DNA of 59,811 bases, the filler included. It is 4 parts of 4 records of this genome, joined end to end, with 100 filler letters (N's around TTAATTAATTAA, not from the genome) between each part and the next. Parts side by side here need not be neighbours in the genome. Positions count along the whole stretch, not along the records: positions 1 to 13,346 come from SRR20825006_3003; 3 more parts are not named here. One strand, written 5' to 3'. Within the stretch, counting starts at the first letter, position 1, and each line of letters starts with the position of its first letter. Shown piece by piece: positions 1 through 59,811 of the stretch. Both the position numbers and the translations under genes were made by a program. Below the pieces are notes generated by a model. It made no database searches. It was not told where the DNA came from and was given only the letters and a program-made list of their open reading frames with translations.

Positions 1-1
1 G

Positions 2-562
2 CAGAAACTCGACAAGCTGGGCATGCGCGGATCGGAGACGGGCGAACTTGTCTTTGAGGACTGCGAAGTGCCAGAAGAGAACGTCATGGGCCCGCTGAAT
101 GGCGGCGTTGGCGTTCTGATGAGTGGGCTGGATTATGAGCGCGCCGTCCTGTCAGCGGGGCCGACCGGCATCATGCAGGCCTGTATGGATGTCGTGATCC
201 CTTACATTCATGACCGGAAGCAATTCGGCCAGTCGATCGGCGAGTTCCAGCTGATCCAGGGCAAGGTCGCGGACATGTATGTCCAGATGAATGCGGCCAA
301 GGCCTATGTCTATGCCGTCGCCAAATCCTGCGACCGGGGCGAGACGACCCGCAAGGACGCCGCCGGCGCCATTCTGTATGCGGCCGAAACCGCGACCAAG
401 CTCGCGCTAGACGCGATCCAGATCCTTGGCGGCAATGGCTATATCAATGAATACCCGACCGGTCGCCTGCTGCGCGATGCCAAGCTCTACGAAATCGGGG
501 CAGGGACGTCGGAAATCCGCCGCTGGCTAATCGGTCGGGAACTCTTCGGCGAAACGGCTTAG
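2..562 (+). CDS. ivd: Isovaleryl-CoA dehydrogenase, 3' part (truncated at window start)
   Basis: Acyl-CoA dehydrogenase C-terminal motifs ([45 protein letters not shown]); lies in a cluster with mccB, liuC and mccA. Confidence 0.93.
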
Positions 563-572
563 CGGCTAGCAG

Positions 573-2369
573 CTAAGCAGGACAGCACTTCTCCTTGATT
601 GTGGCCCCTTCGAAGGCCTTCATCGTGGCGACATAGCCGGACTCGACGGTTTCGTCATAGGCTTTCCAGTCGCGCAGCTGGACATCGGCAAGTTGTGGCA
701 GGACCAGAACATCTGCCATGTCATGTCCGAATTTGGTGTCTGCACGGATCGTTGCGGTCCGCATGAGCAGGCCGGCAATAGGGGGCGGGCTGGAAAACCC
801 ATTATTGAAAACCCAGCGGAAGAAGCTCGGCGGTTCAGAAAATTCCTCCAGATCCATGTTTTCCGGCTGGCGCGTGACGTCAGAGCCCACGACAAAGCCG
901 CGATGCATATCCCGCATGATATCGGCCGGAAAATTGTTCAGCACTGCGCCATCAACCAGCAAATCCTTGCCATCCACGACCGGTGGCAAGATGCCCGGCA
1001 ACGAGATGGTCGCCCGCAGCGCATTGCGCAGCAGGCCTTCGCGATGGATACGCGTGGCGCCGCTGGTGAGGTTGGTCGAGGTACAGAAAAAGGGAATGTC
1101 GAGATCACCGATCTCCGCGTCGCCGAAATGCTCTTTCAGCCGGGCTGCGACGCGCGCGCCCTTCACCATGCCGACGACGGGCAAATGATAGTCCCCGAGC
1201 GGATTGCTATCGACAAATGCCTTGCGGATGCGTTGCTCGATTTCGGCATCGCTCCACCCCATTGCGACACAGGCCGCGATGACCGAGCCCATCGAGGCGC
1301 CGCCCACAAAATCGATCGGCAGGCCAAGTTCCCGCATCGCCTTGACGACGCCGATATGAGAATAGGCGCGCGCGCCCCCGCCTGACAGGATCAGCCCGAC
1401 GGAGACACCAGCCATGATGCGCGCGAGCCGGTCGCAATCCTGGCCTTCTACCCGGCTCCAGTGAAAGACGCGGGTAGCCCCGGACGCGGCGATCCATTCG
1501 GCCGGCTTGGCTCCTTGGCGCTCATCGCTGTGATGCAGCAACAGGACGTCCACGAGTTTCAGCGTGCGGGCAGGGGACTGGTCATCCGGCATCAATGGAT
1601 TGGAGGGGCGCGCATCAGCGCGGCCCACGACCCAGATCCGGTCGGCCTGGCGCATGGACAGGCGATACCAGGAATTGTCGCCAATGGCCGAGATCAGGAT
1701 CACGACATCATGTGCGCGCTCCAGCTCATCAAAATAGGCAGCCGGGCGTTCATCGCCCATCTGCTCGTCAACAATCACTGCTTTCCGCCCAAGGCGTTCC
1801 AATGCCTGTTTCAGCGACCGGGCCCGCAGCTTCAGGTCGATCGTCGGTGACGTGGCGACGAGCGTGAACACTTTCGGCGCAGCGCTGGCAACGCGATCAC
1901 CGGATTTCCCCAATCGGCGCAAAATCACCCGGATCATGGATTCGAGCAGTTCCGGCTCGGCTTTCACCATCCGGTCCCAGCCCTTGCGCGAGACGCCGAT
2001 CAGTTCCGTGTCGCGCAGCGCGTAAACCGAACTCGTATGGGGTGCATCGTTCGGCACGCCATCGCCGGTCAGGTCGACCCCGCCGAGGAAGAGTGACATC
2101 TCGCCGGCCGGCTCGCCGGAGCGGATATGGCCGACAAATTCGGACTTTCCATGCACGCCTTCCCGGAAGATGCCCAACGTTCCGGACAGGACGAAATAGA
2201 GCGTGTCAGCGGGTTCCCCGGCAAGATAGAGCGGCTTGCCGGCGGCGACCGAAAACCAGATGGCTTCCTTGCCTGCCGCCTTCATGGCGCGGGCCGGAAC
2301 ATCCTTCAGGAATTCAATGGCCCGCAAGCGGGGAGTTATATCAATGCCCATGTTGAAGAACATGCCCAT
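573..2369 (-). CDS. Cyclic-nucleotide-binding domain plus patatin-like phospholipase (NTE/RssA type)
   Basis: N-terminal CNB-like fold (GEPADTLYFVLSG...GEMSL); patatin motifs GGGARA, GASMG and DGA. Confidence 0.85.
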   Translation of the reverse strand: MGMFFNMGIDITPRLRAIEFLKDVPARAMKAAGKEAIWFSVAAGKPLYLAGEPADTLYFVLSGTLGIFREGVHGKSEFVGHIRSGEPAGEMSLFLGGVDLTGDGVPNDAPHTSSVYALRDTELIGVSRKGWDRMVKAEPELLESMIRVILRRLGKSGDRVASAAPKVFTLVATSPTIDLKLRARSLKQALERLGRKAVIVDEQMGDERPAAYFDELERAHDVVILISAIGDNSWYRLSMRQADRIWVVGRADARPSNPLMPDDQSPARTLKLVDVLLLHHSDERQGAKPAEWIAASGATRVFHWSRVEGQDCDRLARIMAGVSVGLILSGGGARAYSHIGVVKAMRELGLPIDFVGGASMGSVIAACVAMGWSDAEIEQRIRKAFVDSNPLGDYHLPVVGMVKGARVAARLKEHFGDAEIGDLDIPFFCTSTNLTSGATRIHREGLLRNALRATISLPGILPPVVDGKDLLVDGAVLNNFPADIMRDMHRGFVVGSDVTRQPENMDLEEFSEPPSFFRWVFNNGFSSPPPIAGLLMRTATIRADTKFGHDMADVLVLPQLADVQLRDWKAYDETVESGYVATMKAFEGATIKEKCCPA

Positions 2370-2486
2370 TTCGATTCCCTTTTCAAAGCCTTTCGCTCAT
2401 CCCCTGTGTTTCAAATTCGCATGACGCCCGCGTGACAGGTGGGCCGGGCGCCGCTAAGCAGGCACAAAATTCCAGTGGGAGGCGTT

Positions 2487-4094
2487 ATGCCGGTTCTGAA
2501 ATCCAGTCTTGATGTGTCCGGTAGCAAATTTGCCGCCAACAAAGCCGCCATGGAGACGCTTCTTGCCGAATTGCAAGAAAAAACCGCTAATGCCGCCATC
2601 GGAGGCCCGGAAGCGTCTCGCAAACGCCATGTAGAGCGCGGAAAATTGCTGCCGCGTGAACGAGTCGAACGCCTGCTGGACCCGGGCTCTGCCTTTCTCG
2701 AAATCGGTGCGCTGGCCGCCAATGGCATGTATGATAACGAAGCCCCCGGCGCAGGCCTGATCACGGGGGTCGGCCGGGTTGAGGGGCGCGAATGCCTGAT
2801 CGTCTGCAATGATGCGACAGTGAAGGGCGGCGCCTATTTCCCGATGACGGTGAAGAAGCATCTGCGCGCGCAGGAAGTGGCCCTCGAAAATCACCTGCCA
2901 TGTATCTATCTGGTCGATAGCGGCGGCGCGAACCTGCCGCATCAGTCAGAAGTCTTCCCGGACCGGGAACACTTTGGCCGCATCTTCTATAATCAGGCCC
3001 AGATGAGCGCGAAGGGCATTCCCCAGATCGCCGCCGTCATGGGCAGCTGTACTGCGGGTGGTGCCTACGTACCTGCGATGTCGGACGAGACCATCATTGT
3101 GCGCAAACAGGGCACGATCTTCCTCGGCGGTCCACCTTTGGTGAAGGCCGCCACGGGGGAAGTGATCTCAGCCGAAGACCTTGGCGGCGCAGATGTGCAT
3201 GCGCGCCAGTCCGGCGTGGCCGACCACTATGCGGCCCATGATTCTCACGCGCTCGCCATTGTCCGCTCCATTGTCCGCACGCTGGCCACGCCAAAGCCCC
3301 AGCCCTTCGATCTGACAGAGACTGCAGAGCCACTTTACGACCCTGCGGAGATGCATGGTCTGGTGCCTCAGGATGTCCGCGAGCCCTATGACGCCCGCGA
3401 AGTCATCGCGCGTCTCGTGGACGGATCGGAATTCCATGAGTTCAAGAAGCTCTATGGCGAGACGCTCGTCTGCGGGTTTGCGCGCCTCTATGGCATGCCG
3501 GTCGCGATCCTCGCCAATAATGGTATCCTGTTCTCTGAAAGCGCGCAGAAGGCCGCGCATTTCATCGAGTTGGCCGACCAGCGCCGCATCCCGCTGGTTT
3601 TCCTGCAGAATATTACCGGCTTCATGGTCGGGTCGAAATACGAGGCCGGCGGCATCGCCAAGGATGGCGCCAAGATGGTGACCGCCGTGGCCACCGCCAG
3701 CGTGCCGAAATTCACCGTGGTAACCGGCGGCAGCTTCGGCGCCGGCAATTATGGCATGTGCGGCCGGGCCTACAGCCCCCGCTTCCTGTTCATGTGGCCA
3801 AACTCCCGCATCTCCGTCATGGGCGGCGAACAGGCCGCCAGCGTGCTCGCCACAGTCAAGCGCGACGGCATTGAGCGCAAGGGCGGGGAATGGTCTGCCG
3901 AGGACGAGGACAGCTTCAAGCAGCCGATCCGCGATCTCTACGAAGCTGAAGGTTCGCCCTATTTCTCCACAGCGCGCCTATGGGATGACGGTATCATCGA
4001 CCCGGCCGATACCCGCCGCGTGCTGGGCCTTGCCCTTTCCGCCAGCCTGAATGCTCCGTTCCCGGATCGGGGCTTCGGCGTCTTTCGGATGTAG
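2487..4094 (+). CDS. mccB: 3-methylcrotonyl-CoA carboxylase beta (carboxyltransferase) subunit
   Basis: [46 protein letters not shown] end; RBS GGGAGG before the ATG at 2487. Confidence 0.95.
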
Positions 4095-4166
4095 GGGTTC
4101 TACGTATAAAATCTGTTGCCGGCCAATGGTAGAAGCTCCCTGTCACATGGCAGGAGGCTGACCCCC

Positions 4167-4754
4167 ATGACCCGCTCTATCTGTATCATCGATGGCCACC
4201 CCGATCCCGATCCGGACCATCTGGTCCACGCGCTCTGCGATGCTTATGCCGAGGGCGCCGAGGCGACCGATCACACAGTGTCTCGCATCCGCGTGGCAGA
4301 TTTCGACATGCCATTCCTCAACTCTGAGAAAGAGTTCGCAATGCCCCCGCCAGAGCCGGTGCTGAGTGAACGCCAGAAGATCGCCAACGCAGACCACCTC
4401 GTCATCGCTTTCCCGCTCTGGATGGGCGGTATGCCAGCCAAACTAAAGGCCTTCTTCGAACAGGCGGCCCGGGCAGAATTCTTCCTGAAAACAGGTGAGT
4501 CCGATCATGAATGGCCTGAGCGCATGATGAAGGGAAAGTCGGCCCGCATTATCGTGACGATGGGTATGCCCGACCTGGTCTATAGATTCGGCATGGATGC
4601 GGGCGCATTGAAAGCGTTGGAGCGCGGCGTGCTTGGCCTGTCTGGTTTCAAACCGATGCACCACACGATCATCGGCGGCGTTGGCGCTCTGACGCCATCA
4701 AAAGTCGAATCCTGGTTCGAGTTCATGAAGGAGATCGGCGGGCAGGCCGTCTGA
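4167..4754 (+). CDS. Flavodoxin-fold NAD(P)H-dependent oxidoreductase (MdaB/KefF-like)
   Basis: IIDGHPD, FPLWMGGMPAKLKAFFE, GKSARIIVTMG; RBS AGGAGG. Confidence 0.85.
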   Translation: MTRSICIIDGHPDPDPDHLVHALCDAYAEGAEATDHTVSRIRVADFDMPFLNSEKEFAMPPPEPVLSERQKIANADHLVIAFPLWMGGMPAKLKAFFEQAARAEFFLKTGESDHEWPERMMKGKSARIIVTMGMPDLVYRFGMDAGALKALERGVLGLSGFKPMHHTIIGGVGALTPSKVESWFEFMKEIGGQAV

Positions 4755-4872
4755 TCCGGGTTCATTACATCTTCGTCGTGAACGTCTTTTCACGCATCAT
4801 TACCACTTGTTTCGAGTATGTTCAGTCCTGTCGCGGTCCCCTGCGACGTATAGAGTAAGAAGGAGTTCGAAC

Positions 4873-5181
4873 ATGGTCAGACGTAGCAGCTTTCTGGTAA
4901 CGGCGGCGATGATGACGGCCCTGATGGGCCATGCGGGCGAGATGCCCGACTTCTCGTTGCTGGATCTGGATGATGATGGCCTGATCAGCGAGGACGAATA
5001 TGTGAGCTACTCCGACAGCGCGGGCACAGCCAGCGAGTCGGAGGCGAAAGCGAAGTTCACGAAATTCGACCTCAATTCGAATGGAACCGTGTCCGAGGAA
5101 GAACTGGCAGATGCCCTTGCTGCCTGGCGGGGACGGTCCGATCAAGGCGCCGTGACGGCGGCTGGCCTGCCGGTTCGGTAG
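4873..5181 (+). CDS. Small, probably secreted EF-hand calcium-binding protein
   Basis: Signal-like N-terminus; two EF-hand loops DLDDDGLISEDE and DLNSNGTVSEEE; RBS AGGAG. Confidence 0.8.
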   Translation: MVRRSSFLVTAAMMTALMGHAGEMPDFSLLDLDDDGLISEDEYVSYSDSAGTASESEAKAKFTKFDLNSNGTVSEEELADALAAWRGRSDQGAVTAAGLPVR

Positions 5182-5203
5182 GCTGCCCACCCAGTCGGTG
5201 CTG

Positions 5204-5233
5204 AAGGGGTCCGCCGGTCCAGCGGGCCCCTTT
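5204..5233 (+). terminator. Probable intrinsic terminator
   Basis: AAGGGGTCCGC-loop-GCGGGCCCCTT hairpin followed by a short T-rich tail, after the EF-hand gene. Confidence 0.55.
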
Positions 5234-5264
5234 CCATTTGGAACGAATACGATAAACAGCGCCG

Positions 5265-6311
5265 ATGGCGACAGCGCACCGACTGGCAGCAAACAGGTTT
5301 GATCTCATCCGGCTGGCGCTCGCTTCGGCCGTGTTTGCCTATCATGCAATCGTTCTGTCCGCGCTCGCGCCGATGAGCGGGTTGGAGCGCGCCTGGGGCC
5401 AAATTGCCGAGATCGCCATCCAAGGCTTCTTCATTGTATCCGGCGCATTGGTGGCCGGCTCGCTCATGCGGTCGCAAAACCTTGCTGACTATGCTGGCAA
5501 GCGGGTCCGTCGACTTTACCCGGCTTATGCTGTCGTCATTCTGATCCCGGCGCTCATCAGCCTGCTGATGGGCGGCAGTATTGGTGGAGTCGCAGAATAT
5601 GTGGGTGCCAATCTCGTCTTCCTGAACTTCCTGTCGCCGGATTTGCCGGGTCTGTTCGAAGGCAACCGCTTCACAGAGGTCAATGGTGCGTTGTGGACGT
5701 TGAAGATCGAGGTTCTATTCTATCTCATCCTGCCGATCATCGGCGGACTGCTGCGGACGATGCGCCGCGCGCAGTGGAGCGTCCTGGTGGGCCTGTATGT
5801 GTTGGGGGAGGGGTGGCGTCATCTGGTGCCTGTTTTTCTGGAGGGGGAATCCGCGCTTATCGCGGCGCGCCAGCTGCCGGGTCAGTTGGCCTTTTTCGCC
5901 AGTGGCATTGCCTTGTGGCAGGTATGGGATCGGGCCCAGGCAAAGCCGCTCTGGTTCGGCGTGGTGGGGCTCGCATTGACCTTGCTTTCCTTCGTCCATC
6001 CCTGGCTGGAGCCGCTCCGCGCGGCTGGACTGGCGGGCCTGATTGCCTGCCTGGCTTTCCTGCCAGGTCCTGCGCTGAACGCGGCGCGCTTCGGCGATAT
6101 CAGCTACGGCGTTTACATCACTCATTTTCCGATCCTGCAGGGCCTTGTCATGGTCGGCGCTTTTGAAGCATTCGGCCATGCGGTCGGCTTTGCCCTGTCG
6201 GCGCTTCTCGTCATCGTGGCCAGCTATGCGCTGTGGCATCTTGTCGAGCGGCGCGCCTTGCGCCCATCCAGCCACTACCGCAAAGTAGCCTCCAACCCTG
6301 AACAGGACTGA
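5265..6311 (+). CDS. Acyltransferase family 3 (OafA-like) membrane protein
   Basis: FDLIRLALA, GFFIVSG, RRLYP, WTLKIEVLFY, GDISYGVYITHFP; many TM segments. Confidence 0.85.
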   Translation: MATAHRLAANRFDLIRLALASAVFAYHAIVLSALAPMSGLERAWGQIAEIAIQGFFIVSGALVAGSLMRSQNLADYAGKRVRRLYPAYAVVILIPALISLLMGGSIGGVAEYVGANLVFLNFLSPDLPGLFEGNRFTEVNGALWTLKIEVLFYLILPIIGGLLRTMRRAQWSVLVGLYVLGEGWRHLVPVFLEGESALIAARQLPGQLAFFASGIALWQVWDRAQAKPLWFGVVGLALTLLSFVHPWLEPLRAAGLAGLIACLAFLPGPALNAARFGDISYGVYITHFPILQGLVMVGAFEAFGHAVGFALSALLVIVASYALWHLVERRALRPSSHYRKVASNPEQD

Positions 6312-6316
6312 TCCCC

Positions 6317-7117
6317 ATGCGCGATTCCGACTATGATCTCATCACGCTCGAAGCGACGCAGGAAGGCTTGGCGGTTGTCACGCTGAACCGGCCGGATGTG
6401 CACAATGCGTTCAATGCCGAGCTGATCGCCGAACTGACCGATGCGTTCCACACCATTGCCGACCAGCGCACCATTCGCATGATGATCCTGCGCGGCGCGG
6501 GCAAGAGTTTTTCGGCGGGCGCAGACCTCAACTGGATGAAGCTGGCGGCGATGCATACGCGCGAAGACAATGAGCGCGACGCGATGAACCTCGCCGAAAT
6601 GCTGCGCACGCTCTACGGCATGCCCCAGATGACGCTTGCCTTGGTGCAGGGCGCCGCCATGGGTGGCGGGGCCGGCCTCGTGGCCGCCTGTGACGTCGCT
6701 GTGGCGATGAAGGGCACGAAGTTCCGCTTCTCTGAAGTGCGCCTCGGCCTGACCCCGGCGACGATCAGCCCCTATGTGATCGAAGCCATCGGCGCGCGCT
6801 GGGCGAAGGCCTTGTTCACCACTGCCGAAACGTTTGATGCCGAATATGCTGAGAAGCTGGGCCTCGTTCAGTATGTCGTGGAAAACCAGGCCGAGATGAC
6901 GGCAATGGAAGAACACCTCGCAGATCTTGTCTTCGCCGCTGCGCCCGGCGCTGTGGCCGAGAGCAAGGCACTGGTGCGCGATGTCTCCGGCGTATTCATC
7001 GACAAGGATCTCAGCCACGAGACATCAAAGCGCATCGCAGCGCGTCGGGTCTCGGATGAGGGCAAGGAAGGCATTGAAGCCTTCCTCGACAAGCGCCCGC
7101 CTAGTTGGGGTCGGTAA
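6317..7117 (+). CDS. liuC: Methylglutaconyl-CoA hydratase (crotonase family)
   Basis: LNRPDVHNAF, FSAGADLNWM, GGGAGL, SEVRLGLTPATISPYV; leucine cluster context. Confidence 0.85.
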   Translation: MRDSDYDLITLEATQEGLAVVTLNRPDVHNAFNAELIAELTDAFHTIADQRTIRMMILRGAGKSFSAGADLNWMKLAAMHTREDNERDAMNLAEMLRTLYGMPQMTLALVQGAAMGGGAGLVAACDVAVAMKGTKFRFSEVRLGLTPATISPYVIEAIGARWAKALFTTAETFDAEYAEKLGLVQYVVENQAEMTAMEEHLADLVFAAAPGAVAESKALVRDVSGVFIDKDLSHETSKRIAARRVSDEGKEGIEAFLDKRPPSWGR

Positions 7118-7457
7118 CCAGTACGCTGTCTTTGGAGTCCACCGGCAAGCCGAAGTCGGCCAGCAGATTAAGTGTCGCGCTGATCGGGTTTATCCCCGTG
7201 AGCGCTTCGATCTGGTGCTGGAAGAAATATGCCACGATGCCAAACAGGATGATGTAGATCACGAACTGCATCAGCGACTTCAGCAGGAAGGCACCCGCGC
7301 TGCCCGCGACGAAGCCGATGGCGCCGAGGATCAGCGCGCCGGCCACGGGGCTGAGATTGCTGACATCTGCAGCCTGCGTGTAACCAATATAGCCGCCAAC
7401 GCCGGCGCCGATGACTCCCGCGACACTGCTGATCCGGATTCCTGAAGCATAGGCCAT
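7101..7457 (-). CDS. Small glycine-rich membrane protein, unknown function
   Basis: 118-aa ORF with about three hydrophobic segments; GGGAG upstream of the ATG at 7457. Confidence 0.7.
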   Translation of the reverse strand: MAYASGIRISSVAGVIGAGVGGYIGYTQAADVSNLSPVAGALILGAIGFVAGSAGAFLLKSLMQFVIYIILFGIVAYFFQHQIEALTGINPISATLNLLADFGLPVDSKDSVLVTDPN

Positions 7458-7598
7458 AAGACACTCCCGTGGTTTCTTGGCATTAACCCTTACGACAGCT
7501 GGCAGGGGTGTCAAAGGTGGAATTTGGACTGGCAAAGGCCCTTGCCTCGCCTGGTGCGTGCCCCGATTGCGCCGTGTTTCCTGCAGATAGAGGAGAGC

Positions 7599-8519
7599 AT
7601 GGAGATACCGGTCCCCGCCCAGACCCGCGCGCAACAACGCCTGCATGCCGCGCGCGCCGCGCTGCATGCGCGCTGCGTGAATGGCCCGGTCAGCCAGACC
7701 GTGTTCGAATTTGTGGCCTTCGGCATCAAGCAGGGCTGGGCGTGCCTGTTTGGCGGCCTGATGCTGGGGCTCTTGCTGCTGACCTTTGTCTGGTATCCGG
7801 AAGGCGCGCCGCTCTCGCGCTATGATTTCCTCGTGCTGGGTGCGGTTGCCATTCAGGTCATGATGCTATGGACGGGCCTGGAAACATGGGAAGAGGCGAA
7901 AATCATCCTCGTCTTCCATATTGTCGGCACGGTCATGGAACTGTTCAAAACCTATCATGGCAGCTGGATCTATCCCGAGGAGAGCTTCCTGCGCATTGGC
8001 GGTGTGCCGTTGTTTACGGGCTTCATGTACGCGGCAGTGGGCTCCTATCTGGCGCGAGTCTGGCGCATCTTCGACTTCCGGTTTGACCGTTTCCCGCCAC
8101 TCTGGGTTCAAGCCAGTCTGACAACCGCGATTTACGTGAATTTCTTCGCGCATCACTGGCTGCCGGATGTCCGGATCGCCCTGTTCGTGGGCACGGCGAT
8201 GGTTTATGGGCCATGCTTGGTCTGGTTCCGCGCTGACGAAGCCCACAGGCCGATGCCGCTCGTCATCGGGTTCCTGCTCGTAGCAGTTTTCATCTGGTTT
8301 GCTGAGAATCTTGGAACATTCGCCCGCGCCTGGGCCTATCCCGGGCAAGAGCATGGCTGGCAGATGGTCTCTTTATCGAAACTCGGTTCGTGGTATCTGC
8401 TGATGATAATCAGTTTTGTTCTGGTGGCTTTGGTCCACCGGGCGCCGGGAGGGCCACGCATTGAAGATCCAGAAGCTGCTCGTCGCAAACAGGGGCGAGA
8501 TCGCCTGTCGCATCTTTGA
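7599..8519 (+). CDS. DUF817-family membrane protein
   Basis: KQGWACLFGG, RYDFL, FHIVGTVMELFKT, GVPLFTGFMYAAVGSY, KLGSWYLLMIISF; RBS GAGGAG. Confidence 0.8.
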   Translation: MEIPVPAQTRAQQRLHAARAALHARCVNGPVSQTVFEFVAFGIKQGWACLFGGLMLGLLLLTFVWYPEGAPLSRYDFLVLGAVAIQVMMLWTGLETWEEAKIILVFHIVGTVMELFKTYHGSWIYPEESFLRIGGVPLFTGFMYAAVGSYLARVWRIFDFRFDRFPPLWVQASLTTAIYVNFFAHHWLPDVRIALFVGTAMVYGPCLVWFRADEAHRPMPLVIGFLLVAVFIWFAENLGTFARAWAYPGQEHGWQMVSLSKLGSWYLLMIISFVLVALVHRAPGGPRIEDPEAARRKQGRDRLSHL

Positions 8520-10365
8520 GACCTGCCATGGGCTCGGCATTGCGACAGTCGCCGTCTATTCCGATGCCGATGCGCGCGCGAAACATGTCCGCGAGGCCGA
8601 CGAAGCGATCCATATCGGCCCGTCGCCTGCGCCGGAAAGCTATCTCAAGGTCGAGGCCATCTTGGCCGCTGCCAAGGCGACCGACGCCGATGCCATCCAT
8701 CCGGGCTATGGCTTCCTGTCCGAGAATGCCGATTTCGCCGAAGCCGTCGAGAAAGCGGGCCTCATCTGGGTTGGCCCTTCGGCCAAGGCGATCCGGTCCA
8801 TGGGCCCGAAGGACGAAGCCAAGCGCATTGCCGAAGAGGCCGGCGTGCCTGTGCTGCCCGGCTATCGCGGCGAAGGGCAGGAGCTGGAAACGCTTGCCAG
8901 GGCGGCGAAAGATGTCGGCTTTCCGCTGCTGATCAAGGCGGTTGCCGGGGGCGGCGGGCGCGGCATTCGCCTCGTCTCCAAGGCGGGCGAGCTGAAGGCC
9001 GAGCTGGAAAGCGCGGTGCGTGAGGCCGAAAGTTCCTTTGGCGATGGCCGGGTCATGCTGGAAAAACTGGTCGAGCAGCCACGCCATATTGAAGTGCAGG
9101 TCTTTGGCGATGCGCATGGCAATGTCGTCCATCTCTATGAACGCGATTGCTCGCTGCAGCGTCGCCGCCAGAAAGTCATTGAGGAAGCGCCCGCGCCCGG
9201 CATGCCGGATGATGTGCGAGCGGCCATGACGGACGCAGCGGTGAAGCTGGCGCAGGCTGTTGGATATCAGGGCGCGGGCACGGTGGAATTCATCGTCGAC
9301 GGGTCAAAGCCGCTGGGCGTCGACACGTTTTGGTTCCTCGAAATGAATACCCGGCTTCAGGTGGAGCATCCGGTGACCGAGATGATTACCGGGCAGGACC
9401 TTGTCGCCTGGCAATTGCTGGTCGCTTCGGGCGAGGAAATTCCGCTGGCGCAGGACGAGATCCCGCTGATGGGCCATGCCATCGAGGCGCGCATCTGCGC
9501 CGAAGACCCGGCCGATGGCTTCCGCCCCGGCGCGGGGCTGATCCTGGAGTTCGGCCTGTTGCAGCCGATTGATGGGGAAACGATCCGCTGGGATGCCGGT
9601 TTCGAGACGGGTGATCGCGTACCATCCAACTATGATTCCATGATCGCGAAACTGATCGTGCACGGAGAAGACCGCGACGCGGCGGTTGACCTGCTGACCG
9701 AGACGCTGTCGCACACCCAACTCTCGGGCGTGCCGGCCAATACCGGCTTCCTGCGCCGCTGCGCCCAGTCGGACGCGTTCCGCGATGGCACGCATCATGT
9801 GAACTGGATTGCGGAGCAGGGGGATGCGCTGACCCAGCCTCCCGCCGCGCATCAGCATGCATCTGTTCTCGCCGTCTGCGACATCGAGCTGGATGACAGC
9901 GCTGCCGTCACACCATGGGGAATCCGGGATGGCTTCCGGGCGAATGGCGCGCCTGTGCGAAAGGCGGCCGTCGCTGTGGGCGCCGATGTAGACTGGTTTG
10001 ACCCGTCCGAGCATGACGTCGATCCGGACGCGCCGCTGCCTTTCGTGACAGATATCTCTCCGCGCCGCTATGCGGTGACGACCGGCGGGGACAATGTCCT
10101 TGTGGAAGTGCCGGACTATGACGCCGATGTCGAAGCGTTGCTGGGCGGCGACTCAGTCAGCGCGCCGATGCCGGGCAAACTGCTCGCCGTGCATGTGAAG
10201 CCGGGCGATACGGTCACCAAGGGTGATCCGGTTGCGGTGATGGAAGCCATGAAGATGGAGCACACCCTGCCGGCGCCGCGCGATGGCGTGGTGGAGTCCG
10301 TGGAGGCTGCCGCCGGGGATCAGGTCGCCGAGGGCGATGTGCTGGTTCATCTGGAGGCGGAGTAA
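8461..10365 (+). CDS. mccA: 3-methylcrotonyl-CoA carboxylase alpha subunit (biotin carboxylase plus biotinyl domain)
   Basis: ANRGEIA, HPGYGFLSEN, ERDCSLQRRRQK, EMNTRLQVEHPVTE, EAMKM biotin site; TTG start at 8461 with GGGAGG RBS. Confidence 0.93.
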   Translation: MKIQKLLVANRGEIACRIFETCHGLGIATVAVYSDADARAKHVREADEAIHIGPSPAPESYLKVEAILAAAKATDADAIHPGYGFLSENADFAEAVEKAGLIWVGPSAKAIRSMGPKDEAKRIAEEAGVPVLPGYRGEGQELETLARAAKDVGFPLLIKAVAGGGGRGIRLVSKAGELKAELESAVREAESSFGDGRVMLEKLVEQPRHIEVQVFGDAHGNVVHLYERDCSLQRRRQKVIEEAPAPGMPDDVRAAMTDAAVKLAQAVGYQGAGTVEFIVDGSKPLGVDTFWFLEMNTRLQVEHPVTEMITGQDLVAWQLLVASGEEIPLAQDEIPLMGHAIEARICAEDPADGFRPGAGLILEFGLLQPIDGETIRWDAGFETGDRVPSNYDSMIAKLIVHGEDRDAAVDLLTETLSHTQLSGVPANTGFLRRCAQSDAFRDGTHHVNWIAEQGDALTQPPAAHQHASVLAVCDIELDDSAAVTPWGIRDGFRANGAPVRKAAVAVGADVDWFDPSEHDVDPDAPLPFVTDISPRRYAVTTGGDNVLVEVPDYDADVEALLGGDSVSAPMPGKLLAVHVKPGDTVTKGDPVAVMEAMKMEHTLPAPRDGVVESVEAAAGDQVAEGDVLVHLEAE

Positions 10366-10490
10366 CCCCCACCCTTCACATGCAGGTGTGGCCCTTCAGG
10401 CTCCGGACAGGTGAGGCCGGAGCAATCTCGCGCGCCGAGAGTGGGTGTGGAGACGCGCGAAAACAAGGAAACATGTAAAGGGTAGGGGCC
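10364..10490 (-). ncRNA. Candidate structured RNA element (19-bp closing stem plus two internal hairpins)
   Basis: 10472-10490 pairs with 10364-10382 over 19 bp, with all four non-Watson-Crick positions being G-U on the minus strand; internal stems 10426-10434/10454-10462 and 10400-10406/10417-10423. Confidence 0.55.
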
Positions 10491-10499
10491 GCTGCGTGA

Positions 10500-10829
10500 C
10501 TAGGCCGCGACAGCGTAACCGGGATGGATCCGGGCAGGCATCTGCGCTTCGGGGCGATAGCGACGGTGCACGATCGGCGGCGCGCTGATCTCGCCAAGCG
10601 GGTTGGCCGCGTAGGCCGTCGGCTCGGTTCTCAGGATCAGTTCGCCATATTCATTCTTGGCGACAGAGACGGGCGCGGCAGAGCCGTCGCGCTCTGCGGC
10701 CCAGAATTCAACGCCTGTCGAGGCCAGCGCAATCGCCTGTTCCAGCTCCATGCGGAAGCCGTCGCCATAGACGACATCCTTGGACTCAATTGGATCGTAC
10801 TCACATCCCTTGATCACCAAACCCGACAT
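10500..10829 (-). CDS. Small hypothetical protein, DUF3892-like, probably SOS-regulated
   Basis: 109-aa ORF, RBS GAGGGG; pattern AI..A..G..FW....V.V......LRT......N.L recalls DUF3892 (from memory, unverified). Confidence 0.7.
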   Translation of the reverse strand: MSGLVIKGCEYDPIESKDVVYGDGFRMELEQAIALASTGVEFWAAERDGSAAPVSVAKNEYGELILRTEPTAYAANPLGEISAPPIVHRRYRPEAQMPARIHPGYAVAA

Positions 10830-10863
10830 GCTGAAACCCCTCGTGAAACTGTGTGCTGAACCT

Positions 10864-10941
10864 GTTCTTCGCTTGATCTGCGATAAGAGAACATAACCAG
10901 AATATTCACCTTTTGGAAAGGAAAAAGTTCTGACTTTGTTC
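10864..10941 (-). promoter_or_regulatory. Three alphaproteobacterial LexA (SOS) boxes around a sigma-70-like promoter
   Basis: GTTC-N7-GTTC at 10927-10941; GAAC-N7-GAAT at 10889-10903; GTTC-N7-GATC at 10864-10878; minus-strand TTCCAA(10918-10913)-N17-TATGTT(10895-10890). Confidence 0.75.
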
Positions 10942-10988
10942 CAAAAAGTTTGAAATCCGAAAAGATTCAGGAGTCTACGAGGAGGGTG

Positions 10989-12329
10989 CTAGCCCTGCAG
11001 CCGCCTGAGCGCTCGGTCCCGCCCGATCAGGGGCAGCAGTGCGCCCATGTCGGGGCCGTGTTCTTGTCCGGTCAGCGCCTTGCGGAGCGTCATGAACAGG
11101 CCGCGGCCTTTGCGGCCGGTTTCGGCCTTCACGGCATTCGCCCACTGACTCCAGCTCTCGCCCGTCAGGTCGCCCTCGGGCAGCAGGGTTGCGGCGGTCG
11201 CCACGAAGTCCTTGTCTTCAGCATCCACCAGAGGCGTGATCTCGCCAAACACGGTCTCGACCCATGCGGCCACGTCCGGCAACAGCGAGCAATTCTCGCG
11301 CACAACAGTCCAGAACGCCTCGTCGGCGGCGCGGGGGTCCACATCGGCGAGCCGGTCCTTCACCGCCTCAAAGGGCAGGCCGTGCAGGATGGCCGCGTTC
11401 AGCGACAAGAGTTCGGCCTCGTCGAAGCGCGCCGGGGCGCGGCCGATCTTGCCGAAATCGAATTCCGCGACCAGCTGGTCCAGCGTCTCGCGCGCCTCGA
11501 CATTATCCGACGTACCGATCTTGGCGAGCAGGCTGGAGACGGCCATCGGCTCATAGCCCTGCGCGCGCAATTCGCCCATCGACAGCGAGCCGAGGCGTTT
11601 CGACAGGCCCTGACCGTCCGCGCCGATCAGCAGCGGCGTGTGCGCCATGTCCGGCGCCGTGCCGCCCAGCGCCTTGAAGATCTCGATCTGCGCGCCGGAA
11701 TTGGTGACATGGTCTTCCCCGCGCACGACATGGGTGATCTTCGCCTCGATATCATCGACGACCGAGGGGAGGGTGTAGAGATAGGAGCCGTCCTCGCGGA
11801 TCAGGATCGGGTCGGACAGGCTGGACGTGTCGATGCTCTGGTCTCCGCGCACAAGGTCGGTCCACTCGACGCGCCCGCCGGAGAGTTTGAAGCGCCAGTG
11901 AGGCGTGCGGCCTTCGGCTTCGAGTTTTGCCTTGTCTTCATCGCTCAGCTCCAGCGCCGCGCGGTCATAGACGGGCGGGCGGCCGCGCGACAGCGCGATC
12001 TTGCGCTTGCGGTCGAGTTCGTCGGCTGTCTCGTAGCAGGGATAGAGCAGGCCCATTTCGCGCAGCTTGTCGGCCGCCGCGTCATATTCGGCAAAGCGCT
12101 TGGACTGGCTGAAACTGTTGTCCCAGACGAGGCCGAGCCAGGTCAGGTCGGTGCGGATTCCGTCTTCATATTCCTGTGTCGAGCGCTCGGTATCGGTGTC
12201 ATCGATGCGCAGGATGAACTTGCCCTGCTGGCCCTTGGCGAACAGCCAGTTGATCAGCGCCGTGCGCACGTTACCTACGTGCAGGCGGCCGGTTGGCGAG
12301 GGAGCGAAGCGAACAATCGGTGCAGTCAT
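10989..12329 (-). CDS. gltX: Glutamate-tRNA ligase
   Basis: RFAPSPTGRLHVGN (HIGH), LRIDDTD, RGEDHVTN, GLSKR (KMSKS-type). Confidence 0.95.
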   Translation of the reverse strand: MTAPIVRFAPSPTGRLHVGNVRTALINWLFAKGQQGKFILRIDDTDTERSTQEYEDGIRTDLTWLGLVWDNSFSQSKRFAEYDAAADKLREMGLLYPCYETADELDRKRKIALSRGRPPVYDRAALELSDEDKAKLEAEGRTPHWRFKLSGGRVEWTDLVRGDQSIDTSSLSDPILIREDGSYLYTLPSVVDDIEAKITHVVRGEDHVTNSGAQIEIFKALGGTAPDMAHTPLLIGADGQGLSKRLGSLSMGELRAQGYEPMAVSSLLAKIGTSDNVEARETLDQLVAEFDFGKIGRAPARFDEAELLSLNAAILHGLPFEAVKDRLADVDPRAADEAFWTVVRENCSLLPDVAAWVETVFGEITPLVDAEDKDFVATAATLLPEGDLTGESWSQWANAVKAETGRKGRGLFMTLRKALTGQEHGPDMGALLPLIGRDRALRRLQG

Positions 12330-12458
12330 GGAAAAAACCTGTTTTGAAGCGTGCTTTCGACATCAAATCACGCAAAAAGCCAAGGGCCGATGCCATATTC
12401 TTGCTATTGTTCGTGCTAATGTGCGACGGGCATGTGAGTCGCCGTCGAGGAGAGGTAG

Positions 12459-13283
12459 ATGAGACTGGGCTGTATTCTGATCGCCGCGGGCCTGTTGGCG
12501 GCCTGCGGGCAGGAGCGTGCGGAGGCTCCGGCAGAGACGCCGGCGCCCGCAACGACCGAGGTGACCTCAGACCTCGACAGCGCGCTGGAGGCAGAGCCTG
12601 CCGCGCCGCCCGTCGATGATATCAATTATCAGGCCCTGTCGGGATATGATGAGAGCTGGTATGTCAGCGCGGGCTGGCCCGGCGAATATCCGGCCGGTTT
12701 TGCGGTGCTGGATGCTGGTACGACCGTTCCTGCCTGGACGGTGCCGAATGGCGCCAATGAAGCCGACACAAGCTGCGCTCTGCCGCAATACGCCAATTAC
12801 CAGCTCTGGAATTATGACCGCGCCGACGCCGATGACCTGCGCTTCTTCGTGGCGACCAAGACGTTCCCGGTCACGCTCAACCAGGATGCCAGCATCGAAT
12901 ACATTTCCGATGGCGGCATCCACACGCTCGACCTGAAGGCTGGCGACCAGCTGACATACCTCCGCTATCTGGGGGAGGGGTTCACCGTCGTGTCTTATGA
13001 CGGCGCCGAATATGACATCAACGAGGCCGAGCTGCGCGATATCAGCGATATCGGCTCCATGCCGACGGTTGAGGACCAGTGGGTGCGCGTAACCTGCGCG
13101 GACGGCACGCAGCCCTGGCTGCTCTATGCATCCGTCATCGACCATCCCGGCATCGTGCCATCGCCCATGCTGGCCTATGGCGAAGCGAGCGATATTGCCC
13201 CGGAAGATGCCGAGCAGATCCGCATGGATGCCGAGGCCAACCGCCTCGCCTATGAAGGGGTTGAGCCCGGCTCGCTCGAATAG
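12459..13283 (+). CDS. Acidic lipoprotein, unknown function
   Basis: Lipobox LLAAC, Ala/Pro/Glu-rich linker, RBS GGAGAGG. Confidence 0.8.
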   Translation: MRLGCILIAAGLLAACGQERAEAPAETPAPATTEVTSDLDSALEAEPAAPPVDDINYQALSGYDESWYVSAGWPGEYPAGFAVLDAGTTVPAWTVPNGANEADTSCALPQYANYQLWNYDRADADDLRFFVATKTFPVTLNQDASIEYISDGGIHTLDLKAGDQLTYLRYLGEGFTVVSYDGAEYDINEAELRDISDIGSMPTVEDQWVRVTCADGTQPWLLYASVIDHPGIVPSPMLAYGEASDIAPEDAEQIRMDAEANRLAYEGVEPGSLE

Positions 13284-13298
13284 GGGCCAAACGCCCGA

Positions 13299-13346
13299 TC
13301 AATCGTCCCGGAAGCGGTTGGTGATCGGATAGCGCCGGTCGCGGCC
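13299..13346 (-). CDS. nadE: NAD+ synthase, C-terminal 15 residues (truncated by contig end)
   Basis: Minus strand reads GRDRRYPITNRFRDD*, the typical C-terminus of glutamine-dependent NadE. Confidence 0.75.
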   Translation of the reverse strand, partial: GRDRRYPITNRFRDD

Positions 13347-13446
13347 NNNNNNNNNNNNNNNNNNNNNNNNNNNNNNNNNNNNNNNNNNNNTTAATTAATT
13401 AANNNNNNNNNNNNNNNNNNNNNNNNNNNNNNNNNNNNNNNNNNNN
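13347..13446. other. Artificial contig spacer
   Basis: N44-TTAATTAATTAA-N44 (stops in all six frames); genes truncated on both sides. Confidence 0.98.
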
Positions 13447-13689
13447 GATCTTGCTGGTGCCGCCGCCCATCAGCACGATCGGCCGGTGACCGGCCCGCTG
13501 CAGGTGACGGAGCATCATGATCTGGATAAGGCTGCCGACATGCAGGCTGTCGGCCGTGCAGTCAAAGCCGATATAGGCGGTCACGACCTTGTTGTTCAGC
13601 ATCTCGTCGAGTGCGTCATTATCGGTGCATTGATGGACGAACCCGCGCTCGCTCATGGTCTGCATGAAGCCCGATTTGAACTGGCTCAT
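13447..13689 (-). CDS. tyrS: Tyrosine-tRNA ligase, 5' part
   Basis: [22 protein letters not shown]; divergent from anmK. Confidence 0.95.
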
Positions 13690-13823
13690 GGTCGTGTTCC
13701 CGGTGCAAATGTGTCAGAATCCAAGGCGCGAGCACTTAGCACATGGGCACCTCCGTCTCAACCGGAACCGCCCGGCCATGGGGCTTTGCGCATAATGAGA
13801 TGGGTTTTTGCGGAGATGCCGGG

Positions 13824-14927
13824 GTGAGCGGGCAGAAGACATACCGGGCAATCGGCCTGATGAGCGGGACCTCGATGGACGGGGTCGACGCGGCCCTGAT
13901 CGAGAGCGATGGCGAGGGTGAAGTGCGCCGGTGCGGCTTTATCAGCATGCCATACTCCGACGATTTCCGGGGCCGTTTGCAATCCGTCATGGGCAATGTC
14001 GGCGATGTTGCGGAGGTCGCATCGGAATTGACTGAACAGCATGCGGAGGCGGTTTCCGCTCTGCTCGCGGCTGAAGGTGTGGCGCGTGCAGAAATAGATG
14101 TGATCGGCTTTCATGGGCAGACAGTTCTGCATGAACCGGAACAACGCCGGACAGTCCAGATCGGGGCGCCGGATGTGCTGGCGCGCATGACGAACCGCCC
14201 CGTTGTCTTCGGCCTGCGTCTTGCCGATGTCGCTGCCGGCGGAGAAGGTGCGCCGCTCGTGCCGGTCTATCACCGGGCGTTGACCCGGCAGCTCGGCTCC
14301 ACGGTCGCGGTCCTCAATCTTGGCGGGGTCGGGAACGTGACCTGGATCGATGGCGATGAAAGCGCTGGCCCGGAAGCAATGCTGGCGTTCGATACAGGTC
14401 CTGCGAATGCCCTGGTCGACGATTTCGTGCGAGTACGGCGCGGTGAGCGTTTCGATGCCGGTGGCGCGCTGGCGGCAAGGGGTAAGCTCGACCAAGCGCG
14501 CTTGGAGGATCTGCTGTCCGATCCCTATTTCGATCGGCAGCCTCCGAAATCTCTCGATAGAGACCATTTCGCCCGTCGCGCAACGGCGGCTGTTGATGGT
14601 CTGTCGGACGCAGATGGCGCGGCGCTTCTTACGGCCTTTTCGGCGACCTCGGTCGTCCTTGCAAAGCGCTGGTTTCCACACCCGGCCTCACAATGGATCG
14701 CTTGTGGTGGCGGGCGTCACAATGCAACGCTCATGGCCATGCTGGCGGAGCGGATGGGGGCGCCGATTGTCCCGGCGGACGATCTTGGCTGGAACGGCGA
14801 TGCCGTTGAGGCCGAGGCTTTTGCCTATCTGGCAATTCGCAGCCTGCAGGGAAAGCCGCTTACTTTCCCTGGGACGACCCGGGCGCCGGTGCCGCTCTCA
14901 GGCGGCACCTTGCACAAGCCAGGCTAA
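13824..14927 (+). CDS. anmK: Anhydro-N-acetylmuramic acid kinase
   Basis: GLMSGTSMDGVD, GFHGQT, GGEGAPLVP, FDTGPAN, EAEAFAYLA; GTG start with GGAG RBS. Confidence 0.95.
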   Translation: MSGQKTYRAIGLMSGTSMDGVDAALIESDGEGEVRRCGFISMPYSDDFRGRLQSVMGNVGDVAEVASELTEQHAEAVSALLAAEGVARAEIDVIGFHGQTVLHEPEQRRTVQIGAPDVLARMTNRPVVFGLRLADVAAGGEGAPLVPVYHRALTRQLGSTVAVLNLGGVGNVTWIDGDESAGPEAMLAFDTGPANALVDDFVRVRRGERFDAGGALAARGKLDQARLEDLLSDPYFDRQPPKSLDRDHFARRATAAVDGLSDADGAALLTAFSATSVVLAKRWFPHPASQWIACGGGRHNATLMAMLAERMGAPIVPADDLGWNGDAVEAEAFAYLAIRSLQGKPLTFPGTTRAPVPLSGGTLHKPG

Positions 14928-14936
14928 AGCGAGGTT

Positions 14937-15605
14937 CTATTTAGAGGATTCGGGGAGCTGCTCGCTCTCCGGCAGGGATTTGTTCAGGTAGCCGGTGACC
15001 GCCTTGTTCACATCTTCCAGATGCTTGGTGAAGTAATGATTGGCGTTCTTCACCACGACATGGTCGATGACGATGCCTTTCTGGGCCGACAGCTTGTCCA
15101 CCAGCTTTTTCACGGAGTCCGGCGGTACGACATCATCTGAATCGCCATGCACCATGATGCCCGAGGCCGGGCAGGGGGCGAGGAAGGTGAAGTCGAACAT
15201 GTTGGCCGGCGGGGCAATGGAGATGAAGCCGGTGATCTCCGGGCGGCGCATCAGAAGCTGCATGCCGATCCAGGCGCCGAAGGAAAAGCCGCCGACCCAG
15301 CAATAGGGGGCGTTCGGATTGTAGGTCTGCAGCCAGTCCAGTGCGGAGGCGGCATCGCTGAGCTCACCCTCGCCCCGGTCGAACACGCCCTGGCTCCGGC
15401 CGACTCCGCGGAAATTGAAACGCAAAGTCGAGAATCCGCGGTTCACGAAGTTCTGGAACATCGAGTAGACGACTTTGTTATTCATGGTCCCGCCATGCTG
15501 CGGATGCGGATGCAACAGCAGGGCGATGGGAGCATTTTCTTTCTTGCTGTGGACGTAACGTCCCTCAAGGCGCCCCTCGGGACCATTCATAATGACTTCA
15601 GGCAT
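14937..15605 (-). CDS. Alpha/beta hydrolase commonly found beside Fe-S genes
   Basis: HPHPQHGGTMNN, GFSFG nucleophile elbow, NHYF. Confidence 0.9.
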   Translation of the reverse strand: MPEVIMNGPEGRLEGRYVHSKKENAPIALLLHPHPQHGGTMNNKVVYSMFQNFVNRGFSTLRFNFRGVGRSQGVFDRGEGELSDAASALDWLQTYNPNAPYCWVGGFSFGAWIGMQLLMRRPEITGFISIAPPANMFDFTFLAPCPASGIMVHGDSDDVVPPDSVKKLVDKLSAQKGIVIDHVVVKNANHYFTKHLEDVNKAVTGYLNKSLPESEQLPESSK

Positions 15606-15963
15606 ACGATCCGTTCCTCAACCGCCGGTATTCCGGCTCACCCGATCCGGTCGGGCGGATAACTGCTGACTGCACATCACGAGCATATCAGGGTCATCCG
15701 TCTCTATCCCGGTTTACATTTATTGCGTATTCGCTGTAATCTCAATCTAACAGCAAGAGTCTGGCTTTAGCTTACTCAGGCTGTAAAATACAAGTGTAGC
15801 ATTGCTGCCCGGTAACGGAAGCATAGGTCGATGCGCATTGTGGCCATAGAAAATTGGCCGCTATTTCGTAACTGAACGGACGGGACCTCCGTTCTGCTGC
15901 AATGTTCACCGTTTGTTGGGGCCTCGGTGAGCAGTGACCATATCGGCACGGGGGTCGAATAAA

Positions 15964-16377
15964 GTGAAGTTCAGTACTAAAGGGCGCTATGCAGTTATGG
16001 CTGTCTGCGACCTGGCCCGACATGATGATGGTCGGCCAGTCTCTCTCGCAGAGATAGCCTCAAGGCAAAAAATCTCGGTTTCATACCTTGAGCAAATGTT
16101 CGCTCAGCTCCGAAAGGCGCGCTTCGTGAAGAGTGTCCGGGGACCTGGCGGTGGTTATCTTCTTGCGATCGAACCGTCGCAAATCAAAATTTCCGATGTC
16201 ATGACGGCGATTGAACACCCGGTGCGGGGCAATCAGGATGACGATGGCATGTTCGCAGCCAGGGGATGTTCGGATGATCCGACGAAACCTCTCTGGGAAG
16301 AAGTCGGACGTCAGGTTCTTGGTTATCTGGACAAGGTAACAGTCGAGGATTTGATGAGCGGGCGCGTGCCGAACTGA
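15964..16377 (+). CDS. iscR: Rrf2-family regulator, IscR-like
   Basis: STKGRYAV, SYLEQMF, SVRGPGGGY; upstream of a cysteine desulfurase; Cys ligand set reduced. Confidence 0.8.
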   Translation: MKFSTKGRYAVMAVCDLARHDDGRPVSLAEIASRQKISVSYLEQMFAQLRKARFVKSVRGPGGGYLLAIEPSQIKISDVMTAIEHPVRGNQDDDGMFAARGCSDDPTKPLWEEVGRQVLGYLDKVTVEDLMSGRVPN

Positions 16378-16389
16378 CGCGCTCCTTCC

Positions 16390-16418
16390 TTGACGGTCTT
16401 GTCCCGCCTGCTTATCTC
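16390..16418 (+). promoter_or_regulatory. Putative internal sigma-70 promoter for the desulfurase
   Basis: TTGACG-N17-TATCTC. Confidence 0.45.
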
Positions 16419-16450
16419 GGCTGAGCGATTGGCCGGGATTTGGGGCAACA

Positions 16451-17563
16451 ATGCCAAACAGAGTCTATGCGGATTATAACGCGACAGCGCCGCTAAGGGG
16501 TGAATCCCGTGCCGCGATGGCCGATGCGATGGACGTCGTGGGAAACCCGTCTTCCGTGCATGGCCCCGGCCGGGCCGCCCGCGCTCTGGTGGAAAAGGCC
16601 CGCCGTCAGGTGGCGGCCTTGGTCGGTGCAGCCCCTCAATCGGTGGTGTTCACCAGCGGCGGCACCGAAGCCTCGGCATTGGCGCTGAAGGGCTGCGGGC
16701 GTTCCCGTATCATCACAAGTGCTATCGAGCATGACGCGGTTCTTGCGGCCATGCCGGATGCTGTCCGGTTACCGGTGGATGGCGATGGTGTGCTGGACCT
16801 TGCGGAGCTGAAATCCGCTCTGGCGCAGGGCGGAGAGGCGTCTCTTGTCGCCGTGCAATGGGCGAATAACGAGACAGGCGTGGTGCAGCCAATCGACCGG
16901 ATTGTCGACATCGCGCATGAGCACGGAGCTCTCGTCTACAGCGACGCGGTGCAGGCTGCGGGCAAACTCTCCATCGACATGAAGGAAGCAGGCGTCGATC
17001 TGCTGTCGCTTTCGGCCCATAAAATCGGTGGGCCGTCGGGTGTTGGCGCGCTTGTCGTGCGTGAAGGGCTGGATTTGAAGGCTGTTCAGTCCGGCGGCGG
17101 GCAGGAGAAGGGGCGGCGCTCCGGGACGGAGAACAAGATCGGCATTGCCGGTTTTGGTGCCGCGGCGGAGGCTTCATTGGCTGCGCTTGACGACTGGCAA
17201 AGGGTCTCGGCGCTGCGTGACCGGTTCGAGACGGCAGTTGTGGCGGCGGGGAATGGCGCACGAATATTCTCCTCGGGAGTGGCGCGCCTGCCAAATACCA
17301 GCTGTGTGTCTATCCGAGGGGCCAGGGGGGAGACCCAGGTGATCGCGATGGATCTTGCCGGGATCGCCATTAGTTCGGGCTCCGCCTGCTCGTCCGGAAA
17401 AGTCCGGCGCAGCCATGTGCTGGATGCGATGGACCCGGACTCACCGGATGCGGAAACCGCGATCCGTGTATCAATCGGGTGGGAAACGACGGACGAGGAT
17501 ATCGACAGGCTTGTCGCGGCCTGGTGCGATTTGTACAAACGCTCGTCAGCCGACCAACAATAA
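16451..17563 (+). CDS. Cysteine desulfurase (NifS/IscS family)
   Basis: DYNATAP, GNPSSVH, SAHKIGGP (PLP Lys), SSGSACSS (catalytic Cys). Confidence 0.93.
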   Translation: MPNRVYADYNATAPLRGESRAAMADAMDVVGNPSSVHGPGRAARALVEKARRQVAALVGAAPQSVVFTSGGTEASALALKGCGRSRIITSAIEHDAVLAAMPDAVRLPVDGDGVLDLAELKSALAQGGEASLVAVQWANNETGVVQPIDRIVDIAHEHGALVYSDAVQAAGKLSIDMKEAGVDLLSLSAHKIGGPSGVGALVVREGLDLKAVQSGGGQEKGRRSGTENKIGIAGFGAAAEASLAALDDWQRVSALRDRFETAVVAAGNGARIFSSGVARLPNTSCVSIRGARGETQVIAMDLAGIAISSGSACSSGKVRRSHVLDAMDPDSPDAETAIRVSIGWETTDEDIDRLVAAWCDLYKRSSADQQ

Positions 17564-17598
17564 TCCGCCTTTCGAGCGGATATCGAACGGAGAGTGAT

Positions 17599-17919
17599 TT
17601 GCCCCGCATGACATTCATCGGCCGTGACGGTACCCGTCAGGAAGTCGATGCCCCGCTCGGATACACGCTGCTGCAGATTGCGCGCGAAAACGATGTCGAT
17701 ATCGAAGGCGCCTGTGAGGGGTGCCTCGCCTGCGCGACCTGTCATGTCCACGTCGCTCCGGAATGGTACGAGACGGTTCCGGCGCCGAGCGACGACGAGG
17801 AAGACATGCTCGATCTCGCCTTCAACATTGTCGACACGTCCCGCCTCGGCTGCCAGATCCGCATTACCGAGGAACTCGACGGTCTGGTCGTGACCCTGCC
17901 GCCGGACGGCACGGCGTGA
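17599..17919 (+). CDS. fdx: [2Fe-2S] ferredoxin (adrenodoxin type)
   Basis: GACEGCLACATCHV...SRLGCQI; TTG start with GGAGAG RBS. Confidence 0.92.
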   Translation: MPRMTFIGRDGTRQEVDAPLGYTLLQIARENDVDIEGACEGCLACATCHVHVAPEWYETVPAPSDDEEDMLDLAFNIVDTSRLGCQIRITEELDGLVVTLPPDGTA

Positions 17920-18605
17920 GCGGTCTCGTCCCTGAAGATGGTTTCCTCGGCCGGCTGATCGCCGCTGCACCGGATGCGTGGCAGGCTTATACCGCACATC
18001 CTTTCGTGGCTGGCATGGCGGACGGAAGCTTGCAGGAAGCGGCGTTCAAACATTATCTCGGCCAGGATTACCTGTTTCTGATCCATTTCGCCCGGGCCTA
18101 CGGCCTCGCGGTCTACAAGGCGGACAGGCTTGAGGATATGCGCGCGGCCTCCGCCGTCATCTCCGGCATTCTCGACATCGAGATGGATCTGCATGTCAAA
18201 TATTGCGCCGGCTGGGGGCTGAGCGAGGCAGAGATGGCCGCGCTGCCGGAAGACCCGGCCTGTATGGCCTATACGCGCTATGTGCTGGAGCGCGGCATGG
18301 CAGGAGACATGCTGGACTTGCATGTGGCGCTGGCACCCTGCGTGGTCGGTTATGGCGTGATCGGTGCCCGGCTCGCGGCGGATCCGGCAACGAAGCGGGA
18401 CGGCAATCCCTACCTCGCCTGGATTGAGATGTATGCGGGTGAGGACTATCAGGAGGTCGCACGCGGTGCGGCCGTCCATCTCGATGCTCTCGCGGCCCGG
18501 CGCGGCGGGGAAGACCGGTTTGCCGATCTGGCCAAAACCTTCGAGGCGGCAACCGTGCTGGAGCGGGATTTCTGGCAGATGGGGCTGCGTGCCGCCAATG
18601 CGTGA
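17916..18605 (+). CDS. tenA: Thiaminase II / aminopyrimidine aminohydrolase
   Basis: HPFV, YLGQDYLFLIHFARA, LAPCVVGY, ERDFWQMG; GTGA overlap with the fdx stop. Confidence 0.9.
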   Translation: MSGLVPEDGFLGRLIAAAPDAWQAYTAHPFVAGMADGSLQEAAFKHYLGQDYLFLIHFARAYGLAVYKADRLEDMRAASAVISGILDIEMDLHVKYCAGWGLSEAEMAALPEDPACMAYTRYVLERGMAGDMLDLHVALAPCVVGYGVIGARLAADPATKRDGNPYLAWIEMYAGEDYQEVARGAAVHLDALAARRGGEDRFADLAKTFEAATVLERDFWQMGLRAANA

Positions 18606-18719
18606 GGTGATGCCGCCTCACACGATTTAGGATTTCACTGTTTTTACCGGGGCTGACGCGGTACACTGTGTTTGTGAATTTTCTGATTTAGATCAACCTC
18701 ATAGCTGGCGAGACGTACA

Positions 18720-20036
18720 CTGGAAATCCGGATCAAGCATATTGCCTGGCTGGTAATATGCGGCTTGGTGCTGTTTGGCGTGTTGTTGGTTGCCGCCGTG
18801 ACTGCGCTTCATCATGAGATCGGCTCGCTGCAGCAGACCTGGGCGAGCATGAGCGCAAATCCCGAAAGCTCTGCCAGGCTCGGGCAGGAGATTGACGGCC
18901 TGCGGGATGTTATCGGTCTCGCCTTCTGGGGGGTGCCGCCGGTGATGATCTTCGGGGTCGCTGTAACGGTCTGGGTCTATTTCTTCCGGATCACCAATCC
19001 GCTGACCTCTCTGACAAGAACCACATCCGTGTTGGCGGGCGGCGGGACCGATGTCGCGGTCGATCACGTGGACCGGCAGGACGAGATCGGCGAGTTGGCC
19101 CGGGCCATGCTGGTTTTCAAACAGAACATCATCCGCGAGAACGAAGCGCGTGCGGAGAAGGAGCGTCTCCAGAAAGCGGAGATCGAGAAGTATCACCGGG
19201 TCTCGAAGCTCACGGACGAGTTCGAGGCGGTGATCAAGAATTTCATGGACGATCTGGCGGCGTCCGTGGGGGATCTGAAGGAGACCGCACAGACTCTGGA
19301 CCAGGTGGCGGGCACGAACCAGAGCCAGTCCGGGCAGCTGGAGGCCTCTGCCGTGACGGCGGCCCAGAGCGTGGATCTGGTCAGTCAGGCAGCGGATGAG
19401 CTTTCCCGCTCCATCCAGAGGGTTCTGGAGAGTGTCCTGACCTCAAGCCGCATCGCGGCCCAGGCCGTCGAGAAAGCGCGCAGCGCCGACGAGGCGATCG
19501 CGACTCTGGAACACAATTCAAAGAAGATCGGGGAGGTGATCGGCCTGATCCGGGATATTGCCGAGCAGACCAACCTGCTGGCCCTCAACGCAACCATCGA
19601 GGCGGCGCGGGCTGGAGAGGCGGGCAAGGGCTTCGCGGTTGTGGCGAATGAGGTCAAGAACCTTGCAAGCCAGACCTCGAATGCGACCGGTGAGATCGAG
19701 AACCACATCCACGAGAACCAGGAAAACACCAGTAATATTGTCTCCATCATTCGTGAGCTGAGTGACACCATCGACCAGATGGAGCAGAACAGCCGCGAAG
19801 TCTCCGACACGATGAAAGAGCAGGACGAACAGACCCAGCTCGTGGCGACGAACACACGCCAGGCGACGGATAGTGCGCACGAGGTCAATGGAGTGGCGTC
19901 GAGCCTCAGCCGGTCCTCTTCCGATACTTTGCAGGTCGCGGACAAGATGGCGGCGGCCTCGGAGACGCTGGGCGAACGTGCGCGCATGCTGTCCGAGAAG
20001 GTCCAGACTTTCCTGATCAATATCAAAAATAATTGA
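18720..20036 (+). CDS. Methyl-accepting chemotaxis protein (start uncertain, 18720 or 18765)
   Basis: Two TM helices, HAMP ([11 protein letters not shown]), signalling hairpin [34 protein letters not shown]. Confidence 0.92.
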
Positions 20037-20149
20037 AGCCTGACCGCATCACCGGGACCCTGTGCGTGGGTGTATCCGCGTGCAGGGTGCAGGTGCCATG
20101 CGCAACCGCCACTTGCCTGTCGGGCAGTAATTCCTATATTGCGCCCATT

Positions 20150-21325
20150 ATGACAGCACGCACACTCAACTCGCTCGGTATTGCCAAGGCCCCGAAGGAC
20201 ACGCGGGTCGTCGTCGCCATGTCCGGCGGTGTCGACAGCTCCGTGACTGCCGCGCTTATGGCGGAGCAGGGTTACGATGTCGTTGGCATCACGCTGCAGC
20301 TCTACGATCACGGCGCGGCGCTGGCCAAGAAGGGCGCCTGCTGCGCCGGTCTTGATATTCATGATGCGCGCAATGTCGCTGATGCCTTGGGCTTCCCGCA
20401 CTATGTGCTCGATTACGAGAGCCGGTTCCGCCAGGAAGTGATTGACGATTTTGCCGACAGCTATCTGCGTGGCGAGACCCCGATCCCCTGTGTGCGCTGC
20501 AATCAGACCGTCAAGTTCCGTGACCTGCTTGCGACCGCACGGGAGCTGCAGGCCGATGTGCTCTGCACCGGTCATTATGTGCGCCGGGTTGAGGGTGAGA
20601 ACGGGGCGGAGTTGCACCGCGCCATCGATCCGCAGAAGGATCAGAGCTATTTCCTGTTCGCCACAACGCGGGAGCAGCTCGACTTTCTGCGCTTCCCGCT
20701 CGGCGGCATGGAAAAAGAGGAAACCCGTGAGCATGCGCGCAGGTTCGGCCTTGCCATCGCGGACAAGCCGGACAGCCAGGATATCTGCTTCGTGCCTAAC
20801 GGGCGCTATGCCGAACTGGTCGAGAAACTGCGCCCCGGCGCGGCCGAGCCGGGCGAGATCGTGCATCTCGACGGCACCGTTCTCGGGCGCCACAAGGGCA
20901 TCATTCACTACACGATCGGTCAGCGGAAAGGCCTCGGTATTGGTGGCCGCCGCGACGAGGACGGCAATCCGGACACAGACGCGCTCTATGTGGTCCGGCT
21001 CGATCCGGCGGCAAGCAAGGTGGTTGTCGGCCCGCGTGAGGCGCTGGGCCGCGAGACTGTCTATGTAGACCAGTTGAACTGGCTCGGCGATGCCCTGCCG
21101 GGAGAGGCCGGTATACCGATTGAGGTGAAGTTACGCTCAGCCACCCGCCCGGCATCGGCGCGGATCTATACGGACAGCGAAGGCCGGGGCCGCATTCTGC
21201 TCGACACGCCGCAGCACGGCATCGCTCGCGGGCAGGCGGCCGTCTTTTACACGCCCGGCGATTCGACCCGGGTGCTCGGCGGCGGCTGGATCACCGGCAC
21301 AGAAGAGGGTGCCGCCGCGGCCTGA
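20150..21325 (+). CDS. mnmA: tRNA-specific 2-thiouridylase
   Basis: [39 protein letters not shown]. Confidence 0.96.
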
Positions 21326-21349
21326 TCCCGGCGGGAAATCGGAAGCCGG

Positions 21350-21931
21350 TCAGGCCAGGAATTTGATCAGCGCGAAACCGCCGACCAACAGCAGGAAGCC
21401 GGCGGTGGTCCAGAGCCCGAGATTTTTCTCGATGGTACTCTGCACGGCCGGCCCGAATTTCCAGCACAGCGCGGCGACGAGATAGAACCGGAGTCCCCGT
21501 GCCAGTACCGAGGCGATGACGAAGACCGCAAGGTCGAGATGGGCCACGCCGCTGGCAATGGTGATGACCTTGTAGGGGAACGGCGTGATTCCGGCGCCGA
21601 ACACGATCCAGGCGCCCCATTCATTGTACTGATCCGTAAAGGCAGCGAACTTCTCCGCATAGCCGTAGAATTCAAGCAACGGCAGGCCGACAGCTTCATA
21701 GAGCAGGGCGCCGATGGCATAGCCCAGCATGCCGCCAAGTACGGAAGCGATGGTGCAGATACCCGCCGCGCGCCAGGCATTGCGCCGGTCGGCCAGCACC
21801 ATCGGGATCAGCATGGTGTCCGGCGGGATCGGGAAGACAGAGCTCTCGATGAAGGAAATCAGCGCCAGCCAATAATTCGCCCGCTTGTGTGCGGCGGCCC
21901 GCATCAATCGCTCGTAGGTCGCTTGCAGCAT
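21350..21931 (-). CDS. YqaA/DedA-family membrane protein
   Basis: SFIESSVFPIPPD, ASVLGG, TPFPYKV, RGLRF. Confidence 0.88.
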   Translation of the reverse strand: MLQATYERLMRAAAHKRANYWLALISFIESSVFPIPPDTMLIPMVLADRRNAWRAAGICTIASVLGGMLGYAIGALLYEAVGLPLLEFYGYAEKFAAFTDQYNEWGAWIVFGAGITPFPYKVITIASGVAHLDLAVFVIASVLARGLRFYLVAALCWKFGPAVQSTIEKNLGLWTTAGFLLLVGGFALIKFLA

Positions 21932-22026
21932 GCTGTCAGATGTCCCGGAAACCAGGCCGGGTTCCTTCCGGCGCGAGCATCGCTTTAGCAGTCGTCACCA
22001 TTGCCGCGCAAGCTGCCGGTTGCGGA

Positions 22027-22054
22027 TTGACCGGCCCTTTCTTTTGGCTATTAT
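22027..22054 (+). promoter_or_regulatory. Putative sigma-70 promoter of the tRNA
   Basis: TTGACC-N16-TATTAT about 20 nt upstream of the tRNA. Confidence 0.5.
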
Positions 22055-22074
22055 GCGGCTCCTCGCAAAGCGGG

Positions 22075-22161
22075 GCCCCTGTGGCGGAATCGGTAGACGC
22101 GGCAGATTCAAAATCTGTTTCCGGCAACGGAGTGGGAGTTCAAGTCTCCCCGGGGGCACCA
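22075..22161 (+). tRNA. tRNA-Leu(CAA)
   Basis: Acceptor stem GCCCCTG/CGGGGGC plus ACCA; anticodon arm GCAGA-TTCAAAA-TCTGT; long variable arm; T-arm GGGAG-TTCAAGT-CTCCC; 87 nt. Confidence 0.97.
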
Positions 22162-22222
22162 TCTCTTTTTCAAGCCGTCGCTTTTTGTCTGATGTGATTG
22201 CCGATCAGCGCAAGTGGTTTGG

Positions 22223-22444
22223 TCAAGCCGGGTGATGTGTTCCGCTTGTACGCCGAGCACCGTCCATGACCCGGTAGACGCGTGTGAACAAAGCTCCCAG
22301 TTCATCGCGCGCCTCATCGAAGCCGGACCATTCCTCAAGTGCGGCCCAGACCATTTCCGGTGTGACCTCTATATCGGCGACGGCCGCCCGGCCGTGTCCT
22401 GACGGACACTCCGGAGCGGCGGCTTCAGTCTTGAATTTTTGCAT
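22223..22444 (-). CDS. Small hypothetical protein, possibly phage-derived
   Basis: 73-aa ORF with IEVTPEM...VYRVM pattern; lies next to the tRNA 3' end. Confidence 0.5.
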   Translation of the reverse strand: MQKFKTEAAAPECPSGHGRAAVADIEVTPEMVWAALEEWSGFDEARDELGALFTRVYRVMDGARRTSGTHHPA

Positions 22445-22462
22445 CTCACACGTCCATCCGGA

Positions 22463-23287
22463 CTAGAAGCGATAACCGACGAAAATCCCGGTCATGAACG
22501 CGTCGGCGGAGCCCTGTTCGTCCACGATAGGGCTGTCGGCGGCGTCGCCAATGAGGCGGCTGTATCCGACCATGCCTGTGACGTTCCAGTTCTCGGTCAC
22601 TGCGTAACTGACGCCGAGGGAAAGACTGACATCCTTGAAGCCGGATTCGGCATTGTATTCCCGGTAGCCGCTGTGGAGCGACTGGCCTGCATCGATGCCG
22701 AAGAATGACTGGGTGTAGTCGTCGTCGGCCCAGGTCGTCGCTATTCCGGCGTTCATGGACCAGCTGTCATTGAAACGGTGCCTGTATCCGCCCTCAAGCT
22801 CGACAGTCATGCCTTCATGTCCGTCGCCGACATCCTGGAACGCCTTTACACCGGCCGAGAATGGGCCGTTGTCATAGCTTATGAAACCGCCGACCTCGGC
22901 GGAACCGTCAACGCTGCCAAGTCCTTTCAGCGCATCATTGTCATCCTCGTCCCGTCCCATCTGATAGCGCACCAGCGGGCCGATCTTGAGCTGGTCGCCC
23001 GGACGGGTGCCGTTCCAGATGAAAAGGTTGGCGCCAAGCGACGGTCCGTCCAGAAAGACGCGGTCCTTGTAGCTGATCTTGACCATGGGCAGAGGGCTGA
23101 CCTCGTAATCGTCGCTGCCTTCATAGTCGGGCTTGACCATGGCACCGGCGCCAAGCTGGATTTCCCAGTCGGATACGGCTTCCTCCGCCAGAACACTGCA
23201 GGCGCTGCCCAGCACCATCAACCCGCTGACCATCAGGATCTGGGCTGTCATCCGGGCGCCGACCGCTTTAGTAATTTGGCATTTCAT
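22463..23287 (-). CDS. MipA/OmpV-family outer-membrane beta-barrel
   Basis: Signal peptide, PDYEGSDDY, YTQSFFGI, DAADSPIV, C-terminal GYRF. Confidence 0.9.
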   Translation of the reverse strand: MKCQITKAVGARMTAQILMVSGLMVLGSACSVLAEEAVSDWEIQLGAGAMVKPDYEGSDDYEVSPLPMVKISYKDRVFLDGPSLGANLFIWNGTRPGDQLKIGPLVRYQMGRDEDDNDALKGLGSVDGSAEVGGFISYDNGPFSAGVKAFQDVGDGHEGMTVELEGGYRHRFNDSWSMNAGIATTWADDDYTQSFFGIDAGQSLHSGYREYNAESGFKDVSLSLGVSYAVTENWNVTGMVGYSRLIGDAADSPIVDEQGSADAFMTGIFVGYRF

Positions 23288-23360
23288 GTCGAAAATCCAT
23301 TGGCTGTGTGTATCGCGGAGACAAACTACGCAAGGCACCGCCGGAATGCGTGTCGGTACC

Positions 23361-23386
23361 GTATCAATATGTTTCAGAATGTTGCA
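23361..23386. promoter_or_regulatory. Three 10-bp-phased direct repeats, candidate OmpR-family binding site
   Basis: GTATCA (23361), GTTTCA (23371), GTTGCA (23381) between the divergent mipA-like and regulator genes. Confidence 0.5.
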
Positions 23387-23442
23387 GCGCGCTCCCGGCG
23401 GGAGATGAATGCGTTAGTGTCTCAGGCAGACGGAGAGACCGA

Positions 23443-24204
23443 TTGACTCAGAATAGCAGCCCACAGGGCGGCGGGACACATGTCCTTGTCGTCGATGACG
23501 ATCAGCGCATCCGCACGATGCTGGCCCGTTTTCTGGTTGATCATGGGCTTCGCGTCAGCCAGGCGCGTAACGGAGTGGAAATGTTTCAGGTATGCGCCGA
23601 TGCGCGGATCGACGTGATCGTGCTCGACATCATGATGCCGGGGGAGGACGGATTGTCTCTCTGCCGCCGGATGCGGTCGGAAAGCGCGGTGCCGATTATC
23701 CTGCTGACCGCGATGAACGCTGATACAGACCGCATCATCGGACTGGAAATCGGTGCCGACGATTACGTGGTGAAGCCGTTCAATCCGCGTGAGCTGCTGG
23801 CTCGGATCCGCGCCGTCACCCGGCGGATGCTGGCGGGCAGTATCGCCCCGCAACATCGCGGGAGCACGGCTTACAATTTCGAGGGCTGGGTGCTGGATGC
23901 CAATCGCCGGACACTGGTTTCCCCCGATGGCGCGCTAACGGACCTTACGAGTGGCGAGTTTGATTTGCTGCTGGTTTTTCTCGAGCATCCGCAACGTGTG
24001 CTGAACCGGGACCAGCTTCTCGATCTGGCGCATGGCCGGTCAAGCCAGGCTTATGACCGCAGCATCGATGTTCAGATCAGCCGGCTGCGCCGCAAGATCG
24101 AGGCTAATCCACAGACCCCCGTTCTGATCAAGACGGTCCGGAACGAAGGGTATTTTTTCACCGCTACAGTCGCCGGTTTGCCCATGGCAGGAGGTGAGCA
24201 ATAG
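23443..24204 (+). CDS. OmpR-family response regulator
   Basis: VVDDD, LDIMMPGEDG, GADDYVVKPF, DRSIDVQISRLRRKIE; TTG start with GGAGAG RBS. Confidence 0.93.
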   Translation: MTQNSSPQGGGTHVLVVDDDQRIRTMLARFLVDHGLRVSQARNGVEMFQVCADARIDVIVLDIMMPGEDGLSLCRRMRSESAVPIILLTAMNADTDRIIGLEIGADDYVVKPFNPRELLARIRAVTRRMLAGSIAPQHRGSTAYNFEGWVLDANRRTLVSPDGALTDLTSGEFDLLLVFLEHPQRVLNRDQLLDLAHGRSSQAYDRSIDVQISRLRRKIEANPQTPVLIKTVRNEGYFFTATVAGLPMAGGEQ

Positions 24205-24227
24205 CCCGCTACGGAAAGAAACGGCCG

Positions 24228-25649
24228 ATGCGCATACCTTTCTGGTCCCGCCTGCGCCTTGCCCCGCGGATTGGCATTGTCATCGTCCTGACGCTGGTCG
24301 TGACAACGGCAACGGACAAGGTCATGGGCATAGTGATCGGCATGCCCGACGTCCTGTTTTTCGAGAAGACCTGGCTGGTCGATAAAGTGGCCGAAACGGT
24401 GCAGCGCGCCGAGCAAACCAATCGGGACGAATGGGCTGTGGTACTGAAGACCCTGCCGGCGGCCCAATGGCTTGATTTCGTGGAGACTGCCGAGCCGCCG
24501 ATAACCAATCACTGGGAGCAGGATGCATTCAGGATCTTCCGGGAAGACCTTGCCCGGCGTCTTGGTATCCCCGTTGATGATGTGCTTGTGCGGACAGTTG
24601 ATACGGAGGGGCCCGAGCGTGCCCTGACACCGATCGTGATCATACTCGAGAGCATCCCGATGTTGATCACCAATCTGATAGATGACGATACCGACAAGAT
24701 GGTGGTCGAGCACATGCGGATCGCTGTCCGGCTTTCGTCTGGTGGCTGGCTCACGATCTCGCCCAAGAGCGATGGGCTGGAAGCTGCCCGTTTCATCCGT
24801 AACTTGCTGGTGCCGATCGCGGCCATTCTGCTGATTTGCGGTCTGTCAGTTTGGGTGGCGCGCAGCATTGCGCGGCCGTTAACTGACCTATCCGCCGCCG
24901 CGGAACGCCTTGGGCGGGATCGCGAGCCGACGTTGCTCGGCAATTATGGCAGCCCGGAGCTGGAGGCGATCGCGGATTCTTTCAATGAGATGCAGCACGA
25001 ATTGAAGCGCTTCGTCGATGATCGCCTGCAGCTGGTTGCCGCCATTTCACATGACCTGCGGACGCCACTGACGCGGCTCCGGCTCTTTGCGGAATACCTG
25101 CCGGATCAGGAACAGAGACGCATGGTGCTGGCCGATATCGGTGATATGGAGGCAATTGTCAGTTCGACCCTGACCTTTGCCAGTCATCAGCTCAACAAGG
25201 AGACGCCCGGGACAGTCGACATCGCTGCGCTTCTGATCAGCATCTGCGACACGGCATCGGATGCTGGCTGTGCGGTTGCTTATGATGGCCCGGACCATGC
25301 CCGCATTACCTGTCAGCCGGTGTCGGTCCGTCGTGCTTTCACGAATCTGATCGATAACGGCTGCAAATACGCGAACTCCGTAAAAGTGACGCTCGGCGTT
25401 ACAGCGGAGCTGGTACGGGTCAGGGTGTCGGATGATGGCCCGGGTATTCCCGCTGACCAGGTTGAGGCGGCTCTGCGTCCTTTTGTTCGCCTGGAAACAT
25501 CGCGCAACCGCGACACCGGGGGGAGTGGTCTTGGCCTTGCCATCACCGATGAGGTGATCCGGTCTCACCATGGAGAGCTTGTATTCGCGCCAGCGGTGCC
25601 GCATGGCCTGGAGGTTACCGTGACGTTACCGAGGTCGGCAGGCCGCTGA
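24228..25649 (+). CDS. Sensor histidine kinase (EnvZ-like, HAMP)
   Basis: Two TM helices, SHDLRTPL, NLIDNG, DDGPGI, GGSGLGL. Confidence 0.93.
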   Translation: MRIPFWSRLRLAPRIGIVIVLTLVVTTATDKVMGIVIGMPDVLFFEKTWLVDKVAETVQRAEQTNRDEWAVVLKTLPAAQWLDFVETAEPPITNHWEQDAFRIFREDLARRLGIPVDDVLVRTVDTEGPERALTPIVIILESIPMLITNLIDDDTDKMVVEHMRIAVRLSSGGWLTISPKSDGLEAARFIRNLLVPIAAILLICGLSVWVARSIARPLTDLSAAAERLGRDREPTLLGNYGSPELEAIADSFNEMQHELKRFVDDRLQLVAAISHDLRTPLTRLRLFAEYLPDQEQRRMVLADIGDMEAIVSSTLTFASHQLNKETPGTVDIAALLISICDTASDAGCAVAYDGPDHARITCQPVSVRRAFTNLIDNGCKYANSVKVTLGVTAELVRVRVSDDGPGIPADQVEAALRPFVRLETSRNRDTGGSGLGLAITDEVIRSHHGELVFAPAVPHGLEVTVTLPRSAGR

Positions 25650-25839
25650 CCGGTTGTTTATGAGTATGACGATCTGCTGAAAGACACCGTCCCTGCTGGT
25701 CTTTGGTAAGGCGTGGCTGTTGATGACCGGAGCGTCAAATCCCTGCGTGACCCCGGCTTTGGCGCAAGATCTGTAATTTGCACTGCTTTTTATTGGAAAA
25801 CCTGGGCTTTGCGGGAGTGCTCCATAGTTTGAAAATCTT

Positions 25840-25860
25840 GCAAAAATCAGTGATTTTTGC
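25840..25860. promoter_or_regulatory. Perfect 21-bp palindrome, candidate operator
   Basis: GCAAAAATCA-G-TGATTTTTGC ending 38 nt upstream of the ATG at 25899. Confidence 0.55.
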
Positions 25861-25898
25861 GCTAATTAGCCAATCTGAAAGCGTTGGGATTCCGCCAT

Positions 25899-27125
25899 AT
25901 GGCGAATAATATCAGTGTCGCGCAAACCTTCGAGCGGCGCGGGACCTGCGTCCCGTTCAACACGAGGGAGGCTCTGCGCCACACGCGGGCACGCGTTTAT
26001 CAGCACGGTGGGGACAGGATACTGGAAGCGGTGCTGCCGAGTTTCGGAGGCGGGCGCCGTGGCGAGCTGATGGTGGTGCCCTGGAAAGACCTGCCTGATT
26101 TTGTGCAGCTTTCAGACCGCGACAGGGAATTGCATGACGGCATTCCGGCGATCGTCGGCAAACACGGCATTGATCCGTTGCAGGTGCGGGAGCTTCTGCA
26201 CAAGGTGAATGCCGCCTATTCGGACGATCCGGATGTGAGGGCCAAGGCCCGTGCACAGGCTCAGCAGGATAATGAGGACAAGGAAGTTGTCCGGATGTCC
26301 TGTATCGCCCAACTGATGAAGGAATGCGGGATCGAGCGGGGCGATCCGGTGATGGCGGGCGCAAATACGAAAACGCTGGTCGATCTGATGACCGCCGAAG
26401 AGTCGCGGGCGCATTTCGATCTTGAGATGCTGATTGACCGGGTTTTCCTGTTCGCCTCCCAGCGCAGCGGGGTGAGCATCGATAATGTGCGGGAGTGGCT
26501 GGAGCCTCTGGTCGGCCTGATCACGCCATTCGGAACCGTGAAGGGAACCCAGGCGGACCGCACGAACGGCCATCTGTTCCTGGAACATGTCAATCTGATG
26601 GAGTTCCGGAAATCCGTCGCCGCCTATATGGAACAAAAGCCGGAAGAATACGGTGCGGCGGCGGAAGTGCTGCTTGAAGTGGTGGATCAGACGATCCGGT
26701 ATGTGGATGAGCGGATCGTCACGCTGGATTCCCTGCTTGGAAGTTTTGCCGATGTCTTTTCAAAGCAGGATTCGAACGTCTCCTACCTGATCAAGCTGCG
26801 CCGTGACGTTGCCTTCGCGCTTGATGGCTGGAACGATCTGATCGAGTACTGGACGGAGGCCGACGCACTGGATTGCAAAAAACCGGATTGCGTTGAAAAC
26901 CGTGACAGGGCCGTTGCCTATATCATGAATTTCCTGCCGATCATCCCGCACCGGGAGCTCTATCCGGATGATGGTTTTGACAGTCAGGCCAGTATTGAGC
27001 GTGCCCGTGTGAAGATCGTCGCGGCGATGCATTCCTGGTCAACCGAGGCTCTGGATATCGAGCTGGCGCGCCGGGTCGAGAAAGGCCAGAAGAAAGAGCA
27101 AGAGGCGGGACGGCTTATTTCCTGA
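25899..27125 (+). CDS. Hypothetical soluble protein (408 aa)
   Basis: Long ORF with coding-like codon usage; no motif recognised. Confidence 0.8.
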   Translation: MANNISVAQTFERRGTCVPFNTREALRHTRARVYQHGGDRILEAVLPSFGGGRRGELMVVPWKDLPDFVQLSDRDRELHDGIPAIVGKHGIDPLQVRELLHKVNAAYSDDPDVRAKARAQAQQDNEDKEVVRMSCIAQLMKECGIERGDPVMAGANTKTLVDLMTAEESRAHFDLEMLIDRVFLFASQRSGVSIDNVREWLEPLVGLITPFGTVKGTQADRTNGHLFLEHVNLMEFRKSVAAYMEQKPEEYGAAAEVLLEVVDQTIRYVDERIVTLDSLLGSFADVFSKQDSNVSYLIKLRRDVAFALDGWNDLIEYWTEADALDCKKPDCVENRDRAVAYIMNFLPIIPHRELYPDDGFDSQASIERARVKIVAAMHSWSTEALDIELARRVEKGQKKEQEAGRLIS

Positions 27126-27140
27126 GCCTCATGAAAGCTT

Positions 27141-28019
27141 TTAGCGCTTTCTCGATTGGGGAAGCACAACCAGAGCAACCCCAATTGCCGTCACCATGAT
27201 GCCGCTTCCGGCGACAAGCGTGATTTCCTCCCCGAATGCGATATAGGCCATGACGGCCGCTGTCGGGGGCACGAGATAAAACAGGCTTGCCACCTTCGTG
27301 GCCTGACCGTGCTTGATCAATGTCATCAGCAGCGAATAGGCCCCGAGCGAGACGACGAGAGAAAGCCAGAGATAGGCGCCGATGAAGGCAGGCTCGAGGA
27401 CCAGGACCATGCTTTCAAACAGCGCGGCCCCGGTGAGAGTGACGAGAAAAGCGGTCGCGCACTGGATGGCACTGCCCGTGATCAGGTTCATGTCGGTCGC
27501 ATAGCGTTTTTGATAGAGCGTCCCGATGCTGATCGAGGCGAGGGCCAGAACCGAAAGGCCGATACCGGTCATGCTGACGCCATCGACACTCATCCGGTCG
27601 GACAGAACCAGAACCATACCGGCGAAACCGACAAAACAGCCCAGCCATTGCCGGCCTGTCGGCGGCTCGCCGAGAAAGAGGCCGGACGCAATGGCGGTCA
27701 GAACAGGCTGAAGTCCGGTGACGAGGGCGACCAGTGCGGAAGGCATGCCGCTGTGAATGGCGATGAAGATGCTCGAGAGATAAATTGCGTGCAGAAAGAA
27801 GCCGACAACGGCGATGTCGAAGGCGCCGCGTATGGTTTGTGGCCACCGGGCGCCGGTGATCAGGGCGATAATGACAAAAATTGCAGTCACAAGGCCGAAC
27901 CGGCTTGCCATGAACGTAAGCGGCTCGACATGCGTCAGGCCGAATTTCGCGGCGATGAACGCCGAACTCCAGAGTGCGACGAAAATAGCCGGCGCGGCGA
28001 CCTGCACGAATTTGTTCAT
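27141..28019 (-). CDS. DMT/EamA-family transporter
   Basis: About ten TM helices, WSSAFIAAK, LQPVLTA, SLFYLVPP, FGE. Confidence 0.9.
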   Translation of the reverse strand: MNKFVQVAAPAIFVALWSSAFIAAKFGLTHVEPLTFMASRFGLVTAIFVIIALITGARWPQTIRGAFDIAVVGFFLHAIYLSSIFIAIHSGMPSALVALVTGLQPVLTAIASGLFLGEPPTGRQWLGCFVGFAGMVLVLSDRMSVDGVSMTGIGLSVLALASISIGTLYQKRYATDMNLITGSAIQCATAFLVTLTGAALFESMVLVLEPAFIGAYLWLSLVVSLGAYSLLMTLIKHGQATKVASLFYLVPPTAAVMAYIAFGEEITLVAGSGIMVTAIGVALVVLPQSRKR

Positions 28020-29284
28020 TCAAGAAAGTCCGGGTGGGTGTCCAGGTAGCTGTCCGCGAGCCGCGTCCAGGGGAGAGCATATCCGTATTGAGTCTGTCTG
28101 GCGGAGATTGATGTCGGGTCGGTTGGCTCACCACCGGCTTCAAGCACGGCATGATAATCCATGCCGATTTCCAGAAAGCGTTTTCGGGCCGTCAGGTCCC
28201 CTGCGTGATCATTGGAAAGAGCTTCCTGCATTTCCATGACTGCGGCCAGGATTTCATCGCCGGTATTGTCTTCTATGAAGTATCCGACCTCTCCAAGGGC
28301 TTCCGCTGTTGCCCGCCGGGCAGCTACATGAGCGCCGAGAAGCTCCCGATAGCTGGCGACCCGGCGGCCCTCAATCTTGCGATAGGTCTTGAAGAGCAGC
28401 TTGTCGCGGTCGTTCATCCACATACCGCATTGGAGAACACCATTAACCTGAAGCTGCGGCACGCCCAGGACGCGGAAGACGGCCTCAGGGCCGGACGAGC
28501 AGGTTATACCGAATTCAGCGCGGGCGATGAGCCCGGGATCAAGCAGGGTCGAGTATCCAGACTCTTTCCAGACTTCGCGATAATGAGGATGGTCCAGTCC
28601 GAGCGGGATTGAATCATCGACTCCGATGCGCAAAACCCGATAGCCGTTTTCGATCAGGTGCTCGACGGCCGGCTTGTAGGTCGCTATGTCTGCCGCTCGA
28701 AAGGCATGTACTTTCAACTCGGGCAGAAAATTAAGGTCGCGGACGTTCAGCACGACTATCCGGTCGGAAGAGGAAATATCGAGTGTTTCGAGGAAATTGC
28801 TCGTTGCGTTTGTTACTTCTTGGCTGACGGGGAAGTGACGGGGGCGTCGGCCCGGACTCATCAGGACCTTGATGTAATCGTCGATCAGCCCCGTTGTACC
28901 GCGTTGATTCCAAGTAAACTTATCTGCCCGCGTTATGCTTGCTCCTATTTGCCCCATAAGCAAAACGTCACCGTCACTGGTCTCTGCCAATTCGATGATA
29001 TTTTCAAGGATGGACCTGAGTCCCAGGCTTTGCTGGGCAATTGAGCGGTCGGGCGTAAGAAGGACCAGTCTGGCATGATCGGCTCCAAAGAGCTCCCAGA
29101 AGGCATGCGGCTCCATGGCGAAATGCCCCATCCGCCACGCGAGCGGCAAGATATGCAGGGCGGTTCGGCCTTCTTGTGCCAGATAGGGGGCAAGACTTTG
29201 GATCAAGCGGCTTACACGCTCGGGAGCAAAGGCGTTTCTGAGTTCTTCTTCGGTAAGACGGCGGGGGCCGGAGGAGTCTATCAT
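28016..29284 (-). CDS. Putative glycosyltransferase, TIGR04372-like (copy 2)
   Basis: RMGHFAME, VLNVRD, FRAADI, GYRVLRIG, ITCSSGP, IEDNT.DEI. Confidence 0.7.
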   Translation of the reverse strand: MIDSSGPRRLTEEELRNAFAPERVSRLIQSLAPYLAQEGRTALHILPLAWRMGHFAMEPHAFWELFGADHARLVLLTPDRSIAQQSLGLRSILENIIELAETSDGDVLLMGQIGASITRADKFTWNQRGTTGLIDDYIKVLMSPGRRPRHFPVSQEVTNATSNFLETLDISSSDRIVVLNVRDLNFLPELKVHAFRAADIATYKPAVEHLIENGYRVLRIGVDDSIPLGLDHPHYREVWKESGYSTLLDPGLIARAEFGITCSSGPEAVFRVLGVPQLQVNGVLQCGMWMNDRDKLLFKTYRKIEGRRVASYRELLGAHVAARRATAEALGEVGYFIEDNTGDEILAAVMEMQEALSNDHAGDLTARKRFLEIGMDYHAVLEAGGEPTDPTSISARQTQYGYALPWTRLADSYLDTHPDFLE

Positions 29285-29483
29285 CAGTCAGCGCTCAGAC
29301 GAGCAGAATGTGTAAATCCAATCCACCTTTGCCCTGTTAAGCCACCGTTGCCCGTTAAGAGAATGTCCATGCGCTGACTTACTTTTTTGAAGCTTATGTT
29401 CACTTGGCTTAATGCAGCGGAGCATCGGGGACAATGCAAAAGGTAAATGCGATAATCCAGATGGAGATTTCATGCGCCCTCAT

Positions 29484-30749
29484 TCATTCAAGAAAATCTG
29501 GATAAGATTTCACGTAACTGTCCGCGAGTTGTGTCCAGGGTAAGGCATAGCCGTATTGGGTTTGACGGCGGGCAACTGATCTTCGATCTGCTGGGTGGCC
29601 GCTACTACCGAGGAAAGCTTGGTACTCTGCGCCGATTTCCAGAAATCTCCGATTTGCCGTTTCGTCGGGGCGATGTGCTCCGGAAAGCGAGGCTTCCATT
29701 TCAATCACAGCCTCAAGGATTTGATTTGCGGTGTTGTTCTCCACCGCAAATCCGCACCCTGCGACATTCTCGATATCGGAATAGAGGGCCACACCTTGCT
29801 CCAGCATCGAACGAAGACGCGCCGGTTTGCCGTCATCGATTGTGTGATAGTTTTTGAACACCAGTTTGTCGTGAGGGTTCATCCACATGCCTGACTGCAG
29901 GACGCCATTAACCTGGAGTTGCGGCACGCCCAGGATTCGGAAAACGGCCTCAGGGCCGGACGAGCAGGTGATGCCGAAGCGGGAGCGCGCGATAAGCCCT
30001 GGATCAAGCATGTCCGTATAATCCGGCTCTTTCCAGATATCGAGATAGCGCGGGTGGGTGAAAGGTGTCTCGACCGAACCCATAAGGCCGGTGCGCAGAA
30101 CCCAGTATCCCTGATCAAGCAAGTAGCGGATTGCAGGTTCGTAGGTCGTTATATCTGCCGTGCGGTAGAAATGCGTCTCCTGCTCAGGCAGAAAATTACG
30201 GTCGCGAACGTTGAGAATGACAATTCGGTCACTCTCGGCGATACCTCGTCTCTCGCAAAATACCCGCGTGGCTGATGATACTGTTTCCGGAACGGGGAAA
30301 TGGTGCGGCTTTCGGCCATTGTTGTTGAGAAATTTAATGTAATCGTCGAGAAGTCCAGCCGGACCACGCTGGTACCAGGTGAGGGGGCTGACATTGAGAG
30401 CCCCTGCATCGAAGTGCCCCATAAGCAGAGCATGTCTATTCGTCGTTTCGGCGATTGTAATAAACGGCTCAATCACCGCTCGCACTCCCCCACTATGCGT
30501 GGCCATGGATGCCGACGGAATGACAATGATTTGGCGGTCGTGGCTTTCCTTGAAAAGCTCCCAGAGAGCATGAGGCTCCATCGCGAGATGTCCGATGCGC
30601 CATGCTAGCGGCATAATGTGAGCTACTGATGCTCCATTCCGCGACAGGTAGCTTGAGATTTCTTGAACAAATGCGGCAACTCGTTCTGGGGCGAAAATTT
30701 GCAGGAGTTCAGTATTGTGGGGGAACGACTTGTTCTGTTCTTCCGTCAC
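29484..30749 (-). CDS. Putative glycosyltransferase, TIGR04372-like (copy 1)
   Basis: RIGHLAME, ILNVRD, YRTADI, GYWVLRTG, ITCSSGP; clear paralogue of 28016-29284. Confidence 0.7.
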   Translation of the reverse strand: MTEEQNKSFPHNTELLQIFAPERVAAFVQEISSYLSRNGASVAHIMPLAWRIGHLAMEPHALWELFKESHDRQIIVIPSASMATHSGGVRAVIEPFITIAETTNRHALLMGHFDAGALNVSPLTWYQRGPAGLLDDYIKFLNNNGRKPHHFPVPETVSSATRVFCERRGIAESDRIVILNVRDRNFLPEQETHFYRTADITTYEPAIRYLLDQGYWVLRTGLMGSVETPFTHPRYLDIWKEPDYTDMLDPGLIARSRFGITCSSGPEAVFRILGVPQLQVNGVLQSGMWMNPHDKLVFKNYHTIDDGKPARLRSMLEQGVALYSDIENVAGCGFAVENNTANQILEAVIEMEASLSGAHRPDETANRRFLEIGAEYQAFLGSSGHPADRRSVARRQTQYGYALPWTQLADSYVKSYPDFLE

Positions 30750-30759
30750 CGGGCATCTC

Positions 30760-31821
30760 CTATTTCAGCAAGGGCTCCAGCAGTGTGCGCTGGGCTTCCA
30801 GCCATTCGAAAACCTCATCGAGAAGGTTATCGAGCGTTCTCTTCGGGTGCCAGTTGAAGGCATTAGAGACCTGACGGGCATCGGTGATGAACCAGGGGAT
30901 ATCGGCCGGGTTCGTCTCGGAATTACTGGTAATATTCAAGCTGCGCCCTGATCGGCTGGCGCAGGCGTCCGTCAGTGCTTTCAGAGAGAGTGCGTTGTCC
31001 TTCCCGCCGCCTACGTTCCAGACATCTTTCAGTGCCAGCTCCGGCTTATTGAGCTGGAGGGCGATCAGCTCATACAGATCATCCACGTGCAGTACGTCGC
31101 GGACCTGATGTCCCAAACCGCCGAAGCCGTTGTAGGACAGGGTGCCGCCATAAAGGTGGCGGGCTGCCCAGAGGCTCATGAAACCCTGATCCACCTTGCC
31201 CATTTGCCATGGGCCCGCCAGCACGCCGCAGCGGTTGATGATGGCCTTCAATCCGAAGGCCGCACGATATTCCTCGATGAACTGCTCCGAGCTCAGTTTG
31301 GTCGCGCCGTAGAGGGAACGGTGACCGGCGAGCGGGAAGTCTTCAGCAATGCCATACCCGGACCATCCCGCCCCGGTTGCGCCGGACGGCAGAACCAGAC
31401 GGTTATTCTCCGTTTCGAACGGTAGCGCACGCAACGGGTCAATCGGGTAGACCCGGCTGGTCGAAAGGAACACGAAAGTCGCATCGTGTGTCCGCGCCGC
31501 CTCCAGGCAGTTCAGAGTGCCGCGGAGATTTGTATCGACCAGATAGGCGGGATTTCCGGCATATCCGGCCTGAACGGATGGCTCGGCGGAGCATTCGACC
31601 AGCAGGTCCATCGGGCCGAGAGCTGCAATGTCATTCGGATCGCGGATGTCGGCATGTTCGAACTGGACACCCGCCGCGCGCAGGCGCGGCAGGTTCAACT
31701 CGCTACCGCGGCGTTTCAGATTGTCCGCTGCGATTACCTTCGCGTTTGGGTTGTCGCGTTTGAAGGCGAGGCTGAGGTTGGAGCCAACGAAGCCGGCGCC
31801 GCCGGTGACGAGAATGCGCAT
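30760..31821 (-). CDS. NAD-dependent nucleotide-sugar epimerase (CDP-paratose 2-epimerase-like)
   Basis: TGGAGFVGS, YGATK, GPWQMGKVDQG, QVRDVLHVDDL. Confidence 0.85.
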   Translation of the reverse strand: MRILVTGGAGFVGSNLSLAFKRDNPNAKVIAADNLKRRGSELNLPRLRAAGVQFEHADIRDPNDIAALGPMDLLVECSAEPSVQAGYAGNPAYLVDTNLRGTLNCLEAARTHDATFVFLSTSRVYPIDPLRALPFETENNRLVLPSGATGAGWSGYGIAEDFPLAGHRSLYGATKLSSEQFIEEYRAAFGLKAIINRCGVLAGPWQMGKVDQGFMSLWAARHLYGGTLSYNGFGGLGHQVRDVLHVDDLYELIALQLNKPELALKDVWNVGGGKDNALSLKALTDACASRSGRSLNITSNSETNPADIPWFITDARQVSNAFNWHPKRTLDNLLDEVFEWLEAQRTLLEPLLK

Positions 31822-32025
31822 GTGTCTGACTGACGGTCCAAAGCCTGATCCTGATCCGGCTTAACGTAGCCTTGTGTGCGGAGCAAACGCTAATCGGAAC
31901 AATTCATTCTCAAAATGCAATTGTATCCCACGATACGGAAATCTAAGATGCCGGAAATCGGCAATTCAACGGACCGGTTCAGGAAAAAAGATTGTATACA
32001 AAAACACAGGGAAGATACCGAGTTC

Positions 32026-32420
32026 ATGAACGCAATTTCGAAGCGATCAGATTCCGAGCGATCTGGCCAAATCCAGTCCGTTGCACGCGCCATCAGCGTC
32101 CTGAACGCGCTGGCTGCCGACGAAGACGGCATGACCCTTACACAAATTGCCCATACCGTGACATTACCGCCATCGACCGTGCACCGGCTGCTGACCACGC
32201 TGCAGCAGGAACGCTATGTCCGGTTCGATACCGAGCGCGGGGCCTGGCAGATTGGCGTGCAGTGTTTCGCCGTGGGGAACGCGTTCCTGCGCACGCGCGA
32301 CCTGGTGGCGATTACCCGGCCCTATATGCGGCGCCTGATGGAGGAGAGCGGGGAGACGGTGAACCTGGCTGTCCGCGATCATGACGAAATGGTCTATCTG
32401 GCCCAGGTCGAATGCCGGGA
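32026..32420 (+). CDS. IclR-family regulator (BhcR-like), 3' truncated
   Basis: QSVARA, HTH STVHRLLTTL, SGETVNLA, YLAQVEC. Confidence 0.85.
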
Positions 32421-32520
32421 NNNNNNNNNNNNNNNNNNNNNNNNNNNNNNNNNNNNNNNNNNNNTTAATTAATTAANNNNNNNNNNNNNNNNNNNNNNNN
32501 NNNNNNNNNNNNNNNNNNNN
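32421..32520. other. Artificial contig spacer
   Basis: N44-TTAATTAATTAA-N44. Confidence 0.98.
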
Positions 32521-32876
32521 GTCAGGATGCCATTGCCGATGCACAGCCCTTGCAACCCCATCAGTTGCAAAGCCCGTGAGCTGTCGTTGCAGACCGTGTC
32601 ATAATGGGTGGTCTCGCCGCGGATCACACAGCCCAGCGCGACATAGCCGTCAAAGTTCGACATCTTGTCCGCAATGGAAATCGCGGTCGGCACTTCCAAA
32701 GCGCCGGGCACCTCGACCAGATCCCAGGTGCCGCCGACCTCTTCGGTCACGGCCTTGGCGCCTGCGACCAATTCGTCGGCAATGTCTTTGTAATAAGGCG
32801 CGACCACGATCAAAAGTTTGACCGGCTTGTCGAATGTCGGCAGATCGAGGATGTGGTGCTGTTCATTCGCGGCCAT
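32521..32876 (-). CDS. ribH: 6,7-dimethyl-8-ribityllumazine synthase, 3' truncated
   Basis: VPGALEVP, ALGCVIRGETTHYD. Confidence 0.95.
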
Positions 32877-32879
32877 GTC

Positions 32880-33986
32880 TTAGCCCTCCTGAGAAATCTT
32901 GCGGGTGCCGGTGATGGTCAGGCCAAAGGCCTCAAGCCCCGGCACTTTCGGCTGTGGGTTGTCAGTGACAAGGATCAGGTCATGCAGGCCAAGGGCGGCC
33001 AGAATCTGTGCGCCGATGCCATACTGACGCAGGGTGTGCGGCGAGGCTTCATCTTCGAGAACCTTCATCGTCAGGTCTCGCAGCAAGACCACGACGCCCC
33101 GGCCCTCGGCCGCGATCACATCCATCGCGCCTTCGATTTCGCGCGAGGTTTTGCCAATGCCCAATACGTCTTCAAGCGGGTTGAGCGCGTGCATCCGGGT
33201 CAGAACCGGCGCGGGCGTGGTGATATCACCCTTGGTCAAAACGATATGTTCCGCGCCTTGCAGCACGTCGGAATAGATCGTCATGTCCCATGTACCGCCA
33301 AATTCCGACACCACTTCGCGGTGGGCGGTTTTGGTCACAAGGTTGTCGTGACGGCGGCGATAGGCGATCAGATCGGAGATGGTGCCGATTTTCAGCCCGT
33401 GCTTCTGGGCAAATCCAACGAGATCCGGCAGACGCGACATGGTGCCGTCTTCGTTCATGATCTCACAGATCACCGAGCTGGGCTGAAGCCCTGCCAGACG
33501 CGCCACATCGACACCGGCTTCGGTGTGACCGGCGCGGACCAGAACGCCGCCATCACGCGCACGCAGCGGGAAAATATGGCCCGGCGTGGCAATATCCGTA
33601 GCCGTTTTCGACGGGTCAATCGCCACGGCCACTGTGCGGGCGCGATCATGGGCGGAAATCCCGGTGGACACGCCCTCTTTCGCCTCGATCGAAATGGTAA
33701 ATGCGGTTTCGTGGCGCGAGGAGTTGTGCGACGCCATCATCGGCAGGCCCAGCGCGTCAATCCGTTCCCCGGTCAGCGTCACACAGATCAGACCGCGCCC
33801 GTGGGTGGCCATGAAATTGATCGCCTCAGGCGTGGCCATTTGCGATGGGATCACCAGATCGCCTTCGTTCTCGCGATCTTCGTGATCAATCAGGATGAAC
33901 ATCCGCCCGTTGCGGGCATCCTCGATGATTTCCTCAATCGGGGAAATCGCGGTGTCATAGCTGTCAGTCTCTGTGATGTCGGACAT
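32880..33986 (-). CDS. ribB: DHBP synthase fused to a degenerate GTP cyclohydrolase II-like domain
   Basis: DRENEGD, TGISAHDRA, RAGHTEA, CEIMNEDG; the C-terminal domain has no Zn-binding cysteines. Confidence 0.92.
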   Translation of the reverse strand: MSDITETDSYDTAISPIEEIIEDARNGRMFILIDHEDRENEGDLVIPSQMATPEAINFMATHGRGLICVTLTGERIDALGLPMMASHNSSRHETAFTISIEAKEGVSTGISAHDRARTVAVAIDPSKTATDIATPGHIFPLRARDGGVLVRAGHTEAGVDVARLAGLQPSSVICEIMNEDGTMSRLPDLVGFAQKHGLKIGTISDLIAYRRRHDNLVTKTAHREVVSEFGGTWDMTIYSDVLQGAEHIVLTKGDITTPAPVLTRMHALNPLEDVLGIGKTSREIEGAMDVIAAEGRGVVVLLRDLTMKVLEDEASPHTLRQYGIGAQILAALGLHDLILVTDNPQPKVPGLEAFGLTITGTRKISQEG

Positions 33987-34126
33987 GGTCTCGGGCGGCC
34001 TCTTGATCCTTAGGGTGCCTCTCCGTACAGCGTCATGATCGCAAATGCCAGTCAAACGCGCAGGGCAAAGGCAATGATGCGCGCACAATTGCGCTGCATT
34101 TTCGCAATTCTCCAAGCCCCGTCAGG

Positions 34127-34684
34127 TCAGTCCGTGAAAAACACGGGCGCCGGGATAAGTCCCGCCAATTTCCCGGCTGCAACCCATTCCGCCTCAAACG
34201 GCGCATCATGGATCAGCAAAACAGAATCGCGCGGCAGCTTTGTCCCCTCAAACAAGGCATTCAACGCCGCCCGCTGCGCGCCCCATCCGGTAAGGGGCGC
34301 AGGCGCGCGCCCTGCGCGATCAATTCCCGCCAGTGCGGCAATCGTTTCGGGTTTCAAGGGCCGGTGAACCGCCGCGATCCGCGTGGCTTTGATCTGTGCC
34401 AGCGTGTCGGAATAGCGCGCAGGCAAAGCGTCCCCGACCCGGATCAGCCGCAGCGCGTTCGACGAGAACAGAAACCCCAAAACATCGCGCCCGGTGCTGG
34501 CCCGGATCGAGGCGTAAGACCGATACGGCAAGCCCAGCTCTGCGGCCCGACGCACCCGCATCCGGATCACTTCGATCGGCAATGTCTCTCCCAACAAGCC
34601 CTTGCGCGCTTTGCTCCAAGCCACGGTGCGAAACCTCACGCCGCGATCAAAGGCCGGGCCGTTGTTGTGCCCGATGCCGCTCAT
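34127..34684 (-). CDS. Hypothetical protein within the rib gene run
   Basis: MSGIGHNNGP start, ATGA-coupled to the riboflavin synthase stop. Confidence 0.75.
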   Translation of the reverse strand: MSGIGHNNGPAFDRGVRFRTVAWSKARKGLLGETLPIEVIRMRVRRAAELGLPYRSYASIRASTGRDVLGFLFSSNALRLIRVGDALPARYSDTLAQIKATRIAAVHRPLKPETIAALAGIDRAGRAPAPLTGWGAQRAALNALFEGTKLPRDSVLLIHDAPFEAEWVAAGKLAGLIPAPVFFTD

Positions 34685-35280
34685 GCCTGCCACTCCTGAA
34701 GCCGCGCGACATAGCGCGCCAATGTGTCGATCTCCAAATTCACCCGATCACCGACCTTGGCCGCGCCCCATGTGGTCACCTCCTGGGTGTGCGGGATCAC
34801 ATTGATGCCAAAGCTGCAGCCCGCCACCTCATTGACCGTCAAAGACGTGCCATTGAGCGCCACCGAGCCTTTGGGCGCGATGAATTTGGCCAGAGCTTCG
34901 GGGGCCTCAAAGCTGATCCGCGTGCTCTCGCCCTCGTCCACCATCGCCGTGATCACCGCCACGCCATCAACGTGCCCCGACACAATGTGTCCGCCCAATT
35001 CGTCGCCCAGCTTCAAGGCGCGTTCAAGATTGACCGGCTTGCCCACCGCCCAGGCACCGATGTTGGTCTTTGACACCGATTCCGCGCTGATCTGCACGTC
35101 GAACCAGTTTTGCGGCGACACGCCAAGCGCCACCACCGTCAAACACACCCCATCACAGGCAATGGATGCGCCGATCTCGATCCCATCGACGTCATAGCGA
35201 CAGCCGATCCGCGCCCGCAAATCGCCACGCTGCTCCAATTCAAGCACTGTTCCGACGTCGGTGATGATCCCTGTAAACAT
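34681..35280 (-). CDS. ribE: Riboflavin synthase
   Basis: MFTGII start, SIACDGVCLTV, GGHIVSGHVDG, VNLEID. Confidence 0.96.
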   Translation of the reverse strand: MFTGIITDVGTVLELEQRGDLRARIGCRYDVDGIEIGASIACDGVCLTVVALGVSPQNWFDVQISAESVSKTNIGAWAVGKPVNLERALKLGDELGGHIVSGHVDGVAVITAMVDEGESTRISFEAPEALAKFIAPKGSVALNGTSLTVNEVAGCSFGINVIPHTQEVTTWGAAKVGDRVNLEIDTLARYVARLQEWQA

Positions 35281-35521
35281 GCCGCCTCCACGCGTTGATC
35301 GTTGGGTTGCGTTAGGGGTAACGCCCCGCTTGCCCCCCTGCAAGCACCCGCATGACGGGCGCAGAGGGTTTGTTCATCTTTTTGCGCCAAACTGACCCCT
35401 GCTCTTTCTCACCAGCGATCTGGCCACGCGCTGCGCCCTTCAGGTCACAAATCCGCCTAATTCTTAATCTAATCGTCAAAATAACAAAGACATTGCCCCT
35501 CATATGCCTCAAGAAAGCAAC

Positions 35522-36826
35522 ATGCGGATCACACCAAACAGCAAAACCGGCCCCAAACGGGTGTTCCTGATGCTTCAGGGACCACATGGGCCGTTTTTCT
35601 GGTCGCTTGGACGGATGTTGCGCGCGGCGGGGGCGACAGTGTGGCGGGTGGGCTTTAACGCCGGCGATCGCGCCTTTTGGTTTTCGACCAAAACCTTCCT
35701 GCCCTATTCTGGCCTCGCCGATGATTGGCCCGATCACTTTGCTCAAATCGTTGCCGATAAAAACGTCACCGACATCGTGCTTTATGGCGACACCCGACCC
35801 GTTCATGCCCTGGCGATTGAACGCGCCCGGGCGCTGGGTCTGACCATCCATGTGTTTGAAGAGGGCTATATCCGCCCCTATTGGGTCACCTATGAACGCG
35901 GTGGGTCCAATGGCAACTCTTCGCTGATGACCCTCACTGTTGCGGATATGCGCAAGGCGCTCGACACGATTGACCATGACAACATCGAACCGCCTGCGCA
36001 TTGGGGCGACATGCGCCAACATATCTTTTATGGCGCGCTCTATCATTGGTTCGTGATGTTTCGAAACTCCGCCTTCCGGCATTATCGCGGCCATCGCGAA
36101 TTGCCGGTCACGCGGGAGTTTTTACTCTATTTCAAACGCTTGATCATGATGCCGCAACATTACATGTCACGCGCATGGCACACGCGGCGACTGCTGACGG
36201 GTGGCTTTCCATTTCACATCGCACTGCTGCAACTCGAACATGACACAAGTTTTCAGATCCATTCGCCCTATGCGACCATGCCCGAATTCATTGCTGATGT
36301 AATCGCGGGCTTTGCCTCCGGTGCCCCCCCCCACCACCATCTGGTGTTCAAGGCCCATCCTTTGGAAAACGACCGTCGCAACCTCACCCATGAGGTCCGT
36401 CGCATCGCTGCCGAATTCGGTGTTGCGGACCGTGTTCATTATGTGCGCGGCGGCAAACTTCAGCGGTTGCTGCACACCGCCCGCTCTGCCGTCACGGTCA
36501 ATTCCACGGCGGGGCAACAGGTGCTGTCCCTCGGCCTGCCGCTCAAAGTGTTCGGGCGGGCAGTCTATGACAAGCCGGAATTCGTCTCCCACCAGACTCT
36601 GGAGGCGTTTTTCACCCACCCGGAGCGGCCCGACACCCGCGCCTATCGCGACTACCGACAATTCCTTTTGGAAACCTCGCAAATTCCGGGCGGCTTTTAT
36701 TCCGCCCGTGGTCGCAGACAGCTTTTGCGCCTTGTAGTAGATCTGATGTTGGCGAAAGAGGCCCCGGATGAGGCGCTGTTACATGGCACGGCGCATCCTC
36801 GCCAACCTCTGCGCATCGTCACCTGA
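35522..36826 (+). CDS. kpsS: Capsule biosynthesis protein, KpsS-like beta-Kdo transferase
   Basis: LMLQGP, FEEGYIRP, LQLEHD, FKAHPL, VTVNST. Confidence 0.8.
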   Translation: MRITPNSKTGPKRVFLMLQGPHGPFFWSLGRMLRAAGATVWRVGFNAGDRAFWFSTKTFLPYSGLADDWPDHFAQIVADKNVTDIVLYGDTRPVHALAIERARALGLTIHVFEEGYIRPYWVTYERGGSNGNSSLMTLTVADMRKALDTIDHDNIEPPAHWGDMRQHIFYGALYHWFVMFRNSAFRHYRGHRELPVTREFLLYFKRLIMMPQHYMSRAWHTRRLLTGGFPFHIALLQLEHDTSFQIHSPYATMPEFIADVIAGFASGAPPHHHLVFKAHPLENDRRNLTHEVRRIAAEFGVADRVHYVRGGKLQRLLHTARSAVTVNSTAGQQVLSLGLPLKVFGRAVYDKPEFVSHQTLEAFFTHPERPDTRAYRDYRQFLLETSQIPGGFYSARGRRQLLRLVVDLMLAKEAPDEALLHGTAHPRQPLRIVT

Positions 36827-37098
36827 TACGGGAACATCAACGGAGACAGCGCGCGCGTTCGGCTCAGATCGGATCGCACTTGGGTTTCGCAGTAGCGACC
36901 ACATCAAAAACACCGCCTAGCCCCTCTATATCATGAGACAATTTTTCAATCCGACACATCCCCTGCCACTGCAGAGGCCTCCCTGCAACACACTGCCAAA
37001 GTCGACGAACCACACCACCGCCAAGCTGGATTTTTGACTCGCTATTCGTTAGCCTTCTGATTAAACCCAATAAAAATCGGGGCAGAGGAGATTTATTA

Positions 37099-38232
37099 GT
37101 GACATTTTTGACATCGCGGACCACTCGCGCGGTTGCGCTTGTGGCCGTGCTCGCCAGCCTCACGGCCTGTGGTCTGCCAAGATCCGGTCCGAACAAACGC
37201 GAAGTCTTCGCAGGGTCTATCCTTAATGAGGGCGATGCCTTTGTCGTCACCGTCAACGACCGTGTGAACGCCGCCAGCGCCCTCAACAATGAGCTTGGAT
37301 TTTCCTCCACCTTCTTGAACGCGGGCGAGATCGGGTCCGACACGATCGCCCCCGGCGATGTCTTGTCCTTGCGCATTTGGGAAAACGTCGATGACGGTCT
37401 TTTGGCCGGCGCAGGCGCCAATGCCACCGTGCTCTCCGAGGTCCAGGTGGACGGCGGCGGCTTTATTTTCGTGCCCTATGCGGGTCGGATCAAAGCTGCG
37501 GGCAATAGCCCCGAAGCCATTCGCCGCATCATCACCGAAAAACTCGACACACAGACACCGGACCCGCAGGTTATGGTCACCCGTGCTGCGGGCGATGGCG
37601 CGACCGTCACCATCACCGGCAAGATCAACGGCCAAGGCGTCTATCCGATCGAGCGTCCAACCCGTCGTTTGACCGCCATGCTGGCCCGTGCGGGAGGCGT
37701 GGGCGTTGAACCCGAAGTGGCACAGATCAAAGTCATCCGTGGTTCGCGTGTTGGGACGATTTGGTTCCAGGACCTCTATCAAAACCCAAAATTCGATATT
37801 CCGCTGCGCGATGGCGACCGCATCCTTGTCGAGGCCGACCCACGCTCCTTCACCGCGCTTGGTGCGACAGGTGCGCAACGCGTTGTGCCGTTCGAATCGC
37901 GCAATCTGTCCGCGCTTGAAGCCATTGCGCAGGTCGGCGGTCTGCAAACCAATGCCGCCGATCCAACCGGCGTCTTTGTCTATCGCAACGAGTCTGAAGA
38001 GATTTCCAAACTGGTGTTGGGCCGCGACGACCTCGTCGGTCCGCAGCGCCTGATCTATGTGCTGGATCTGACCCAACCGAACGGGTTGTTCTTGGCCCGC
38101 GATTTCCTGATCCGCGACGAGGACACCGTCTATGTGACCGAAGCTCCATTCGTCCAGTGGCAGAAATCAATTTCGGCAATCACCGGTACGGCTGCCTCGG
38201 CCAACACGCTGAGTTCTGCCGTCGGCCAATAA
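37099..38232 (+). CDS. Polysaccharide export outer-membrane lipoprotein (OPX/Wza family)
   Basis: Lipobox LTAC, LPRSGP, PGDVLSLRIWE, VPYAGRI, DTVYVTEAP. Confidence 0.88.
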   Translation: MTFLTSRTTRAVALVAVLASLTACGLPRSGPNKREVFAGSILNEGDAFVVTVNDRVNAASALNNELGFSSTFLNAGEIGSDTIAPGDVLSLRIWENVDDGLLAGAGANATVLSEVQVDGGGFIFVPYAGRIKAAGNSPEAIRRIITEKLDTQTPDPQVMVTRAAGDGATVTITGKINGQGVYPIERPTRRLTAMLARAGGVGVEPEVAQIKVIRGSRVGTIWFQDLYQNPKFDIPLRDGDRILVEADPRSFTALGATGAQRVVPFESRNLSALEAIAQVGGLQTNAADPTGVFVYRNESEEISKLVLGRDDLVGPQRLIYVLDLTQPNGLFLARDFLIRDEDTVYVTEAPFVQWQKSISAITGTAASANTLSSAVGQ

Positions 38233-38236
38233 CCTT

Positions 38237-39994
38237 ATGGTCGCTCACGACCCTGACAGGACGGCCGCCCCTGCTAAAGTGCAGGGGCGGCTTTTTTCTG
38301 CCCAGCCTCTGCTCATGGAGCTGTTACAGGATGCCGGATTGCCCGCTCCCGTGGCAAACATCGGCATGGAACTCTCCACGGTCTTGCGTGACGCGCCCTT
38401 GGATGACGCCGCGCTTTTGAACCGGGCGCGCGATGCGATGGATTGGCTGGTCAAACTTGAATTGTGCAAATTCCCGGTCGCTCAAGAGAAAGTATCACAT
38501 CCGAATGCACCATATGTGCTGGTTATAGATCAGGCCGACCCAGTCCTCGCTAGGGCCGATTTTCAGGAAATGTTGGTGTTTGCCCAGACCGAACATTTGA
38601 ACAGCCACGTTGTGATCTTGCCTTGCGAAAATGGCGTGGCGCAGCCCGACATGGCAAGTGAGCGGATCACCCTTGCCGATCCCAAAAGCAACCCTTGGGT
38701 GCTTTTCGCCTCCGCCACCGCCGTTTACACCCACAGTTCCGGCCTTGGCTTTGACGCCATTTTCGCTGGTCACCGCCCGCGCGTCTTTGGCCAGCCGTGG
38801 TATGGCGGCCTTGATCTCACCCATGATGAGGCTCCCGATCCGCATCAACATCGCCGCCTCACCCGCGCCCAAGCCTTTGCCGCCGCGATGTTGATCACTC
38901 CAAACTGGCAAAATCGCCATGGCACACCTTGTGCTTTTGAGGACATCCTCGCCCATCTCGAAGCCACAGGGCGCGCCCGTCGCGAGGATGCCAACGGCTA
39001 TGTCGCCAGTCATATTTTACGCTGGAAACGTCCGTTTCTGCGTCAATATTTCGGCTCAAACGGCGTCCATTTCACCGATGAGCCAGAACGCATCGCCGCC
39101 CATCTCGCCCAAGGCCGAAAACATCTGGCTTGGGGCGCTGATCCCAAAGCGGCACTACGGCTGGAGGACGGGTTCCTCCGCTCACGTGGTCTTGGTGCGG
39201 CTCTCGTGCGGCCCGTGTCGTTGATTTTGGATGATCAAGGTCTGTACTTTGACCCCACACGCCCCTCGCGTCTCGAAACTCTGATCTCTGCGCGCACCAC
39301 TCTTTCTACCAGTGCGGCGCATCGCATTGAACGGTTTCTCACCCGGCTCAAAGCGCTGAATCTCAGTAAATACAACGTCGGCACGGGGGCCCCCGCCCTG
39401 CCCGAAGGTCACCGCATTCTCGTCGCCGGGCAGGTCGAAGATGATGCCTCCGTCAGCCTTGGCGCGGGCGAGATTTGCACCAACCGCGCCCTGCTTTTGG
39501 CGGCGCGCACGGCGCATCCGAGCGCTGTGATCGTCTACAAACCGCACCCCGATGTCGAGGCGGGCCTACGGCGCGGCAAAGTGGCGGATGCCGATGCAAT
39601 CGCCGATGTGGTGGCGCAGTCTGCCGATCCCTTATCGCTGATTGAGGCCTGTGATGAGATCTGGACCATGACTTCGTTGATCGGGTTTGAGGCGCTGTTA
39701 CGCGGTACTCCTGTGACCTGCACCGGCGCGCCGTTTTATGCTGGATGGGGTCTAACGCGTGACCTTGGCAACACGCCCGCTCGACGCGCCGCGCGCCCGT
39801 CGCTCAACGCCCTCGCCCATGCGGTTCTGATTGACTATCCGCGTTACTTTGATCCCAAAACCGGGGCGGCCATTGCACCGGAAGAGGCCTTGGAGTTTTT
39901 GGCAAAAGCGCCCCAAGGCCGCAGCCGTTTGGTGCAAGCCATGCTGGCCAAGCTGCGCCAATTGCGCGCCGCGACCCTTGGCTTTAATCGGTAG
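38237..39994 (+). CDS. kpsC: KpsC-like capsular polysaccharide protein (N-terminal module degenerate)
   Basis: C-terminal module EDGFLRSRGLG, GQVEDDAS, YKPHPD, PFYAGWGLT. Confidence 0.8.
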   Translation: MVAHDPDRTAAPAKVQGRLFSAQPLLMELLQDAGLPAPVANIGMELSTVLRDAPLDDAALLNRARDAMDWLVKLELCKFPVAQEKVSHPNAPYVLVIDQADPVLARADFQEMLVFAQTEHLNSHVVILPCENGVAQPDMASERITLADPKSNPWVLFASATAVYTHSSGLGFDAIFAGHRPRVFGQPWYGGLDLTHDEAPDPHQHRRLTRAQAFAAAMLITPNWQNRHGTPCAFEDILAHLEATGRARREDANGYVASHILRWKRPFLRQYFGSNGVHFTDEPERIAAHLAQGRKHLAWGADPKAALRLEDGFLRSRGLGAALVRPVSLILDDQGLYFDPTRPSRLETLISARTTLSTSAAHRIERFLTRLKALNLSKYNVGTGAPALPEGHRILVAGQVEDDASVSLGAGEICTNRALLLAARTAHPSAVIVYKPHPDVEAGLRRGKVADADAIADVVAQSADPLSLIEACDEIWTMTSLIGFEALLRGTPVTCTGAPFYAGWGLTRDLGNTPARRAARPSLNALAHAVLIDYPRYFDPKTGAAIAPEEALEFLAKAPQGRSRLVQAMLAKLRQLRAATLGFNR

Positions 39995-41084
39995 GTTGCG
40001 CGCGTTTCCAATGACTTAACGCATCTGGACCGATCTGCTCAACGCGCTGCAATGCGTAGCGTGGTGCCTGTCGCAATCGGTCAATCCCAAGCGCACCTAG
40101 CCCCGGCATCCCTTCCGCGCCAATCGCAAGCCCAGCGGTAAACAGTGCCACATGATCGGGCAAATGCGCGCCCATCAACGAGGCCGCCAATGCCCCGCCG
40201 CCTTCGCAAAACACCCGCGTTAAACCGCGCGCGCCAAGCGCCTCAAGGCTCGCTTTGGGATCGAGCTGACCATAGACCACGGGGGCCTCGATCAGCTCCG
40301 CGCCGAGCCCGGCCCAGACAGATTTCAGCTCGGGTGAGACATCGGGGCCATGGACGATCCAAACCGGCACCTCCTGCGCCGTGCGCGCCAGTTGCCCGCT
40401 CAAAGGCAGATCAAGACGACGCGACATCACCACGCGCACAGGTTGATGCGACACGCCAAGACCACGCACCGTCAGGCTTGGATCATCGGCGCGGGCCGTG
40501 CCCGCGCCGACCAAAACCGCATCATGAGTGGCGCGCATCGCATGGACACGCCGCCGCGCCAAGGGGCCGGTGATCCATTGGCTTTCACCCGTCGCCGTCG
40601 CAATCCGACCGTCCCACGAGAGTGCAAGTTTCAGTGTCACCATCGGACGGCCCAAAATCACCTTGGACAGGAAACCTTCTTGCGCCGCGCGGGCTTCCGC
40701 TTCGCAGACACCCGTGGTTAATTTTATCCCCGCACTTTGCAAAAGCGCAAAGCCGCGCCCATTCACCCGTGGGTCCGGGTCGCCCAGGGCCACGACCACG
40801 CGGGTGATGCCCGCCGCAATCAGAGCCTCAGCACAGGGCGGGGTTTTGCCATGGTGAGAACAGGGCTCAAGCGTGACATAGGCCGTGGCCCCACGCGCCG
40901 CATCGCCCGCTTGCGCCAAAGCCATGGTTTCGGCGTGGGGACGACCGCCGGGCTGGGTCCACCCCCGCCCAACGACCCGGCTTTCGCGCATGATCACACA
41001 GCCAACAGCCGGGTTTGGCCAAGTGCGGCCAAGCCCGCGCGCTGCCAGAGAGAGCGCGTGCCGCATGGGTCCGACATCGGGCAT
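39984..41084 (-). CDS. ribD: Bifunctional riboflavin deaminase/reductase
   Basis: PNPAVGC, HAE, TLEPCSHHGKTPPC, SQWITG, EGGG. Confidence 0.96.
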   Translation of the reverse strand: MPDVGPMRHALSLAARGLGRTWPNPAVGCVIMRESRVVGRGWTQPGGRPHAETMALAQAGDAARGATAYVTLEPCSHHGKTPPCAEALIAAGITRVVVALGDPDPRVNGRGFALLQSAGIKLTTGVCEAEARAAQEGFLSKVILGRPMVTLKLALSWDGRIATATGESQWITGPLARRRVHAMRATHDAVLVGAGTARADDPSLTVRGLGVSHQPVRVVMSRRLDLPLSGQLARTAQEVPVWIVHGPDVSPELKSVWAGLGAELIEAPVVYGQLDPKASLEALGARGLTRVFCEGGGALAASLMGAHLPDHVALFTAGLAIGAEGMPGLGALGIDRLRQAPRYALQRVEQIGPDALSHWKRAQPTD

Positions 41085-41090
41085 AGGGGC

Positions 41091-41558
41091 TTACTCGTCG
41101 TGCTTGCCTTCCGGGCGCAACTCACTGACAAATTTGTCAAAATCGTCTGCGGCCTGGAAGTTTTTGTAAACCGACGCAAAGCGCACATAGGCCACGGTAT
41201 CAATCCGCGCGAGGCTTTCCATCACGATCTCACCGATGGTTTTCGATGGGATATCCGTCTCGCCCAGGCTCTCAAGACGCCGCACGATGCCAGAGATCAT
41301 CTGATCCAGACGCTCCGGTTCAATCGGGCGTTTTTGCGCGGCGATCCGGATCGAGCGTTCGAGTTTATCACGATCAAAATCCTCGCGGCGACCATTGGTT
41401 TTCACCACCACCAGATCGCGCAGTTGCACGCGTTCATAGGTGGTAAACCGACCGCCACAGGCCGAACAAAACCGTCGCCGCCGAATGGCGACATGGTCCT
41501 CAGCCGGACGGCTGTCTTTCACTTGGGTATCTACATTTCCGCAAAATGGACAACGCAT
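41091..41558 (-). CDS. nrdR: Ribonucleotide reductase repressor
   Basis: [27 protein letters not shown] cone, [10 protein letters not shown]. Confidence 0.97.
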
Positions 41559-41611
41559 GTCGCGTCCCCTCTTCTGTTCACTGCCTCGTTGTTGTGGGGT
41601 CTTTGCCCCAC

Positions 41612-41681
41612 TTATCCACAGGCACTATAGGGGGAAGCCTAGAATTTGGGTAGATCAAATTTTAACCACGACATGTGGTAG
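41612..41681. promoter_or_regulatory. DnaA box plus two NrdR-box-like sites upstream of nrdR
   Basis: TTATCCACA at 41612-41620; AGCCTAGAATTTGGGT at 41636-41651; CCACGACATGTGGTAG at 41666-41681. Confidence 0.55.
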
Positions 41682-41691
41682 CGACATTCAT

Positions 41692-42111
41692 TTAGCGCAG
41701 CAAGGCCACAAGCTTGCGCAGATGCGGACGCGCGCGATGTTCGAAAAGGTAAAGCCCTTGCCATGTGCCAAGGGTCATTCGCCCCGAGATGACAGGTATT
41801 GTGATCGTTGTCGGCAGCAAGGCGGATTTGATATGGGCCGGCATATCGTCCGGCCCCTCATAGGTATGGGTCAAATAGGCCATGGCGGGGTCCGTCGTAG
41901 GCGGCACCAGCCGGTGAAAAAATGCGGCAAGATCGGTTTGCACCTCGGGGTCGGCGTTTTCCTGGATCACGAGGGAGGCGGAGGTGTGTTGGACCATCAG
42001 AGTCAGCGCCGCCTCCATCGGTCCCTCCCCCGCGACCCAGCGCGCCACATCTGCGGTGATCTCATACAGCCCTGGCCCGTGGGTTGGAATTTCGAACAGG
42101 TGGTGGCTCAT
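41692..42111 (-). CDS. yjbQ: YjbQ/UPF0047 family protein
   Basis: HTSASLVIQENADP, DDMPAHIK, LGTWQGLYLFEHR. Confidence 0.92.
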   Translation of the reverse strand: MSHHLFEIPTHGPGLYEITADVARWVAGEGPMEAALTLMVQHTSASLVIQENADPEVQTDLAAFFHRLVPPTTDPAMAYLTHTYEGPDDMPAHIKSALLPTTITIPVISGRMTLGTWQGLYLFEHRARPHLRKLVALLR

Positions 42112-42596
42112 TCACAGGCCTCCTGCCAGATGAAATCCTCATAGTTCCAGCAATAGCCCGCGGCTTCATAAGCGTCCGAAAAGCTGAACACCGCGTAATT
42201 TATACTGTCGGGGAGACACTCAAGCCGGGCGAGTTCGTCCTCGCCCTGTTCAACGATCAGCCCGGCGGACAGCTCATGTTCCTCGCTCATCCGATCCAGC
42301 GCGCCCCACAGGCGATAGGTCACCGCGCCGTTGTGCAGGCTGAGATCCTCCCAAATTGAGCGGCCGACACCGGGCCAAGGCGTGAAGTCGATCTGATCGT
42401 ATAGGCGATGCAGGGTCAACTCCGGCGTCTGACCGGGGCGGCCAAAACGGTAAACCACGCCCGTCTCATCGGTTTCAAGCACCACCGTTTTGCCATTTGC
42501 AAAGGTGCATTGAAACAGCGGCTCCGCCTGAGCGACAGCGTCAAAAGGCATCGCACACAAGGGCAACACACCTAACCCAATCGAAAATCGCACCAT
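42108..42596 (-). CDS. Secreted hypothetical protein
   Basis: Signal peptide (AQA-like cleavage), YRFGRPG..PEL; ATGA-coupled to yjbQ. Confidence 0.75.
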   Translation of the reverse strand: MVRFSIGLGVLPLCAMPFDAVAQAEPLFQCTFANGKTVVLETDETGVVYRFGRPGQTPELTLHRLYDQIDFTPWPGVGRSIWEDLSLHNGAVTYRLWGALDRMSEEHELSAGLIVEQGEDELARLECLPDSINYAVFSFSDAYEAAGYCWNYEDFIWQEACE

Positions 42597-42670
42597 CTTG
42601 GCCCCTTACACAAACCTGTTCGCGGCAAATCTAACCGCGTGGGCCGCGAATGGAAATGGGCGCTCTCGCG

Positions 42671-42931
42671 CTATTGCGCCACGCAGGTCACGGTTGGCCC
42701 CGCAGCATCCGATGAGAGCGTGGCACTGACCACCGTGGCGGCATGGACAGGGGCGAAAAACACAGATTCGAGCGTTGCGACACAGCGGTCGAGGTCTTCG
42801 GGCAGCACGGTGATGACAATGGTCTCAGGGTCGGCAAGTGCCGGCGTTTGCGCCGTCCCATCGGTCATGGCAAGCGCGGCCCCGGCAACGATCAGGGTCA
42901 TGGCAATCAAGGCTTTGGTCGTCCAGGACAT
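42671..42931 (-). CDS. Small secreted hypothetical protein
   Basis: Signal peptide ending ALA, two Cys; RBS GGGAGAG. Confidence 0.65.
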   Translation of the reverse strand: MSWTTKALIAMTLIVAGAALAMTDGTAQTPALADPETIVITVLPEDLDRCVATLESVFFAPVHAATVVSATLSSDAAGPTVTCVAQ

Positions 42932-43021
42932 GACAGCTCTCCCGTGGATCTATACAGAGGAAACGCTTCAAAGGTTAATTCGGATTAAACGCCGCCACAG
43001 CTTTTTGTGGATAACTAGATT

Positions 43022-43417
43022 TTACCCCTCGGACGCCGTGAAACGATCCCGCGCCGCCGCAATATCAGGCATGTTGTGCCCTGCCCAATCTATCATCGCA
43101 TGCAGCGGCATCAGGAAAGAGCGGCCAAGATCGGTCAGGCTATAGGCGACGCTCGGCGGTTTGGTGTCGAACACCTCACGACGCACCAGCCCGTCACGTT
43201 CGAGATCGCGCAGGCTTTGCGTCAGCATCCGTTTGGAAATATCCGGCAAGGCCCGCCCCAGCGCATTGAACCGCTGTGCACCATTCTCCAGTTCCAGCAA
43301 AATCAGTGTCGTCCATTTGGCCGCCAGATGATCCAACACCTGCCGCACCGGGCAGTTTTTCGGGTCAAACCCGTCGGCTTTCCATTGCTCTATCCGGCTT
43401 TGGGCGCTGTCACGCAT
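43022..43417 (-). CDS. HxlR/QorR-family winged-helix regulator
   Basis: [39 protein letters not shown]. Confidence 0.92.
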
Positions 43418-43529
43418 CTGATGTGGTTCCCTCTGTGTGCCCTGGGACTGAAAAAGTGCCTCCTTTTCACGTCCGACATAAGTCTCTAGGTGAGACCTAT
43501 ACTCATTTCCGCACTGAAAGGGAAGACAC

Positions 43530-44381
43530 ATGACAACCTATCTCGTCACCGGCGCCTCCGGCCAATTGGGTCAACGCGTCATCGACGCCCTCGCCGCCCG
43601 CGTTGCCAAAAGCGACATCATCGCCTTGGTGCGCTCGGAGAAAGCCGCAGAAGACTATGCCGCCAAAGGCATCGCCACCCGCTTTGGCGACTACACCGAC
43701 AAAGCCAAGCTCGAGGCGGCCTTTGCCGGGGTGGATCGCCTGCTTTTGATCTCCTCTTCCGAAATTGGTCAACGCGCCGCGCAGCATGGCAATGTCATCG
43801 CAGCGGCCAAGGCGGCGGGCGTGTCCTTCATCGCTTACACCTCGATCCTGAATGCCCAAGACAGCGCCATGGCGCTGGCCGAAGAGCACAAAGCCACCGA
43901 AGATATGTTGGCTGCCTCGGGCATTGCCCACACGCTGTTGCGCAATGGCTGGTATTCCGAAAACATCACCATGACTCTGGACCAAGACCTTGAATTAGGA
44001 CAACATTTTGGGGCGGCTGGCGCGGGTAAACTCGCCACCGCCACGCGTCAGGATTACGCAGATGCGGCGGCTGTTGTCTTGGCCGGGGGCCATGATGGGG
44101 AGGTGTTGGAGCTTGCCGGCGATGAGGGCTACACGCTGGCAGACTATGCCGCGCTTGTCTCTGAGCTGTCCGGCAAAGCAGTCACCTATACCGACATGCC
44201 AGAGGCGGCATTCACCGAAGCGCTCGTCGGCGCAGGCCTGCCCGCAGGGTTTGCCGCGATCTTGGCGGATTCGGACGCGAAAGCGGCTGAGGGCGCGTTG
44301 TTTGACGACAGCAAGACGCTCTCAAAGCTGATCGGTCACCCGACCGAACCGATTGCCAAGACGATCAAAGCCGCGCTCTGA
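43530..44381 (+). CDS. NAD(P)H:quinone oxidoreductase, QorB/YtfG-like
   Basis: [26 protein letters not shown]; divergent from the HxlR-family gene. Confidence 0.88.
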
Positions 44382-44394
44382 TCCTATGCCTTAA

Positions 44395-44420
44395 GACCCT
44401 GACCGGAGGCGGTCGGGGTC
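44395..44420. terminator. Hairpin between convergent genes
   Basis: GACCCTGACCG-GAGG-CGGTCGGGGTC. Confidence 0.55.
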
Positions 44421-44721
44421 ACATCCGGGAGTCGTCAAAAATCGCGTCGCCCATCTGGTCGATAAAGATTTGCGCCTTGCGCAGGCTTTCCCGACGCGCA
44501 TCGTCAATGTCACTCATCGTATCGGCGCGGATCATCATATGCACGCGGGTCTCGCCACCAAAATCCTTTTCGATCCGTGCCGCAATGCGATAGCCGCTCT
44601 CCGCCTTCATCGGTTCGGGAAAGATGCGGTAGTCCTGGCCGTAAAGCTCGGGCTTGGCGGTGGATTGCGGGGCGGCATCGGGTTTTGACGGGCCGCCGAA
44701 GAGTTTCGAGAAAAGGGACAT
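44419..44721 (-). CDS. Small conserved protein (alphaproteobacterial 'HlyU' family)
   Basis: MSLFSKLFGG, YRIAARIEK, IRADT, IDQMG; RBS AGGAGG. Confidence 0.8.
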   Translation of the reverse strand: MSLFSKLFGGPSKPDAAPQSTAKPELYGQDYRIFPEPMKAESGYRIAARIEKDFGGETRVHMMIRADTMSDIDDARRESLRKAQIFIDQMGDAIFDDSRM

Positions 44722-44824
44722 GCGGGCCTCCTGTTTGAGAGGCAGTTTGACGGGCGGCGACGGGGAGTGCAAGCCGCGCTTCGCCTGACCGGGGGCTGGC
44801 GAATAGCAGAAGGATCGCAGGCAT

Positions 44825-45334
44825 TTAACGCCCAGATGAACAAAGCGTATCTACCAAAGATTGGATAGTAGACCAGTTAGCAACTAATGCAGCCAATCCT
44901 GTCGCCCAGAAGCTCACTTTCCATAGTAAGGCGCGATCGGAGACTTTTCCGAGAAATAATTTCTCCCAAGCAAACGCCTCTCGGAATTTTGCGTCACTTG
45001 TTCCATAGAAGTGCTTTTGGCTATGTTGATATTGTCCTCCATCAGCATTTTCGGCTCCCAATTCTCTTTCAAATTCAATCAGTTTGACTCGCAATATCGA
45101 GCGAACCTTACTCAACAATTCAAGGCGCACCAACACAAAGAATGAAATGATTGTCGGAACAAAAAATATCAGATCATTGAGACCTGTAACTTTTTGAAAA
45201 GCAAAAGCGTAAATCGCACCAATTACAGCAACAAAAAATTGCTCAAGTCTGTCAGTGCGTGAGTGTATCTCAAGAACTTCCTGAGACATCATTTCATACT
45301 GCTTCAATATAAATTCTTGTTCTTTCTTAACCAT
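44825..45334 (-). CDS. AT-rich orphan membrane protein
   Basis: 169-aa ORF with three hydrophobic segments; visibly lower GC than flanks; RBS GAGG. Confidence 0.75.
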   Translation of the reverse strand: MVKKEQEFILKQYEMMSQEVLEIHSRTDRLEQFFVAVIGAIYAFAFQKVTGLNDLIFFVPTIISFFVLVRLELLSKVRSILRVKLIEFERELGAENADGGQYQHSQKHFYGTSDAKFREAFAWEKLFLGKVSDRALLWKVSFWATGLAALVANWSTIQSLVDTLCSSGR

Positions 45335-45354
45335 TCAACCTCGCCAAAGTGAAC

Positions 45355-45374
45355 CGCCCCCCTTTCGGGAGGCG
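45355..45374 (-). terminator. Hairpin downstream of rpoD
   Basis: Minus strand CGCCTCCC-GAAA-GGGGGGCG, weak U tract. Confidence 0.55.
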
Positions 45375-45383
45375 CCTCTAACT

Positions 45384-45936
45384 TTACTGATCCAAGAACG
45401 ACCGCAGTTTGCGCGACCGGCTTGGGTGTTTCAGCTTCCGCAGAGCTTTCGCTTCGATCTGACGGATGCGTTCGCGGGTGACCGAGAACTGTTGGCCGAC
45501 TTCTTCCAACGTGTGGTCGGTGTTCATCCCGATGCCAAAGCGCATCCGCAGGACGCGTTCTTCGCGCGGGGTGAGCGAGGCCAGCACGCGGGTGGTGGTC
45601 TCTTTCAGGTTTTCCTGAATGGCCGCGTCCAGTGGCAGGATCGCGTTTTTGTCCTCGATGAAGTCGCCGAGTTGGCTGTCTTCCTCGTCGCCAATCGGGG
45701 TTTCCAAAGAGATCGGCTCTTTGGCGATTTTCATCACCTTGCGGACTTTTTCCAAAGGCATTTGCAGCTTTTCTGCCAATTCCTCAGGTGTCGGTTCGCG
45801 GCCGATTTCGTGGAGCATCTGACGCCCGGTGCGCACGAGTTTGTTGATCGTTTCGATCATGTGCACAGGGATACGGATGGTGCGGGCCTGATCGGCGATC
45901 GAGCGGGTGATCGCCTGACGGATCCACCAGGTCGCA
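45384..45936 (-). CDS. rpoD: RNA polymerase sigma-70, 3' part
   Basis: [59 protein letters not shown]. Confidence 0.97.
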
Positions 45937-46036
45937 NNNNNNNNNNNNNNNNNNNNNNNNNNNNNNNNNNNNNNNNNNNNTTAATTAATTAANNNNNNNN
46001 NNNNNNNNNNNNNNNNNNNNNNNNNNNNNNNNNNNN
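45937..46036. other. Artificial contig spacer
   Basis: N44-TTAATTAATTAA-N44. Confidence 0.98.
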
Positions 46037-46037
46037 C

Positions 46038-46700
46038 CCGACCAAGGACTGGAAGGAAATCCAGCTCGGCAAACGCTGGCAGGGTGGTGAAACCCTGATT
46101 TCGTCAATCGGTCAGGGATACGTTCTGGCAACGCCATTGCAACTCGCGACCATGGTTGCACGCATCGCATCGGGCAAGGCTGTTAAGCCGCATCTGACAC
46201 GCGATCATGTCACCGCAGAAGGCATCACCAGCCGGGCGAATGAAGAATTCCCCGAACTTCAGGTCAACCGTGCCCATCTGGCGCGTATTCGCGACGGCAT
46301 GAATGGTGTCACCAACGAATTGCGCGGCACGGCACATCGGTCGCGGATTGATATCAAGGGCATGGAGATGGCCGGTAAGACAGGCACCAGTCAGGTCCGC
46401 CGCATTACCATGCGCGAACGCCAAACCACCGGGGTTCTTGATAACAATGATCTGCCGTGGAAATACCGCGATCATGCGCTGTTTGTTGCCTTTGCACCGG
46501 TCGACAATCCCCGCTATGCCTGCGCGGTTGTTGTGGATCACGGTGGATCCGGTTCAGGCATCGCTGCACCGATTGCACGTGACATTCTGATCAAGGCGCA
46601 GGAACTGAAATCTGCACGCCCGGGCATATCGGCGGCCAACATTCAATCCACCGCGCAATTATCGCACCCGTCACAGACAGACCGCGAAGAAGAAGGCTAG
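46038..46700 (+). CDS. mrdA: Penicillin-binding protein 2, 3' part
   Basis: IGQGYVLATPLQLA, AGKTGTSQV, RDHALFVAFAP; upstream of rodA. Confidence 0.93.
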   Translation, partial: PTKDWKEIQLGKRWQGGETLISSIGQGYVLATPLQLATMVARIASGKAVKPHLTRDHVTAEGITSRANEEFPELQVNRAHLARIRDGMNGVTNELRGTAHRSRIDIKGMEMAGKTGTSQVRRITMRERQTTGVLDNNDLPWKYRDHALFVAFAPVDNPRYACAVVVDHGGSGSGIAAPIARDILIKAQELKSARPGISAANIQSTAQLSHPSQTDREEEG

Positions 46701-46704
46701 AACG

Positions 46705-47868
46705 ATGGCAAGCCGCAGATATCGTATCGGCGAAGATCCGGATTACGTGCCAATCGGTCGCCGTCTTTTAATGCTTAACTGGACGTTGGTATTGCTGATT
46801 TCCACACTGGCGGGGATCGGTTTTGCCATGCTGTATTCGGCGGCCAACGGTTCGGTTGAACCATGGGCGGAACGTCAGATGATGCGTTTTGCTGTTGGCG
46901 CCATCGTGATGATTGGCATCGCGGTTACCGATGTCCGTGTCTGGTTGAAACTTGCCTATTTTTCCTATTTCGTCGCGCTGATCCTTCTGATTGGGGTTGA
47001 AATCAAGGGGGATATTGGCATGGGGGCGCAACGCTGGATCAATCTTGGTTTCTTCCAGTTGCAACCATCCGAACTGATGAAAATCTCGCTTGTGCTGGCA
47101 CTTGCGCGTTATTTCCACGGCCTGACTGTCGAAGAAGTGGGGCGCATTCCGCTTTTGATACCGCCACTTTTAATGGTTCTGGCTCCTGCGGCACTGGTGT
47201 TGCGTCAGCCTGATCTGGGTACTGCCCTATTGCTGATTGCCGGTGGCGGCGTCATCTTCTGGCTTGCCGGGGTTCGGATGTGGAAATTCGCCCTGATACT
47301 TGGCGCGGTTCTGGCAATCATTCCCATCGGCTGGCAGTTTCTGCGCGATTATCAGAAAAACCGCGTTCTGACGTTCCTGAACCCTGAAAATGATCCGCTT
47401 GGCGCGGGCTACCACATTACCCAGTCAAAGATTGCCCTTGGGTCCGGCGGCCTGTTTGGCAAGGGTTATATGCTGGGATCGCAAAGCCATCTGAATTTCC
47501 TGCCGGAAAAACAGACCGACTTTATCTTTACCATGCTGGGTGAAGAGTTCGGACTGGTTGGCGGATTGGCGTTGCTGCTGCTTTATACCATGGTAATCAT
47601 GTATGGTTATGTGATTGCGCTTCGGTGCCGCAACCAGTTCGGTCGCCTTGTCGCAATCGGGATCACCTCGACCTTTTTCCTGTATGTCTTCATCAACATC
47701 GCCATGGTGATGGGACTTATCCCTGTGGTCGGTGTTCCGTTGCCGCTGGTATCGTACGGCGGCACGGTGATGATGACCATTCTTGTCAGCTTTGGCCTTC
47801 TGATGAGTGTATCAATCCACCGCGATATACGGATTTCAAGACAGGGAAATGACGACGGCCGTCAATAG
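46705..47868 (+). CDS. rodA: Rod shape-determining SEDS glycosyltransferase
   Basis: GAQRWI, QPSELMK, QPDLGT, FLPEKQTDFIF, PLPLVSYGG. Confidence 0.96.
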   Translation: MASRRYRIGEDPDYVPIGRRLLMLNWTLVLLISTLAGIGFAMLYSAANGSVEPWAERQMMRFAVGAIVMIGIAVTDVRVWLKLAYFSYFVALILLIGVEIKGDIGMGAQRWINLGFFQLQPSELMKISLVLALARYFHGLTVEEVGRIPLLIPPLLMVLAPAALVLRQPDLGTALLLIAGGGVIFWLAGVRMWKFALILGAVLAIIPIGWQFLRDYQKNRVLTFLNPENDPLGAGYHITQSKIALGSGGLFGKGYMLGSQSHLNFLPEKQTDFIFTMLGEEFGLVGGLALLLLYTMVIMYGYVIALRCRNQFGRLVAIGITSTFFLYVFINIAMVMGLIPVVGVPLPLVSYGGTVMMTILVSFGLLMSVSIHRDIRISRQGNDDGRQ

Positions 47869-47875
47869 CCCCAAC

Positions 47876-49324
47876 TCAGGTGCTGATCTGATCGGCCAGA
47901 TTGGCCAGATCGACAGGCATACAACGATTTCGCCCTGTTTCCTTGGCTTGATAAAGTGCGGCATCGACCAGCGAATAAAGAATGTCGGCAACATCTGTGT
48001 TTTCGCGGGATTTCAGCAATGCAACGTTTTTGGCAACTTGCGCATCCAATTTGCCAGCCGTCCCCTGTGCAGGCAGTGATATCACCCCGAAACTTGACGT
48101 GTAGTTCAAATGCTTGCCGCCGAAGGCAACAGCATCCTGTTCAACCGCGCTCCGAAGACGCTCTGCAAGGATAATGGCACCTTCCGCCCCCTCCCCCGGA
48201 AGAAGAACCGCAAATTCTTCCCCGCCCAGTCGGGCTGGTAAATCGATATCACGCAGGCTGTATCTCAAAAGCTTTGCCAGTGATACCAAAACCGCATCTC
48301 CGGCCTGATGACCATAGGTGTCATTCAAAAGCTTGAACCTATCAATATCGAGCAAAATGATACTCATCGGCGTATCGCGACGCTTCCAGATCGAAAGGTT
48401 TTCTTCAAGACGCATCATAAAAATGCGACGGTTGGCAAGACCGGTCAACGGATCTGTCGAAGCCAGCACTTCAAGCTTTCCCATGGCTTCATTCAATGCG
48501 CGCGTCCGACTTTCAACCCGCGTTTCCAGATTGACATTTGCGTCCTGCAAATCATCACGCGCGCGCTGCAACTGCCCGATTTGCCCCCGTATCATGCCAA
48601 AAAGCCCTACCGTAACCGAACTCAGCAATTGCACTTCATCGTCATGACGATACGTTGGCGGCATATCCAGCGACCGTTTAACATCCGACGGATCGGAATT
48701 GACGATGTAATGCGCCAGCTTCACCAAGGGGCGCGAAAACACAAAATAACTAAGCGAGGCAAATACCACCGCCATGGTGGCCGCAAAAACCATGTTGGCC
48801 AAAAACGACCAGGCAGACCGCGACATGAACGCAGTTACATAAACCTGGGGATTCAGGGCAACGACCAGTGTTCCCAAGGCATCGGCAGACGGGTTGTTTT
48901 CATTTTGAAGCGGGATTTCAAGCTGCTGCAAACCGCCAAACAACTTTTCCGCCCATCGCGAGGTTGGAATTTCCCCTACCGGACGTTTTCTTTGATAAAG
49001 AACGGAGCCATCGCCAAGCTGTATTTTGACACTGGAAATGGATCTTTGCAGCATCATGCCGCGCGCCATGACCTCGGCCAATGCTGCATCCTTTTTTGTC
49101 ACCGCTTCGGCCGCCACAGGCAGGCTGCTATCAACAACACGCTCGTTGGCCTGCTGATAGACACCCTCAAGCCATTGATAGTCGGTGAAAATCTGAAAAG
49201 CCGTGATAACAAAACCAAGTAGCATTGCGGCCAACAGGGAATATTTAAGCTGCCTTGTCGCAACAGAACTGCCAAGCTTCAGTCCAGACAGGTCCTGAAC
49301 GGTATCCTTTCCTGTCTTAGACAC
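47876..49324 (-). CDS. Membrane-bound diguanylate cyclase
   Basis: Two TM helices, HAMP-like linker, TDPLTGLANRR, RDID I-site, GGEEF active site. Confidence 0.92.
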   Translation of the reverse strand: MSKTGKDTVQDLSGLKLGSSVATRQLKYSLLAAMLLGFVITAFQIFTDYQWLEGVYQQANERVVDSSLPVAAEAVTKKDAALAEVMARGMMLQRSISSVKIQLGDGSVLYQRKRPVGEIPTSRWAEKLFGGLQQLEIPLQNENNPSADALGTLVVALNPQVYVTAFMSRSAWSFLANMVFAATMAVVFASLSYFVFSRPLVKLAHYIVNSDPSDVKRSLDMPPTYRHDDEVQLLSSVTVGLFGMIRGQIGQLQRARDDLQDANVNLETRVESRTRALNEAMGKLEVLASTDPLTGLANRRIFMMRLEENLSIWKRRDTPMSIILLDIDRFKLLNDTYGHQAGDAVLVSLAKLLRYSLRDIDLPARLGGEEFAVLLPGEGAEGAIILAERLRSAVEQDAVAFGGKHLNYTSSFGVISLPAQGTAGKLDAQVAKNVALLKSRENTDVADILYSLVDAALYQAKETGRNRCMPVDLANLADQIST

Positions 49325-49354
49325 ACGGCACCCTTTCCATTAAAGCCAGTCCAA

Positions 49355-50503
49355 TCAGCGCGACGGTATTGGCCAATCACGTTCCTGCGCCGAATTCAGT
49401 TCCTCGATCCTGAACCGATAGTCCCTTTGTTCCGGATTGCTGACAAGGCTGAACTGTGAAAAATCAATCTTATTCCAGTCACGGTCGCCAAGAACCTGCT
49501 TGTAGGTCTCGAAATTATCCCGTGTAATTGCCTGCATTCCGAAAGATATTTCGGGATTTGTTGTCAGTTTTTCAATGCCTTCAAGGTAATCTTTTAGCAA
49601 TACCATAATCCACGCACCCGCCAGAAAATGTCCGCCATGCGTCATCGTCATTTTGCCACTGGCAACATTTTCCAATCCTTCGGCGGACCAGTTCAAGCCG
49701 CCAACAAAGACATCCTTCCCGGGAACTTTTCCGAATTCTTCGATCGCCTTGATTGCACCAAGGGCGATACTGTCATTGGCAGCCCACACCGCATCCAGAC
49801 AGCCACCTGTGGCAAGCCATTCCGCAGTCCTGCGATAGGCCTCCTCAAATGACCAATTGACCACAAGGCGACGCTGTTCACGAAGCAAGGGATACTGTTC
49901 CAATGCCATATCAAGCCCCCGGAGCCGCTGCAGCGACGCCGGTGTCATGCTGTCCCCGGCCAAAGACAAAAGGCAAAGGTCTTTGCGCAAACCGCCATTA
50001 TGTGCGTCCTTTGCGGCAATAGCCAACGACTGGGCAATTTCAAATCCGGCACGCTCGTTATCAGGAACCAGCGTCGCAATCCAGAAGCCGAGTTCCCTGC
50101 CCGGTCGGCCAAATCGCTGCTTTTGTTCATCGGTGAGATCATTGAGCAGCATCAGAACCGGGATGCTGCGTTCCTGCGCCTCAAGAACGATCCGGGTACC
50201 TTGCTGATGTTCATTAACCGCGATGATGTAATCGGGCGGGGGATTTATGGCAAAAACACGATTGGCGCTTTCGGCCATCTGTTTCCAGTCACGGTCGCTG
50301 TCAAACACAACAAGATCAAAACCGAACTGATCGGCTGCGGCCTGCATGGTGTCGCGCACGTCTTTCCAGAAACCGCGATCACCATAACCCGGATTGATAA
50401 AAGCGATGCGCGGTTCGGAAACATTGTTCAGGTCACGCGCATCAACATGCATCGCGCCCCCCAAAATCGCGCACAGCGCAGCGATCCAGCTTACAAGTTT
50501 CAA
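49355..50503 (-). CDS. Periplasmic solute-binding protein (type I, sugar-binding fold)
   Basis: Signal peptide, FINPG, DNERAG, WAANDSIALGA, GGLNWS, GGHF. Confidence 0.85.
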   Translation of the reverse strand: MKLVSWIAALCAILGGAMHVDARDLNNVSEPRIAFINPGYGDRGFWKDVRDTMQAAADQFGFDLVVFDSDRDWKQMAESANRVFAINPPPDYIIAVNEHQQGTRIVLEAQERSIPVLMLLNDLTDEQKQRFGRPGRELGFWIATLVPDNERAGFEIAQSLAIAAKDAHNGGLRKDLCLLSLAGDSMTPASLQRLRGLDMALEQYPLLREQRRLVVNWSFEEAYRRTAEWLATGGCLDAVWAANDSIALGAIKAIEEFGKVPGKDVFVGGLNWSAEGLENVASGKMTMTHGGHFLAGAWIMVLLKDYLEGIEKLTTNPEISFGMQAITRDNFETYKQVLGDRDWNKIDFSQFSLVSNPEQRDYRFRIEELNSAQERDWPIPSR

Positions 50504-50634
50504 AGACTATTCCCTCGACACCGGTCACAGGCCTTTCCCGCCGTGCAAAGGACGATGATCGCCTGTTTATTTTCAGTGTCGCCGCATTAACCAATTATAT
50601 CCGAAAGGTCAAATCAAGTTGGCCTACGGAAGGA

Positions 50635-51378
50635 TCAGATCGTCTGGGCGGCACCATCCAAACGCAACATGACTTCCTGCTGAACCGCACGGAAAAGCGC
50701 CGCATAATCCAGATTGACATAGTCAATCTGCCATTCGACAAGTTTGGCGAAAAGTTCCGCATTGGGCGTATCGATGAAAATCATCGTCTCAAGACCACGC
50801 GCCTTTGCTTCATGTATTGCGTCGCGCGTCACATTTTCCTCAAGAAATTCGAAAATATGTGCCTGTTCATGATGGATCGCCTGTTCTAGCGAACCGGCAA
50901 TATGAAGCTGCACATTGCGCCGGATATCCGGTGCAATCCGGCGCAGGTCGTCACGAATGTCGGCAGAAAAAGAACTGACAAAAACATCGTTTCCGAAGGC
51001 AAAACCATCAAGCATGTCGACAACCCTGCCCGCATCTGCCTGCTTGATCTCGCAATATATTTTCACCCGCCCCTTTAGACGGCGCAGAAAGTCTTCAAGC
51101 CGCGGCACCGGCTCGCCTGCGAATGCCGGATTGAACCAAGAACCGGCATCCAGCCGGTCAATTTCCGCGCTGGTCATTTCCGCAATGGCACCGGTGCCAT
51201 CGGTTGTGCGGTCCACGGTTGCGTCATGAATGACATACAGAACTTCGTCGGCGGACTGGCGCACATCGAATTCGATATAGTCCGCCCCCGCCACAATCGC
51301 ACTTTCGGCGCTGGCAAAGGTATTTTCCGGCGCATTAAGGCTGTCGCCACGGTGATAAACAAGTTGTACTGGCTTCAC
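50635..51378 (-). CDS. Glycerophosphodiester phosphodiesterase
   Basis: HRG, APENT, IEFDV, HDATVDRTTDG, EIK; GTG start with GGAGG RBS. Confidence 0.9.
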   Translation of the reverse strand: MKPVQLVYHRGDSLNAPENTFASAESAIVAGADYIEFDVRQSADEVLYVIHDATVDRTTDGTGAIAEMTSAEIDRLDAGSWFNPAFAGEPVPRLEDFLRRLKGRVKIYCEIKQADAGRVVDMLDGFAFGNDVFVSSFSADIRDDLRRIAPDIRRNVQLHIAGSLEQAIHHEQAHIFEFLEENVTRDAIHEAKARGLETMIFIDTPNAELFAKLVEWQIDYVNLDYAALFRAVQQEVMLRLDGAAQTI

Positions 51379-51579
51379 GGGACCCTCCATATGGCTCGAC
51401 TGGCCATAGGGAAGGTAGGTCGACAGTCCCGCGCGCAGCAAGCATGTCAGGTCAATTTAACCTTACTGTTACCTTGCCTGTTACGTCGCGAAACCGCATC
51501 CGGAAGATATCAGGCACAAAAATTATGCGGCGTCCCGCAAACAGCAGGACACCCAAAAGTCACCGAAAGGAAGCCCAGT

Positions 51580-51765
51580 CTAACCAATATCGCGCAACGC
51601 ACGGGCCAGTTCGTCGGTCGACATACTCGCGCGATTCTCGATCCCGTGCTGCTTGGCAAGGTGATAAAGATCGTCGCGCCGCCATTTTTCATAGGCCGGT
51701 TCGAACTGTCTTTCTCGCGATGACGTTGCCGGCGCATTTCCAGAAAATTTCTGATAGCTAGCCAC
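51580..51765 (-). CDS. Small protein with Rho-N-terminal-like helix-extension-helix domain
   Basis: YEKWRRDDLYHLAKQHGIENRASMSTDELARAL; RBS AGGAGG. Confidence 0.75.
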   Translation of the reverse strand: MASYQKFSGNAPATSSRERQFEPAYEKWRRDDLYHLAKQHGIENRASMSTDELARALRDIG

Positions 51766-51808
51766 TTTTGCCTCCTGAGGGGGATGGTCTTAAGCGGAAC
51801 TGGCATCG

Positions 51809-51824
51809 GGCAATTTCGATGCCC
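51809..51824 (-). promoter_or_regulatory. Putative sigma-54 (-24/-12) promoter
   Basis: Minus strand GGGCAT-CGAAA-TTGCC (GG-N10-GC spacing) about 45 nt upstream of the 51765 start. Confidence 0.5.
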
Positions 51825-52065
51825 TTTGTGACACTGCCATTACATTTCATTTGGGATGGAATGAAAAAATGTCTACGGTTTCGAACAAAATTTACTGATT
51901 TCTTTCGGTAAGATCATGATCTGAAACGACAATCCCGGAAAGATCGCCGCCCAACAATTGCAATTTATCAACAAAACATCATTGGATCGTATTTTTTACT
52001 ATTTCGTGTTCACGGAGTTTGTTAGCGTCATTGGCAAATCAACAATCACAATCAGGGAAGCCCCC

Positions 52066-53217
52066 ATGGCATTGCATTTTGAACGCGCCGAACTGTCGGC
52101 CCGCCGCGCAAAAACGGTTGCACGTCTTGAAGCCGCCGGTCTTGATGGCCTGCTGATGTTCCGCCAGGAAAGCATGTTCTATCTGACGGGGTATGACACG
52201 TTCGGTTATGTCTTTTTCCAGTGCCTGTATCTGGGGGCTGACGGCCGCATTGCCCTTATTACCCGCGCACCGGACTTGCGTCAGGCACAACATACATCCG
52301 ACATCGAAGATATCCGTATCTGGGTCGATGGCCCGGATGTGAACCCTGCATTGCAACTGCGCGACATGCTGGCAGAGTTTGGCTGTGGCGGCAAAAAACT
52401 TGGCGTTGAATACGATGCCTATGGGTTGACCGCCGCCAATGGCAAAAAGCTTGATGCAGCACTTGACGGTTTCTGCACGCTTACCGACGCATCCCGTCTG
52501 GTATCGGAACTGCGCGTTGTCAAAAGCCCGGCGGAACTCGATTATATCCGCACCGCCGCCAGTCTTGCCGATGACGCATGGGATGCCGCCCTTGAAACCG
52601 TCCATGCAGGTGCGTTTGAAGGCGACATACTGGCCGCCATGCAGGGCGCTATTTTCAAAGGGGGCGGGGATTATCCCGGCAATGAATTCATTATCGGTGC
52701 CGGACGCGATGCACTGCTTTGCCGTTACTTCACCGGGCGCAAACATCTGGCTGACACGGATCAGATCACGCTGGAATGGGCAGGAGCCTATCGGCATTAT
52801 CATGCTGCGATGATGCGCACCATCCCAATCGGCAAGGCAACATCGCGCCACGTTGAAATGCACAAGGTCGCAACGGATGCCATGGTCGCCTGCCGCGATG
52901 CGCTTAAACCCGGCGAACCAATCGGCAAGGTATTCGATGCCTATGCCAGGGTTTGCGATGCAGGCGGCATGAAAGCCCACCGTCTAAACGCGTGCGGTTA
53001 TTCAATGGGGACGACCTTTGCCCCGAACTGGATGGACTGGCCGATGTTTTATCATGGCAATCCGGTGATCGCCGAACCGGGCATGGTTTACTTCCTGCAT
53101 ATGATCCTGATGGACAGCGAAAGCGGCATCGCCATGTGCCCCGGCCATTCGGTGATTGTTACCGAAACCGGCAACGAAGCCATATCACGTCATCAACTCG
53201 ACCTGGTCACGCGCTGA
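52066..53217 (+). CDS. M24-family (Xaa-Pro peptidase/creatinase fold) hydrolase, DoeA-like subtype
   Basis: FYLTGYD, RVVKSPAE, EWAGAYRHYHAAMMRT, GYSMG, WMDW. Confidence 0.85.
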   Translation: MALHFERAELSARRAKTVARLEAAGLDGLLMFRQESMFYLTGYDTFGYVFFQCLYLGADGRIALITRAPDLRQAQHTSDIEDIRIWVDGPDVNPALQLRDMLAEFGCGGKKLGVEYDAYGLTAANGKKLDAALDGFCTLTDASRLVSELRVVKSPAELDYIRTAASLADDAWDAALETVHAGAFEGDILAAMQGAIFKGGGDYPGNEFIIGAGRDALLCRYFTGRKHLADTDQITLEWAGAYRHYHAAMMRTIPIGKATSRHVEMHKVATDAMVACRDALKPGEPIGKVFDAYARVCDAGGMKAHRLNACGYSMGTTFAPNWMDWPMFYHGNPVIAEPGMVYFLHMILMDSESGIAMCPGHSVIVTETGNEAISRHQLDLVTR

Positions 53218-53237
53218 TATACAAAGCAGTTTTCCAC

Positions 53238-53270
53238 AAAAGGCCTGCTCGAATATGAAGCGGGCCTTTT
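53238..53270. terminator. Bidirectional intrinsic terminator
   Basis: AAAAGGCCTGCT-loop-AGCGGGCCTTTT between convergent genes. Confidence 0.75.
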
Positions 53271-53285
53271 CGTGTATTGCAGCTA

Positions 53286-55766
53286 TCAGTCCTGCAATGC
53301 CTTGCGCATGGCATCTGCCGTGTCTTCGGCAAGACGATCCAGTTTGGCAATCCGATCATGGATCGCCCCATCAAAGTCGCCTTCATAAAGTTCCAACTGG
53401 CGGGCATCGACCGCCAGCTTTTCTGCCGCAAGGTTTGCCGCCATTCCCTTGATCGTGTGTGCCGCACGGCGAAGGCTTTCGCGGTCACCATCGGCAATTG
53501 CTGCGATGATCTTTTCGCGTTCTTCCTGATAGGACGCCGGCAGCAGGTCAATCAGGCTGGCCATCTGATCTGCACCCAAGGCACGACTCATTTCCTCGAA
53601 ACGTATTTTGTCGATCAGATTCATTTTGGTCTCTTTGGCAGATATGTTTGCTTTAGCCGGCTCGGGCACGGGTTTTGTGTCTCCCGTTGCGTTATCACTG
53701 TTAACCGTTCGCGCCGGACTATCTACGGGCAAGGCGTCGGGCAGGTTCACTTCCATATCGGCATCTTTAACCTGCAAACCGGATGTTACAGAATACCCGC
53801 CGCCACGGTTTCTCAGGAAGCGTAACAGAACACCGTAAAGCCTGCGTTCTTCGACAGGCTTAGTCATAACCTCGTCCATGCCCGCCGCCAGAAAATCACG
53901 ATGGCGATCACTGAATGCTTCGGCCGTTACACAAATGATCGGAACACGTCCACCTCTGGTGACACGTTCCAGTTCACGGATATGGCGGGTCGCCCCCTCA
54001 CCATCCAGAACCGGCATATGGGCATCCATCAGGATCGCATCATAGTCATTCTGCTGGAAGGCATGCACGGCCTGGCGACCATTGGGGACGATATCGACAA
54101 CCAATCCATATCGCAGCAACAGGCCCCGGATCACGTTGGCATTAATCTCGTTATCCTCGGCAACAAGAATGCGACTACCCGAAAGAACACTGTCACCTCT
54201 GCTCTCGGCAATCTGGCCGCCCCCATGCTCATGCCGTTCCGATCGGCGGGCTTCAAACGGCAGCCACACATCAAATCGCGTTCCCTTGCCCTCGGTACTA
54301 TCGACCTTCATGAAGCCGCCCATCAATTCCGTCAGACTGCGTGCAATCGAAAGACCAAGCCCCGTTCCACCATATTGCCGCATGGTGGAATTGTCGGCCT
54401 GGCTAAAGGGGGAAAATATCTGTTCCTGACGATCCCGCGGAATTCCGATGCCGGTATCGATAACGGCAAAATGGTAAACTTCCTCATCCGCAATCAGGTC
54501 GCGCACCCGTTCCGGTACATTTTCCTCCCGGGTGACTTCCAACCTTACCGATCCCTTCCGGGTGAATTTCACTGCATTTGACAACAGGTTCCACAGTATC
54601 TGGCGAAACCGGACTTCATCACCGGTAAACACCCTTGTTGCCAACGGCGCATCATCACAATGCAGGGAAAGGTTCTTTTCGCGTGCCATGTCGGCAATCG
54701 CACGAAACAGATCATAGGTAATGTCGGATGGGTGAAAGGGGCGTTTTTCCAACTCGACCCGACCGGCCTCGATCTTGCTCATATCAAGGATATCGTTCAA
54801 AAGCGCCATCAGCGCCCGCCCGGATGACAAGATCGCACTGACCCGTTCCTTTTGCGCATCGTCAAGCTGACTTTGCCGCAACAATTGCGCCATGCCCAGA
54901 ATGCCATTTAACGGCGTTCTGATTTCGTGGCTCATGGTCGCCAGAAATTCGCTTTTGGCCGAACTTGCCTGAAATGACTGTCGATAATGGCTGCGCAATT
55001 CCAGCAACATGAAAGCCAGGGCAAAACTGTAACTGATCAGGCGCGATGGAATGATGAAGCGCGCGACAATATCGGCGTGTTCCGGACCGAATACGAAAAA
55101 TGCCAGATGATTGAAGCAGCCAATCAGCAGCGTGAAACAGATCAGGCTTTCGGAAAGGGAAAACCGGTAATGGCACCGCACCAGATACCCCGCCGCCCCG
55201 GCAAAAATCATGATTGTCGTCGGAAACAGGATAAGCGTGCTGATATTTTGCAATGCCCCGCTGACATCGCTTGAAACACCGGGCATGACCCAGACCAGAA
55301 ATGCCTGAACCGCGACACCGGCGATGATCAGCCCGGGCACCATTGCCCACACCTGATCAGTACCCTGACGGCTTTCATGACGGTTTGCGACATGCCAGCT
55401 CATGACAACCAGCCAGAAAGAGCCCAGTCGTAACACAAGAACCAGAAGGCCGGTAAAGGAACCAAGTGCCTGTTCCTGCCCCAACACGCTGCGGGCCGCA
55501 AGAAGGTTGGGAATACCCAAAAGGTCGCTGATCAGCAGCACCCCCATCGCGGCCGCCAAATAGAAAATCTGCTTGCGCTTGGTGATGTCGAACAGGATCC
55601 AGCCAATGCACATCGACAGCAGCGCGATGAATTCCACGACCACCAGAACCGAAACGGTAATGCCCGACACCAGATCGTCATCAAGCGACGAGAAAAGCAG
55701 AAACACAGGAGCGATGGCACAGAAGGCAAGAAATACGACACCAGGAAGGCTCAGCATTTTTGGCAT
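53286..55766 (-). CDS. Multi-TM hybrid histidine kinase with REC and HPt domains (start 55766 or 55874)
   Basis: About seven TM segments; MSHEIRTPLNG, NLLSNAVKFT, DTGIGI, GGTGLGL; REC AEDN..LMDAHMP; HPt AHTIKG. Confidence 0.92.
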   Translation of the reverse strand: MPKMLSLPGVVFLAFCAIAPVFLLFSSLDDDLVSGITVSVLVVVEFIALLSMCIGWILFDITKRKQIFYLAAAMGVLLISDLLGIPNLLAARSVLGQEQALGSFTGLLVLVLRLGSFWLVVMSWHVANRHESRQGTDQVWAMVPGLIIAGVAVQAFLVWVMPGVSSDVSGALQNISTLILFPTTIMIFAGAAGYLVRCHYRFSLSESLICFTLLIGCFNHLAFFVFGPEHADIVARFIIPSRLISYSFALAFMLLELRSHYRQSFQASSAKSEFLATMSHEIRTPLNGILGMAQLLRQSQLDDAQKERVSAILSSGRALMALLNDILDMSKIEAGRVELEKRPFHPSDITYDLFRAIADMAREKNLSLHCDDAPLATRVFTGDEVRFRQILWNLLSNAVKFTRKGSVRLEVTREENVPERVRDLIADEEVYHFAVIDTGIGIPRDRQEQIFSPFSQADNSTMRQYGGTGLGLSIARSLTELMGGFMKVDSTEGKGTRFDVWLPFEARRSERHEHGGGQIAESRGDSVLSGSRILVAEDNEINANVIRGLLLRYGLVVDIVPNGRQAVHAFQQNDYDAILMDAHMPVLDGEGATRHIRELERVTRGGRVPIICVTAEAFSDRHRDFLAAGMDEVMTKPVEERRLYGVLLRFLRNRGGGYSVTSGLQVKDADMEVNLPDALPVDSPARTVNSDNATGDTKPVPEPAKANISAKETKMNLIDKIRFEEMSRALGADQMASLIDLLPASYQEEREKIIAAIADGDRESLRRAAHTIKGMAANLAAEKLAVDARQLELYEGDFDGAIHDRIAKLDRLAEDTADAMRKALQD

Positions 55767-55848
55767 ATTGGCATCGACCCCGGTTCTGGTCTTTTTGACC
55801 GTTGTTAGCGTGCCATTCCGGCATCTGGAACGCGATGCAGGGCTTTTG

Positions 55849-56733
55849 TCATGCCCAACCTGACAGTTCGGCATTAATGCTGTTTGCCCATCGCAGGGTA
55901 TCGTCGTCCATCGATTGCATATGCCGGTATTTCGCAAATTGCTGCACGATCAGTTCAAGCCGTTCATGAAACGCCGGTGGCTGGTCCAGATCAAGCAGAC
56001 GATCCGCCAGGGGATCAAATGCTGCATTCTGAAATTCAAGCGACAGACTGATCCTTGGTTCGGTGGCAAAGGCACTGGCGCGCCCACCCCAATGATACAA
56101 GTCCTGCCGCCAGCCCATCACGGTCCCCGGTCTCGCGGGTAGTGCCCGAACATCTTGCAAAACAACATCTTCCGGTTTAGCAACAGGGCAAGGATAACAC
56201 TTTTCAAATGAACGCGGCAATACGTACATACAGCCGTTGTCGGGGCTTGCAACGCCCAGTGGCACCCAAAGTGACAGGCTGATCAGCATGTCATCGCCAA
56301 TAACACTTTCCCCCTGATAATCGCGATGCGGCGGCCACCCGCGCCCGCCCTGCCCCGGATCGACGTGCCATGCCCAGAAATGCGGAAGCAGCTTTACCCG
56401 ATCCCCCAGAAAATGGGTCAGCAACGGGCGAAGCCGCATGAAAATCTGCCATGCCTCGTCATACAGATAGATCATCGCTGGCGGCAAACCGTTGACCACC
56501 AATGTTTCAATCCCGGTGCGCAATTGCGCCAGACTTTCAACAGGCAACAGATCATCAATCAGGAAATATCCATCCTGCCAGAACCGGTCGGAATGCGCCG
56601 AACCGTCAAATCCGCCCTTGTCATAACCGACCGACGGCACATCACAGATCCCCGCACCGGCGGCGGAAATTGTCAGTTGCGGGTTGATCGAAAGCCAACT
56701 TTCACGTTGGCAGGCCTGAAACGCAGTCATCAT
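55849..56733 (-). CDS. Phytanoyl-CoA dioxygenase-like Fe(II)/2-oxoglutarate enzyme
   Basis: FWQDGYF, PHRD (HxD), SLWVPL, NGCMYVLP, distal His in LYHWGG, PRISLS. Confidence 0.82.
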   Translation of the reverse strand: MMTAFQACQRESWLSINPQLTISAAGAGICDVPSVGYDKGGFDGSAHSDRFWQDGYFLIDDLLPVESLAQLRTGIETLVVNGLPPAMIYLYDEAWQIFMRLRPLLTHFLGDRVKLLPHFWAWHVDPGQGGRGWPPHRDYQGESVIGDDMLISLSLWVPLGVASPDNGCMYVLPRSFEKCYPCPVAKPEDVVLQDVRALPARPGTVMGWRQDLYHWGGRASAFATEPRISLSLEFQNAAFDPLADRLLDLDQPPAFHERLELIVQQFAKYRHMQSMDDDTLRWANSINAELSGWA

Positions 56734-56881
56734 GTCGGAAAATCCAATGCAGGGTCTGGCGGACGATACGAAGTCACCTGCTGCCGCGCAAGTCCGACTT
56801 GCGCCCGATCCTGTCACGCGTTACGCAGATAGCATTCTGTTTCACCGCTCTGTATCCCCATTTCGGGCCAAAGGCACATTC

Positions 56882-57937
56882 ATGATCCTGCAATCCCCAT
56901 CCCATGGTGGCGCTATCGATGCGGCGGCCGAAAAATACGGCATTGCCGCACCGGACTGGCTTGATCTGTCGACGGGGATCAATGCAACCGCCTGGCCAAT
57001 CGCAGCGATTGATGCCATCCATTGGCAACGATTGCCGCTGGCAAGTGAACTGGACGCCCTGAAACAGGCCGCAGCGGACTATTACGGCATTTCACATCCC
57101 AACCAGATTGCCTGTGCGCCGGGAACGCAGGCATTGATCCAGACCATTCCCTTCTGGTTTGCCGATCAGGGCAGAACCGCAACCGTTCACATTATCGGCC
57201 CGACATATGCCGAACATGCACTGGGCTGGAAACGTGCGGGGTTCAGAACGGAAACCGTCACAACAACACCGGAAAACCGGGTATCGAACATGGCCGATAT
57301 CCTGCAATCCCCTGGTGGCCGCGATGACATTGTCATTCTGGTTAATCCGAACAATCCCGATGGCGGCCTGATAGACCAGACCACCCTGACAGAACTTGCC
57401 GAAATGGCAACAGAACATGGCAAATGGCTTCTGATTGACGAGGCCTTTATGGATTGCAGCCCGGAATACAGCATTTGCAGACAATGCCATAAATTCGAAC
57501 ACATGATTGTCCTGCGTTCATTTGGCAAGTTTTTCGGCCTTGCAGGATTACGTCTTGGATGTGCCGTCATGCCCCCGGAACTGGCCGCTGATCTAACCGA
57601 CCGGATCGGTCCATGGGCTATCGCGGGTCCGGCACTAACCATCGCGCGGGCGGCATTTGAAGATCGGGTATGGCAAACCGATATGCGCCAACAGTTGTCG
57701 ATTGATGCAAACCGCCTTGATAATCTGATTGCCAGCCTGACCGATCTGGAACGGATCGGCGGCACCATACTGTTTCGGCTATATCACGGCAAGAATGCCG
57801 CAAAGCTTGCGCACCATCTGGGCACGCAGGGCATTCTGGTCCGGTTGTTTGATGATCATGCTGACCGTGTCCGGTTTGGTCTGCCGGGCACGGAAAAGGA
57901 CTGGATCAGGCTGGAAAAGGCGCTGGCGGGCCTTTAA
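56882..57937 (+). CDS. cobD: Threonine-phosphate decarboxylase (cobalamin pathway, CobD/CobC)
   Basis: HGG...WLDLSTGIN, PGTQALI, VNPNNPDG, DEAF, LRSFGKFFGLAGLRLG. Confidence 0.88.
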   Translation: MILQSPSHGGAIDAAAEKYGIAAPDWLDLSTGINATAWPIAAIDAIHWQRLPLASELDALKQAAADYYGISHPNQIACAPGTQALIQTIPFWFADQGRTATVHIIGPTYAEHALGWKRAGFRTETVTTTPENRVSNMADILQSPGGRDDIVILVNPNNPDGGLIDQTTLTELAEMATEHGKWLLIDEAFMDCSPEYSICRQCHKFEHMIVLRSFGKFFGLAGLRLGCAVMPPELAADLTDRIGPWAIAGPALTIARAAFEDRVWQTDMRQQLSIDANRLDNLIASLTDLERIGGTILFRLYHGKNAAKLAHHLGTQGILVRLFDDHADRVRFGLPGTEKDWIRLEKALAGL

Positions 57938-57949
57938 AAGCTGCCTTGT

Positions 57950-59543
57950 CTATTTCGCCCCGTTTTCTTCCCACGCCTGTTTCTTGCGATAAATCGTCGA
58001 TGGACTGACGCCCAGGGCATCCGCTGCACGCGGGATCGATCCACCGCATCGCACAATTGCTTCTTCAATCGCCTGCTTTTCCACCAGCCAAAGCGGCTTG
58101 ATCCCGGCATAGCTGCTGTCTATCGGCAAACCGGTTGGCATCGGTGCAATGCCAAACCGGCCATTCGCGCCAATCATGGCAGGGGCCATATCCATATGCT
58201 TTGGTTCCACCCCGTCGCGCAGGTTGCGCGCACCGGCCAAAAAGGCCAACGCATCCGGGTCCCCTTCCCAAAATCGACCGGCATCCTCCAACCCGTTTGA
58301 GACGACCGGATGAGGCGGAGGTGCTTCGATGGATTCCGACCCAAAACGTTCGTCGTCCGTGCCGCTGTTAACCGGTCGGGGCACCATCGACATGGTGACT
58401 TCGGTGCCATTATTCAGAACGACAATGTTGCGGATGATGTTCTGAAGCTGACGAATGTTGCCCGGCCAGGCATAGCGCGCAAACAGGGCGGCGACATCGG
58501 GGCTGAAGCGTTGAAAATCGCGCCCTTCTTCTCGGGTAAAGCGTTGCAGATAGAAATTGGCGATCTGCAGGATATCGTCATCGCGATCACGTAAGGGCGG
58601 CATGTGAAGCGGAATCACATGAAGACGGTAATACAGATCTTCTCGGAAACGCCCGGCACGCACTTCTTCAAGCGGATCACGGTTTGTTGCACAAACAAAC
58701 CTTACATCCACGCTTTCAATCGAACTGCCACCGACTTTCTGGAATGTACCAGTCTGAATGAACCTTAAAAGCTTGGTCTGCAGATCCAGATCCATCTCGC
58801 ATATTTCATCCAGAAAAAGGGTCCCGCCATCGGCCCGGTGTGCGGCCCCTTCGCGGTCGATTACGGCACCGGTGAACGCGCCTTTGACGTGACCGAAAAT
58901 CTCGCTTTCCATCAGGTCTTTGGGGATCGCACCACAGTTTAGAGGAATAAACGGCTCGTTAACCCGCTCGGACCGACGGTGAATGGCTTCTGCCGCAAGT
59001 TCCTTACCGGTCCCTGACTCACCAGTAATGAAAACCGTTGCCCGACTGGGGGCCGCATTTTCAATGATACGATAGATATCATGCATCGTGTCCGACGCGC
59101 CGATGATGTCAAAATACATCTCGTCGACGGTATCGACGCCATCAGATTTTTGGACCGCATGACTGATCGCAGACCGGCCTTCCAAGGCATCACTGACCGT
59201 GATCCGAAGCTTGTCGGCGGTAAAAGGCTTCAGAAGAAAATCCCAAGCCCCGTCACGCATCGCCTCGACCGCGACATTGACCGAACCGTGGGCGGTAATC
59301 ACAACCACCTTGCATTCCGGTGCGGCCTGATGGGCGGCGCGCAGAACATCACGCCCATCCATGTCCGGCAGGATAAGATCAAGAACCAGAACGTCAGGCG
59401 GATCATTTCGCAGTCTTTAGAATAGCATCACGACCAGTGACGACATGCTCGACCTTGTGGCCATCCGCGCGCAAGTAGTCCTGATACACCCGCGCAAGCG
59501 ACAGCGTGTCTTCGACAACGATAATGCGTGCCTGTTCTGGCAT
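57950..59543 (-). pseudogene. luxO: LuxO-like sigma-54-dependent response regulator with a 1-nt frameshift in the REC domain
   Basis: [61 protein letters not shown]; the REC N-terminus MPEQARIIVVEDT (ATG 59543) is out of frame by one base. Confidence 0.8.
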
Positions 59544-59811
59544 TTTGCCGTTCACGTCCCGATCTATTCATCTACCGGAACCATACCGATAGTGACATTA
59601 CATGCACAACTGCTAACCTCTAGTCAGCTGATTCGTTATCTCATAGAAATCAGCTTTTGGTTAAAAAAGGCATAGTTTCAGTAACATTGCTCGCATCCGG
59701 GAGTATCACGGCTTGAATTACACCACCGAAAAATCCGGCGACACGATCAAGGTCGAACTGAATGGCCGATTTACATTTGGGGACCATTCCAGTTTTCGCA
59801 AACTGATCGAA

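Follow-up and report, generated by a model that had tools for sequence, protein, structure and literature searches.

The window analysed here, a stretch of DNA of 59,811 nt, contains on its minus strand a short open reading frame (ORF) for a divergent DUF3892 protein, flanked in the window annotation by a gltX-like gene and a biotin carboxylase gene (Table 1). The name mccA for the latter is taken from context, since the gene is clustered with genes for a carboxyltransferase, an enoyl-CoA hydratase and an acyl-CoA dehydrogenase. A conserved block with candidate operators (O1 and O2) lies upstream of the ORF, and a structured element lies downstream. Conservation was followed in 18 orthologous loci (L001-L018) of Hyphomonas/Hyphomonadaceae, with the window as the 19th sequence. 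In the re-annotated orthologous loci the neighbours are gltX, mccA or unrelated small ORFs. The neighbourhood is stable and of a housekeeping kind (gltX, mcc cluster), neither a defence island nor a mobile element, and the gene looks vertically inherited within Hyphomonas. The window annotation contains no recA, lexA, uvrA or imuA and no antitoxin gene next to the ORF. No CapH/CapP-type pair of divergent HTH repressor and ImmA/IrrE metallopeptidase stands beside the ORF in the window or in the re-annotated loci.

Table 1. Features of the locus, with positions counted along the window
Feature	Position	Strand	Remarks
gltX-like class I Glu/Gln tRNA synthetase gene	10989-12329	minus	one neighbour of the ORF
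Candidate operator O1	10927-10941	minus	perfect GAAC-N7-GAAC on ORF strand (GTTC-N7-GTTC on plus); opens the conserved promoter block
Near-invariant promoter/operator block, 61 nt	10881-10941	minus	from alignment of window and 18 loci
Putative promoter, reading 1	-35 CAGAAC 10927-10932; -10 GTGAAT 10904-10909	minus	sequence only
Putative promoter, reading 2	-35 TTCCAA 10913-10918; -10 TATGTT 10890-10895	minus	sequence only
Candidate operator O2	10889-10903	minus	ATTC-N7-GTTC, one mismatch; orientation opposite to O1; overlaps -10 or +1 region, depending on promoter assignment
Two overlapping one-mismatch near-sites in 5' UTR	10864-10878; 10853-10867	minus	kept in 4/18 (L001-L004) and 5/18 (L001-L005) loci, respectively
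Probable 5' UTR	10830-10888	minus	RBS GAGGGG at 10837-10842; sequence diverges between clades
ORF, 109 aa, ATG start	10500-10829	minus	divergent DUF3892 globular domain, residues 1-87; disordered basic tail, 88-109
Codons for C-terminal YAVAA	10503-10517	minus	ssrA-tag-like end; candidate ClpXP degron
Single-stranded leader UCACGCAGC	10491-10499	minus	with first stem bases, invariant CGCAGCGGCCC
3' structure, 127 nt	10364-10490	minus	first 9 nt of folded stretch unpaired; remainder inside closing stem
Closing stem P1	10472-10490 with 10364-10382	minus	19-20 pairs, GC-rich
Hairpin P2	10426-10462	minus	part of 127-nt structure
Exposed C-rich motif CCACACC	10444-10450	minus	P2 loop; CCAC(A)CC / YCACCUCC in other clades (alignment A4)
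Hairpin P3	10400-10423	minus	covaries between two long-form clades
Small P4	10384-10395	minus	part of 127-nt structure
Biotin carboxylase gene with biotinyl domain ("mccA")	8416-10365	plus	other neighbour of the ORF

The ORF and its protein product

The original prediction had placed a gene of 109 amino acids between mccA and gltX and had likened its product to DUF3892. The gene is real, with an ATG start, a ribosome-binding site and, in the orthologue comparison, dN/dS ratios of 0.15-0.42 at dS values of up to about 1.0-1.1; its flanks are confirmed by the annotation, apart from the contextual name of mccA. The comparison with Pfam that had been proposed as a check was less direct. The window ORF matches DUF3892 (PF13031) over residues 19-70 with an E value of 0.17 and 12.8 bits, below the gathering cut-off of 22.3 bits. 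However, DUF3892 is recognised in eight of the 14 family members aligned (best E 4.9e-8; 33.8 bits for P0024) and also in a tandem paralogue in L018, which clears the cut-off at 24.7 bits. The phmmer relatives of the ORF (E 6e-12 to 8e-4) are aligned across the whole domain, and its neighbours in a protein language model (Atlas) are DUF3892 clusters, with a score of 0.90. By transitive homology the product is a divergent DUF3892 protein, and the suggested resemblance was correct.

An AlphaFold2 model of the protein has a mean pLDDT of 80.7; block means are 86-95 over residues 1-80 and below 50 over residues 88-109. Strands at residues 4-12, 17-22 and 25-28 are followed by a helix (29-37) and three further strands. 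Published work describes DUF3892 as a meander of three strands plus a helix (bioRxiv 10.1101/2025.01.14.632903), in agreement with the three strands and helix that open the modelled fold. The same source proposes RNA or ribosome sensing/binding for DUF3892 and describes fusions of the domain to Min-Wnt effectors; the present model starts alike, but no effector is fused to it. The product is a soluble beta-rich domain with no hydrophobic segment and no effector domain attached. A solved DUF3892 structure for superposition was not found, and neither the PDB nor BFVD contained a significant structural neighbour of the model. The ORF also had no match in PADLOC, NCBIfam or PHROGs, and no homologues in phage or plasmid collections.

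The end of the protein, (Y/F)A(V/I)AA followed by the stop, is invariant in all 18 loci; the residues preceding it vary. The ssrA tag of Caulobacter ends in EFAVAA (PMC1233412), the very residues that close the protein in L009, with DFAVAA in L012 and L018. This end has the form of a degron, namely a disordered tail (pLDDT below 50, residues 88-109) with a non-polar residue and then Ala-Ala, the tag used for comparison being that of Caulobacter. The protein is probably labile to ClpXP. SOS proteins that ClpXP degrades and C-termini that naturally resemble the ssrA tag, such as that of E. coli RecN, which ends in LAA, were reportedly described by Flynn et al. in 2003 and Neher et al. in 2006. 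The present protein would share with these its damage induction, as inferred here, and it shares the small non-polar residue followed by Ala-Ala at the C-terminus; it differs in that over its final five to six residues it agrees with the alphaproteobacterial tmRNA tag's own end.

The conserved upstream block

The direct repeat GTTC-N7-GTTC has been reported as the LexA motif of Alphaproteobacteria and of Caulobacter (PMC8565304, PMC3323433, PMC9578287). Its perfect copy at O1, present as originally predicted, is the only exact one in the window and lies 112 nt before the ATG. Since shuffled sequences yield 1.62 exact sites per window, O1 is not significant by itself. Sites with one mismatch number 41 in the window versus 44 expected; four sites within 100 nt were reached in 2 of 300 first-order Markov simulations.

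O1 is perfect in all 18 loci, its tetrads being invariant and spacer positions 4-7 variable. O2 retains one mismatch in every locus (ATTC in 17, TTTC in one) and is perfect in none; its conservation is inseparable from that of the core promoter and could be the promoter's own. A second perfect site occurs 5 nt upstream of O1 in nine of the 18 loci. Overall, 28 perfect sites, homologous and so not independent of one another, fall within the 200-nt upstream stretches of the 18 loci, versus two in the other 103,981 nt of these loci. One of those two is situated 5' of the tandem DUF3892 paralogue in L018, which has the same layout of two boxes plus a T-run; its spacers pair at three of seven positions and are, as read by eye, not complementary. 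In L002, L008 and L015, which have a different upstream neighbour, conservation starts at the boxes, and the whole 61-nt block is nearly invariant despite the divergence of the ORF at synonymous positions. The original prediction had listed three LexA-type sites upstream; two of them, O1 and O2, are kept throughout, whereas that at 10864-10878 is kept in only four loci.

A sigma-70 consensus scan gave no promoter at the locus, and both promoter readings in Table 1 are therefore drawn from sequence. We read the boxes as putative LexA operators, on the strength of a motif from class-level literature that may not be that of the Hyphomonas LexA, and the gene appears to be induced by DNA damage.

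The block may be read differently. GGAAC is the usual -35 element of ECF sigma promoters, and the EcfG-type general stress promoter motif is GGAAC-N16/17-CGTT. The GAAC repeats could accordingly be an ECF-type or other alternative-sigma promoter with GGAAC as its -35, the site of another regulator or, in some loci, the terminator of the upstream gene, with the ORF answering to another stress; we consider this unlikely. The second half of O1 does read GGAAC in 13 of 19 sequences, and a conserved GTGAAT/CATAAA hexamer follows 17 nt downstream, which, like the negative sigma-70 scan, would suit such a promoter. Conservation also extends over the full 61 nt, beyond the tetrads, and includes an invariant palindrome, GAATATTC (10900-10907), that could serve another dimeric factor. 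Yet the first GAAC, 11 nt upstream and superfluous to an ECF promoter, is invariant in all 19 sequences and in the paralogue; the G preceding the second AAC is replaced by A in five, namely the window, L001, L002, L004 and L006, which read AGAAC. The EcfG form is lacking, as no part of the block varies more than the position of CGTT (GGTG, GATG, AGTG, CGTG, CGTA, TCAT). With regard to termination, inverted boxes and T-run fold better than shuffles in L009 (-16.8 kcal/mol, z -3.29), L015 (z -2.67) and the L018 paralogue (z -2.72), and a hairpin of the L009 type could serve to terminate the upstream gene. In the window clade, however, O1 is perfect with no upstream arm and its folding does not improve on that of shuffles (z -0.50), and the spacers of the L018 paralogue are, as noted, not complementary.

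The 3' structured element

A multi-stem structure of 127 nt, said in the original prediction to start about 10 nt past the stop codon on the same strand, is also well founded. The stretch 10499-10364 folds at -68.3 kcal/mol compared with -46.3 +/- 3.8 for shuffles (z -5.78), none of 200 shuffles being as good. In the covarying stem P1, 91.9% of cells are paired, versus 45-60% with the partner slid, and compensatory changes occur at nine of 19 pairs. A covariance model finds the element in the window and in 16 of the 18 loci, with 52-82 bits on the ORF strand versus 15-23 on the opposite strand; the count of 27 G-U versus 7 A-C cells favours the ORF strand as well. The element is single-copy in the 175,641 nt searched with this model. 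It adjoins the ORF stop in the six loci that have extra DNA before mccA (L001, L006-L008, L009 and L018). The same model finds no element in L016 and L017, where gene and boxes are retained, nor at the boxed L018 paralogue; in L016 an ordinary terminator-like hairpin takes its place. Boxes and 3' structure, whose joint conservation had been proposed as a check, thus occur in 18 and 16 of the 18 loci, respectively.

The length of the element depends on the clade (133-136 nt versus 72-86 nt), and the interiors are very different. The leader columns are invariant in an alignment of 15 sequences (A4), with a predicted unpaired probability of 0.76-0.99. In all 15 sequences the C-rich motif has a predicted unpaired probability of 0.54-1.00, versus 0.27-0.41 for whole elements. 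With its last two bases the structure reaches into the complement of the stop codon of mccA (10363-10365). No U-run follows the stem on either strand, the ORF strand reading UUACUCC at this point, and an intrinsic terminator scan of 10200-11100 gave none. Rfam, searched over 10000-11300 with E values up to 10, had no match apart from two at chance level to eukaryotic families elsewhere in the stretch; at gathering score the sole match in the window is a tRNA. Most likely the 3' hairpin ends or stabilises the transcript.

It is possible, though doubtful, that the structure is instead a functional RNA made with the protein upon DNA damage, either a 3'-UTR sRNA whose exposed seed is C-rich or a site at which the DUF3892 protein binds or regulates its own synthesis. 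The element has more than one hairpin and covaries in its inner P3 as well; its leader CGCAGC is invariant, its CCAC(A)CC is predicted to be unpaired in every sequence of the alignment, and its strand bias, single copy and lack of a U-tract would all fit an RNA with a role of its own. The proposal that DUF3892 is an RNA or ribosome sensor points the same way. The CcsR sRNAs, which have C-rich loops, provide a precedent. These sRNAs arise by cleavage of the ccaF1 3' UTR in Rhodobacter sphaeroides, so that a small DUF protein and a structured 3'-UTR RNA share one transcript in a stress-induced alphaproteobacterial unit (PMC8034643). It is an analogy only, as the protein there is a DUF1127, control is non-LexA and the present element has no Rfam match. 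Against an RNA function of this kind, the interior of the element changes with the clade, a C-rich strand is expected opposite a G-rich stem arm, and two loci and the boxed paralogue do without the element. Here both processing and a separate RNA species are hypothetical.

A bolder form of the same idea, which we regard as quite improbable, is a damage-switched riboregulatory device in two parts, in which a short-lived, RNA- or ribosome-binding DUF3892 protein, mimicking the tmRNA tag at its end, and an RNA released from the 3' UTR would jointly reprogram translation during the SOS response. On the RNA side, the exposed C-rich, anti-Shine-Dalgarno-like loop and the invariant leader would affect either target mRNAs or the protein itself. 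Such a device would give DUF3892 its first function, and would explain the capture of this family by unrelated damage sensors, LexA here and CapH/CapP elsewhere.

Related systems and the proposed SOS unit

The LexA regulon of Caulobacter crescentus has the operator GTTCN7GTTC (da Rocha et al., 2008, as listed in Table 1 of PMC9578287). The present locus resembles alphaproteobacterial LexA regulons in its promoter-borne direct repeat GTTC-N7-GTTC, in having more than one site and in a small gene of uncharacterised function, a trait of many genes in such regulons. In the literature searched, no report describes DUF3892 as an SOS or LexA gene, and no paper concerns the LexA/SOS regulon of Hyphomonas by its title. 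A link of the family to DNA damage does exist, through a different damage-responsive pair: CapH/CapP, which is activated by DNA damage, controls DUF3892 operons in Sulfitobacter sp. CW3 (bioRxiv 10.1101/2022.04.27.489752). In both cases the regulator of a small protein from this Pfam family responds to DNA damage, putatively so in Hyphomonas. The CapH/CapP operons, however, comprise a divergent HTH repressor, an ImmA/IrrE-type metallopeptidase and two DUF3892 genes on a plasmid, whereas the Hyphomonas locus has no such pair and carries LexA-type boxes on a single chromosomal gene. The CapH/CapP-DUF3892 layout was also seen on the Pseudosulfitobacter plasmid NZ_CP054605.1, where GTTC-N7-GTTC is absent from the locus, the DUF3892 proteins have no AA tail and the 3' element model finds no match.

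The CapH/CapP preprint places these operons among candidate defence systems and credits Burroughs and Aravind (2020) with having connected them to defence. Together with the Min-Wnt fusions, they raise the idea of an anti-phage or abortive-infection effector fired through LexA upon prophage induction or DNA-damaging infection; a costly effector would fit tight repression and a degron. This is improbable for a gene that looks vertically inherited within the genus, in a housekeeping neighbourhood, with no effector domain, no PADLOC model match and no homologue in the phage and plasmid collections. Toxins and checkpoints deserve comparison too. SOS regulons include small division inhibitors (SulA, SidA), and SOS type I toxin-antitoxin pairs (TisB/IstR, SymE/SymR) consist of a small peptide, hydrophobic or toxic, and an RNA antitoxin that is antisense or overlapping. 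Several boxes and a degron do point to a need to keep protein levels low, and the protein could be a division inhibitor or growth-arresting toxin with the 3' RNA as its antidote, but we consider this very unlikely. The soluble, beta-rich protein has no hydrophobic segment, in which it differs from SidA and type I toxins. Rather than being antisense to the ORF or its leader, the RNA follows the ORF on that same strand, and no complementarity between element and ribosome-binding site holds, by inspection, across clades; no antitoxin gene is adjacent in the window. An SOS-induced type I toxin-antitoxin was rejected on account of the nature of the protein and the same-strand position of the RNA, and the toxicity or division inhibition first envisaged finds no support in the present data.

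With moderate confidence, we favour a LexA-repressed SOS unit of a single gene, which would encode a probably ClpXP-labile DUF3892 protein and whose 3' UTR hairpin would end or stabilise the transcript. The unit would be self-contained and conserved by vertical descent in Hyphomonas, where it lies between gltX and the mcc/liu cluster. As long as cells are undamaged, LexA would bind the perfect direct repeat O1 and probably the imperfect repeat O2, and in roughly half the genus it may, in addition, fill the other perfect site, 5 nt upstream of O1, so that the occupied sites jointly cover the core promoter. Upon DNA damage, RecA-stimulated cleavage of LexA would free the promoter for a transcript of about 0.5 kb, encoding the DUF3892 protein, whose predicted binding to RNA or ribosomes is the proposal of others for this fold. 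The YAVAA end on the disordered basic tail would hand the protein to ClpXP; since this ssrA-like end is proposed to feed the protease, the protein would be gone soon after repression returns. The multi-stem structure, 10 nt past the stop codon, would both end and stabilise the transcript and stop SOS-driven transcription from running antisense into mccA.

The gene occurs across the marine genus Hyphomonas and encodes a protein of an uncharacterised family. It offers a good handle on DUF3892 function, because an apparent damage induction, a self-destruct-type tail and a conserved folded RNA come together in one locus.

Within the probable 5' UTR, the near-site at 10853-10867 is an addition to the list of the original prediction. 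Neither it nor the overlapping one at 10864-10878 is probably an operator, the latter being lineage-specific and probably due to chance. A GC hairpin near the 5' end of this region, absent from the predicted folds of the window clade, is present in those of eight of the 18 loci (L006, L008, L010, L011, L013, L014, L016 and L017).

A small DUF3892 gene in Hyphomonas and its relatives

The ORF lies between a co-directional gltX-like gene and a convergent mccA gene. The name mccA rests on context, the gene being part of a cluster that includes carboxyltransferase, enoyl-CoA hydratase and acyl-CoA dehydrogenase genes. Gene annotation across the 59.8-kb window revealed no canonical SOS, phage or defence genes. 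Elsewhere in the window, a protein at 576-2369 (minus strand) has both a patatin-like phospholipase and a cyclic-nucleotide-binding domain; its gene adjoins the leucine-catabolism cluster. The N runs at 13347-13446, 32421-32520 and 45937-46036, each a pair of 44-nt runs with 12 bases between, were masked; one of them interrupts an ORF near 13399-13689.

Features of the unit and its surroundings (window positions; loci are the 18 orthologous loci compared, L001-L018)
Feature	Position	Strand	Remarks
Whole unit, boxes to 3' structure	10364-10941		
ORF, 109 aa	10829-10500	minus	ATG start, GAGGGG ribosome-binding site
Glu/Gln-type tRNA synthetase (gltX-like)	12329-10989	minus	upstream of ORF, co-directional
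Biotin carboxylase and biotinyl domains (mccA)	8416-10365	plus	ORF converges on mccA
Almost invariant 61-nt block	10881-10941		alignment of 19 upstream regions
O1, perfect GAAC-N7-GAAC	10927-10941		18/18 loci, 110-121 nt 5' of ATG
O2, one mismatch	10889-10903		18/18 loci (ATTC in 17, TTTC in L017)
5' UTR near-site	10864-10878		4/18 loci (L001-L004)
5' UTR near-site	10853-10867		5/18 loci (L001-L005)
Extra perfect site, inverted, 5 nt upstream of O1			not in window; 9/18 loci (L017: one mismatch)
Candidate promoter, reading 1			-35 CAGAAC overlapping O1, 17 nt, -10 GTGAAT; O2 at start site
Candidate promoter, reading 2			-35 TTCCAA, 17 nt, -10 TATGTT; O2 covers -10
Palindrome GAATATTC	10900-10907		between boxes

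The protein family is narrow. A word-indexed search returned 13 proteins, and an exhaustive phmmer search of 1.84 billion representatives returned 16 at E <= 0.001, few of them full-length close relatives. The 18 orthologous loci came from a scan of one genome per species using peptide patterns, which bears on the genomes matched and not on absence elsewhere. They are assigned to Hyphomonas or to Hyphomonadaceae, with some metagenome-assembled genomes placed less specifically in Rhodobacterales, Rhodobacteraceae or Alphaproteobacteria. Identity of the orthologous proteins to the window ORF ranges from 99% (L004) down to 53% (L016), and in the same comparisons as those of the upstream alignment the ORF has a dN/dS of 0.15-0.42 with dS up to about 1.0-1.1.

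The resemblance to DUF3892 named in the original prediction is borne out through the relatives of the protein. The match of the ORF itself is under the Pfam threshold (E 0.17), yet distant phmmer relatives align with it over the whole domain, and among the 14 members in that alignment 8 hit DUF3892, with E values down to 4.9e-8. In addition, DUF3892 clusters neighbour the ORF in a language-model atlas (score 0.90). An AlphaFold2 model built from the relatives' alignment (mean pLDDT 80.7, with block means of 86-95 over residues 1-80) predicts three strands, a helix and three more strands, followed by disorder over residues 88-109. DUF3892 has been described as a three-stranded meander plus helix that resembles dsRNA-binding domains and ribosome hibernation factors, and RNA or ribosome sensing has been proposed for it (bioRxiv 10.1101/2025.01.14.632903). 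Other searches gave little. The best match of a sequence profile search of the PDB with the ORF had an E of only 0.33, and Foldseek against PDB and BFVD found nothing at E <= 0.001, the top match being a Pyrobaculum virus ORF (E 0.04-0.06, TM about 0.3). No PADLOC or NCBIfam family was matched by the four proteins searched, all PHROGs matches had E >= 0.038, and tblastn found no match to the ORF in plasmid and phage collections or to the distant relative P0017 in plasmids.

The C-terminal tail includes a basic stretch that is conserved, and its last residues are (Y/F)A(V/I)AA in 18 of 18 loci; those directly preceding this end vary. C-termini resembling the ssrA tag can act as ClpXP degrons, and the conserved end is a candidate degron of this kind. 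The Caulobacter ssrA tag terminates in EFAVAA (PMC1233412); the L009 protein has the identical end, and those of L012 and L018 end in DFAVAA.

The promoter block and candidate LexA operators

The original prediction placed three LexA-type sites upstream of the ORF. The perfect site, O1, is exact and is perfect in every orthologous locus, and the second, O2, recurs throughout with one mismatch; the third, at 10864-10878, is however confined to four loci. An exact GTTC-N7-GTTC occurs once in the window, and since shuffles average 1.62 per window this single occurrence carries no weight alone. Sites with at most one mismatch number 41 against 44 expected, four of them inside 10853-10941, and such a four-site cluster was reached in 2 of 300 first-order Markov simulations. 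Among the loci, 28 perfect sites fall in the 18 upstream stretches of 200 nt (homologous and not independent), compared with 2 in the remaining 103,981 nt. The GAAC tetrads of O1 are invariant and its spacer positions 4-7 variable. In L002, L008 and L015, whose upstream neighbour is other than gltX, similarity starts at the boxes. GTTC-N7-GTTC is the LexA motif given for Alphaproteobacteria as a class (PMC8565304; PMC3323433) and the motif of Caulobacter LexA (PMC9578287 Table 1; bioRxiv 10.1101/2025.01.26.634973). Judged by sequence, LexA control of the ORF, taken alone, is likely.

Two other readings of the block were weighed. The O1 region could be an ECF sigma promoter rather than a LexA operator: GGAAC, the usual -35 of such promoters, forms the second half of O1 in most loci, and a sigma-70 scan found no promoter in 10200-11100. 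However, all 19 sequences (the window and the 18 loci) share the first GAAC, which lies 11 nt further upstream, and the place where an EcfG-type CGTT would be expected varies more than any other part of the 61-nt block. In L009-type loci, the inverted box pair and its T-run could double as a terminator of the upstream gene, as their folding beats that of shuffles (L009, -16.8 kcal/mol, z -3.29; L015, z -2.67), whereas the window clade has a perfect O1 but lacks the upstream arm, and the fold there is at chance level (z -0.50).

The operator layout also occurs at a second gene. In Hyphomonas jannaschiana VP2 (L018:2290-2810), another DUF3892 gene stands in tandem between gltX and the orthologue. 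This paralogue (2406-2810, 134 aa) scores 24.7 bits against a Pfam DUF3892 cut-off of 22.3 and has neither the AA tail nor the 3' element. About 100 nt 5' of its ATG lie a perfect GTTC-N7-GTTC, four bases, a one-mismatch GAAC-N7-GTAC as inverted partner and a T-run; the perfect site is one of the only two outside the orthologues' upstream stretches. This layout is common to the paralogue and orthologue promoters, the remainder of which aligns poorly. The two spacers of the paralogue, read by eye, are not complementary, with 3 of 7 positions pairing; therefore, the symmetry is limited to the tetrads, as expected of a protein site and not of a hairpin.

Other features of the upstream region were also observed. 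The perfect 8-nt palindrome GAATATTC of the window recurs unchanged in 17 of 18 loci (L017 has GAATTTTC) and could be a site for another factor. A GC-rich hairpin, differing in sequence from locus to locus, lies in the first ~30 nt past the promoter block, near the presumed mRNA 5' end, in L006, L008, L010, L011, L013, L014, L016 and L017. A 5' UTR hairpin as a common feature of the family was rejected, as it is missing from the window clade.

A covarying RNA element after the stop codon

The first 136 nt past the stop have a folding energy of -68.3 kcal/mol, compared with -46.3 +/- 3.8 when shuffled (z -5.78); in the predicted fold, a closing stem of 20 pairs encloses two inner hairpins and a third, smaller one. 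In an alignment of 15 homologous elements, 91.9% of closing-stem cells are paired, compared with 45-60% after shifting the partners by 1-3 columns; two-sided changes occur at 9 of 19 pairs, and the observed covariation score was reached by none of 500 shuffles. The stem sequence is wholly different between clades (for example, those of the window, L006, L009 and L015), and the inner hairpin P3 covaries between the two long-form clades. The window clade and L006-L008 have an interior of 133-136 nt, L009-L015 and L018 one of 72-86 nt. Three parts are constant: the closing stem, a single-stranded leader, which reads CGCAGCGGCCC when the first bases of the stem are included, and a C-rich motif. 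The latter, CCACACC or YCACCUCC, has a predicted unpaired probability of 0.54-1.00 in 15 of 15 elements, against 0.27-0.41 for whole elements. With the two terminal pairs excluded, 27 cells are G-U on the ORF strand against 7 that are A-C (G-U on the other strand).

A covariance model detects the element in the window and 16 of 18 loci, scoring 52-82 bits on the ORF strand and 15-23 bits on the opposite strand. Co-conservation of boxes and structure, suggested as a check in the original prediction, is therefore incomplete: the boxes are present in all 18 loci, but L016 and L017 are without the element. An unremarkable hairpin with trailing Us takes its place in L016. In L017 (3330-3520), the replacement is a long inverted repeat, with ~30-nt arms rich in CCCCC/GGGGG and ~90 nt apart, which may be a repeat element. 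A dispersed repeat or MITE was rejected as the origin of the 3' element, which the model finds in one copy per locus and nowhere else in 175,641 nt; blastn matched it only to itself within the window and to nothing in plasmids. A tmRNA gene remnant was likewise rejected, as ARAGORN detects only tRNA-Leu in the window. Rfam at gathering score gave only tRNA-Leu across the window, with no family matching the element, and at a permissive threshold over 10000-11300 only two chance-level matches to eukaryotic families. Neither strand has a U-run after the stem, and a terminator scan found nothing.

Six loci (L001, L006-L008, L009 and L018) carry extra DNA between the element and mccA, and each of them retains the element no more than about 20 nt from the stop codon of the ORF. 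The short interval from the element to the mccA stop resembles an insertion hot spot, the regions with extra DNA being L001:3464-4428, about 3470-3590 in L006-L008 and about 3415-3590 in L009 and L018. The L001 insert (~948 bp) contains a 306-aa ORF without a Pfam family and lies between direct repeats of 17 nt that match the mccA end; L006-L008 have ~120 extra nt, with the mccA end repeated over its first 6-8 bases, and L018 has ~165 extra nt. In the window (10486-10522, minus strand), the invariant post-stop leader resembles the ORF's own last codons, and in L006 the 8-mer GGTTACGC occurs at the Gly-Tyr-Ala codons and again directly past the stop. This likeness could be the trace of an ancient tandem duplication or mark a recognition site common to both. 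Pairing of the leader with the start region was dropped because the complementarity, judged by eye, is limited to L009-type loci and missing in the window and L006 clades.

Proposed regulation and the DNA-damage link of DUF3892

Sequence comparison shows the features of the unit, how they are conserved and to which family the protein belongs; we infer each functional step of the following mechanism. LexA on O1, and probably also on O2, would block the promoter, and DNA damage would lift this block. The mRNA would encode a DUF3892 protein made short-lived by its ssrA-like end, and the 3' structure would both end and protect the transcript and keep antisense read-through out of mccA. We hold with moderate confidence the statement as a whole, that is, a LexA-repressed single-gene unit with a short-lived protein and a transcript-ending or -protecting 3' structure. 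The main rival, in which the 3' RNA is functional in itself, is considered unlikely; it would be analogous to ccaF1-CcsR of Rhodobacter, a unit in which a single transcript yields both sRNAs and a small RNA-binding protein (PMC8034643).

Small genes under LexA control are common. DUF3892 is small and widespread, and to our knowledge no function of this domain has been tested. In comparative studies it is predicted to bind RNA or ribosomes and is grouped with conflict systems. Some DUF3892 operons are controlled by the repressor-protease pair CapH/CapP, which DNA damage activates (bioRxiv 10.1101/2022.04.27.489752), and the same preprint credits the defence link of DUF3892 to Burroughs and Aravind (2020). 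Using the distant relative P0023, tblastn matched three Sulfitobacter or Pseudosulfitobacter plasmids. In one of these, NZ_CP054605.1, genes for an ImmA/IrrE peptidase and an HTH protein are divergent from two DUF3892 genes, one of which encodes a protein named in that preprint (bioRxiv 10.1101/2022.04.27.489752). Unlike the Hyphomonas loci, this CapH/CapP-type locus has no GTTC-N7-GTTC. The link of DUF3892 to a DNA-damage regulator is thus already known, and the variant here is candidate LexA-type control: in the Hyphomonas orthologues, the DUF3892 gene looks to be wired to an apparent classical SOS repressor. A literature search found DUF3892 papers, none of them on LexA, and a search for Hyphomonas, LexA and SOS found, by title, none on a Hyphomonas regulon. 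The LexA-type route here and the other DNA-damage sensor of the relatives, known from the literature and one plasmid, are two independent routes to the same input, which suggests that the role of the family is tied to DNA damage.

One small candidate SOS gene would thereby carry three stacked proposed controls, at the transcriptional, proteolytic and RNA levels. The Hyphomonas locus, which consists of one gene with an invariant control region of 61 nt, a covarying 3' RNA and a candidate degron, offers a simple and experimentally tractable system in which to test the role of DUF3892. Among the distant relatives, P0021 (1463 aa), which has no Pfam family, contains 12 stretches like ORF residues 48-87, the domain half with the LRT...ANxLGEI motif; this half may also occur as a repeat unit.
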